DNA from: Bugula neritina
Taxonomy: Eukaryota; Animalia; Bryozoa
Direction of reading: 5' to 3'
NCBI GenBank assembly: GCA_964035545.1
Contig: OZ037772.1
Span: 12,398,818-12,462,817, forward strand
DNA length: 64,000 nt
Of the stretch, positions 1 through 64,000 are shown in pieces. The notes beneath the pieces are model-generated. The model was not told the origin of the DNA. It searched no databases and saw only the letters and a list, made by a program, of their open reading frames with translations. The stretch's first letter is position 1. Each line of letters begins with the position of its first letter. A program made the translations under genes and the position numbers.

Positions 1-3000
1 GAGACGAGCATCATTGACTACCAGGACTACCTCGACATCATCAAGAAACACGTTCACTCCAAGCTGGCTGATGGGGTGGAGCTTAAGACACTGGCTAAAG
101 TAGCGGCAGCCCTGAGGTATACAGATATTTATTATGTTGCATTTTATTTTGTTGTATAGATTTTATATTATGTTATATTTATATTTTACTTTATATAACA
201 GGCTTGCTGTAGAAATAATAATAGCCTAATATTAGTGCATGGCATGGCTATTACTATACTTATTAATTATTACTTATTAGTTATTATTATACTTAATACT
301 TATTATTAGTTCTTAGTTATTACTTACCATATAGCACTGCCTCCCAAAGTTATCTTGGTGAGAAGATTTTCAGCTGCTTGTATAATAATATAAGCATTAC
401 CCGCTATACACTACATTACTGTACATTACATTGCTATACATTACATTACTGTACATTACATTGCTGTACATTACATCGCTATACATTACATTGCTGTACA
501 TTACATTACTATACATTACATTGCTATACATTACATTGCTGTACATTACCCTGCTGTACATTATGTTACTGTACATTACATTACTATACATTACATTACT
601 GTACATTACATTATTGTACATTACATTACTGTACATTACATTACTATAAATTACATTACTGTACATTACATTACTGTACATTGCATTACTGTACATTACG
701 TTACTATACATTACGTTACTATACATTACATTACTATACATTACATTACTATACAGTGAACACTCCAACACCAGCTCTCAGCTGGAGACTGACGAGGAGA
801 CTGGGTCTGCTTACTCCATCAACGCCAGGGCGGCTGACGATGACCCTCCATCCTCTCCTCCCATTCCTCGCAAGTCTGTCAGCGAGAGGAAGTACGACAG
901 CTGGTCTGTCATCAGGAAACTGGTGAGTAGTGGCAGCAATGTGTATTACTCTGCACAGTTGTAACTGTGTTATTTTATACAGCAGAGGCAGCAATGTGTT
1001 TTACTTTTTATTGTAGTAGTCATTAATCTAGTTTCCACTTTTTACTTTTCTTTGTTTGCCTTTGACTTTCTACTTTATTGCATTAGGTTTTGTTTAATAT
1101 ATATGGGTCAAGTAGGTATGTAGGTTAGGTAGGTATGTAGGTCAGGTAGATATGTAGGTCAGGTAAGTATGTAGGTCAGGTAGGTATGTAGGTCAGGTAG
1201 GTGTGTAGGTCAGGTAGGTACAGTATTGTAATCACACAGTATATTAGTGGAACACCATCTCACTCCTCACTCCACTTCTATAGATGAAACTGGAGACATT
1301 CAAGAACCTGACGAGTGTGTTTGGGAATCAGAAGGTCAAGTCTAGCTACTCTAGTCAGAACAGAGCTCTCGCCTTTGGTAAGATGAGTTGGCCTAGTTAT
1401 AGACCTGACTGTGTGAATATTGTGTCTAAGTTGACCTAGTTATAGACCTGACTGTGTGAATATTGTGCTTAAGTTGACCTAGTTATAGATTGTCTCCTCT
1501 ATAAGCTACGGGAAGTACAGCACAGAATAGATAATATATACAACTGCTGTGGTGGTAACAACTCCTAATTCAAAAGATTTTGCTGCATATTACACTTTGG
1601 TCATGTAATAATATTTTTTACAGATTCCAGTAAAGCTGAGTTAAGACTCTCCAAGTCGTTTGAAGGAGGGCACAACACTGACCTTGAAGCAAGGTCACCT
1701 CATCCTGATGACCTTGTGCATATCCCAGACTCTGGTGTGATTTCCCAGAGAAGGTTGGAGTTATGTTCTTTTTAAAAAGAAACTTTAATAAAGATTCGTG
1801 TGCTGTTAATTTTAATATTTTATTTCAGTGTTTATCTGTTATACTATTAGAAAAATTCAAAAATTAACTTCAAAATGTAGTTTGATTCATTGAGTTTTTA
1901 TACTGCTGTAAAGTTTCTTGACAATGGCTGTAAACAATTTTTTAAAATGAAAAATCAGAATTGTAAATTTGTGCAAAGAATTTGCTGAAGTTTTTAATTC
2001 TTTTATTTTAGTATAAACAATAACTTGTATGAAACTTGAATCCCCAATTCAGAGACTAAACCTCACTGTGTGACTTGTGTGAGGATGTATAGTGACTCAT
2101 CTACATAAACATATGGTGTGGTAACTCCAAATACATATCTTGCAGGAAATCTTCTAAGCAGGCTCCGCCTTTAAAAAGCCTTCAGAGAGGAAGTCTCCGA
2201 GAAAACTCCGTGGCGGCAGACAGCTTGAATTTACCGAAATCTATCAGGAGGAAGTCGCAGAAGTTCAGCAGCCAAAAGAGGAGACGAATAAAGTGAGTCG
2301 GATTCAGTGGCACTTGACTAGACGCTTTGTGTGACGTGACGCTGTGTGTGACGTGACACTGTGTGCGACGCCATATTGAAATATTTTTTCTGTGATTACA
2401 TGATAGCATTTGCAACCTCAGTCGTATTCATGAACAACTTTAAATAATATGTGTAAAAGTTGCCTTCAAATGCTTCTGTTGTCAATTTTTGGCATTGCAT
2501 TATAACTTTGCTGAATCTGTACTTCACACATATTAGGTGTAAATACAATATATAGTGAATGTAGCGCACATAGTAAGTGGATATAGTAAGTATACATATT
2601 TAGTGGACATAGTAAGTGACTATAGTAAGTAGATATTATAGTAAGTATATATAGTAAGTACATATAGTAAATAGATATAGTAAGTGAATATAGTAAGTAT
2701 ATATATTATGTACATATTATAGTGAGTATATACCATTCCTTCTCAACTACCCTCAGTTACAAAGTCTTGCTTTGCTTACTTCTCGCTCGACCTCTCCACT
2801 CTGAGTTTATGTATTCAAATTGATATTTTGCTTGTAGATCTCTGTTTCGCAGAGTCATCAATAACAACCAGATAGGCGCAACCATGGCGACGGAGACTAT
2901 GCAGACCGACACTGTCATGTTCGATGATGTAACAGCTACAGCTAGTGACGTCAGAACTACAATTGATGACGTCAGAGCCAAAACTGATGATGTAACAGCT

Positions 3001-3141
3001 ACGACTGCTGATGTAACAGCTGAAACTAGTGATCTCAAAGCTATAACGAATGGTGTAAGAGTTACAAGTGATGATGTCACAGCCACAACTGATGATGTCA
3101 CAGCTAAAAGTGGTGATGTCAGAGCTTCAACTGGTGACTAA
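1..3141 (+). CDS. 3' part of an unidentified spliced gene (5' end outside the window), mostly low-complexity S/R/K-rich C-terminus
   Basis: Phase-consistent GT-AG exons 1-116, 757-922, 1284-1377, 1624-1753, 2146-2292, 2838-3141(TAA) give one open frame (ETSIIDYQDYLDIIKKH...RRVINNNQIGATMATETMQ...GD*). AATAAA near 3328. The first exon weakly resembles the end of a cyclic-nucleotide-binding domain, but this is not supportable from the fragment alone. Confidence 0.8.
400..756. repeat. 15-bp intronic minisatellite (GTACATTACATTACT-like, ~24 copies) ending at a splice acceptor
   Basis: Directly visible; the last unit supplies ATACAG at 751-756. Explains spurious ORFs 378..926, 397..771 and 431..649. 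Confidence 0.95.
1111..1220. repeat. 17-bp minisatellite GTAGGTATGTAGGTCAG (~6 copies)
   Basis: Directly visible tandem units in an intron. Confidence 0.9.
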
Positions 3142-3637
3142 ATATAATAATGGACGGTGAATGAAGAGCTCAGCTCTAACTTGAAATCCAGAATCCTTGC
3201 TTGTGATAGAGACGGATGACAAACTGCATTTTATTTTATACACTTAGTTCAACAAGATTTTTTGAATGTTCTTTATTTCTGATATGTTAATATTTCATAG
3301 AAAATGTCGTATTTTGGTATTTAGTTGAAATAAATAATTCCTAACACCTATACAATATCAGTTTGAAAAAGAATTTTATACATGATAGAAGTTGGATTTC
3401 ACATCCAGGTGGTTCTGTAATTATCGAAGCCCTGGCCATGTTTAGAACTCCACTACCAATAAACTATAAAGTCTATTATTGCAACAGTTGTTCCATGATT
3501 ATAAACATTTGCCAGAAATCTTCCTTGTAAAGGGGTTAACGGCACCTTGGACCTCCCTCCCCGCCCCAACTTGCTTGGGCACTGGCCGCAGCTTCTAACA
3601 TTTTACAAAACAAAATCTTTGACTTTTAACTTTATAA

Positions 3638-5720
3638 ATATGCACACCTTCAGACCTATTCAGCTTTATATGACTATTACTCACTTTATATACTTATTAT
3701 AGTACAGCGTAAGATTATTTGTAGGAATTACATACAAAATAATGTGAATCATTGACATTATAATAGTTGATAAATGCTTCTATTAAAGTTTAGACGGATA
3801 AATTACACAGACTGTTTACAAGCTGTAACTATGTACATTGCTGGGCAAACACTGTAACTTGTATTATACCTTCGTAAACCTGAGAATGAACAAACTAGTC
3901 AACTAAATTAAAATCAATAACATTGTATTGTTTTTCATTCTTTGGAGTGGAACTCAGACAGCTATAATAAAAAGTATGCCATAACATTGATAATAGAATT
4001 GATTTCTGATCATCCAATTACAATATTCAATAAAGTTCAATTGTCTCCTTTACTTTAGTATGCATATATATAAAACTATTATTATAACATAATTCATTGT
4101 ATACTTTGTTTAATAAAGTAAACAGAGTATTTCTATGGTTTATAATATATATCCATGTTATTCTAATTGTATGTTATTCCATCACTAGGTTACCTAACAT
4201 AATATTTGATTTTACCGGCCATAGACTCAATCTTGTCCATGCATTACCTACAATGTTAACACAGGTTGAGGTGTATACATATAAAGTTAAATAGAGCTAT
4301 AGTATGATAAAATTTGATTATAACATTTAGTAGTATTAATAATGTCATGTGTACATCATCAACAATATCCTAAACAATAACTAAACGTCATACATGTTGG
4401 TGTAGAAATTAAATACTTCAGAAAGGTATAGTCTATAGTCTAACAAAACGCTATAGCATCATCATTCTCTTTAGTTAGAGAGCAAGACAGAAGAAAGTTT
4501 TACTGTTTAATCACTTCAAGTTGAGAGCTGTTGAAGCTATATACAGAACTTAATTATATGAGAGGAGGAAAAAATTAGTGAGGAAAATGAATTAGAAGAG
4601 TCACTAAAACTGCATTACAAAATAGTAATACTAAGTCTGAAATAGTTCTGGTACAATAGGAAGGTAGTGTGGAGGTTTGCTCTTGGTTTCTGTATAACTT
4701 ACTATCATGTATGCTATTTGTATAAAAACGTCAACTCCAGTTGCCTGCATGACTGTTCCATATATACTATATTATATTATAATTGTGTTATTATTATCTT
4801 ATATTAAATCATATTTGAATATATTGTAATTATACTATATTATACTATAATTGTGTTATTATTGTGTTAAATTATAGTATATTAGATTATATAATATATA
4901 TATATGCACACCTCCAGACTTATTCAGCTTTATATAACTATTACACACTTTGTATACTTATTATAGTATAGTGTATGATTAATTTTAGGAATTACATACA
5001 AAATATTGTGAATCATTGACATTGTAATTGTTGATAAATGCTTCTATTAAAGTTTAGACAGATAAATTACATACAGACTGTTTACAAGCTGTAACTCTGT
5101 ACATTGCTGGGCAAACACTGTAACTTGTATTATACCTTCCTAAAAACATGAGAATGAACAAACTAGTCACCTAAATTAAAATCAATAACTTTTTATTGTT
5201 TTTCATTGCTTTGGAGTTGAACTCAGCCGGCTATAATAAAAAGTCTGCATCAACATTGATAATAGAATTGATTTCTGATCATCCAATTACAATATTCAAT
5301 GAAGTTCAATTGTCTCCTTTACTTTAGTATGCATATATAGTATAATTATTATATAAAACTATTATATATATATAGGACTATTATAACATATAATTTATTG
5401 TATACTTTGTTCAATAAAGTAAGCAGAGTATTTCTATGGCTTATATTATATATCCATGTTATTCTAATTGCATGTTATTCCATCACTAGGTTACCTTACA
5501 TGCAAGTTAATTTTACTGGCCATAGACTCAATCTTGTCCATGCATTACCTACAATGTTAACACAGGTTGAGGTATATATATAAAGTTATAGAACTATAGT
5601 ATGATAAAATTTGATTATATAATTTAGTAGTACTAATAGTTTCATGTGTACATAATCAACAATATCCTAAAACAATAACTAAACGTCATACATGTTGGTG
5701 TAGAAATCAAATGCTTCAAA
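3638..5720 (+). repeat. Direct duplication of a ~0.8-kb block (about 3638-4425 and 4903-5720)
   Basis: Both copies begin ATATGCACACCT(T/C)CAGAC(C/T)TATTCAGCTTTATAT and end TAAACGTCATACATGTTGGTGTAGAAAT; ORFs 4097 and 5398 are near-identical as a result. Confidence 0.92.
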
Positions 5721-6610
5721 AGGCGTTATTTACTGCTGCTGTTACGTCCCTTCTAATATGGAGTGTTGTGTAGAAAATGTGACTCGTTAAGTGATTGCTC
5801 AGTTTTCTAGCCATAAACTTGTTTTAAAATTAAATAACAAATTGTTTCAAATCTAAATAAACATATTAGAAGGCTGTGAATTCTATAGGTGGCTACAAGA
5901 TTGAGAATATTCCAGATTAATGTATATCTTTGACTCTAATCTGTTCCTGATGTGAAATAGAATAGAATTTACTAGACAGTGCTGCCCTGCCCTGACCTGC
6001 CACGCCCTTTCCTGCTACAGGAATACTACATAAAATCCCCAACCAGAACAGTTTGCTAGGCAGAGTTTTGATCTGAACCTGACAGTTCCCATAATTATAT
6101 GTAATTCTCATACTTTTAACACTTAAGGAAAGAATGACTGGAGAAACATTGAAGTTTCATGCATGTTTCAGCTCTTTTAGATTAGAAGTTTGCCTTCGCA
6201 GAATTTCATTCAAGAGAAGCTCAAACAACAAAAGAATCAGTTTCATGTAGTCTAAACTATTAGCTGAATAGTCAGCTCTCCTATTTCATTCAACTTCTTT
6301 ATTGCTGCCCATTCATTATACAATAATATTAGACTCCAAACCTATTTGATTAATAACACAAATATTCACAATGAACCCGCTGCCTTAAAAAATAATGATT
6401 GCATCATCACCGCTGACCAATTAGCAATCTCATATGAAAATAAACTAATCAACAGTTTTTCGTTTAGCAATCTTACTGGTTTAACTCATTACGTATTGGG
6501 AAGTCATACCACTAGGTGAGGCTGAAAGAGCTGAGTGGAGAAAGAGAGAGCTGGCCGAGGTAAGAGAGAATTCTATTTATACTAGGAGTGAAATGGAGTT
6601 ATCGAGTTAC

Positions 6611-6650
6611 ACACACGCGCACGCACATGCGCACGCGCACACGCACACAC

Positions 6651-6731
<81 letters not shown>

Positions 6732-6775
6732 GTATATATATGTATGTATGTATATATATGTATGTATGTATATAT
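6611..6775. repeat. (CA/CG)n + (TA)n + (TATG)n compound microsatellite
   Basis: Directly visible. Confidence 0.95.
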
Positions 6776-6860
6776 AGTAAGTCCTATTATGAAACTGGTA
6801 TTATAGTTGAGATGGAATGACTCACAATACTCATATGATATATTTTTTCCCGTTCAGGTA

Positions 6861-9373
<2,513 letters not shown>

Positions 9374-10285
9374 CTCTTTGCAAAACTTCAAATCTCAAAG
9401 TACGGAGTGAAAACTTATTCATAATAATATGAAGAGGCTACGTCTCAATTTACCTTCAAGTCATAGATTAGGAGATACAAGCATTGCTGCACAAGATCTT
9501 GTTAATTTTTGGCACAGTCGCTTCCCCTCGAACTAGTATCTAATTTATTTACATGTAGAAACGTTGTGCACACAAGCCTTCGCACACACACACTATTATT
9601 ACTATACTTATATATCTAATATTATGCCATATTATCATATATATTATTATTATATTATATATAAAGCCATATCATATGCATATTATAGTACATAAGGCAA
9701 TATATCTTACACCATTACATAATATTTATTAGATGCTTCATATTAAATAATATAGCTTTATATTACAGTATACATAATTATATATTAAATAACAAAATTG
9801 ATGTGATAAACTATAAACTTTGCTAACAGCTGCTTTTAGTTTTATGAGTTTTATAATTTTATACTATTTACTGTTTGTGCTTGTTTATGCTGTAATGGTT
9901 GGTTACTTGAAGTATTTATTGATTTTTCTACATTTATTTACTTTGTTTTCACTATGTTGCAAACAAGAATGTTATATACTTTTATTGAGCTGTTTCTATA
10001 TATTATATAATATAATACTTATGACGCACCACATAGTGATATTGAATATAAAATGCCAGTATTTTATTTCTTAATGTTTTAGACACAACATGAAATATAC
10101 ATATTCAGATAATAGTGGCACAGTATACACAACAATTATAGACACACAAGTATATAATAAGAAATAATATATAAAACCTAAAGCAATAAATAGTAAATAT
10201 ATAATTTATGTTGATATGTAGCCTAGCAACTATATACTCAAGTGTTTACAACTTGAGAGTAGATAACGTCATATGCTTCCCTGTT

Positions 10286-10693
10286 ACACTGTAGTCTAAC
10301 ATGTGTGTATTATACTGTAGTATAACATGTGTGTATTATACTGTAGTATAACATCTGTGTATTATACTGTAGTATAACATGTGTGTATTATACTGTAGTA
10401 TAACATGTGTGTAGTATGCTGTAGTATAACATGTGTGTATTATACTGTAGTATAACATGTGTGTAGTATACTGTAGTATAACATGTGTGTATTATACTGT
10501 AGTATAACATGTGTGTATTATACTGTAGTATAACATGTGTGTATTATACTGTAGTATAACATGTGTGTATTATACTGTAGTATAACATGTGTGTATTATA
10601 CTGTAGTATAACATGTGTATTATACTGTAGTATACCATGTGTGTATTATACTGTAGTATAACATGTGTGTATTATATACTGTAGTGTAACATG
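10286..10693. repeat. 26-bp minisatellite TACTGTAGTATAACATGTGTGTATTA (~15 copies)
   Basis: Directly visible. Confidence 0.95.
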
Positions 10694-10965
10694 GAAGTTG
10701 CCCCTAATTGAAATTGGACAAACCTTTTCAGCTAACAATATTTAATTGCTCCATTTCACTCTACTTTTGAAATTAAAGTAAAAAATATGGTTTTGACTAA
10801 TTTGAAATATACAGTATTATATTTTATAAAGTAAGTAATTCATATAAGAAAAATATACACATATCAATATTACTATATAACTCAGTAAAGTTCAGGAGAT
10901 GATAACTCTGATGACATCATGATGTGAATATCTATACAGTTATTTATAGTTGACAGACAATAGAG

Positions 10966-12395
10966 TCATTGATGTTGCTTTAGAGTGGACGACTCCTTCT
11001 TCAGCACATTTAGCAGTGTCTGTGAACTTTCTAGTATCTGTAATGGGAGGACAACTCACAATATTAAAAGGTTCGGAAAAGAGTTATAGGAGTAAAATGT
11101 AATAATAGTAGCCTTAGTTCTAGAATATAGACTTGTGGATTCAACTGAGAGGGACTGAACTTCAATAGGAAGAAATATTATTGGATGTTTATTTTATACC
11201 AAAAGCCAGCAAATATTTATATGTGAACACAAGAAGCATGCATAACACACAACTGGTCACATGACTCGTACAATCTCAAATGACTTAGGTGATACACAAC
11301 TAGTCACATGACTCGTACAATGTCACATGACCCAAGTGATACACAACTAGTCACATGACTTGCGCAATCTCACATGACCCAGGCGATACATACCTTCATG
11401 TATGCAGCTTCAGTTTCAGCTATAGTTTTATCAAACTCATTACGTTGTGCCATTTTCTTCGCTAAACTTTCATTAACTTTAGCCAGCCGCTCTGTCAAAA
11501 CTCGGATATCATTTTGAATTCTGTTCTTTTCTTCCTCCTCTAGAATGGTCTGCCTATGTAATTCATCTCGCTTTGAGCATAAATCTTCTATACCTAAAAT
11601 ACAAGTTTCAATGAAATAAGTGGGATACTTCGAAAGATTTTTTGCTTTTTTCCTTAAAGTGATATTTTGGAAACAACCAAAGAAATTATTTTAATGAAAT
11701 TCATATAAAGTATGAAAATCTCTTTTAGACAATCAAATGATTAGGAATCACGAATTTAACTAAAAGTTTTCTGTATCAAGTTGAGTTATATGAAGTTATC
11801 TACAGTACAGGCAGCAAATACTAGAACAAACTACAGGGAATGAAAAATTTTAGGCACAATAAGGAAAATGTTTTTTTAGAAAACCTGGTTTATATAGACA
11901 ATTATCAAAGAATACTATTTGCAATACACTATACTTAATGTGATTAATTCTGACCTAGAGACAGAGGCCCTTTACTTAAGAATTGAAAGTGGACATCAAA
12001 ATCAAGTTGAAATCGCTGAATATAAAAGTAGAATTAAAATAGCTAGCCATATTTGATTAAATTTTTGGGGTTATTCTAAATTTTAATTTGATAAACTATT
12101 TTCAGTTCTACTCTCCTACAGTTCTAGTGCCAAAGTTGAAGTATCTATGATCATGATGACAATAATATAAGTATAAGTTCTTCATTTTTACTTTCATGAT
12201 TAAACTTTTAATAATACTTCAATATACTAAATTATTCATAGTGATTGTGACTTTTCAAGTTGAACTACGTGATTCGAGGTTAAACCAAAGCAAAGGTCAA
12301 TAATATCAATGAATATTAATATTAATATGAATCATGAACTTACATTTTACTAATTCATTATTATAACTTTGAAGAGCGGCTCCTTGTTGTGACAT
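10966..12395 (-). CDS. SSNA1: Sjogren syndrome nuclear autoantigen 1 / NA14 / DIP13 (microtubule/centriole coiled-coil protein), 107 aa
   Basis: Exons 12395-12344, 11593-11394, 11037-10966 give [32 protein letters not shown]...[39 protein letters not shown], matching the SSNA1 signature. Absent from the ORF track because it is spliced. Confidence 0.97.
11247..11390. repeat. 47-bp x3 repeat containing GTCACATGAC, abutting the SSNA1 exon 2 donor
   Basis: Directly visible. Confidence 0.9.
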
Positions 12396-12744
12396 TACAG
12401 TTAATTTTATTGACTAAGTCAGTAGTTGTTTATTCAGCAAAACAGTGGAAGCCCAATGAGAGATTTAGTTAAAATTCAAAAAAGTACGGGAGAGTGTTAT
12501 TGTTGTCAATCAAACAATGTGACGTCAGGGAGATAATATGTATAAGTTACTCGCCAAAATATGAGGTCTCGAGTAAGTGTTGTATAGTATCCAGTTATCA
12601 AATCATACTGCTTCTCACAAACAGCGGTCATCGTTTGCAAGCATGCGCAGTCTATTTCCGCTTTGTCTCCATAGACGCCCTGCCTAATCATAAAAGTGGG
12701 TGTTCAATCTTTTCAATTGTGTATTCTTGCAATAACTAGTAAGT
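12396..12744. promoter_or_regulatory. Putative bidirectional promoter for SSNA1 (-) and AKNA (+)
   Basis: Locally CpG-richer; perfect CRE TGACGTCA at 12520-12527; degenerate X-box-like GTCTCCATAGAC at 12665-12676; + strand donor GTAAGT at 12739 suggests a non-coding AKNA first exon. Confidence 0.55.
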
Positions 12745-15700
12745 GATTTTATGTTGCTTTGAAGTGATTGAAAAGTTTTTTTTAAATGAATAATTGCAAT
12801 AGATAATAGGGTTATGATATCAATATGCAATTGCATAAGCTTTCAAGTTTGCACGCATGAGATGGTAAAGTTGAACCTAAAGTTAATCCTATCAGTATCA
12901 CTATCAGTATGAGTATCAACGAGTACCGCTGGCGGTACGACAGTCGACAACTCAACTGCAACTGATCTTGATGATGATCAACAATTTAATTCTATTATAG
13001 TTAATTCTTGAATGAAATTATAATGTGAAATTAATAATAATATTATATTTAATTCAATATCAATATGAATATGAAGATTTTTGTTAATCATAATATCAAT
13101 ATTTTTAATATAGTTTTCATTTACTTTTAGTGATAATCATTACATTATCATAATGATAATGGTGATCATGGTTGGGGGTTGTAATGTAAAGTTTAATGTT
13201 TTATCTCTATCTTTTATTTTTAAATTCATTTTGTCTTTTAATTTTATGGTTTATTAATTAGTTAAGCTTTGCCTGAGTTCTAATATGTTTTCTAATTTAC
13301 TAGTCAATCTTTTGAATAAACTTTTAGCCATAAGTATTTGGTTATTAATTTTGTTTATGAACTCCTTAATTATTTCTATTTACATGTATGTACTACCTCA
13401 AAAACAAAAGTGATTATGGCTTATTTCTATGCAAGTTCAATCAGTACTCAATTTTTTATTTTATATCTATAATCATAATTGATGTATTTTACTGTTTAAA
13501 TTTTTAAAACCAATGATTAAACTTGAAATCAAATGACATGAAGATACAGCACAATTTTGTGTTCATCTCATTTTACACCTTGACATGTAGTGGAAATACT
13601 GTTAAGATTTTCAGATTTAGGGTTGATGTGCCACCAAGAGAGTCTATTTATCACTAGAGAAACTTCACCGAGTTAAGTCGAGTAGATATCGTTATATTTT
13701 AATACAAGAATACATAATAAAATCTAATGTACAACAGTAATGATACGCACGTCTATTTAATTTACAGCACTATCCTCAACTGAGCTAGAAGCTGCTACTT
13801 TTACTCATAAAACAGCCTAGCTAATTGGCTAATACATTGTTCCGGGTCAATACGCAACCTTGCGTATTGTGTTGCTGGTAGCTCCACGAGCCACCACAAT
13901 ACTTGAATTTCAATCATACAAGCATATCAAGAAATCAGGTTTTAAGCTAGTTGAAAAATGGCCAAGTAAATATAATTATTGTGTGTATATTTAAATTTTA
14001 CATTACTTATTTAAGTTATTAATGCTTCATTAAATGTTTAGTTATTTGATCTATTGATTTTACAAACTGTGCTATACCTGCTAATTGCTGTGATATCGTG
14101 TGTTGGCTAAATTTATTTTTGCTATCACTAATGCAAGCTGTTTTGGTGAACTGAACATTTACAGACTAACCTAAACCAGTCATTCTTACATAGTATTATG
14201 AAATATATTATCTGCTCCTCTGTGGTAAGATGTGATATTGCAACAGCTGTCTCCAGGTAGTCATATTGATTTTAAAGATGTACTCAAACTCCACAGAAAC
14301 TCTTAAACTAACTTGTTATGGTCTTATCATACTGACTGTTACTCTATTCACACTTCTTAGTCTAATTTAGTCAGACCAAATTCCAGTAAGTCAAGTTTAG
14401 TGAAGGTGATGTTAGCCAATTTCTATTCAAGTTAAGCAATGACTTGATTTGAGTTGACTCAATTTATTTTTAATTAAACTTACAAATATTGAACCAAATG
14501 TTTACTTAATCAGATTGATTAGCAATGTGTAAGTAGTTGTTCAATTGAGTTTTAAATATGATTTGTTTACCAAAATTTAAATGAATCCATCACAACACAT
14601 AAATAAATTAAGTTAGTTGAGCAAGTCAAGCTAGGCATAGTTCTGCCATTACTACATATTTGACTTAGAGTGAAGTCATATGAGTGGTTTCTTTCCTTAC
14701 AGTTAAACTATGTTTTACTATTCTTGTTAATACGACTAATGGTTTGAGATTTGATGACATCAAACTGAAACTGTGCTGTTTTATATTTACTAGAGTACCA
14801 TTAACAATGTCTCATTAATTAGGATAACTTTTGCTACTTCAAATAATCATTATTCGCTGCTCATTCATGTTAAACTCAGAGCAGACAACTTCTATAGTCA
14901 AGCTAATAATTGCAATAAATTGCCAGCAAAGAAAATACCAACATAGTATTATATATATTATATATATATATTACATAATGTGAGAAAGTAAACTGCTTAA
15001 AAATAATTCACTAAATTTTCAAGTGTCATTCAACCAACAGAGTTGCTCTCCAAAAATATTAGAGTTCCTTTTTGTAAATATTCCCATGCTTTAGTAGAGA
15101 CCCATGATAGGAACAAGTTGGAATTGTTGCAGAGTATATACATGTTTGTGACTGTCAAAGTGCACGGGATAGACTGTAGGGCCACTGTTTGCCAAGCTAC
15201 AGGTTGACAATGTTTATACCTCGGACTTGTCAGTTACTCAACCAGTTATCAACCAAGCCTACAACCTATTGTCGGAGTAATCAATGATTAAATCAAACAA
15301 AGGCATTCTTACACAGGTGTTATAAAAATAACAGAACCGTTAATTTGCTTTTCAAATTGTTACACAACTAAAAAGTTTTCATTACAATGTTGCTACACTC
15401 TGCTATTGTAACTGTAAATAAAGGTAATGTGATACATGTACAGGACTAATTCTATACTGGCAGTAGGCATGTAAAGGCAGCAAATAGCTAGCGGTACACT
15501 AGTATGTTGACTAACCAACAAAGCTGCCGATTTGAAAAATAAAACAGCTTATATCTGTGTCTTATAAAGTATTGATGATAGAAGTAGAAATGACTGTAAA
15601 TGTCACAGTTTTTATACCGACTACGTACTTCTTTGGTATAAGTTAAAGTTAGCTTAGCTCTGGTTTTAAGGAATTGTCCGCTAATAAAATGAATTTTCTG

Positions 15701-16703
15701 AAACCCTAACAGTTAGAAACCTAGGCTATTTAGTGATAGACTGTTAGAAACTTAGGCTATCTAGTGGTAGACTGGGGGCAGTGATTGCTCATGAATGAAG
15801 GTGCTAAGGCTAGGCAGTATTTACTCTTATCCTGTATTATCTATAAAGCTGTGATTAGTTGAAGTGGGTCCTTTATGCTCATTATAATGACTTTATGTTG
15901 TTACCATGTTTACTTTGTAAGTTTCTTTAATGTTGCTATTTATTAGGACTATCTACTGCATACATTCATTGTACCTACCTGCATACATGCCTTGTATCAA
16001 CCTGCACACAGTGTAGCTAATGCAATGTATAATATCATGGTAGGTTAGTTAAAGTTAACTGCATGGGGTAAGTTTTGTAGTTTAAGTCATCTAACACACT
16101 CCATCGAAGTCTAACTTGAAGCTAAGAGACTATCTTCTATTTTAGCTTAGGTTTCTATTATATTTATCTACAGAACCAGGCTATGTTATGTTGAAACTCA
16201 AGGCTTCTAGTTTTAACCTACCGCAATATTTTAGATTATCCTAATCCAAGGTTTAGTTTAAATTATACACATAAAACAGAACAAACTAAAGTCCCAGCTA
16301 ACTAGATGTTCAGGTTACCTGTTCACTAGTAGAAGCAGTAATTTCTGCAAAAAGTTATCTGTTAGCTAGTTTCTTCTTGTATTAGTAACTCTAACACTTG
16401 GCAGTGTCTATTGGGTTCCTGAGTACACATAGTATACTTTCATTGTAATATTATAGATTACTCCTATTTGACAGTCACTAGAAGTAGATTGTGTGCAGTA
16501 TTTGTTGCTGGGGGGCACTTACTAATGGTTATATAATGATGAACTAGCAAGACTAGTTAAAGAAGACAACTTCAAATCTGCTTTCGCACTAATTTATCTT
16601 TATTTATTGCAGAGTAGAGACATAACAAAGTGCTAAGTTCAACGTATGCTCACATCTGACTTGATGATGTCATATCCTATCTCATGATGTCATACTCTCT
16701 CTC

Positions 16704-19700
16704 ATGATGTCATCACGTGTTCACAGTAACATTCATGACATCCTCAACACCTCAGACCACCTGCTGGACCTGAGCAGTGACCATGAGTCCCTCACCCACC
16801 ACCCCTCCCTCATCTCAGCCTATGAATCCGAGTTACAGTTTGATGACAGCACCTACCACCACGAGACAGAGCCCTACAGGTCTCAGGTACGCTTAGCCTC
16901 TGCTCTATACCACGTAGGGCTGGGTTAGTTTATGGCCCTTGTTGCTGTAAGAATCCTAGGTTAGTACAAGTTGTGACTGAATTAATGTAGTTTGAGTTTC
17001 CTGTTCCTTTCCCTTTTGACATCCAGAAAGAGGCTCATGTGTATTTCTAGATGACTCTTGAGTTCCTTTTATTGCACTTCACTCAGGAAATCAGCCCCAA
17101 AGCATTAATAAACAGTGTGGGGAATGTTGTGCTGCACTTAGAAATATTACCATGTACTAGTATTTTCAGCACGTAGTAAACAATATCCACTAATAGCAAC
17201 ACTTTTATATTTAAAAATGTAATTTAATGTCAAGATATTAAGTTGAAATTATTTTGATTTCTAATATTTCGTTTGCTATAAAATAATTATATTGCTGAAC
17301 TGTTGTAAGTTAGAGAAATGTTTTAGTGCAGGGTGTGGTCTAAACTACTGACTGTCTGTTATAAGTTGAAAGAGAATATAATGTCACAGCTGTATCCCTT
17401 CCTTCCAGGTAGCAGATAGTGTAGACGGTACGAGTGGTACAGACAGGGGAGATAACAGTCACACTGACCTACCAGATGACATGCTGAATGCTACTATCCT
17501 CGCCAAGAAGGAGGACGGTGTGTTTTCCAGCTCCCCTGTGGCAGATGCCGGTATGTTTTATTAAGGGTGGGGGAGGGGGTCGCCCCTACAACTACAACAT
17601 TTTATCTCAGTCTATGATGAATGTTCTGTCACTAGCCTTAAGTGCATCTTACTAGTCTCTGTTTATGAAGATGAGAACAATGAAATTATTCTGCTTAAAT
17701 ATATTTCCTGTACAGAAATGCTATTAAAGTTGAAGCAGTCTGCGCTCTTGTAGTATTGAGATTATTTTGTCTGCTGCTGAGAAAGATTCCATATCTCTAT
17801 TTCACATTGATGTCTATGCTACTTCCAATGTGACTCTGGTTACAGACAGTGAAGAGGATGATGACAAGCCGAACCCTTACAGCTCCTACCAGCAGTTCCA
17901 CAGGGAGTTGTCCACTCATGGCGACCCTAAAGCTGCTCTACACGAGTTTGAGACTTTAGAACAGGGTGAGTGTTTATGTGTTGCCATAGTTACCGCAGGT
18001 AACGCTCACTAGAGCTCCAGCAACTGTTTAGGAGTTGCTTTCTTTCCTAGTGATTGTAAATTGTAAGTAATAATAAAATATTTATATTTTAAGCTGTATT
18101 TGCTTTTCAGTGTTATTTTGTTTCAACTTCTGTAGGATTACATGATTTAATACTTTCAGTAAAATAACTCATTTTCCATCAGTTTAAGTTTTACTCAACC
18201 TGCAAGTTATTGGTATATTTAGTATATTCAGTGACTTTAGAGCTGAAAATCTTGTAGCTCTAAATTTTCTAATACTTTTCCCTTTGACTTTTTGATTTTT
18301 TTTGTATTTAAAAATTTCCCAATAAGCATGTAGCCATTATCTAAGCTTTTCACTGACTTTTCAATTAGTAGTATCTTATGTTTGCAGTCAGTAGTATTAG
18401 TGTGAGTCAGTAGTGTTAGTGTGAGTCAGTAGTGTTAGTGTGAGTCAGTAGTGTTAGTGTGAGTCAGTAGTGTTAGTGTGAGTCAATGTTAGTCACTCTC
18501 AGTTGCTGACTAACATACATACTGTGTTGTAGACAATACTGACACTGCTACTCCAGGTATTGCTTATCAGTGATATTGATTTATTTCTATTAATTGAACT
18601 GTCTGAACCTCTGCATGGAAACATGACTTGCCCTAATTTCATGTACTCCAACTGTTCATAGAGTTGAGAAATATAATACAGTGTGGAATACAGGCTGTGC
18701 AGTGGTGTGTTGAGGAGTTGCCCTTCCCTTGACTTCATCATAACACCAGATTGTCTGTTGTGTAACAAAGCTTTTACATTTGAAGTTTTCTGCTTTTATT
18801 TATCTTAATTTATATGTCGTTTGTTTTTTTTTAACAAAACAAAATGCGTAATTTCGGCCATGAATTTATTTTCTGTTGCACAATCAAGCATTAGCTGATA
18901 GTTTGAAATATTAGCTCTACCCTTTCCTTATAAGCAGGACAGTAGCTCCGCCCTTTAATTTAAAGTTGAGACATTAGCTCCGCCCTCTAATTTAAATTTG
19001 AGACATTAGCTCCGCCCTTTAATTTAAAGTTGAGACATTAGCTCCGCCCTCTAATTTAAATTTGAGACATTAGCTCCGCCCTCTAATTTAAATTTGAGAC
19101 ATTAGCTCCGCCCTTTTCTTATATTTGAGACATTAGCTCTGCCCTTTTCTTATAGTTGAGACATTAGCTCCGCCCTTTCCTCATAAGTAGGACATTAGCC
19201 CGCCCTTTAAGTAGATTGACATCCAGAGGACATGTTTATACAGAGTAAACTCAGCGTACATCATACTGCATGCTGTTGTATTTCAGAACCAGACACTGTG
19301 TACCTCGGGGAATATGTTCATGACTTTGAACTGTATATGGGTACCTACATACAGTCTCCCTTGAGTCTGTACCTTTTCTAGATGTTGACTCACCTGCATA
19401 CACTTACCTGTATACTTACCTGTATATACTTACCTGCATACTTACCTGTGATATCTTTCTCAGCTTGTTTCCATTTACATTTCTTTTGTAACTGGTGCTG
19501 TCTACTATATAAGAGGAAATGCTGACCCTTTCAAATATTCTGTCCTTGTTTCATCTATTTCAGAGTTTCCTGCCTTCTTTCTAAAATGACTTTAACATAT
19601 TTTCTTAAACTTGTAACACATTTAAACAAAATATTAGCAGTGAAAAGTTTAAAAAATTAAACTTTCATGCTGCTGAAAAGTTTACGTTTTTTGCTATGCG

Positions 19701-22700
19701 TTTAATGTATGTATTAAAACTAGTAGATTTATTTGAATGGCTTAAATTCGTATTATTTTTCAATTCAAAACTAATCTGTTGTAAGGTTTCTTATGTTTGA
19801 GTACGCACTAAGTCGGTAGAAGGGAGTTTAATTAACAGAACTTTCTTAGCTTAATACAATGAAATAAATCTCACAATATAATTAAGAGGCATTAATTATT
19901 CTATGTCACCATAGCTAATGGAGTTATGCAATATTTTATTCTTTTCATGTTATCTTGGAAACCATTTTTCCAATAAATATATTTATTAGTTTTATAAACA
20001 CAACCTTTCATATATCATATAAAGTGTACACAACTGTCTAAAATTTAGTAAGTAATTATCTTCTGGAAAAAATATACAATATTAGTTACTTTTTATCATT
20101 TTACCCAAAAGTCCAGAATTTAAGTCAGCTTTCTCGTGCCTCATTGACTACACCCAGCACTGTCCCTATAGCTGTGCTTACACTAGGTCCCTAATGTCAT
20201 TCACCATGAGATTCTAAACTAAGTCAATGAGATTCAAATCGATTGTTCAACTAGCAGGTCACACTTTAGTGCGGCTAATTTTATTTAAATACTGTTGACT
20301 CTGAGAGTACAGTCAGTGTTCGCCTCTCCTTTGTTTCCCATTCTAAGAAGTAATCACCGCTGCCAATATCGTGCTCTCTCTCAGTTTATCTGCTGCCGTT
20401 AGCTGCTGCTGTCAGCGTTCTCTCCTCTTCTCTAGTCGTCTTCTGCTTCACCATGTCGTACTTTGATCCTCAGTACAGCTTCTTATACGTAAACACTTTC
20501 TGTGACGGTAAATGTGTACTATCTGTGCAGTCTCACTCTGGACTAACTGATACTATTTGACTAAGTACTACTAGTTAACAGTAACTGGTTGACTACTAGT
20601 CAACAGTAACTAGTTGACTACTAGTTAACAGTAACTGGTTCAGTACTGATCAGAATGTAACAACTAAAAGCATTTAACTAACATTGCTTTATATGTATCG
20701 AGAAAATCTCATCTGCAAAAATTTTTCAATATTTTTCTTATTTTAAACTTTTCTTGATATAAATGTGATACTTCTATACCATTTATGGAATATATTGTTA
20801 ACCAACCTTGACTTTCATATATACAGTTTAGTTTGTTTGTAACTCTTTGAAGAGTAATCACACACTCTTGTCTCCTGCAGAGATGGGCCTGGCCGCCTCG
20901 GCACAAACAGTGGCGCCCCCTAGTGAGCACAGATCACGTAAAGATCATTGGGTAGACAACTCCGTCAGTGATGTCTCCAGTATTTCTAAACAAGGTACGT
21001 TTAATGGAGCAGTAGATCTCAAGCTGATACTAACTGCAGGTCTAGTTATCAACTTCTGGTAGTCTATCAGTTATAAACTTTCTTTAGTAGCAAATCTTTA
21101 ATTTGAAAATAATTAAACATTATTCTGTATTTCTATATATATCATTAGAGAGAGTTATATAGAGTGAAGGTATATATGGAGTATTATATGTGTCACGATA
21201 TAACTAACTTCTAGATCTGAAAAGGCTATGTGTTAACATATTAAGACTTGTTATCTACAGGGAAGTCATCTCCCAGCAGGATTTTTAAGGCTAACACCAG
21301 CCCTATCAGAAGTCAACCTTCGACCCCCAACAGTCAGAGGTCAAGGACGCCCTCGGGAATTCCCACTCTGAGAAAGAGCAAGTCGCAGAGTTTAACCAGA
21401 GAGAGGTAAACTCCTCGTAATACTGGAGTTTTCTTCTTTAATATGAAATAATTTCCTTTAATATTTAATCCTTTTAGTATAGAATTTCTCTGGAGTCGTT
21501 GTCTCCTCATAATCTGATACTTCAACCTGGAATTTCTTTAGTTTAGTTTAAACTAATTTATCAGAGAGTAATTTAGTCCGTGCTGCATGCATATGTCATT
21601 TCCTGTCAATTGTACAACTACCTCGTGTACGGCTGCAATATTGAAGTATTGTAAACGTGTTCAGATCAGTTGGAAGGTTGCCAAGTCCGAGATTCGTCAG
21701 GCCATACACTGTGGCAGTAGTGTGAGTATGTGTAAGCCTAGTGCTGCTGCACCACTCTGTTGCTATTGGTTACCACGGCTACTGGCACTTCCTTCCCTCA
21801 GTTGACACATTATTGTTTATAATAAGTGGCAGTATAAGTCTTAGCCTTTTATCTTCTGTTCTGTATATGCTTTCATGTGGCAGTGTCATACGTGTATAAC
21901 ATATTCCACTAGAAGGTGCGTGTCATTGAGATATTATACAGTTGTTAGTCTTATATATCTGTGTTTATGGTACTGAACTATGTAGTATGTTATATAATAT
22001 AGCGTCATTAATGTTCTGTTGGAAAAATCTCACCAATACAAGTATTGGGGTCACTAAACTTTATAGCGATGTCATCATTATGTGCTCTGATGTCACTAAA
22101 ATATGCTGTGATGTCACTAAAGTATGCTGTGATGTCACTACTTCTTAAACAGTTTTGTGTTGAGATGAGTTGCTGAGTTGAGTGTATCTTTAATGTCTCT
22201 CATTGTGTAAATATGCAAGGGGGGAAACTCCCGAGGATCATACACCTCAAGTGCAGCTCAACGAGCATAACCTGCTCTGTACATTGCTAGACTATGATAT
22301 TTTATAACCCATTGATGTCTAAAGTTGTATTTACTAGATCTCCATCAGCCACACGGAGGGTTTTAGCTGGAGGAGAGGAGAGATCAGGGAGAAGGTCTGC
22401 GTCTGCTGACACCAAAGGTTCACCTCATGTTTCGGGAATTCCTTCTCCCAGGTACAGGTGTTCACTGTAAATTTTTATAACTTGGGCCAGCTTTTGATAC
22501 TGAAGACTCTGAAGCTCATGATAGCAGTTTCAATGCATATATTAGTTATATAAGCTGTTAATTTATCCTTAAAATCATTCTCACAAGCACAATAATATAT
22601 TCATCAAAGAAATTATTTAAAAAAAATTAAATCTAAAATTTTCCAATATTAAAAAGTAGTAGCATCTTGTCAGTAAGGCCACAGCTATGACTGATTCAGT

Positions 22701-25700
22701 GATATTTAATTTTTGTTTTGCAGCTTTAGCAAGAGTCCCAGTGACCTTAGAACTAAACGTCGCGTCCTCTCAGGGTCCATGATACCAAGGTCACGACCTA
22801 TGACCCCATCGTCCTCACAGAGGTCACTTGATAAACCGAGTTCACCGGAAGTGAGGTCAGAGTTTTCAGAGAATGACTCATCCAGATCAGCAGCCAACTT
22901 GCCTCACAGGTGAAGATAACTCTCAGTAGTATAGTCACCTCTAAGTGAGGATAACTCTCAGTAGTATAGTCACCTTTAAGGGAGGATAACTCTCAATAGT
23001 ATAGTCATCTCTAAGTGAGGATAACTCTCAATAGTATAGTCATCTCTAAGGGAGGATAACTCTCAGTAGTATAGTCACCTCTAAGGGAAGATAACTCTCA
23101 ATAGTATAGTCATCTCTAAGTGAGGATAACTCTCAGTAGTAGAGTCACCTCTAAGGGAGGATAACTCTCAGTAGTATAATCACCTCTAAGTGAAGATAAC
23201 TCTCAGTAGTATGTCACCTTTAAGTGAGGATAACTCCCAGTAGTATAGTCACCTCTAAGGGAGGATAACTCTCAGTAGTATAGTCACCTTTACGAGAAGA
23301 CAACTCTATTTGCTGTAAATAACTAAACGCAGTGTTTATCTGCAGCATGTTTTATTTCTGCAGATCACAAGCAGCTGTTCCGTCCAGATCTTCAGTTGAG
23401 CCAAGAATGTTCCAGAATGGGTCCGGCAGGCCATCGAGTAAGACTAGAACCTAGTCTAAATGTCACACTAGAACCTAGTCTAAATGCCACACTAGAACCT
23501 AGTCTAAATGTCACACTAGAACCTAGTCTATTGCAAAGTCTTAGCAGTTGACATCTTCACAGTCATAGCCTTTGTTCTACCTCTCAGTTTCCTTTCTTAG
23601 GGCTGCCCAGCGCTCGTCCCTCTGTGACGTCTGCAACAGATTTGACTTCCCAAGACGAGCAGTCCCCCGACCTTGACCCCAGCAGTGAGGACGAGAGAGA
23701 CGGAGTGACAGGAAGTCCTCAGATTCAGATCAACGAGAACTACCCGAGCACTTTCCTCACTCAACCAAACAAGTGAGTCATTCATAGCCTAAGTTCTTCA
23801 ATGAGTTGTTAGATTATCTCTTACATTGTGTCGCTGACCTGAGGCTACTCTCTTACAGCTCTCTCAACATGAAGCTACCTCCTTCATCCGAGAACCAAAC
23901 AGCGTCTGCCGTGTTTGACACTCAGGACCAGATCACGTCTATGACTGATAGGACCGGTACTGACCCGTCACACTCTCCTTCACCTAAGTTCAAGTATGAC
24001 TATAATATAATATTATATTATATTATATTACGTATCTATGTCATGTGTTATATATAACATCTTGTATTATAAATGTATATACTGATATTGTAAGTATTAT
24101 GTACTATAATATTTAGTAGTATTTATAAAATAATATATGCTATTTAGCTATTATATACTATATTATACTATTATTATATGAAGTATGTTATATAAAATAT
24201 TTAAACAATTATTATATTTTGAGTGAATTTATTTCTTCAAGTGGTCTGCACATCATAGTATTTCTTTAGATTACATCATAGCCTGCGTATTCAGTTATAT
24301 AGCCTCAGCTCCAATGTGTTGAAATATATTAGACATGTGTTATGCTGTTAGGAACACGAAGCTCACTACTAAAACCACCCTGGACTACGAGGAGGTGGAG
24401 ACAACCAGGAAGGTTAGAAGAATCATAACCAAGTCTCCGCCCACTTCCTCCCGCACCAAAGAGTCATCACACACAAACAGGGGAGACAACTCTGAAGCAG
24501 ACAAACTGAAAAACCAAAGTAAAAGCCTTGCGAATGCCAGCAGATTGAGACAGGCCGGACGGGTCCTTGACCGAAGGGCCTTGAGTGAAGGTCGCAAAGG
24601 TTTGATAACTCCCAAATCTATAAGAATAATATTCCTATCACCAGTTTGGCAATGTCTAAAATATGAACAGCTTTTTGTATCCTCAGTTCATGCCTTTCAT
24701 TATATCTTGCTGATGAATATATTTGTTTTGGGTTCTAATAGCTTGTGTCAACACCTGTCAGCGTATGTCAACATGTGTCAACACGTGTCAACTCTTTACA
24801 ATGATTTCTATTCTCAGATTCACCCTCTCAGTTTGGAGAAGCGAAAGCTTTAAATGACGCCATCAGAATGTTGGAGGCTAAAGAGGCGGGAGACAATAAG
24901 TCTTCTACAGGTGAAGCCAGCATGTTTCTTTATCTCTTATCTTATTGGATAAGAATTATCATTCTTTCTTATCACTTCTCTTATTGGATAATCATTACTA
25001 TGTTACACTCTATTGGGTAGAGAAGAGTAGCTGGACGCCCACACTTCCTGAAGAAATGGGAGACAACTCTCGGCCCATGAGCTCTACGTGGACCTCATTG
25101 GCTGAGTATGACCAATCACGGGACAGCAAAGTTAAAACTGCATCTACTCGGTAAGATGGAAGTTATTTTTTATTTTATGTGGGTTTTTCGTTTCTCTTCT
25201 CAACTAATTTGTTAAAGTTAGTTTCTAATTGGTCATTATTCAAAAGGAGATATAATAAAATATTTCTTATAAAGTATAGTTTTATGTGAATCTTGAATGA
25301 CTTGAAATAGTAATATTAATAAGTGTCGTTAGGGCAAAACTAACATTGCCATTTGTTGTGCAGTTTGCTAAAATACCTTTTTATTTTTTTTGTTAAAATT
25401 AAAAGAAGATGGAGTAAACAATAAGTTCAGTATTTTTAATGAATATCTTTTATTTTACTGACTTGCATATTATTTGAAGTTATGTGCTCTCGCTTCACAC
25501 CTTTGAAAAGGCCGTGAAGCATGCAGTGCAATGGGTATTGTGTTTATATAATAGTCACGCTAGATCTGTTATCAGTAAACAAGGTCAACTATTGTTAACT
25601 ATGAGATGAGTTTATATAGGTCAAAAAGTCACTAACTTTATCGGCTTAGTAAGCAATTGCCCAGAGTCAACTCATCCAGAGTGGGTGGATACGCTAGTGC

Positions 25701-28700
25701 CGCTGTACATGACTAAGAATCTTGTGCTAAACTCAATACAATGTGGCTAAGTTATTGTTAGTGTCTATGAAAGCAATGGAATGATTAATTTCCAACTCAT
25801 CAAGTGCGACTGTGGAAGTAAAGTGAATGTCATTATGATTAACAAGTTATTTCGAGCTTACCTCATCTAGAAAAGGTAGTACTAATTGAGTCCAACTTAA
25901 ATTAGCGACTCATCAAGTGTAACTGTAAGGTAAAGTGAGTGTTATTGACATTATCATTATGAGCTAACCTCAGGCTCATATAAAAACTAAAAAGGTAGTA
26001 CTAGTACTACAGCATTAGTTCTACTGCTTCAACTAGTACCAGTTGAATCTAACTTAAATCAGCATAGCTGATGACTATAGGCATAACCATAATCATAGTG
26101 ATAACAATAATTCTATACAGTATACTTCATACTTGTACTTCTACTGACACTTCATACTTGAAGTTAATCTTGTAGTTATAGTTATTCTCTATAGTTATAA
26201 CTTCTACTTATAGTTCTACTAGATCTAATACATTAACATTATGATTATACATATACTCAGCTATACTATTAAATTAATGGCAACAAATTGATATATTTGA
26301 AACAATTGGTTGTCTTATTAATAAGTGTGAATATATATTATTATCTCTAATGTTGTGATTAAATTTATTCAACTGGTTTCACGCACAATGCTGTTGGTTA
26401 CAAGGGAAGTAGATGTGTGGTCAACTTGGGTTATAGTTGGTGGTTTGAAATGGGCTCGCTGTGTTTCACATCTCAACAACTAGATGTTCAGCATTTATTC
26501 TCACTCTCTCATATTTACTAGTATTTGAAACAAGTTGAAAACTATTGTTTGCTCTTTCCTGTTTCTCCGAGCATCTTCCGTAATGCGCTTCTTTCTTCAG
26601 CGAACTTTTGTAAAGAGATGGAAATGTTTTGAGCACTGAAACTTTTCTCCAAAGTTATTTGGGTTGTTGCAAGTTTTCTACCTCTCAGACACCTATAAGT
26701 CATGAAGTTCTACATGCCATTTAGCAGATCATTCTGTTAGTAAGTACATCTCACACACCCTATCAGCTGAAACATCAACTGCTGCAGTGACAAACATGGA
26801 ACTTTTTAACCATTTGCCAAAATTTGATAAGTGGTTTTCAATTGCTGTGTCTTCCAGTACACGGTATGCTGTAACTAGACTAACTACTGCACACACTGCG
26901 TTGTCAAACTGTTGCTGTTATATTAATACTGAGTATGTTTAATATATATCATTCATATAATGTCTCTACCAGCATCTGATGTGTTTGTCATACCATTACC
27001 TACTCAGCTAATGTAACTGACTCAGTATATCTGCTGCTTTATTTCCTTCTGCTGTATCAACTAACTGCTGACACATGATATACTATATACTATATACTAC
27101 ACTATATTATATGTATATACTATATACTACATTGTATTATATGTATATACTATATACTACACTACATTATATGTATATACTATATACTACACTATATTAT
27201 ATGTATATACTATATACTACACTATATTATATGTGTATACTATATACTACACTATATTATATGTATATACTATATACTACACTATATTATATGTATATAT
27301 TATATACTACACTATATTATATGTATATACTATATACTACACTATATTATATGTATATACTATATACTACACTACATTATATGTATATACTATATACTAC
27401 ACTATATTATATGTATATACTATATACTACACTATATTATATGTATATACTATATACTGCACTATATTATATGTATATACTATATACTACACTATATGTA
27501 TATACTATATACTATATACTACACTATATTATATGTATATACTATATACTACACTATATTATATGTATATACTATATACTACACTATGTTGGTGGTAGAC
27601 ATTTGTAACCTTGAAATAATCATCAGTTCTGCTGTTGAATCGTGTCATCTGGTTGAGGGGGGGGGGGGAGAGGGCCCCCACATGCCTACCTCAATTTGTT
27701 ACTAAGTCATAATTACTAGAAGTCAGAGTATTTGTTTATACAAGACAAAGGAACACGTAATGCGAGGTGGTATCAATTAGTGCTATGTTCTTGTGTATCT
27801 CCAGAGCTGCCTGTCTCTACACACTACTATCCCTCCAGCTGACTTAACTCATAGTGTCTAGCTATACTCTCCTCCCCCTCCTTGTAATTAGACATGTTCG
27901 GCTATGAGTATGTGTTGTGTGTCTGGGTGGCAAATTGAAATTTCAAAATAAAACGGGAGCTAAGAACGTATGTTCACAAATCTGCCTGTAGTGTTTACTG
28001 TAGTGTTTACCGTGGTGAATACTGTAGTTGTTACTGTAGTTGTTACTGTAGTGGTTACTGTAGTGGTTACTGTAGTGGTTATTGAGGTAGCTACATTGTT
28101 TCAGTATAGTCCCTTCTCTTTTCTGTGAAAAGTGCCCACCCAGAGTTTTCTTATCTCACGAATTGCTACCCCTCTCTACTCTATATACCTATACTGTAAC
28201 AGTTAGTCCACATCTGGGGATATGGAGAATGGTATTTACTCCGTAAGCAGTTTAAAATACTTCAACTTCCTGATAAGATATTAAAGATATCTGTTATCTA
28301 CCGAAGCTCTCACTCTCTGTATTAGCTGTGTATTAGCTGTGTATTGGCTGTGGGGAGTATGGACTGTGTATTGGCTGTGGGGAGTATGGATTGAGTATTC
28401 CTAATATTTGCAGATTTAATCAAATTGATTTATACTATTTGACGTGTAACTTACATTTGAAGGGTGTTACTGCAAGGATATGCAAATATCACCTCACATT
28501 CCTCTGACAGTGGGAGGTGGTGTGTTGTACTGGCTGTAGCTTATCCCAACTACCTAATTGAATTGACTCTATTATCTAGTTAGATGTGATACTGTAACAC
28601 TGTGTGTGTCTCTACCCTGGTGATGTGTTACTGTGTGGGGAAGTCATGTGTATGCTCTGAAAATAGTAGCAGCAGCAGTAATAGTAGTAGCAGCAGTGGT

Positions 28701-31700
28701 ATTAGTAAAAATAGTAGTAGTAGCAGTACTACTAGTAGTAGTAGCAGTACTACTACTACTAGTAGTAGTAGTACTAGTAGTAGTAGGAGCAGTAGCAGTA
28801 GTAGTAGTACTACAGTAGTACTAGTAGTAATAGTAATAGTAGTGGTAATATAAGTAGTAATGTTGTACTATTACTACCAGTAGGAGTAGCAAGAATTTAG
28901 TTGAGCTGACTTCCTGTCAGCGGTTGAACAATGCAACTGTAAACTCTTTTGTCATAAATCACTTGAGTGCTGCCAATGCTGCCTATCCCTCTATTGTCGG
29001 CAGCAAGGAATGTAGAACATAATTGGGGTCTTTGAGTTGGTTGGTGGTTAGTAGCTGTTTGATATCCAAACTGGAAACAGGTGGTCATGTCTCGGGTTTT
29101 GTGTAGAAAGAGAGTTCGGATAGTCGTGTAAGTTAATCTATCAGGAGTTATGCTCCCTCAGCTCTAACTCCTACTGTTTTTGTCAGTTATTGTATATTTC
29201 TTTATCTTAATTTATAGTTTTGCTAGTACTGGTTTGATAGTACACTGCCTATCTCCTGTGTTGTATTGTTTGAGTATCAATCAGTTGACTCAATCCTCTC
29301 CCCTACCCACTATTCTCTGCTGTACCAGGTACTGCAGTCAGCTGGGGCACAGAGCATTTCCTAGAAGTGAGGCTATGATTAGCTACTAACTACCACACAC
29401 AGCTACTAACTACCACACACAGCTACTAACTACCACACACAGCTACTAACTACCACACACAGCTACTAACTACCACACACAGCTACTAACTACCACACAC
29501 AGCTACTAACTACCACACACAGCTACTAACTACCACACACAGCTACTAACTACCACACACAGCTACTAACTATCACACACAGCTACTAACTACCACACGC
29601 AGCTACTAACTACCACACGCAGCTACTAACTACCACACACAGCTACTAACTACCACACACAGCTACTAACTACCACACACAGCTACTAACTACCACACAC
29701 AGCTACTAACTACCACACACAGCTACTAACTACCACACACAGCTACTAACTACCACACACAGCTACTAACTATCACACACAGCTACTAACTACCACACGC
29801 AGCTACTAACTACCACACGCAGCTACTAACTACCACACACAGCTACTAACTACCACACACAGCTACTAACTACCCGTACAACTAAGGTGTTGTTTTCAGT
29901 TAGTAGCCATTAATCACTCATTAATCTTGAGTTATGCTAATAATCCACTTTCCTTGGGATTAACTGCTCAGTTATAGTTATAGTTGATTTCCTCAGCATT
30001 GAATGTATGTTGAGGTAAGAGATGTATCAGACAGGTGTGAAGCAGGTGTCACACAGGTGTCACACAGGTCCTTGTTTAAGGAGCCTGTGTTCTAGACTAA
30101 ATATTATGTCACAGGGAGTTATATTCTCATGAGACTTCAAACTAAAACTGGTATGAATATAGTTGATGATCTGAGCTTAGTAAAGTGACTGCTGCAGGTT
30201 GATTTTTCAGTTTTACTCATATTTCGTTAAAATATTTAAGTATTATTTTAATGCTTCACAGAAAGTCTAAGTAAGAGGAAGTGTAGCCTTTCTTTTTTTA
30301 GTTTAGTATTGTAACATGTTGTATAGTACACTACCACCTTACACACCTGTATACCAGGTGCTGTAGATGTACTAAACATTAACATGTACTTTATCTCCAT
30401 GTATTAGCTTGGTCAGAGCTGGAGGTTTACTCTTAAATAGTCTTAGTTCTGGGTGAACATGAAAAGTTGTGAATCAGTGGACTAAGCAGTTACACCCCCT
30501 TACTACAGTGCCCTGGAACCTCTGGCTAATCTAATGGTTGCTACAGACTTGTCTCACTTTTCCTTCTGACAAAAAATAAATGTTAACTTATGAAGTTGGA
30601 AATAACTTTGTGTCATGTGATGTAGTTTATCTCATAAATTCTAAATATTTGTCACGTAACTCATGTCTCCACATGATTGGCCTGTTGGGCATTGATAGCC
30701 GTGGGTCCTTGCACTCACAATGCCTGCATTGCGAGTCTCTCACATCCCCCTCCTCCCTAAGTAATTGTTTTCAAGATGTGGTAGTTGTTTATGATTGATT
30801 TATCTTGTAATATATTGGAATTATTATGTAGTAAGTAGTAATAGTAATATATATATAATACACTAATAGTTTTTCCACTTACAACATTCTAGCAAAGTAA
30901 TACTATGTAATACTTCTAGTCAACTATAAACAAGTAATTTCACCCTCACCTGCTCTGTTCCTGAATCAACTTTGTATCTTCATATTTTTGTAGCATGTGG
31001 TCTTTATTTTACAGATCAGGTGACGTGGACACAGAAAGAAGTCTTGAAAAGGTAAAAGTGGATTCGTGTAACAGTTGTTACTTTTTAAATCTTTATTCTC
31101 TCTATTCATTGTGCACATCTTTGTCTGTCAGTGTATATCTTAGCTTTGCTACTGTAGAGTCACACACAAGAGGAAGCTATGCCGAGAACAAATCACACAC
31201 ACTTGCCCGGGGCAGTAAACCACGCCCACTACGCTCTACCGACCACATCCTATCTCTACAAGTAAGTATCTATGTCTAGTGTAAGTCTCTACGTCTAGTG
31301 TAAGTCTCTACGTCTAGTGTAAGTCTCTACGTCTAGTGTAAGTCTCTACGTCTAGTGTAAGTATCTGTCTAGTGTAAGTCTCTACGTCTAGTGTAAGTCT
31401 CTACGTCTAGTGTAAGTCTCTACGTCTAGTGTAAGTCTCTACGTCTAGTGTAAGTATCTGTCTAGTGTAAGTCTCTACGTCTAGTGTAAGTATCTATGTC
31501 TAGTGTAAGTATCTACTGTAAGAAACTTCTAGAGAAATTGCTTAGAGTTATTGTCTACTTTTACGTGAATTAGAAAAAAATAGTTTTATTTATAAGCTTA
31601 CATGACTTGGATTTAATTATATCCATTTTATCTTATTTTGATTGCCACTTGGATAATTACTGTTTTTCTTTTAATGGAGTATGATTCGTGATGTCATTTT

Positions 31701-34700
31701 TGTAAATTTAGCACAAAATCCCGAAAGAAGACTGGCAGGTAAGGGACTTGAACATTGCCACCCGCAATACTGTCCTAAGAGTGTTGTCTGTTCTGCTAAT
31801 CATAGTTTGAAGTGTTAATTGAAGTCTGAGTTCCACTTGCTATTTTGCACACAGCCTAAGGGAAGGTCTCTCTTGCCTGCCTATCTCTAAACCAGTTGCT
31901 GTTGTGAATTTTTACAATACTTCACAGCTTTGGAGTTGTGTGCTTTTGAAAATAAACTCTATTAGCAAATAACTGGCAATGTTTGTTATTATCTCCTCCT
32001 GACACTCTTGTATTTCCTCCACTATAGCTGCCACTGCTGTTTCACAGTTCTATGTTTTGTCTGTTAGTCACACTTCACCAATATAGTTATCTGCCTCACA
32101 CTTTGAACTCTGCCTGTCACTCACTCGTGTTACGCTAGTTACTCACTCGTGTTACTCACTCTAGTCTCGTATTAGTTGGAGTTTTCTTCTCCCGTAGCAT
32201 TTCTCTCCCTCTTTTAAATTAATATATTCCGTGTATTCCATTTGCTGTTAGCCTTAGAACCTGACCTCTTGTAGATTGAATGCGGGGCGTGCGGACAGCT
32301 CCTCCAGTGATGTGGGTCACACAGCAAAGAATAAGTCTCCCCGCAAGAAACGTCTCGAGTCTGAACAGCCGACCACAGATAAACTCGACCAATCAGATGT
32401 GACGTTAGATGTGAGCACAAGGGATGATGGGACAGAGAGCGAGGAGCTAGTCAAACAGCTACAGACCGTGAGTTCAGTTATTCTCTGTATCGTGTGCCGT
32501 AGCAGTAGCGAGGTGACTTACTGTTACTACTGCCGCACCACATTTCTGCTTGCAGGACTTTGACGACCTACTGTCTAAGTACGCCATGGCGGAGGTGACT
32601 ATTGACCAGCTGAGACTTGGTGCCAAGCTGAACATGTACGCTGACCCGGCCCTCCCCTCCCACGCTGCCGTCGTGCAGCCCAGCACCGCACGCAGTGCCA
32701 ACACTCTGACCCTCCCCCAGAGGGGTCAGGCCTCTCTCAACTCCTCTCTGCAGAGCGCTGTCTTCAATCAGGCGTATCCGGGTCTCTCCCCACGGCAGAC
32801 CGACAGCGGCATCCTCACTGCTGCCTCTCCTAGCAGACCTCTGACTGAGGAGCAGAGAGCTCTAACTGACAACATCTCACATCTACAAGACCAGGTACTG
32901 CTAGTTGAGGGAGACATCATTGTACTTACACACTGTGTATGTATTTTTAGATTATCTTAGAAAGTTATGTCTATGTATCTACACGCTGTATATGTATCTA
33001 CACACTGTCTATGTATCTACACACTGTATATGTATCTACTCTCTATGTATAGTATATGTATCTACACACTGTATATGTATCTACTCTCTATGTATAGTAT
33101 ATGTATCTACACACTGTCTATGTATCTACACACTGTATATGTATCTACACACTGTCTATGTATCTACACACTGTCTATGTATCTACACACTGTCTATGTA
33201 TCTACACACTGTATATGTATCTACACACTGTCTATGTCTATGTATCTACACACTGTATATGTCTATGTATCTACACACTGTATATGTATATACAATGAGC
33301 TCACTACTCCAGGTCGGCTCTTTCGTCGCCGGAATCAGCGGCGAAGGCAGCATTCTCAACCTCAAGCCCGAGATCCACCACCAGCTGTTTGAGGCATTGG
33401 AGCAGAGCCAGGACACACTCCATCATCAGCTGATTGAAGTAAGAACTCATGCTATACATCTGTTACTGTCAGCAGATGACCTTTCTGTTGCTGAACTGAG
33501 CAGTGATGAGTCTAAATATATCCAATAGAATACTATAATCAGTGTAACACGGCTTGTTTGACTGTTGCTATGGTGATTGCTTAATACTGTTGCTATGGTG
33601 ATTGCTTAATACTGTTGCTATGGTGATTGTTTAATACTGTTGCTATGGTGATTGTTTAATACTGTTGCTATGGTGATTGTTTAATACTGTTGCTATGGTG
33701 ATTGTTTAATACTGTTGATATGGTGATTGTTTAATACTGTTGCTATGGTGACAGGAGAAGAGAGCTGACCCGACCTTTGACCTGGAGAACCAGTTGGCCG
33801 GTCAGCTGCACCAGATGCGCATGTCAATGGATGAACACGCTGACAGACTTCCTCCCCTTGAGCAGCCGTCCCGCAGCAACGTTAGTTCCTTCACATCTCT
33901 CTACTTACGTCTCTCTATACATCTATATACTCGCTATACATCTATATACTCTCTGTACATATATATATACTCTCTATACATCTATATACTCTATATACTA
34001 TATACTCTCTATACATCTGTATACTCTCTATACATATGTATACTCTCTATACATATATATACTCTTTATACATCTATATACTCTATACATCTGTATACTC
34101 TCTATACATCTGTATACTCTTTATACATCTTTGTCATGTTGCAGAATAAATACACGTCAGATGACGACACTCTCTCTCAGACGCCCTCTAGTGTGGCTAC
34201 GGGGAATTCTGGGTCTTCCGGCGCTCGTAGATCCAAGAGGTCTCACAGACACAGCAAGAGAGGCAGTAGACAGGTATGACCTGCAATCACCTGCTGACAC
34301 CTTACTGACACTTTACTACTGTGTGCTGACACCTTGCTACTGTATGCATACACCTGTCACTACTGTATGTGGACACTTGCCGACACCTGACTACTATGTG
34401 CAGACACCTGCCGACACCTGTCACTACTGTATGTTGACACTTGCCGACACCTGACTACTGTGTGCAGACACCTGCCGACACCTGTCACTCTGTTATGTAG
34501 GGTACCTCACAAGGGTCAAGACCAACTCCTTCGTATACTGACCGCAGCTCATCTATTGAGGATATGCTGACAGACGATGATGACACAGTGAGGCCCGGGG
34601 CACACCCCCGATCCAAAGATCTTTCTCCGCCCAGCATGAAGCCTCAGTCTAGGGTTCGCTCTTATTTCTTCTTTTGACCAACAGTTCAAAAAGACAGGAA

Positions 34701-37700
34701 ATATTAGCATTGCTCGGTAGAACTAATAGCAAAACTAAAATCTGTATTTTCTTGAGAGATGTGCTTTTCAAAGTTGTCTTTCCCTGACTACTGTCAGTAT
34801 TATACTGTGTTCAGTGCTAGTATAATGCTGTTATTATGCTGTATTGTTGGAATAGTAAACAAAGCAGTAGTTGCTGTATACAGGTTGTTTAGATAACACA
34901 CACCTGCTACTGTTTGTCAACTGGTCAATTGTTGACTAGAAACTGGCGTCATTTATTTGAATCAGCATCACTCAGTTATTCATTGTGAGGGAGTCGCAGG
35001 GGTGGAGTTAACATGAACATAAATTTCAGGGGGAGTTAACAGTTAAAGGGAATTGTTAATAAAAAATGGAGGTTGGATAATGAAAGTCAATTTGATTTAG
35101 TTTGTCTTTTCAGTCCTATTTGATTAGAGGTTTTTTTAATTGAGTAAAGCAACGTATTGCACCCCTCAGCTCAAGGCAGCTATCCACCCCCATCACTACA
35201 CATTGTGTAAGACAGCCAGCCTAGTCCTGTGTATTGTGACTGCAGGTAGCACATGGAGCTGCTAGTAGTAGTTCAGTGGGAGGCAGTGACCACACTCAAG
35301 GAGTGAAATCTCGGACTAGACTACAGGGTAGCTCTGATAGTGGATTCATAGGCTCAGAGGAGGGGAAGAGCCCCAACACACCCTCAGATAGGTAGGCTGA
35401 TACACAGTTCTGAGGTTACAGCATGCAAAGTGTCTTTAATAGTAAAATTCATTCACTGTTTGAGTTATTTAATGAGACTAAAATGCTTACTGAGCATTGC
35501 TAGGCTGTGGTATATATATAGACTAAGCAAGCACTTGTTCAGCCTGCCAACATGTTGACACTCTAATGTTATGCATACAGGCACCTGTCTGGTCTGCCAA
35601 CCATCCAATCACAGGCTGAGAATAGTGGCATTGACTCACCCAGAGCTCTGACACCTGACTTGAGTGAGAGCAGGACAGCAGAGTGGGCTCTTCGACACAA
35701 AGTACCTGTAAGCACCTGTCTAGCCTAACACTTTACATTTGTCTACATTTTATACTCAATAATCCTGTGCTAGAGTGAGTACACAGTGAGAGTGAGTACA
35801 CAGTGTGAGTGAGTACACAGTGTGAGTGAGTACACAGTGTGAGAGTGAGTACACAGTGTGAGTGAGTACATAGTGTGAGTGAGTACACAGTGTGAGTGAG
35901 TACACAGTGTGAGTGAGTACACAGTGTGAGTGAGTACACAGTGTGAGAGTGAGTACACAGTGTGAGTGAGTACTCAGTGTATGTTTATTTGTTACCAGGT
36001 TGAGGTTGAATCGGCACCTGTCCTACCCGAGCCACCAAACGCCAAGAGAGCTCAGTCTAGGAGCAGCAGGAAGTCAGTCAGATCTGAGAGATCCGGCCAA
36101 TCATCACTCAAGAGGTGGTCATGTGACATGATATGATATATTCTAGTGTGATATGTTGTATATAGTCGTATGAGCATAATTAAATAATTCACCCAGGATT
36201 TGTGACTCTTGAAGCATAAAATAGTCACCTAACTACATCAGACTGTTTCTCATTACTTATACATAATAAATTATTTCATAGTTTCTGCAATACTAATATA
36301 AATCAATTTGACACTGTACTAATGTGGTGTACGTAGTATAATGTGTATTTATTCACACTCAATGCATTATATTAATAATATTATATTATGTTATATTATA
36401 TTATATACCATTATATTATGTAATATTATTTTGTATAATATTATATTATGTTGTATTATATTATATAGCATTATATAATGTAATATTATATTGTATAATG
36501 TTATATTATGTGGTATTATATAATATTATGTTATATTATGTCATGTATTATTATATATTATATTATATAACATTATGGTATTATGTTATGTCATGTGACA
36601 CAGCGAGGCTCTAAGGTCCATGAAATCTGAGATAGACAGACTGAGAGACGACTTCAACCTTCACCAGCAGACCCTCCCCTCCGCTGCCCGCACCAACCCT
36701 GTAAACATTCCCCGGCAGACTTTCGGCAGCCCTCTGAAGGGTGAGTACAGCTCTGTTTCCTCCCTCCACACTCTAAAGAGTTTGTCATGCTGTACGACTC
36801 ACTCAATCCTTTCAAATCAGCTGGAGTGTAGATTGTTATTCCCACTGGTCGTTGTGTTGCTAGGTTACCATGTCTTACTTACAGCTACCTATCAACCCCC
36901 TCCCGGATATCCTTCGCATTCTCCTCTCAGAGCTCAGGCTAGCAATAAGACTGACGGTAGAAATTCTGACCTTGACCTCAGTGAAGCAGAAGGCGCAAGG
37001 GGCCTTACACCAGCTTCCCCTACCAGGTACATAAGTTCATAGGTTATGTTTTTTAAGAATTTTAAAATAATTTCAAAAGTTGAGTAATTATAAAATCATG
37101 AAACTAGCTGCGTTTCACAGAGCCTTTATTTCTTTTAATATAAATTTGTGGCTCATGAGCAGGAAATAAGTTAGTTTAGTAAAGTTGTGTAGTGAACTGT
37201 AAGAGTTGTCTCGTCTCTTTCAGAGAGGAATACTATCCGTCTGCAGATGAAGATCCACGGCAACCGATAAACAAACCAGAGACAGCAAAGAGCCAGCAGT
37301 CACCTTCCTCGCAGACGATGTCCCGGCAGCCGTTCTACTCGTACAGAGATCCTCAGCATCCTTCCTCCCGGGCTAGAGAGCCTGAATACCTACCTTCTCA
37401 AACTAAAGAGTCGCAATACTCGCCCTCCCGTCCCAGAGAACATAGAAGGCCACGCAGCGGTAAACCCACACCACGTGTAAGTCTATAAACCCACACCACG
37501 TGTAAGTATAAACCCACACCACGTGTAAGTCTATAAACTCTTGTCTCTTGAAGTTCTGTCAAGAGCAGACAACTTACAAGTAGAGGAGCTGTTGAGTAAT
37601 GTGATGTGAAGGATCTGTTACCATGGTTACGTCATCGTTGCAGGGTGCAGAAGGCAGACCAGCAGACTCTCCTTTACAAGAGTACATCCCTCCTCCTGAA

Positions 37701-39659
37701 ACACGCAGACGGAGTGGCGCCAATTCTCCCGCCTCTTTCTACGAGACCAGAAGTGCTGAGAAGAGGTGAGTCTGTCTCCTTGTTTCCTGTTTCTACCAAC
37801 TCTTGACCTCTTCGGTGGATGTTCATTGTATTCCTCTTTCTCTGCAGCTCATACCCGAAGTTGGAGAGGCCGGTCGCTGAATACAGACATACAGACAGAA
37901 CGTATCCACAGTACAGAGAGCGTCTAGACGAGCCGGACTACCGTCTAACAGGTGCGGAGAGAGTCCCTCACAGAGATGAGGTGCCCATGTCACGCCAGGC
38001 GTACACGGATCCCGAGAGAGAGTACTACCGGCGATATAAGAGTCCCGTCAGGCAGACGCATCGCGATGACCCCCGGTCAAGGTCATTTGGGCAAACTATG
38101 GACGAGTTGAACACAAGAGACCTGCACCAGACCACCGTACCTCTGGACAGCACTGTATATACTCACCACAATGGCACACCCAACATGGCTCCTCCAAACG
38201 CTATGTCAACTCCCTACCATCATACCCCCGGCAGCCAACCACAGGCTTCGAGACACGCTCCTGACCAATCACGGCAGCCGTCACAGCAGACCCATAGTCA
38301 TCCTCCGACATACACACATCAGCCGACATTCCCATCTCATCCTCAAACTGCATCCATGCTTCCTCTTCAGCAGCACCCTGTGACATCACTTCCTCTTCAG
38401 CAGCACCCTGTGACATCACTTCCTCTTCAGCAGCACCCTGTGACATCACTTCCTCTTCAGCAACACCCTGTGACATCACTTCCTCTTCAGCATCACTCTG
38501 TGACATCACTTCCTGTGCACCATCACAATGTGACATCACTTCCTCTCCAGCAAAATATTCCAGTGCAGCAGACGCTGGTTCAAACAGGTGAGACGTCTGT
38601 TAATAATGCTCTTCTTTCTGCAGACGAAGTTTGACAGGGTTGGTCGTTTAATCAAAGTTTATTTAACTGAAATTTTATTTTGAAGTTGAAATTAAAGCAA
38701 TGAACTCAAATAAAAGTCTACTCTTCGCATGATTTGATTGTCTAATGTTATTGAATGTTTGCAGTCCCAGTGGCCTACGAGACATGCCCATCATGTTCCG
38801 GGAAGGGAATATTAGCTACAGCTCACAGCTGTGCTATGTGTGGCAGTCAGTTGAGTTCTACACACTCTCTCACCTCAGCCAATCATGTTGCCAGCCCATC
38901 ACTCGCTGTAGCCAATCAGAATGCTCCTGTAGTCATTCCAATAGCCAATCAGAAGAGTAGTCAGGCATATCTCACTCAGCAGACCACTCAAGGGTACCTT
39001 ACCCAGAGTGTCAATGTGGTTGACTCAGTTGACACTTCTAGCAGGTGAGCTGTCACTTATCACAGAAACATGGCAGTTACTTTCCCTTTCCACTTGTTAT
39101 ATTTTTGTTTTTTGAAATGTGTCCTTTATATTGACTTCATATTTGCACTGCGATTATGAAGGTCACAGCCGGCTGTGATGGCGGCCATGCCGGTGCTAGA
39201 GTCATCTCCTTCTGGTAAAGTCCGGTACTACGTGAAGGAGTATGGAGCTATTCCCTCCGATACGGAACCCAGAAGGTCCAAATCTCAGTCTAGACGCAGA
39301 CGTAGCAAGTCAAGTGATCGATACAGAGATTACTCGGCATCCGTAAGTCTCTCCACTTCCTGTACCTCACTTCCTGTACCTCACTGACTCATTCAAGCTG
39401 CTTACTAAATGGCAGCTGTAGGAGAATTTCTTCTGGGTTACTTTTTTGTTGTACAAAAGTTTCATTTCCTTCTCCTGATGTCAGGAAAATCTGAATCGTG
39501 TTACAGGACAGCGTGGATGACCTTGAGAGTTCACTTAGAGAGGCACGAAGGTCAGCTGAGTCTCTGAAGCGTCTGAGTCGGGGGATGAGAGACAGTCTGC
39601 ACACCGAGCTCCTCCGATCTCTGAACAGGAAGTCCCTGACCTCTAGTTGGAACTTCTAG
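16704..39659 (+). CDS. AKNA: AKNA (centrosomal microtubule-organising protein), ~1,830 aa, ~33 coding exons
   Basis: AKNA domain ELVKQLQT|DFDDLLSKYAMAEVTIDQLRLGAKLNMYADP (32440-32650), FDLENQLAGQLHQM, DSGFIGSE and C-terminal LESSLREARRSAESLKRLSRGMRDSL. Phase-consistent exons: 16704-16886, 17409-17550, 17846-17965, 19287-19340, 20881-20994, 21261-21405, 22338-22451, 22724-22909, 23364-23437, 23601-23772, 23859-23993, 24352-24599, 24818-24910, 25021-25150, 31015-31051, 31158-31261, 32275-32467, 32556-32894, 33313-33438, 33755-33880, 34145-34273, 34501-34653, 35246-35391, 35581-35701, 35999-36114, 36604-36740, 36885-37026, 37224-37476, 37644-37765, 37848-38587, 38765-39044, 39162-39342, 39507-39659. 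Linkage of the N-terminal exons to the AKNA-domain exons rests on phase continuity only. Confidence 0.88.
18385..18497. repeat. 19-bp minisatellite GAGTCAGTAGTGTTAGTGT (~5 copies)
   Basis: Directly visible. Confidence 0.9.
18911..19210. repeat. 32-bp minisatellite with GCTCCGCCC core (~9 copies)
   Basis: Unit AGCTCCGCCCT(T/C)TAATTTAAA(G/T)TTGAGACATT. Confidence 0.93.
22910..23308. repeat. 35-bp minisatellite starting at a splice donor (~11 copies)
   Basis: Unit G(T/G)GAGGATAACTCTCAGTAGTATAGTCACCTCTAA; the first unit begins at the GT at 22910. Confidence 0.95.
27080..27588. repeat. 30-bp AT-rich minisatellite TATATACTACACTATATTATATGTATATAC (~17 copies)
   Basis: Directly visible; explains ORFs 27075, 27233 and 27496. 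Confidence 0.95.
28663..28862. repeat. Imperfect (AGT/AGC/ACT)n trinucleotide microsatellite
   Basis: Directly visible. Confidence 0.9.
29381..29875. repeat. 20-bp minisatellite AGCTACTAACTACCACACAC (~25 copies)
   Basis: Near-perfect array. Confidence 0.97.
31262..31516. repeat. 19-bp minisatellite GTAAGTCTCTACGTCTAGT (~13 copies) starting at a splice donor
   Basis: Each unit starts with GTAAGT; the first unit is the exon donor at 31262. Confidence 0.95.
32965..33292. repeat. ~19-bp minisatellite ATGTATCTACACACTGT(C/A)T
   Basis: Directly visible; explains ORFs 32905, 32967 and 33101. Confidence 0.92.
33561..33754. repeat. 25-bp minisatellite ACTGTTGCTATGGTGATTG(C/T)TTAAT (8 copies) ending at a splice acceptor
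   Basis: The last unit reads GTTGCTATGGTGACAG|exon. Confidence 0.95.
33910..34130. repeat. ~19-bp minisatellite TATACTCTCTATACATCT(A/G)
   Basis: Directly visible. Confidence 0.9.
35772..35980. repeat. 17-bp minisatellite GAGTGAGTACACAGTGT (~12 copies)
   Basis: Directly visible. Confidence 0.93.
38359..38550 (+). repeat. 30-bp coding minisatellite in AKNA (LPLQQHPVTS x~6)
   Basis: Unit CTTCCTCTTCAGCAGCACCCTGTGACATCA, in frame in exon 37848-38587. Confidence 0.95.
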
Positions 39660-40859
39660 CAGAAACTGCTAGAAACTGTTTAGAAACTCAGACTTCATTC
39701 TTTTCCAGCAACTCATGATTCAGTTTTTATCTATAGACTTTACTATCTGTTGAAGTTAATATTTAAGCATGCTATAGTTTAGTTTATCATTCAGAATTGA
39801 AATTGATTTGACGCCAAAGAATGTTGCTGTTTATTTGATCTCCAATTTAATTTGTTCTACGGGGTTTATTTTACTAAGGTGATGGGATTTCATCCCACAT
39901 TATTTTACGTTTTATATTTATATAGATGTGTCTGGAATATATATACTCAGTTTCAGTTTAAAGTTTTATATTTTATCAACTTTTAGTGTGAGTCTCTGCG
40001 TAGCTGAACAGCTGTTGGGTTTAACATTTGCAGTTCAGTTTAGATGTAATCTGATAGCTGATTGGCTAATTCTTCTGACCATACAACCCTTGCCACGTCT
40101 TCCTGTCTGACATAACGTCTGACACAATGTCTGACACCCTGCAACTTTTCTATTCATATTTGGATCTGCGTTTATTTATTGCCATTTTGTCAGCTTTTTA
40201 ATAATTTACTGAATTGTAATATAATAAATTGTTCTTTGATTGTTTTTGTATAATAAATATACTATTTATTTATGAGTCTTGATAATGTATTTTATCTCTC
40301 AATAAAGTGTTTAAGCTATAATATAATATATTATAGTGTGATATAATGTTATACAATATATACTATGATATAATATTATATAACTTAATATAGAGAAGCA
40401 GTGATATGCATATCACTAGCTTCCAATGAATGTCAAAGTCAATCCTTTTAGACACAGTGATAGGCATCTGTAAACGTTAGTAGCTTTTAGAGTCAGGAAT
40501 AAATAAGCAAGGAGGAAAATTGTCTCAGATAATTCAGTCCATAAGTAATAACAATATTGCTCTCAATTCAGTGAAACATGAATAGAAAGGCAGCTGCAAG
40601 ACTCTGTAATTTTCTTGTAAATTCTAAATTTTCTCTCCCAAGTATTTTACACTTTTAGCCTACAATTCAAGATATTATATGTGGTTATTGCACCCTGCAA
40701 TCATAATAATATATCTTATCAACAAGCAAGCTATGTGTATTATATTTTTTCTCATTCATTTTAACAGAGTATGAATGTGTAGACATAATTGCTATCTTAG
40801 CATTGCAGATCCATTTAGTTGGCATCGTTTTGAATTTCTACACTAATAGCTGTCTAAAA

Positions 40860-43800
40860 CCATACAATGTGATATCGATCAACAGTATTTAAGGTTTATC
40901 TCCCCTGGGTGTTTTAATCATTGTTACGAGAAAAACAATACAATAACAAGAAAATAATAAAAGTTTTTAAATTAATTATTCAATCTAAACATAACAACAT
41001 TTATAAGTTAAAAACATTTTACTTTTGTTGATTAGTTAATTTACATATGCTGTATTTTCTTTTTACACCGTTTTCTATACAATTTGTTTTTAACTAGTCT
41101 CGCCGCAATGACCAGGATTGGCAGAGTGTGTTCATAGCGCACGGTTACATTCACACGATTCAACTAGCGAACGTCATTATAGTTGCATAAAAGGTAAATA
41201 TCAGACTAAGTTGCTCAGTCAACTTACTATTGCAGCTGAGGTTATCTAGTAGAATCATACTTAGTGTCGCAAGACGCACCCTCGGCCTACGGTCCGGACA
41301 GTGTGCATCACTGCTGGTACTGTCATAATACAAAAAACAGTAAATTTGTGAACAAATTATGTCTTTCCGATACATTTCATAAAGCATACAACTAAAATGT
41401 CTGTCATGTCATTTACTCGGTCAGGAGTTGTTGATATGTTGGTCGGTATTTTCATATTCCTGGACAACTGAACTTTCAGAAATTAGCTCAAAATACTGCA
41501 CAGAATTCCCCTGTTGCTAATGTCAATCAATCATGTATGAGTCTAAAAGTGGCTCTTGGACACAGATAGCAGATGTGAGTTGCACTTTCCGGCACAACTC
41601 GATTTGATACTATTTCATGAGACTAAGATACAATTTTACCCCCTGTTCATACATTTAATGATGAATAAAGAGGGTTTTATTTCTATTAGATAAACATAAG
41701 CTAATATTTTGCTATAATAATGCTGAAATTTTATTCAAAGTTTGAGATGATGTATTTTGCAATAATGAGGACAGAGTATGTGATAGTTCTTTCTTTCTTA
41801 AATCTGAGGAAATATGATAACTGTGCTTTCGAATATAGGCAGGATTCTTTCCATATTACTTATTTTGTAGTCACTCTAGAAAAGCAGTTAGCAGAAATAT
41901 TAAACGTATGTCTTTAAAAAGAACAGATATAGAAGTTTAATTGCCGTAAATGACTTAGTGCATTTCCAGCTGAGAAAACACAGTTGGGTTGTTCTAATAC
42001 AGTTTACAGATCTAAAAGTAGCCTAACGAAACTGATATTTTCACCGTGGTTGATTCACCAGCTCACTTTTTTATCTTATATATTATTATAATTGTAGATT
42101 TGAAAATTTAGGGTTTATCTCCACATACATTTATTTAAATTTTATTATATTATGACATTTTACAAAATAAACATAATGCACAAAAAAACAAGGTTTGCAG
42201 CATTAATTAGGCTTTAAATGTTTAATTAATGTTTTAAAATGTAAAGGATTCTATAAATACAGCGCTTTTGAAATTTACACACCTGAAATTATATTTTATT
42301 GATATGACTACTCATCTGTGAAAACGCGGGATTATCAGAATGTGTTAATTCAAGCACATGATTTCTGCAGCACAACTCAACTAGTGAACCTGTTGGTAGG
42401 GGTGGACAAAACTCCCCAGTTGATCAGGGAATCGCTCCAGCAAATGAGGTAATTTGGTAGAGTTGTGCTTGTTGCAGGATTGCTCTGTAGGCAGTTTCTG
42501 TGCAGTAGTTTGCAGTTCTCAAGTCTCAGAAACATAACTCTTGACTCGAGAGTAATAAACCGCTGCACTCAGTCATCTTAAACAGGGTGCTGCTTGTAGA
42601 GTTATCCTGCAGCTACGTTTGTGAAATATTGCACATCGTGCAAGCTATGATACATTTGTAGCCCATAGTCTATTAATGCCCATTCCAACCTAAGCAGAGA
42701 ATTCTGCGAAACTATTTAAATAGAATTTTATTTTCCAAAATAATTTTCTTCGGCATCCTGAATTTTTTTCCAAGCTGCAGGCTGCCCCATCCAGTGGTCT
42801 GATTTTTGTGGCTTAAAATTTGCCAAAAATGAGGTGCAGAGTTGTGCCCTCGTGCAGGACAACTCTACAAAACGCTTTAAAATGGTGCAAAAGAGGCACC
42901 TCCTGCCATTGTAGTGCACCAGAATGGACCCGAATGCACAAAAGCAGTAAAATCTTGCATAAAATATGAAAAACCGCATGAGAATTTAAAAAAAGTCGCA
43001 TCAAAATGGCTTTCAGGGCCATCCAGGCTTCAGGATGCAGCCTAAATGCATAGAAATCAGTGGAAGCACCAATAAATTTGCGAAAGCAGCAAAAAAGGAG
43101 ATTCAGTACACCAAATTGAAACTACCTCAGTTGAAAAGCAAAATCGTTTTTTGTAGGGCTGAAAATATTTTCTGGATCAATACTGCTACAGTATGAATGC
43201 AGGTTTCATTTATCTCATTTTATCTGCTTTGTGCAGTGGTGCAGTAGGAGGTATCTTTTTTTGCAATTTCATGAGAATGTTTTTATTTTTTCAGCACGTT
43301 TTGTAGAGTTGTCCTGCACGAGGGCACAACTCTGCACCTTAATTTTGGCAAATTTTAATGCCGAATCGGTCAGTGGCAGGCAGCTTAGAAAAAATTTTAG
43401 GAAGCTGAGAAAAATTATTTTAGAAAAAAAAAATATATTTTTGAATATAATGAAATTTTAGATTGCTAAGCAGAATAACTCGCTTGAGTTGGAAAAAGGC
43501 GGCAATAATCTAAAATATCTCAATTGTCTCATAGCTTGGACAGTGTTGCAGAAATCATCACAAGCACAGCTGCAGGATTGCTCTACAAGCCACACTCCAT
43601 TGAGAGTGACTGAGTGCAGCAGCTTATTATTCTCATGTTAGAATGGTGTTCCCCAACTGTGAGAAATCAAACTACTGCACTCAAACTGCTTATGGAGCAA
43701 TCCTGCAAAAACGCATGCTTTTAGACAGAAACTAACCGGGTCACCTCAGCTGCTGGAGCGAATCCCAGATCAACTGAGGAGTGTTATCCACCCCTTGCAA

Positions 43801-45320
43801 CTGTAATACAGGTTCACCAGTTGAGTTGTGCTGCAGATATCATGTGCCTATAATAACACATTCTGACCACTAGATGGTTTCACGGATGGGTAGTCAAATC
43901 AATAAAATATAATTCCAAGTGTGTAAATTTCAAAATTGCTCTCTTTAAGAAATATTCTAATTTAAAAAACATTAATCAGATGTTTAGACCTTAATTAATG
44001 CTGTAAATCTTGTTTTCTCTGTATATTTTGCTTATATCTTTTAATATAATATTATAATAAAATTCAAATAAATGTATGGGGAGATAACTCCTGATTTTTC
44101 ATTATCTTTGGTATACACTTATATAACAATAAAAGTAAGCTGAGAAATCAACTACAGTGAAAATGTCAAATTCGTTGGTCTACTTTTAGATCCTGTGGGC
44201 TACACAAGAGAAATCAAACGCTCTTTTTCGGATGGAAATCATTTTAAGTCACATAAGACAATTCAACTTTCATATCTCTTTATTGTGAAAAAAGGCATTT
44301 TACTTAATACTCTTTCCTAAACTGCTTTTCTGTTGTAAAAACATTATTTTATGAAATAAATAAATTGAATTTTAGCATCAATATAGAGAAAAATCTAATT
44401 GTGTATTTATAAAACTGGAAGCATAAAAGAAAATCTATACATCCTCAAAATCTATAGAGTGTTTCAAGATAAAACTTCACCTATATATAATATTAAATAC
44501 AACTAGAGCCAGAAGTATGCATCGTTTTCTCACAAGGGCAAGCAACTCGTTATGTGTCAATTTTCTAGCAGTGACGCGTTGCCATTCCATACAACCGGCA
44601 GCAACCATTGTACACTTATTTGCTTTGTATCATGACTACTGACCATAGGTATCTTACAAGCTAAATATATTTTATTAGTTCAATTATCAACGGTTTGTTT
44701 ATTTAAAAAATCTTACATATTTGCCACATAAAAGAGTGATCATACATATAGAGAAAATGCTATTTTGTCACCAAATCGAGCAAACAGCAGGGGATTCGGC
44801 AACTAAATGTGTAAGGACTAGATATATCCTACGATAAGTACTTTGTTATTTGAATTATGACAGTACCAGCAGTGATATACACTGTCTGGACCGTAGGCCA
44901 AGGGTGCGTCTTGCGACACTAAGTACGATTCAACTAGATAACCTCAGCTGCATTAGTAAGTTGACTGAACAACTTAGTCTGATATTTACCTTTAATGTAA
45001 CTATAAAGATCGCTAGTTGATTCGTGTGAATGTAACCGTGCGCTATAAACACACTCTGCCAAAGCGATGGTTTGCGCCAATATTAGTTCAATTTCAACTG
45101 CGTTAAAAACGGTGTTCAAGATTGTCATAGTTTATGTAAACTGTTGAACTAATAAAAATAATAAATTATTATTATTCAATCGTTTTATTATTCAATTAAA
45201 ATCATTTTTAAATTTACTCTTAATTATTTTTCTGATTTTTATATAGCAAATTTCATTGCAAACACAACTAAAAACACACCATGGGAGATAAACCCTAAAA
45301 CTTTGATTGTTTCGATAATA
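40860..45320. mobile_element. ~4.4-kb imperfect palindrome (foldback-like non-autonomous element or old inverted duplication)
   Basis: Inverse-complement pairs: 40890-40915/45270-45298; 41118-41330/44854-45062 (about 90% by eye); 41878-42700/43480-44330; 42813-42874/43297-43358. Common axis ~43090; unpaired spacer ~42980-43195. No long ORF; termini and TSD not identified. Confidence 0.75.
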
Positions 45321-46356
45321 ATGTATTGCAAGTTCCAATATAACATAATGGACAGCGTGAATAAAATTAGTTTGAGCAGTACGAGTATTCTTAAAAGTCT
45401 AATTTTTTAGTAATAAATAGTTTGGTGAGTTAAACCAACACTAAGACATGTTTTCCATTGCTGTGATAGTTGTGTTACATATGTCCCTGTCAAATTGGTG
45501 TAACAAAAATAAACTCCCTATATAAAACCATGAAAAAATAAACTATATTGTTTTAAAAACTCACTAAAAAAACTTTCAAATTTTAGAAAACTGCATATTA
45601 TTAAATGATAAGCGAATTAATTATTCTAATAACATTACTTTTTTAGGCGTAGAAATAGTTGAAAGTTTAAATGGGAGCTGCCGCATCTCATACCTACTTT
45701 TACAAATCAGACCGCTTGGTGGATCAATATACGTTGTTCTGAACATCGCCCTCAAAAAGTTTTACTTTTAATTTATATCGTGCTTTTATCAATTCCAAGT
45801 TAAATTATTGTGCAGAGGCTCGCGGGGAAATCATGCAGCTAATAAACATCTAAAAATAATTTTTATCTTTCAAAAAAGGTAATGGGCATTTTGAACAAAA
45901 ACCTTTTAACCTTTTAACTAGCCGTCGACGCCTTTATTTGTTAAGCATAAAGTACTGCCCATATACCATATCCCAGATTTACCGGTTTAGAGTGCTAAAG
46001 AATGCTCATTCAAATTTCTATTTCAGTAATTTTCAGCCCATATCCTCTATCAATACTCATCAATCAGTCATAAACATTTTCCTCACTCTGAATGATCAAT
46101 ATTAATAACGATTATAACAATTATAGTCATTTTAATTATAGCATGCCTAATATTTATTGTAGAGTTGTCTTCTTAATCCGCAAAATGTTAACTTCTATTC
46201 TTTCGAGCAATAACTTTATTCAAAAAATGACGTAATTTTATTAAAAATAGAAAATTTAATTTAAAATTAATGTAATTAAAATAAAATTTTCACAACAGTT
46301 CTTTAAGACATAGTTTGTTAGCGCGCATCGAACAATTGTCGGGACAGTAAATTGGT

Positions 46357-46383
46357 CTTTTCCGGCCATACATCAACCGCGAG
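46357..46383 (+). promoter_or_regulatory. TCT/5'-TOP-type start and non-coding exon 1 of RPL28
   Basis: Pyrimidine tract CTTTTCC followed by GAG|GTGAGT donor at 46384, typical of ribosomal protein genes. Confidence 0.75.
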
Positions 46384-46766
46384 GTGAGTGAATTTTTTTT
46401 CTTTATAACTTTTCTCGTCGTTATTCTGGTATAATTGTAATAATATGAGTATCATTTATTCCGCGTATCTGCTAAAAGTATATAATAAAATTAAAATGAG
46501 ATGTTTGGCATCCAAATGAAAGTCAAAGCGTTTTCATTGTCAATCAGACTGAGACAATAGACATACTCATGCTGAAGAGTGATGAGGCATCGAGTTCCAT
46601 GACTCCTTGCGATAACAATGTGTGAAGCAAAATTAGCACTGGAAGTATATTTACTTTAACATTTACCTTGTGCACAGCTGACGGCCCTATTCATACAGTG
46701 ATGGCTATTTTGAATTCTTAATTCTTCTAGATTGTCTCATATTTTCTTGTAATTCTCAACTTGCAG

Positions 46767-47752
46767 ATGGCAAACGTATCTTCAGCTCTCCAGTGGTCTG
46801 TAATTAGAAAGAGTTCCTGCTTTCTCATCAAGAGAAATGGCAAGAACTACACAAAGGTAACAGTAATAACTTAACAACTTCACAGTAGGAGTACCGAGTT
46901 CACTTTCATGTTGTCCTCTTCAACTAGCCTACATGTATCTGTAACTTGTGATCTTGTAGGAGCCAAGTAACCTGCGAGGAGTAAACTCCTACAGGTATAA
47001 CGGTTTGGTGCAGGAGAAGACAGTCGGTGTTGAGGCTAGTGCTGATGGCAAGGGTGTCACTCTAGTCACCAAGAATAAGAACATAGTAAGTATGATTCAT
47101 TCAGAGAATGGTCCTCCGGAACTCGTACCTGCTTCCTAAAAATATATTCCTAAACGCGTTACCTTTCAGTAACACACATTCCTTAGTTTTGTTTTACAAT
47201 CTTAGCTTCTGTATAGTTATAGTCATACTCACTGATTGTATAGTTTCTAGTAATACTCACTCTATAGTTTATAGTCGTACTCACTGATTGTATAGTTTAT
47301 AGTCACACTCACTGATTGTATAGTTTATAGTCATAGTCACTGGTTGTATAGTTTATAGACGTACTCACTGATTGTAGAACAAACCAGTCAAGAGTCACAC
47401 TCGTATTCCACTCAAGAAGAATAACTCCAGGCGTGCTTTCAAAACTATCATGAAGACCTTGAAAGGTCAAGGATACCGAAAAGACTTGCAGACGGTAAGA
47501 ATTGCATCACTTCCTGTTGTTCTTCCTACTATCATATCTGACTACTGCTAGTTGTCACACCAGCAGTACTCTTACTACCAGCAAGTGCAGTGATACTAGT
47601 ACTGCTACTCTACTGCTACTACTACTACTCTACTGCTGCTAATCAGACTGAATAAAGTCGTGCTAACTCATATATTGTTTCTCTTGTAGCCTGCATTGAG
47701 ACGAGCCTCTACCATCCTGAGAACACAGAAGAATGCTGCCCAGAAAGCTTAG
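46767..47752 (+). CDS. RPL28: 60S ribosomal protein L28 (eL28), 131 aa
   Basis: Exons 46767-46856, 46960-47085, 47378-47494, 47690-47752: [63 protein letters not shown]...[21 protein letters not shown]; AATAAA at ~47801. Confidence 0.97.
47216..47377. repeat. ~29-bp repeat (TTATAGTCATACTCACTGATTGTATAGT-like) ending at an RPL28 acceptor
   Basis: The last unit ends CTGATTGTAG|AAC. Confidence 0.85.
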
Positions 47753-49199
47753 AATCATCACTCTTGGAATTGATCTTTTCTGTAGTTGATTTTTTACTCG
47801 AATAAAATGTTGAAAATCTATGAACGTTGTGTAATAATTTACCCAACTATGGTTATAATATCTTGCACGCAGCAAATGTAAGTCTCGCTAGAACGCTCAG
47901 TTTTGTACTAGGCTGATAGTAGAGAATCATTGTATAATATTCTAAGTATAATACTTGAATAGCTGGTTCAGTCTCACGCTTGTGCTATTCTGTGCCAGTT
48001 GAACTAGAAACTGGTTGTGGTGTGCAAAATGACTCAGAACTGTGAAGTTAATATAATATTATAAAGATGAATAATTTAGAGCTCAATAAAATGTATACAG
48101 GTGGAGGTGCAGAATTGCAACAAGCCTGTAAGGACAAGAATAAAAAAATATTCAGATAATACAAATGCTGTTTGTACAGTGTTCACTGTAGTACTACAAT
48201 ATTGCCTGAGCTGTGGTAATATGGCAGCATTGCCATTATATATATTGCCATAGCATGAAGCTAAATTCACTGCAATAATAATTCACCATGAGGTAGGCAT
48301 GACCAATTTAGAGTTGTGTCCTTTTCTTCAGTTAGAGGTATTGTCGCCATGTATTTTATATACTGGCCACAAATATTATTATGAGCCAATGGGATCAATG
48401 GTAAACGCTTTTTCACGATTACACTAATTTTTTTTCTACAATACATTAATGGTTTTTTTATTAAACATCAACTTCAAGTCCTATTTTTTTTCCTATTATA
48501 ATTATTAGTATTATAGCTCTGATACTGATAACATTTTAAAAACAGTAAGTAAGGAACCACTTAATGAAGTTTCAAATTATTATTTAGTTTTTTTCAGTGT
48601 AGGCATTTTTTCTTCCACTCGCTGTCTGATTCCGAAAACGACGACATTCACTTTGACTTTCAGATTCAGATTGGCCTTGGGATCCGGATTGTCAAACTGA
48701 AACTCAAAGTCAATGTCAATCTGAATCAGTGAATGTCATTGTGGTACTGATAGTGTTTGTCATTGTGATAATCATAATAAAGTTAAATGACTGCCAGTGT
48801 CACTATCTTTGTAATTGTCCTTTACACTTACAGTTTACTCATTCTGATTGAGTTTGACAAATGAAATTACTTTGAGAATAACATTTATTTTTTACAATAA
48901 TTATAATTATAATATTATTTAATTATCATTATCACTATCAGTGAGTATCACCATCAATATAAATATGACAATGAAATTGAATATGATAGTAATGATCATG
49001 AAGAGGAAGCATATTTACCAGATTTGAATGCAACAGCAATGAAATTGAATGAATGAATTAATGAATAAGATTTCAATTTGTGAGCTACTAGTATCAGTAC
49101 GAGTATTAGATAACAATGACCATCACAATGTGAAAGGTTTATTTTGATGCTTTCCTTTTGGTAGTTATATGCAATTGCAACTATAAGTACCAGATCAAA

Positions 49200-50749
49200 A
49201 TGGCCTCTAAAAGTCCGCAGGAGCGACTTCAAGCTGAGTTGAATGAACTAAAAAAAGTGCAAAGAGGTATGTTTGATTGCCTAACTTTAGTCTTAGCCTT
49301 TGGTATTTATTCAGTTTTAGTTAACTTTACCTTTCACTTCAACTCTCACTATCTGTGTCAATGTATACCATTTATAACTGCTATAACTATAAGCCATTCT
49401 TATTTTCTATTCAAAACTGTATATACTTTAAATATTGAAGTCAATTTGCCAGTACAGCAATCTATAATATTATATTTATAAACGTCACTCTGATTGTAAA
49501 TGATAAACCCTCTACAACTGAATAACAGCATCGGTGTCAAAAAGTTAATAACTCAAAGTTTATATGATGGTACCGTGCAGTAGACTATTGTAGAACTTGA
49601 GCAGAATGTGACTTTATATTCGCCACGATTGTGTATGATTGCTGTAGTTGTACAATATTCTTCTATTTAATGTTATTTTCATACTAGTTTTTCAAATAAG
49701 TTAGTCAATCTGCTGTAGACTTGCAGAAGGCAACTGAATCAAGACAGACTCTAGACGCACAGTTGAACGAGAACAAACTCGTGAAAGAGGAGCTAGATCT
49801 AGTAAAGGACAACACTAAAGTCTACAAATTGATAGGTCAGGATCATACTTTGTAGCATCTGCAGTCTGAAAAACCGGGTGGAGGTTATGCCTCACCTTCC
49901 TTTTTTACAACAGTAGGAATAGTGTTTGAGCTAGACTAGCGGAGAGTTATCACCTCTTATGTAATATTGGAAATTTCAGGGAAAACTAAGTTTATTTGTG
50001 ACACTTAAATGGCTAGTAACTTCAGGATTTTACCAAATCAAGTATAATACTAATAGTTTCCATGTAGATAAAGGTATCACCTCACTATTCAAACATCTTC
50101 TCGTTATAAACTAGTTAACTGTTACTAGAAGTTATATCAACTAGAAATTGTCTTCTCTTGTACTGTCAGGTCCAGCTCTGGTGCAGCAACCTCTAGTGGA
50201 GGCCAGACAGAACGTCAGTAAACGGATAGAGTACATCTCAGCTGAACTGTGAGTCTGTTTGTATCTCACCTTGACAGCGTTTGTTCTGATTGGATGCCTT
50301 TCACCCAATCATGTTTAAAGGCCTTTTTCAGACCTTTTCATGCAGTAAAAACTCTTAGTATTAGCATGTCTGTGTTATAGTATTAGCATTATATTATACC
50401 AAGTAGCTAATATTGCAATATTGTGTATTATATATTATATTAATATTTTATAGCATTTGAACTCTTTCTTCAAATGGAATTGCCAAGATTTTTAGTCAGG
50501 ACTTATTGTCTCTTTATAATGCTTTATTTTGTTCTAGAATGAGTCCTATATAATTGTAGATAGAATTGTTTATATCTATGCACTGAGTCGTATATATAAT
50601 TTCTAGATAGAATAATTTATATTTGTAGAAAGCGCAAGGAAGAGCAAGTGAAAGATCTGCAGAAGAAACAAGATGGCTGCCAGGAAAGCATGGCGAAACT
50701 GAAACAGGAATTTGACCAGCTGCCTCCCCAGCCCGCTGCCAATGCATAG
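49200..50749 (+). CDS. PFDN6: Prefoldin subunit 6, 127 aa
   Basis: Exons 49200-49266, 49719-49835, 50170-50248, 50629-50749: ...RQTLDAQLNENKLVKEELDLVKDNTKVYKLIGPALVQQPLVEARQNVSKRIEYISAELKR..., the beta-prefoldin PFDN6 signature. Confidence 0.96.
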
Positions 50750-51755
50750 ACTTCACTAAATATGCACCAACATAGTCTTATTTGACGGAGTTATCTCCCT
50801 GTTATAAATAGGCTAATATCTTAGCTTAAGTGTTTACAGAAAGAACAAATGTTGATTCGCTGTTTACAACTAGAGAGAGACAATCGGAGTAAATATCACA
50901 GTCTAGCTGAGCTCATTTACAGTTTGTTCAAAAGGTTGGACTCTGTAAACGTCTTTGGTGTGTTTATCCTTGGCTATTTCTGGCTTTACAACCTAGTTGT
51001 GTTTTACTGTAATTATCATTTTTAATTTTAATAAAAATATTAAATTTTCAGAGCATTTTTCATTCTTCCACAAGGTAATAGATCTATGCAATTTAATAGG
51101 TTGCATTTGTCAACACATGTATAATTATTTAGTGCAATAAGTTGCAGCACCAATGTTTTTCCAACAAATGCTGGTCCAGTTCATATTAGTTTGATTACTA
51201 CGACTCAACTGATTGGCTACTATTATCACATATTTGGTATAATTGGTTACAACCAACAAATGAAAATAAGCTTGCATACTAGTTGCTTCGCTTGCTACTA
51301 GTTGGCCAATCGAGGACTATATGACATTTTACATAATTAACAACTAAAGGCTCAATAACTATCATGCAACACGAATTATAACTATTTGAGATGGTTAATA
51401 TTTGTACTAAATTCTACAAGAAGACGATTCCTTATTTCAATCATCAACTTCCTACCTATTATATTCCTTTTATAATTGCAGTGTTTTACATAAATCCCTT
51501 ATATTTGTAATTTTACAAAATATTTTCCTGCAGAGAGTGTAACAGAAGTATACCATATATATCACAGCATATTAAAAATAAAATATAATATAAATAAATA
51601 TGACTAAAATTAATTGGCAGTTATTGCTATAAAATTATCAACTTTTGCACGATTTTGTTTTTTGATCACAGCAGATTAGGACACATCAGTATAAAATATA
51701 GCATCTTTATATAAAATATTATTAAATACAAATAGGTTGACTAGATAAGGTACAT

Positions 51756-52784
51756 TTACACTTGGGATGACAGCCAATCATCTTTCAGCAGCCACTTGAG
51801 ATGAGGCAGCGAGTCATCGGCATCAACGACAGCGCTGTAGTCAACATCATACCTTCTCTTTATGTCGTACGTAACGTCATAGCTTAGTCTCTTGAAACCG
51901 GAGAAGAATTGATTAGCAATAGATGGATTAAGAAACCTCAGACCGACATAGTCTTGTAGAAGGCGGGGAAGGGGGAGCTTATAGCAGTCCCGCACCACAT
52001 CTACATTACTCAGTCTACTACGGATCTTCAGTCTACACAGCTGCTGCAGGCTCAGGGGGTTCTCCTTAGCCTTACATATCAGCTTGTCAAACTTCTTGTT
52101 GACGGGGCGCTGGTCGTCCGCACAGTTGACGTGCTGACACACAATTCCTATCTCAATCATGGCTAGAGCAATAGGCAGCATCTCCTCGTCATAAGAGCTG
52201 GATACAATATAGGCCAGAGTGCACGGCGGCATGCAGGCTATCAGATAGAGCAAGTTCCGCGCCCCCCGGTAGTGGTGGTAGTTCACCGCAAACCTGAACG
52301 CCGGCACCATGAAGCTGTTAGACTTTGCCTCGGGATACAATCGGATAAAATTGTACAAAATTGCCGACTTGAAGCTAGATGCTTGCTCCAGATACCGTAA
52401 CAGCTTCTCTTGCACGGGTTTACTGAATCCTACGAGTAGTACTAACTCAATGTAGTTTCGCAGCAAATCTCGTTCTTTCTCTAAAGAAAAGTCCGTTGGT
52501 TTCAAAATAGTGAGCACTACGGACAGGAAGTAACGAATGTTGCCACATCGCAACTCATTTCCCATCCTTTTCGTGTCAAAACGCTTGTAAACAACGGACA
52601 AGGCTTTCTTCAGTGTCGCAACAACTGCTTCCTCTCCCTTGTCAAAGTACCCCGAGTGAAAGAGTTCCTCTAACAGATCAGAATCCTCCTGAATCATCGG
52701 CATTGTGATACGACCTTCACCCAGGCACTGCAGAGAAAATGTCTTCTCTGAAGCTTCCCTCTCGCCCATGTTTCTACAAAACAT
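51756..52784 (-). CDS. SOCS-box-containing protein (putative Elongin BC-cullin E3 substrate adaptor), 342 aa
   Basis: PLSLQQLCRLKIRSRL...KLPLPRLLQDYV is a canonical BC-box + cullin box. The N-terminal part looks helical and is unrecognised. An acceptor at 52841-52842 and a donor at 53340 imply 5'UTR exons. Confidence 0.85.
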   Translation of the reverse strand: MFCRNMGEREASEKTFSLQCLGEGRITMPMIQEDSDLLEELFHSGYFDKGEEAVVATLKKALSVVYKRFDTKRMGNELRCGNIRYFLSVVLTILKPTDFSLEKERDLLRNYIELVLLVGFSKPVQEKLLRYLEQASSFKSAILYNFIRLYPEAKSNSFMVPAFRFAVNYHHYRGARNLLYLIACMPPCTLAYIVSSSYDEEMLPIALAMIEIGIVCQHVNCADDQRPVNKKFDKLICKAKENPLSLQQLCRLKIRSRLSNVDVVRDCYKLPLPRLLQDYVGLRFLNPSIANQFFSGFKRLSYDVTYDIKRRYDVDYSAVVDADDSLPHLKWLLKDDWLSSQV

Positions 52785-54266
52785 CGCGATTACATTTTAG
52801 TAAGAAACCAGACACAAAGTAGATATAATTTTAGTATCTCCTACACAAGAGAGAGATAGTTTAGGAACGGCTTAGTCTAACCACCATTATTTAAAAGAAA
52901 TGAATAGTTATAGGAAGATGAAATGTTCAACATGTATTATAATAATATGCATAAAGCATATTTTACTTTTTAAATTTATAAAGTGTCTTCTTTAAGTAAC
53001 TACATCTTAATGATTCACCCAATTCTAGAGTTGTTAGCAGAAAAAACCCAGTATAAATATCAATGGAACGGACTACCAATAAACACAGCAACTATCCAAC
53101 TGAGCGGCATTGCGTCATTTTTAAAGTGTATTTATACTTTTAAATATCAAAATCTTAGCAGACTAGACCTTGCAAGGTGATGCAGAGATTTATTAACTGA
53201 ATTTATTTAAAACTGCTTTTGAGTGAACTAGTTTACCCAATCAGCACAATTATATGCCTATATTTGCTATACATGGCTCCCATTCCAACGCATCAAATCA
53301 AAGCAAGAAGAAATATCAGGTATTACACAGTTGTACTTACACGTGGCAGGAGTTGGTCTTAAGAATAGTGGTGAAGGATGTTGGTAGGTATGGTTGCCTT
53401 TCTTAGAAAGTGTCAACAGAGTAACAGCTCATCTTCAAAAGAAAATAACAAAGTTTCAAATTACAGAGTAAAACATTAAAATCACATAACTTATGAAGTC
53501 TTTTGTGCAAACTGAAGTTCTTCATTTAATTGATCATTTCAAATTGACTAAAAGATTTTAGTTTTAGTCAGTTTTCTAAATCAATGACATGATGATAACA
53601 ATTTAAAAAGCCAGTAATTATCAACTCACTCAATATGACAACTTACAATCAATCACAGTGAATGTGATCCTGGTAGCAATAATGAATAATACTAGGAGAT
53701 TGTGAATGATTATGGTTATTGAATTTGATAAGAATCAACACCTAAACCATGTCACTAAAAGCTGATAATGAATAATGATAGCCCATAACTATGACTATGG
53801 GCAATACTAATTCAGAGCTAGAATTAAAAGTCATACTATAAGTATAAGTTATAGTAAATCAATAATGCCATAAAATTACTATAACTAAAAGTAAATGGTT
53901 ATAGTACTTACTCTTACTAAGAGTCTTGGTCGTCAGTTACACTTACAGTTGAGTTAGTGTTACAGTTACGCTTTGACTTACTTTTACTTTTAGTGTCAAA
54001 CATAGTGTTAACAGTTTCTGTTAGTGTTACTGTTAATCACTTAATGTTTATATTTTGTTATGACCTATGAGTTAGTCAGTTACTCTTACTGTTATGAGTG
54101 CCACTGTCAGTGTTGGTGTTGCAAATACATATTCATATTGATATTGTCATATTGACATTCATATCGATATTTATATTATAAAATTATAATTTACTGTTAT
54201 TAATACTAATACTAACACTAATACTAATAGTAATAGTAATACTAATAGTAATAGGTATTAGTTTAG

Positions 54267-54396
54267 ATTTACCGAGTAGGCTGCATCTTCATCTTGCAGT
54301 TGTATCAAGGCACTGGCGCATAATAGAACACTGCTGGTTAGTCATGACTGTAACGGCGATTATTATTGACTTAGCATGACGCAAGAAAGAGTAAGT
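54267..54396. promoter_or_regulatory. Putative compact bidirectional promoter (SOCS-box gene - / first scramblase-like gene +)
   Basis: Outward-facing donors: - strand GTAAAT at 54272-54267 and + strand GTAAGT at 54391, enclosing a GC/CpG-richer ~120 bp with bZIP-type motifs. Confidence 0.45.
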
Positions 54397-55750
54397 TACT
54401 ACCATAAAAAGGCTCAAAATGATAATAAATTATAAAGATAAATTTTGGTAGTACCGGATGTTGTTCTTTTGCAGACTGCGAGTTCCTAATGAAAGGGCTG
54501 AAAAGACAACTCTATGGCATACCTTGCAAAGATGATCTTTTAACTTATAAAATATATAAAAAAAAATATACCAAGTTCATGCAGTATACTGAATTTCATA
54601 AGTTTTAGAAATGCATGAGATTTATTCGTCTATTATTTCTATCTCTATGCACCTCATTTACACTAAACGCTATATTGTTTATGATGAGAGTTATAAGCAA
54701 TAGATTGCAGTCATTTCACATATGCATGCACTGTTTTAATAGCATCAGGAGGCAAATTGTCAACTTAGCTTATTATGATTTCAGCCTTGCCCCAATAAAC
54801 AACAATCATTAGGCCACACAGCTAGACTACTTCTTTCTTTGCATAGTATAGGATGTGCATCAGGGTGTTACCATGCCCTCCAACTTAATAAAATACAATG
54901 CTATAAAGCAATCTATCATTAGCATAGTGCTGAAAAACTAATGTTTTTCAGCTGTATGTCATATGCATTGACTATTTTATTAATCAGTAGTTTGATTAGC
55001 GATTCCTTTAAGGTTAAATGCTGCCCATTTCTTTTTGCTATAAATGTAAAAATTTTACTAAAAGTTATTTTCATATGATACTTTTAGCCTAAAGCTAAAA
55101 TGCTTAATTTAATGAAATAATCTGAGCTATAAGCGTAATTTGTTGCATCACCTGAATGTACATTTAGTGTTGGTCAAAATAAATATTATTATTATCATAG
55201 ATACGCATTACTTGGACAATATTTTAATATATTTGTAAATAGCATAAAATTAATGCCAAAAATAAATTAATAACAAGTAATTTGGTATTATATAATATAT
55301 TCAAAGCTCATACATCAAAACTGCTCAAAGAAAACTTTTTACAGCACATTTATTAACCAGAAAAATTTAGACTATACTGAGTGGCACATGAGTAGTTAAG
55401 TTGTTTGAGGTAAGTTGTTGATATTGCAGCACCCAAACAACAACGTGCCTTTGGTTATATATATATATATATATTAGGCTATATATTTGGAACATTGTCA
55501 CACACATAAGTTTCAAGCAAACTGAACTTCAAAAATAGAAAGCAGCAGTCTGTAACCTAAGCAGTAACGTCTGTATTTTAAATCACCGGTTAAATTAATT
55601 GTCTTTCAAAGAATTACTGTTACTTTTTATAAGTAATTCAACAATAACAAAATCTTTAAAATGGCATTGAATAGTTTAAATTATCTACATTGATAGAATG
55701 TTTTATTAGTATTTTTACACTTATATATAGTAATTACAGTCTAAATCAAA

Positions 55751-57640
55751 ATGGCCGCAGGCGGTTCACAACAGAGAACTTACCCTTCCTATCGCTCACT
55801 GGAGTATCTTAAAGACGCCTCCCAGATTTCAATACAGGCAGCTTGGTTGGACGGCAACAAGTATTTACTTCTTTTAGCTGAGAACTCGATAACTCATTGC
55901 TGTACAGTTCAAGGGTCACCAGACGTGGTGATTAGAGACCGAACACATGCCCACATCAGGTTCTGTATTAGTGGAGCAGCTCTAGGTCTGCCGGTTATCA
56001 AGTCCTATGTACAATCTAAATATGATAAGATTGGAAAGATAAAAAATTCTAATTTGATTACCCAAAGCAGAGTGCACGGCACCATTAAAGCAGAGATAGC
56101 TGCAACAGATGATTACAGGTATGTGTATTTTGAAGAAGAAACTCATAACAGAAAAGCAAGTATCACAGTTAATGTCAAAGCCATCACTCTCAGAATGGAC
56201 GTATGCCTGCCCACTTCTGTGAAAGCATTGCTCATATCCTATGCTGTAATGTTGGCACTGTCCAGGCACAGAAATAAAGTTGTAGATTTTATGGGACCTC
56301 TATTGAGCAGCGAAGAATGCGCAAGATTATTGCCTGTATGTGACACCTGTGATGCTTTACCTATCTCTGAGAGAGGTATTCCTACAGAAGTGGACTCTAA
56401 GTTTCCCCAGACATCCCGCCTGATTCTTAGACCATTTCTGACTAACAAAGATCACAGCAAGTATTCGTTTGTGTTGATCAACCCTGCAAATAACAATGAA
56501 GTTTGCATGACTTTGGTTTATTACAAAGAGTCCGGCAGATTAGATTGTATTGAGCCCTTTGGTTCAGTCACCCATTCAGCTAAAGGGTTTAACAATTTTG
56601 ATGATGAAATGTGGTTGTATGCTAGTGCTACCGGCCACTGCCGTGGCATAGCCGGCGTCATTCCTAAATTTCAATCTGAAGAACACGTGGTTAAACTGGA
56701 AAACATAGAGAGAGAAGACCTGCACCCTAACAGAATCCTCAAATTCATAATTCTTAGAAAGTACGATCAATATTCTACTTATCCCATCATTAATTTAGAA
56801 GATGAAGAAATTGTTAGATTTACTGCATGCCCAACTCACTTGACTTTGGAAATGCTTCCCAATTTGCTCCCCAATGAGATGATGCTTTGCATTACATTTT
56901 CTCTTAAGTACATACTGAATGCCTTGAAAAATGTGTTTGATCTTCCCTGTCTACAAGTGGATCCATTCACTTCAAACTACTTTGCATACAGTCAATGGTA
57001 CTCCAATACAAGGATGCACAGGTTTGTAAATCGGATATTTGAAAAAAGAAATTTCCTGCATGTAAGAGCATCAGCTGCTCACTTCGCTAACAAAGTATTT
57101 TACTTAGATGTCATTAATCCTGTGAGATCTCAGAATGACCTACTATACAAGGTCAAATGTCATTTGGACCCCACCTTAACTGAATTGGTATCGGCAGATG
57201 TCATCAGCCGTGATGGCGCAAATACTTTGTTCCGAGTAAACTACTTCAAGCACAAAAAATTGATTACAGTTTTTAATGAGCATGTTGGAGACATTGGTGG
57301 TATTGATCATAACTCCATGTTTGATCGTAATGGCACCGAGTTGACAAAGCTGTTTCAACTAACGCCAAAAGGTGAGTGCAGTGCCAGGTACGCTCAAGAA
57401 AAGTTCATTTCTTACATGAACTATGAGCTATTCTGCACAATTCGCTCCGTTTATCATGCTTCCACTATTTCAATCTCAAGCAAGAAGGAAGAAGCGGGAT
57501 GGGTGACCAACATCCTGTTTCTTGCCTACACCATCAAAGAGTGTTTTAGCACATACAACTTCTCACAGATTCCTGTGCCCCATGTCAGTGTTTATCCCAA
57601 TAGAGGATATTTGGATGACAGTGATTTAGAAGAGGATTAA
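55751..57640 (+). CDS. Triple scramblase/Tubby-like domain protein, paralog 1 (629 aa)
   Basis: Single long ORF. SLEYLKDASQISIQ...NKY...ITLRMDVCLPTSVKALLISYAVMLAL resembles the start and end of the phospholipid scramblase domain; similar strand-then-hydrophobic-helix endings recur twice more. The ORF is certain; the domain call is inference. Confidence 0.8.
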   Translation: MAAGGSQQRTYPSYRSLEYLKDASQISIQAAWLDGNKYLLLLAENSITHCCTVQGSPDVVIRDRTHAHIRFCISGAALGLPVIKSYVQSKYDKIGKIKNSNLITQSRVHGTIKAEIAATDDYRYVYFEEETHNRKASITVNVKAITLRMDVCLPTSVKALLISYAVMLALSRHRNKVVDFMGPLLSSEECARLLPVCDTCDALPISERGIPTEVDSKFPQTSRLILRPFLTNKDHSKYSFVLINPANNNEVCMTLVYYKESGRLDCIEPFGSVTHSAKGFNNFDDEMWLYASATGHCRGIAGVIPKFQSEEHVVKLENIEREDLHPNRILKFIILRKYDQYSTYPIINLEDEEIVRFTACPTHLTLEMLPNLLPNEMMLCITFSLKYILNALKNVFDLPCLQVDPFTSNYFAYSQWYSNTRMHRFVNRIFEKRNFLHVRASAAHFANKVFYLDVINPVRSQNDLLYKVKCHLDPTLTELVSADVISRDGANTLFRVNYFKHKKLITVFNEHVGDIGGIDHNSMFDRNGTELTKLFQLTPKGECSARYAQEKFISYMNYELFCTIRSVYHASTISISSKKEEAGWVTNILFLAYTIKECFSTYNFSQIPVPHVSVYPNRGYLDDSDLEED

Positions 57641-58361
57641 AAGGCCGGAGACCAACATTTCTAAATCAGAAACCAAATGCATAACCACTATTGGCACCCA
57701 ATTGCTGAGTGTAGCAGTTATGAGATTCACAACTTTTTAGGTTCAAGTGTTTTGATGAAACTTATTTCATGCATTTTTAAAAAAAAAGTTTCAAATAAAA
57801 TTATGTAAAATTTTGTTTGTCAATATTATGTGTATTGCAACAATAAACAAATATTTTAAGCAAAAAATGTACAGCATGGGTAATAAATTAAAATTTTTAT
57901 TTTAGTTTATTTGCAAATCAATTCCTTTTAAGATCCAGTGTTGCTATAGCCATTCTCTAAGTGCTTTTAAGTAAATTGAGGAAATTGTGAAGTACTAAGT
58001 TTTATGCGGTTGCCTAAAATATTATTTATATTAAATAAAAAGGTTGTTGTTCATGTAAGTTCTTGAAGAGCATATTTCTCTTGAACAGCAAGAGAGATTT
58101 TTATTTTTTTCTGTTTCTTGTCTTGTAATTGTAAATTAGACCAACTGTTAAAATCATCATCATGCAATAAACGTAAGTCATTAAATTCAATTAAAAGAAT
58201 ACATTAGGCTATTAATCATGGTAATTTTTATTGGTTGTCTAGCATACTTGGAAATACCTAAAATTGCTCAAATAAGCAAACAATTAAAAATAAGTAAATT
58301 GACCTTTTCAAAGCATATAATAATTTTTCTTTTTAAAAATTATAAATATACAACTAACAAG

Positions 58362-60239
58362 ATGGCCGCAGGCGGCTCACGACAAGAAACTTCCCCTTCC
58401 CGTCAGTCATTGGAGTATCTTAAAGATGCTTCCCAAATTTCGATACAGGCAGCCTTGTTTGGGAACAACAAGTATTTACTTCTTATAGCAGAGAATTCTG
58501 TCACTCACTGCTGTACAATAAGCGGGTCGCCAGACGTAGTGATTAGAGACCGAAGACATACTCAGATCAGGTTCTGTATTAGTGGAGCGGCTCTAGGTCT
58601 GCCTGTTATCAAGTCTTACGTACAATCTAAGCGTGATAAGATTGGAAAAATTAAAGGTTCTCACATGATTATCCAGAGCAGACTTCACGGTGCCTTTGTA
58701 GAAGAAAGCTCTGCAGCAGATTGCAACAATAAATACGTGTATCTTGGAGAGGAAGACCAAAACAGGCTTGCAAGTATCTTGGTTAGTGACAGATTGATTA
58801 CTGTCAAAATGAACATATGCCTGCCCACTTCTGTAAAAGCCTTAGTCATATCCTTTGCTGTGATGTTGGCCCTGTCAAAGCACAGAAACAGAGTTGTAGA
58901 TTTCATGGGACCTCCATTGAACAGTGAAGAATGTGCCAGATTATTACCCGCATGTGACACCTGTAAACCTCTCTCTTGTTCTGAGCAAGGTAGTCCTACA
59001 AAAATAGACTTCAATCTACCTGTTTCTTCTCGGCTAATTATCAAACCGTTTACGACAAACGCAACACATAGAAAATACACGTTTGTGTTAATGAACTCAG
59101 CACGTAACAATGAGGTCTGCATGACTTTAGTATATTATAAAAGAAGTGGAAGGCTGGATTGCATCGAGCCTTTTGGTTCGGTGATTCATAGTGCTAAAAA
59201 ATCAGGATGTTCAAAAAATGACCTGAAGCTGTTTACTAGTCCTTCAGGACGCTGCTGGGGGTTCTCAAACTCTGCTTCTGCAGGTACAACCACATGTACT
59301 TCAGTTGAGTTGGTAAACTTGGAAAGAGAAGAGGATCACCCAAATAGACTTTTGAAGTTTCTCATTCAACAGGAAGATAGATTTTATCTCTCTTATCCAA
59401 TTATTAATACAAATGGTGAAGAGATAATTAAGTTTACCACAGTGCCAGGTTATGCGACGTTAGACATGCATCCCTGCTTGCACGACTCAGAGAAACTGCT
59501 TGCCATCATGTTTTCACTCAAGTACTATCTTAAAACAATTGAAGGAAAATTAGAGCTTCCATGTCTACAGTGTAATCGATTTAGTAATAACTACTTTGCA
59601 TATAAACAATGGCAGCCTAGCTCAAGAGTGCATAGACGCATTAATGACATGTTTGCAAGAAGAAATAATTTGCATTTGAGAGGATCTGCATTTGACCCTC
59701 TTAACCGAACCTACTTTGTAGATTGTCTTAGTACTGTACCAACTGATAATGACCTAATATACAAAGTGAAGTGTCAGTTGAACGAAGCCGCCACCGAGTT
59801 GGTCTCGGCGGAGGTCAGGAATCGTACCGAAGCTTATACGTTGTTTTACGTGAAATATTATTCTGAGAAGAATCTCATTACTGTGCAAAACGACTGCATT
59901 GGGCACATTGGTTATATTGATAACAATGTTGTCTATGATCGAGCTGGGATTCACTTGGCAGATATGCGGAGAGAGCCAGCAAGAAGAGATGTTCCGGACA
60001 ATTTTGTATCATACTTGAATGACGAGCCGTTTTGCACTATCCATTCTATTTTGCATTCAACTACTGTGGCAATTTCAAGTAAAAGGGACACATTAGGATG
60101 GATTATGAAAGTTCTCTACTTAGCGTTTACTATCAAAGAATGCTTCAGTACTTATAAGTTCTCCCAGGTTCCTTTACCAATGGTTAGTAGTCACCCTAAC
60201 CGAGCATATTTGGATGACAGTGATATTGATGAAGACTAG
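58362..60239 (+). CDS. Triple scramblase/Tubby-like domain protein, paralog 2 (625 aa)
   Basis: Colinear homolog of paralog 1; start placed at MAAGGS (58362) by homology rather than at 58218. Confidence 0.8.
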   Translation: MAAGGSRQETSPSRQSLEYLKDASQISIQAALFGNNKYLLLIAENSVTHCCTISGSPDVVIRDRRHTQIRFCISGAALGLPVIKSYVQSKRDKIGKIKGSHMIIQSRLHGAFVEESSAADCNNKYVYLGEEDQNRLASILVSDRLITVKMNICLPTSVKALVISFAVMLALSKHRNRVVDFMGPPLNSEECARLLPACDTCKPLSCSEQGSPTKIDFNLPVSSRLIIKPFTTNATHRKYTFVLMNSARNNEVCMTLVYYKRSGRLDCIEPFGSVIHSAKKSGCSKNDLKLFTSPSGRCWGFSNSASAGTTTCTSVELVNLEREEDHPNRLLKFLIQQEDRFYLSYPIINTNGEEIIKFTTVPGYATLDMHPCLHDSEKLLAIMFSLKYYLKTIEGKLELPCLQCNRFSNNYFAYKQWQPSSRVHRRINDMFARRNNLHLRGSAFDPLNRTYFVDCLSTVPTDNDLIYKVKCQLNEAATELVSAEVRNRTEAYTLFYVKYYSEKNLITVQNDCIGHIGYIDNNVVYDRAGIHLADMRREPARRDVPDNFVSYLNDEPFCTIHSILHSTTVAISSKRDTLGWIMKVLYLAFTIKECFSTYKFSQVPLPMVSSHPNRAYLDDSDIDED

Positions 60240-60847
60240 ATATATCTCACAAATACAACCTAATGCAATGATTGATCAACCCAAGTTTTTAAATACCTAA
60301 TTGTATCAAAAACCTAGCTTCTTTTCACATTGCAGTTTTGATATTTGGTTTGTTTTGTCAGGCACTGCACTGATTAACATTCTAACTATTTGCAATCAAA
60401 GTATTCTTTCGGTCATATAAAATAAAAGTAATAAAAGTAAAAAAAAGTAGAAAAAAAATAATTGTTAGTTGATGATATATATCCTCAGCAAATCTCGGCG
60501 GTAAAGCACTTAGCTGCTTATCTTAAAGATTCTTTTATTAGGCAAAAGTAATATGTAATAATATATTATATGTATGTTCAAAGCTAGTATAAATTTCAAA
60601 ATATTTTGCAAGTTGCACAAATATGATATCTAATGCAGATGCATTGTTTTAGATTCGTTATACTGAATTAATACTTTCAATTTAATCAATGGTTGAAAAT
60701 GGATTCTCGCAGAAATTGTTTGCATGCCAGGTGCATATTTTAAAAGAATTTGCTTATCTAAAAGTTAGCACACATTTAGTTTGGATGAAAGTATAATTCC
60801 AACTACTATACTACAGCTGGTCTGGAACTGGCGCATCTATTATCAAC

Positions 60848-62713
60848 ATGGCGGCAGCAGCTTCTACACAACAGGCTGCAGAACAGCCTCATCCATCTCT
60901 GAATTATCTCAGAAATGCGGACTCTATCTTAATGGGACCAACTTTCTTCAATAAGAAAAGAGTTTTAGTAATTGCATCGAAAGAGGGGGTAACTTACTGT
61001 GGTACATATGAGGATTACTTCACTGCTGACCTGGTAATTAGAGACAAAGATAATCATATCAGGTTCTGTATTGGTGGAGCTGCACTCTCTTTACCCACCA
61101 TTAGAGCCTACATTCAGCATAAAACAAGCAAAATTGGGAAAATAGTGAATGACAAGATGATTATTCATGGAGCAAGCGGCGAGAGTGGCGGTACCTTTAT
61201 ACAAGATCCTACAGTGCAAAATCAACATAAGTATAGGTACGTGGAAGAAAAAAGTAAGCAAGAAAAAGCTGGACTTTTAGTAAGCAATGGCTCATTGACA
61301 ATACGGATGGCTGTTAGCTTATCAACATCTGCTAAAGCACTCATTATAACTTATGGTGTAAATTTAGCTCTGGCTAGACACAGGGGCATGGTTTTCAACT
61401 CTTCAGTGTCGGAGTATAACATCGCACAACATTTGGGTAGTATAACCAACCAGTGCTATCCACTTCCAGATTCTAAATGTGGTAGTCCGAGGTTAGCAAC
61501 TTCCTGTATACCAAAAACCGAACATATAATAGTAAGGCTATTTCATAAAAACAAAGCACACACCAAATATTCGTTTGCCGTAATAGATGCTGACAACGGG
61601 AATGAAGTGTTTATGACTGCAGTTTACCGTCCAGATATTAAAAGATTGGAGTATGTGGAAGCATTTGGCTCTGTAGTATATTATGCATATAGTTTCGGTC
61701 ACATGTCTCATAATCTAAGGCTGCTGGCAAGTCCCATGGGAGAATGCTGTGGTGCAGTAGAGAGAGTGGAGGAAAGACATCGCTCACAAACTTTTGTTTT
61801 AGCAATTCATGAGCTGCCCAGTAACCATCCGAATTGTAGACTCAAATGCGTTTTGTCACGAGATATTAGATATTCTCAAAGTATAGACATTCTTGATTCA
61901 AATAATGAAAGTAATGTCACTATCAAGATTAGAGAGACACACATAGACTTATATATGTATTCCTTTCTATTACCTTCCGTGAAACTGTTAGCAGTTTCAT
62001 TCGCTATGAAAGTGTTACTGCAACATTTAAAATCACATGAAAAGCTGTTTTGTTCAGACTTAGAGCCCTTCAAGAAAAACTACTTTGCATATCGTCAACC
62101 TGAGAGTATGGAAACGTTTGCAGAGAATTACAACGAGATAATGAGTGACAAAAATAAACTGTGCTTTCGAGGTTCAGCTAGAGATTTTGACAAGAAGGTT
62201 TTGTTTTTAGATGCATTATACCCTAGCATGGAGGCAAGTTACATAATACTCAAACTGAAGTGTACTCTCCACCCCAACGCCATGGATCTAAAGTCTGCAG
62301 AGGTCTTGACTCCATCAGGACAGCCTATTGTTCTCATCAAATACTCAGCTGATGGCAAACTCTCCACAGTGATGAATCACTTTGCTGGTATTATCGGTAC
62401 AGTTGACAGGCAGCAGATTAAAGACGCTACAGGCACGCATCTGGCTGATATTGAGCAGAAAGGGCAAGGTAGACTCACCGTGTTTGAAGGTTCAGATTCG
62501 GCTGGCAGGATGTTTACTGTTAATATAGGCAACTGTATCGACAGTGTAGAGCTTTTTGTTGATGAAAACGCAGGGTGGAGAATGAATGTGCTTGCTCTTG
62601 CCTTTGCACTTAAAGCTGGCTTTATGGAATACAAACTCTACCAATATCCTTTACCTCGTATGGAGGCTATTTCATCTCTGGCAGATGTGGATGGAAGTGA
62701 AGAGAATGATTAA
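60848..62713 (+). CDS. Triple scramblase/Tubby-like domain protein, paralog 3 (621 aa)
   Basis: More diverged colinear homolog (VIRD..IRFCIGGAAL, NEVFMT, EAFGSV, NYFAY, FRGSA, GW motifs). Confidence 0.8.
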   Translation: MAAAASTQQAAEQPHPSLNYLRNADSILMGPTFFNKKRVLVIASKEGVTYCGTYEDYFTADLVIRDKDNHIRFCIGGAALSLPTIRAYIQHKTSKIGKIVNDKMIIHGASGESGGTFIQDPTVQNQHKYRYVEEKSKQEKAGLLVSNGSLTIRMAVSLSTSAKALIITYGVNLALARHRGMVFNSSVSEYNIAQHLGSITNQCYPLPDSKCGSPRLATSCIPKTEHIIVRLFHKNKAHTKYSFAVIDADNGNEVFMTAVYRPDIKRLEYVEAFGSVVYYAYSFGHMSHNLRLLASPMGECCGAVERVEERHRSQTFVLAIHELPSNHPNCRLKCVLSRDIRYSQSIDILDSNNESNVTIKIRETHIDLYMYSFLLPSVKLLAVSFAMKVLLQHLKSHEKLFCSDLEPFKKNYFAYRQPESMETFAENYNEIMSDKNKLCFRGSARDFDKKVLFLDALYPSMEASYIILKLKCTLHPNAMDLKSAEVLTPSGQPIVLIKYSADGKLSTVMNHFAGIIGTVDRQQIKDATGTHLADIEQKGQGRLTVFEGSDSAGRMFTVNIGNCIDSVELFVDENAGWRMNVLALAFALKAGFMEYKLYQYPLPRMEAISSLADVDGSEEND

Positions 62714-63719
62714 TGGCTGATATTATTGAAACAAATTTATGTAGTAACATATTAGTGTTGGTAGTAGAAGAAGATAAGATAACAAAAACTTGTCAATTCA
62801 CTTATTTGCATAGTTGCAGTGGTAGTTTATTTAACTTAGAAAAAATACACAAACTTTTGTACTGAAGATTTGTTGACAAATCCTCCAATCATTGAGTTCT
62901 CAAGTATATTGATGAGTCAAGTATTACATTATACTTATGTATAACAACTTAATGCTCTAAAAACATGTATGTATGTATGTATGTGTATAATAAAGAATAT
63001 TATAATAATGACCAAAATTTTGTTGTATATGTATCACAATATTAATATAATAATGACCAGAATATACTCCTTTTTATGTATAATAAGTAACAGAATGATG
63101 ACTAAAAAATATTGTAGGCCTATAATATGTGTAATAATATAATTGCCAAAATATTATTATTGAACTGTATAATGTTTTATAATATAATAATATAATGATC
63201 AAAGTAGCACTGTATTTTAATAACAGTAACAAAATGCTGCTGCATATGTGTAAAATATAATTAATACAAATATAAGAACAAAGAAATGTGTAATTAATAT
63301 TATAATGGTTGGATGTTGTTACATTCAAAATATGCAGAAGTTATTTGCTTATAAAAGTCTAAATGGCAGATGCAATTTTATTCATTTAAGATTTTTTACT
63401 TATTATATTTCAAATGTGACTGAACTAAGCAAATTGAATTAAAAAAATACATTTTCTGCTTCTAAAGGAAAGGTGTAAAAATTAAACTGAAAGTTAGAGA
63501 AAAACAACGAGCATGCTAAATCTAGTGTTCTTTTGAGTAAAAACATTCTTTTGAAAAAATATTAAAGATATTTATTGAAATATTCCTGTTATTTGAAACG
63601 CATAGCAAACTGCACATTCTTGTGCAAAAAGCAAAAAAAAAACAAAGTATTTAGTTGCTTAAAGTTTTCAAGTTACAGCTGCTAGTCTGGTACTAGAGTG
63701 TAACAAGATTGTAATACAA

Positions 63720-64000
63720 ATGGCTACAGCAGGTTCTGGGCAACTCTGTGCCGACAGAGAGTCATCTTATCCGTCACTGGAATATCTCAGGAATTCCAGC
63801 TCTATCTCAATAGGTCCATCATTCTTTAGGGGTAATAAATTCTTGCTACTTGTGTCGAATGACTCAGTTACTCACTGCTGTCCTCATGACAAGCACTCAA
63901 GCGCTGACCTCGTTATCAGAGACAGAGATCACGCCAACGTCAGGTTCTGTATTGGTGGAGCTGCTTTGGCCTTACCCACCATTAGAGCCTACATTCAGCA
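63720..64000 (+). CDS. Paralog 4, truncated by the window end
   Basis: MATAGSGQLCADRESSYPSLEYLRNSSSISIGPSFFRGNKFLLLVSNDSVTHCCPHDKHSSADLVIRDRDHANVRFCIGGAALALPTIRAYIQ; missing from the ORF track. Confidence 0.88.
   Translation, partial: MATAGSGQLCADRESSYPSLEYLRNSSSISIGPSFFRGNKFLLLVSNDSVTHCCPHDKHSSADLVIRDRDHANVRFCIGGAALALPTIRAYIQ

What the first reader, a model, noticed from the sequence alone, without database searches (positions are those of the whole stretch)
55751..64000. Tandem array of four or more intronless-CDS genes encoding an apparent triple scramblase/Tubby-fold protein
Seen: at least four head-to-tail paralogs of ~620 aa with uninterrupted CDS in an otherwise intron-dense region, no signal peptide, and an acidic tail (YLDDSDLEED / YLDDSDIDED / DGSEEND). 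Each shows three segments of ~170 aa made of short beta-like stretches that end in a hydrophobic helix (LPTSVKALLISYAVML; LLPSVKLLAVSFAMKV; GWRMNVLALAFALKA). Established: the PLSCR scramblase / Tubby C-terminal / LURP-one fold is a beta-barrel around a C-terminal hydrophobic helix; PLSCR1 begins GLEYL..IDQILI and ends LDVKMKAVMIGACFL, normally occurs as one domain, and has antiviral roles. Inference: a lineage-specific, expanded, three-barrel membrane/lipid-binding family, possibly defence-related.
Basis: partly seen in the sequence, partly recalled or inferred. Interest (0 to 1): 0.8.

Follow-up and report, generated by a model that had tools for sequence, protein, structure and literature searches.

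The report
Triple Tubby/scramblase-barrel gene array in Bugula
A moss animal (Bugula neritina) carries a tandem row of five intron-free, selectively constrained genes whose proteins are three copies in a row of the Tubby/scramblase/LURP-one beta-barrel, an architecture not described before for this normally single-domain fold; what the proteins do is still unknown.

The parts
55751..57640 (+). Array copy 1: intronless CDS, 629 aa, three Tubby-like barrels, acidic tail
   Evidence: ORF. It is 96% identical to its orthologue in the sister-lineage assembly, with dN/dS 0.09. An RNA-type contig of 1,974 nt covers the ORF and stops about 60 nt after the stop codon.
58362..60239 (+). Array copy 2: intronless CDS, 625 aa from the conserved Met. 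The ORF is open from an upstream ATG at 58218, which is probably not used.
   Evidence: The orthologue P0003 starts at the conserved Met. RNA-type contigs begin at about 58344-58361. dN/dS is 0.12.
60848..62713 (+). Array copy 3: intronless CDS, 621 aa; this is the protein modelled
   Evidence: dN/dS against its orthologue is 0.18.
60848..61405 (+). Copy 3, barrel 1 (aa 1-186): 12 strands plus helix 160-177
61406..62047 (+). Copy 3, linker plus barrel 2 (aa 187-400): 12 strands plus helix 376-396
62048..62713 (+). Copy 3, linker plus barrel 3 (aa 401-621): N-terminal helix, 12 strands, helix 576-595, conserved P-x-P motif, acidic tail
   Evidence: Secondary structure with pLDDT 75-86 in the full model. 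Profile homology to barrel 2 is 98% (E 5e-12 to 8e-15) and to barrel 1 is 94-96%. It was not folded alone. Language-model neighbours are LOR and Tubby_C_like (a lead only).
63720..64000 (+). Array copy 4, first 93 codons; the gene runs off the window (full 636 aa = L002:1501-3411). Copy 5 lies beyond it (L003:1468-3378).

Best explanation
These are real, expressed-looking, selectively constrained genes of Bugula neritina. They encode cytosolic proteins built from three tandem, mutually homologous Tubby-like domains. Each domain is a closed 12-stranded beta-barrel wrapped around its own C-terminal hydrophobic helix, the fold of Tubby, phospholipid scramblases and LURP-one/DUF567. SHOWN: the gene array, its conservation and purifying selection, the internal triplication, and the fold of barrels 1 and 2. 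INFERRED: barrel 3 has the same fold. The proteins have no signal peptide, no true transmembrane segment and no detectable enzymatic domain. They therefore most likely act as non-catalytic binding or scaffold proteins that attach peripherally to membranes or other ligands through the barrel surfaces, as Tubby does with PI(4,5)P2 and PLSCRs do at membranes. Three barrels would give multivalent or combinatorial binding. The CK2-like acidic tail of the five tandem copies may act as a regulatory or sorting signal. The family arose by module duplication, since 2-, 3- and at-least-4-barrel forms exist, followed by local tandem gene duplication.
Against: No sequence-level link to any Tubby-clan Pfam family or to PDB sequences. 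The exon-wise profile comparison with this genome's own scramblases is not significant. Barrel 3 was not folded on its own. The full-length model is only moderate (pLDDT 61, pTM 0.51), so the inter-barrel arrangement is unknown. Charge per barrel is not conserved across the family, so there is no conserved basic patch to point to for lipid binding. The scramblase Ca2+ motif and poly-Cys palmitoylation motif are absent. No functional, localisation or condition-specific expression data exist. The RNA nature of the runs is a guess by the tool.
Confidence: 0.6

Rival explanations
1. The family is an innate-immunity or anti-pathogen effector set. The tandem expansion would reflect an arms race, by analogy with antiviral PLSCR1 and plant LURP1.
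For: There are lineage-restricted tandem arrays of intronless genes (5 + 4 copies). The younger copies have somewhat higher dN/dS (0.24-0.28). PLSCR1 and LURP1 have published defence roles (titles and abstracts listed).
Against: All pairwise dN/dS values are well below 1. One-to-one orthologues are retained between lineages, so there is no rapid turnover. No immune-type domain was found. There are no infection or stress expression data.
Confidence: 0.12
2. They are membrane-tethered or shuttling transcription regulators, as proposed for Tubby and PLSCR1, with the barrels binding DNA.
For: They share the fold of the superfamily for which this role was proposed (PMC2639001). Barrel 1 of copies 1-3 is basic (net +8).
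Against: The basic character is not conserved in copies 4-6 or in the remote relatives. No NLS or activation domain was identified. Nothing here tests DNA binding.
Confidence: 0.08
3. The Tubby-like assignment is a modelling artefact, and the modules are some other beta-rich fold (LolA-like, lipocalin-like or porin-like).
For: The full-length model is of moderate confidence. Full-length Foldseek gave only noise. 12-stranded porins and LolA-like proteins appear lower in the hit lists.
Against: The D1 model has pLDDT 89.9. The two solved Tubby-like representatives top two independent searches on two different modules, with 147-159 residues aligned including the terminal helix and a gap of 4-6 Z units to the porin and LolA-like hits. 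Atlas neighbours are scramblase and LOR. Language-model neighbours fall in the same clan.
Confidence: 0.05
4. The ORFs are non-functional: decaying retrocopies, transposon-derived ORFs or annotation artefacts.
For: They are intronless and tandemly repeated. The fourth copy is split over two frames in the 2020 draft.
Against: All ten own-genome copies have open frames. dN/dS is 0.09-0.28. The family is conserved in diverged relatives. No transposon domains were found. ORF-restricted RNA-type contigs are present.
Confidence: 0.02

Closest known systems
LURP-one-related / DUF567 proteins (Pfam LOR, PF04525; At5g01750, PDB 1zxu/2q4m)
   Different: The LOR HMM finds nothing in any member or in the genome. 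Sequence identity is 7-12%. LOR proteins are single-domain, whereas here three barrels sit on one chain. LOR is reported from plants, fungi, bacteria and archaea (PMC2639001), not as a multi-barrel animal protein.
Tubby C-terminal domain (Pfam Tub, PF01167; mouse Tubby 1i7e, human TULP1 3c5n)
   Different: There is no Tub HMM hit. Tubby domains are larger (about 240-260 aa), occur once per protein and sit at the C-terminus after a divergent N-terminal region. The PI(4,5)P2-binding residues were not mappable here.
Phospholipid scramblases (Pfam Scramblase, PF03803; PLSCR1-5)
   Same: These are the nearest predicted structures in the ESM Atlas (TM 0.73-0.75 over 165-168 residues). The terminal helix shows the same 'pseudo-transmembrane' hydrophobicity. 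There is a loosely similar K-A-hydrophobic helix start.
   Different: The Scramblase HMM detects this genome's canonical, intron-containing scramblases on other contigs but not the array, even at E<=1. The Asp-rich loop before the helix, present in the genome's own scramblases, is absent from the modules. There is no poly-Cys palmitoylation cluster and no Pro-rich N-terminus. There are three barrels rather than one.

Membership tests
Tubby-like fold superfamily (Tub / Scramblase / LOR clan) | Closed beta-barrel of 12 strands | tested here: met
   DSSP on the models gives 12 strands in each of the three modules and 12 strands in barrel 1 folded alone at pLDDT 89.9. This is predicted, not solved.
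Tubby-like fold superfamily (Tub / Scramblase / LOR clan) | Hydrophobic C-terminal helix running through the barrel (PMC2639001) | tested here: met
   Each module ends in an 18-21 residue hydrophobic helix. The structural alignments to 2q4m and 1i7e extend through it (model ranges 17-178 and 216-395). Coordinates could not be inspected directly, so burial of the helix is inferred from the alignment.
Tubby-like fold superfamily (Tub / Scramblase / LOR clan) | Structural similarity to solved members clearly above background | tested here: met
Phospholipid scramblase (PF03803) | Match to the family HMM at or above the gathering score | tested here: not met
   No hit at E<=10 in copies 1-3, in 10 relatives or in 18 barrel-1 sequences. 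The genome-wide scan finds only canonical scramblase loci elsewhere.
Phospholipid scramblase (PF03803) | Asp-rich Ca2+-binding loop immediately before the terminal helix | tested here: not met
   It is present in this genome's own scramblase exons. The equivalent stretch of the modules has no such motif (alignment; hhalign not significant).
Phospholipid scramblase (PF03803) | Poly-cysteine palmitoylation cluster | tested here: inconclusive
   Only CC pairs and CxxC or CxCxxC motifs are present, mostly in linkers and not conserved across the family. Positional equivalence could not be established.
LURP-one-related (PF04525) | Match to the family HMM at or above the gathering score | tested here: not met
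   no hit.
Tubby (PF01167) | Match to the family HMM; phosphoinositide-binding basic residues in the barrel groove | tested here: not met
   HMM: no hit. The lipid-binding residues could not be tested, because no residue-level structural alignment or coordinates were available.

The most novel reading that the evidence does not exclude
The multi-barrel proteins are a previously unrecognised class of multivalent membrane or lipid sensors (or lipid-handling proteins) of bryozoans and other, still unidentified, marine eukaryotes. Each barrel would read a different lipid or ligand. The internal position of two of the three 'pseudo-transmembrane' helices would give natural evidence that this helix is a buried core element rather than a membrane anchor throughout the scramblase/Tubby superfamily.
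Probability: 0.2. Interest if true: 0.7.

Novelty: new variant of a known kind. Interest (0 to 1): 0.55.

Why it matters
The Tubby/scramblase/LURP-one barrel is known as a one-per-protein domain whose mechanism is still debated: is the terminal helix a membrane anchor or a buried core, and do these proteins scramble lipids, sense phosphoinositides or regulate transcription? This family strings two, three or more of these barrels on one soluble chain and is invisible to all current family models. That extends the superfamily's architecture space. It also gives a natural argument for the buried-helix view, because two of the three helices are internal to the chain. Finally, it provides names for about 10 'hypothetical' Bugula genes and their environmental relatives. 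It does not yet reveal a new biological process, because function is untested.

Tried and rejected
1. BLASTP self-comparison of each copy gave no internal repeat. hhalign with only six close paralogues gave just a weak 40-residue match. The triplication became clear only with 15 diverse members.
2. Pfam on full proteins, on relatives and on 18 isolated barrel-1 sequences gave only chance hits.
3. A profile search of PDB sequences gave 0 hits at E<=10.
4. Foldseek with the full three-domain model gave only noise at TM about 0.1, mostly propellers and teneurins; this was rejected.
5. hhalign of the module profiles against this genome's canonical scramblase exons was not significant (best P 0.012).
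6. Two word searches for named relatives returned only Bugula neritina and unnamed ENA or JGI entries. Cluster look-ups gave no names, so the taxa of the remote relatives remain unknown.
7. P0024 (2,674 aa, a bacterial Ig/SusE-repeat protein) was rejected as a spurious low-complexity beta-repeat hit.
8. Charge per barrel as a hint to lipid or DNA binding is not conserved.
9. Literature searches for the accession numbers and for tandem Tubby-domain architectures found nothing relevant.

Full report
OBSERVATION. The + strand of 55751-64000 holds three complete uninterrupted ORFs: 55751-57640 (629 aa), 58218-60239 (673 aa from the first ATG, 625 aa from the conserved Met at 58362) and 60848-62713 (621 aa). 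A fourth begins at 63720 and leaves the window. A six-frame search of the window's own 216-Mb assembly shows that the array has five head-to-tail copies. It also finds a sixth, much more diverged copy (17-18% identity) on the opposite strand 40 kb further on. Copies 1 and 2 are 58% identical, copy 3 is about 50% identical to copies 4 and 5, and copies 4 and 5 are 89% identical to each other.

ORGANISM AND REALITY OF THE GENES. The only named homologues are 'hypothetical proteins' of Bugula neritina. The assembly size (216,009,554 bp) equals that of the Darwin Tree of Life B. neritina genome (216.00 Mb, PMC11480708). The older draft (GCA_010799875.2, PMC7576161) carries the syntenic locus in the order Prefoldin, SOCS-box gene on the minus strand, 629, 625, 622, then a mis-fused 652-aa gene model, then tubulin. 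Orthologue pairs between the two assemblies differ at dS of about 0.18-0.24 with dN/dS 0.09-0.28, and paralogue pairs give 0.24-0.34. So the genes are under purifying selection and are not decaying retrocopies.

Three libraries labelled RNA-Seq or metatranscriptomic, from two studies and a roughly 5% diverged lineage, contribute contigs that tile the ORFs. One contig of 1,974 nt runs from about 23 nt before the first ATG to about 60 nt past its stop. The spacers at 57751-58350 and about 60420-60750 are left uncovered, and there are no splice joints inside the CDS. That is what mRNA would give. However, the tool marks the RNA nature of these runs as a guess, so I call transcription probable, not shown.

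INTERNAL TRIPLICATION. BLASTP self-comparison sees nothing, and with six close paralogues only the last strand plus helix of segments 1 and 2 align (P 5e-4). An exhaustive profile search of 1.84 billion representatives found 29 hits. After I aligned 15 full-length members, the three segments proved mutually homologous over almost their whole length and in register, each alignment ending on the helix. D2-D3 scores 97.6-98.6% (E 5e-12 to 8e-15), D1-D3 94-95% and D1-D2 91-92%. The tool's own hhalign on deeper, partly independent alignments gives D1-D3 at 95.9% and E 6e-9. HMMs of the three domains also cross-hit every module of independent relatives.

Its assignment rests on three things: the 96-98% profile homology to barrels 1 and 2, its 12-strand-plus-helix pattern at pLDDT 75-86 in the full model, and language-model neighbours that are all LOR or Tubby_C_like (a lead only).

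NOT A MEMBER OF ANY DESCRIBED SEQUENCE FAMILY. Pfam finds nothing credible in the three copies, in ten relatives or in 18 isolated barrel-1 sequences. A PDB sequence-profile search gives no hit at E<=10. The Scramblase HMM run over the whole genome finds canonical, multi-exon scramblase genes on four other contigs but not the array, even at E<=1, and the LOR HMM finds nothing. I also compared the module profiles with the genome's own scramblase exons. The comparison was not significant, with a best P of 0.012 and the helices falling on each other. The Asp-rich loop that precedes the helix in those scramblases is absent from the modules. No poly-Cys cluster or Pro-rich N-terminus is present.

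FAMILY. In this genome there are five tandem three-barrel genes, one distant three-barrel gene, and a second cluster of four intronless two-barrel genes (about 410 aa, corresponding to barrels 2 and 3) at C8:11.929-11.942 Mb. Elsewhere the family has two-barrel (376-421 aa) and three-barrel (584-628 aa) members. It also has members with at least four barrels (1,089-1,389 aa, with 275-450 unassigned C-terminal residues). All come from unnamed ENA, JGI or Logan assemblies on short, AT-rich-flanked contigs, and one sits beside a Frizzled fragment, which indicates animal DNA. No named proteome other than B. neritina contains it at these sensitivities. I could not determine the taxa of the remote relatives.

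MECHANISM. Shown: the architecture and the selective constraint. Inferred: the proteins lack a signal peptide by inspection and any detectable catalytic domain. Their only hydrophobic segments are the three module helices (KD-19 of 1.7-2.0). Two of those helices are internal to the chain, so they cannot be simple C-terminal anchors. I therefore take the proteins to be soluble, non-enzymatic binding or scaffold proteins that engage membranes or other ligands through their barrel surfaces, as Tubby does with PI(4,5)P2, with the three barrels giving multivalency. My confidence in the fold is about 0.9 and in this functional reading about 0.3. Barrel charge is not conserved across the family, which argues against one simple conserved basic lipid- or DNA-binding patch. 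The defence idea has no support beyond the tandem expansion, and orthologues are retained one-to-one and constrained.

COMPARISON AND NOVELTY. The proteins work like, or at least are built like, Tubby, PLSCR and LOR domains, but they fail the sequence-defined membership tests of all three families. I found no paper mentioning these proteins or a tandem multi-barrel Tubby-like architecture in the searchable library. To my own knowledge the domain is described as single-copy per protein. I therefore class it as a new variant of a known kind: a new sequence family and a new multi-domain architecture within a known fold superfamily.

VERDICT. The structural interpretation is supported, and the functional interpretation is untested. 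Interest is moderate at 0.55. Earlier notes of this scan had flagged the fourth copy in the same way (s1-447296) and had named the organism (s1-447051). I verified both independently here.

Noticed in passing
window 51756-52784 (-): A single-ORF 342-aa gene with a C-terminal SOCS box (Pfam E 3.7e-10) lies divergently next to the array. It is in the same position in the 2020 draft assembly (L010:3342-4355). From general knowledge, vertebrate TULP4 combines a SOCS box with a Tubby domain, so the adjacency may or may not be a coincidence.
   Followed up: partly
G000:C8:11928796-11941698 (about 0.47-0.53 Mb upstream of the window): A second cluster of four intronless two-barrel genes (open frames 410-442 aa; three on the + strand, one on the - strand). 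They are orthologous to B. neritina EB796_019623 and EB796_019625 and correspond to barrels 2 and 3 of the array proteins.
   Followed up: partly
L006:292-2094 (-) = G000:C8:12500407-12502206: A sixth three-barrel gene lies 40 kb beyond the array. It is only 17-18% identical to the others, lacks the acidic tail and has a higher GC content (0.49 in its sister-lineage orthologue L011, against 0.40-0.41 in array copies 1-3). It is strongly constrained (dN/dS 0.09).
   Followed up: partly
L010:15426-19906 (GCA_010799875.2): In the 2020 draft the fourth array copy is split over two reading frames, from either a frameshift or an assembly error. The deposited gene model EB796_003290 (P0002, 652 aa) fuses pieces of copies 4 and 5.
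   Followed up: partly
window 58218-58361: The ORF of copy 2 is open 48 codons upstream of the conserved Met. RNA-type contigs start at about 58344-58361 and the orthologue starts at the conserved Met, so the upstream ATG is probably not used.
   Followed up: partly
P0012:381-389, P0015:374-379, P0016:363-368, P0022:372-377: One subgroup of remote relatives carries a CxCxxC(xxC) motif in the linker between barrels 2 and 3. It could be a small zinc knuckle or an acylation site. Archaeal LOR clusters in the Atlas are fused to zinc ribbons.
   Followed up: no
P0009 (aa 816-1091) and P0023 (aa 931-1389): Relatives with at least four barrels have long C-terminal regions with no match to the barrel HMMs or to Pfam.
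   Followed up: no
window 56520 / 61649: One 298-nt contig of the source DNA run joins copy 1 to copy 3, skipping 5,128 nt with 22 foreign letters between. It is most likely a paralogue-induced assembly chimera.
   Followed up: no
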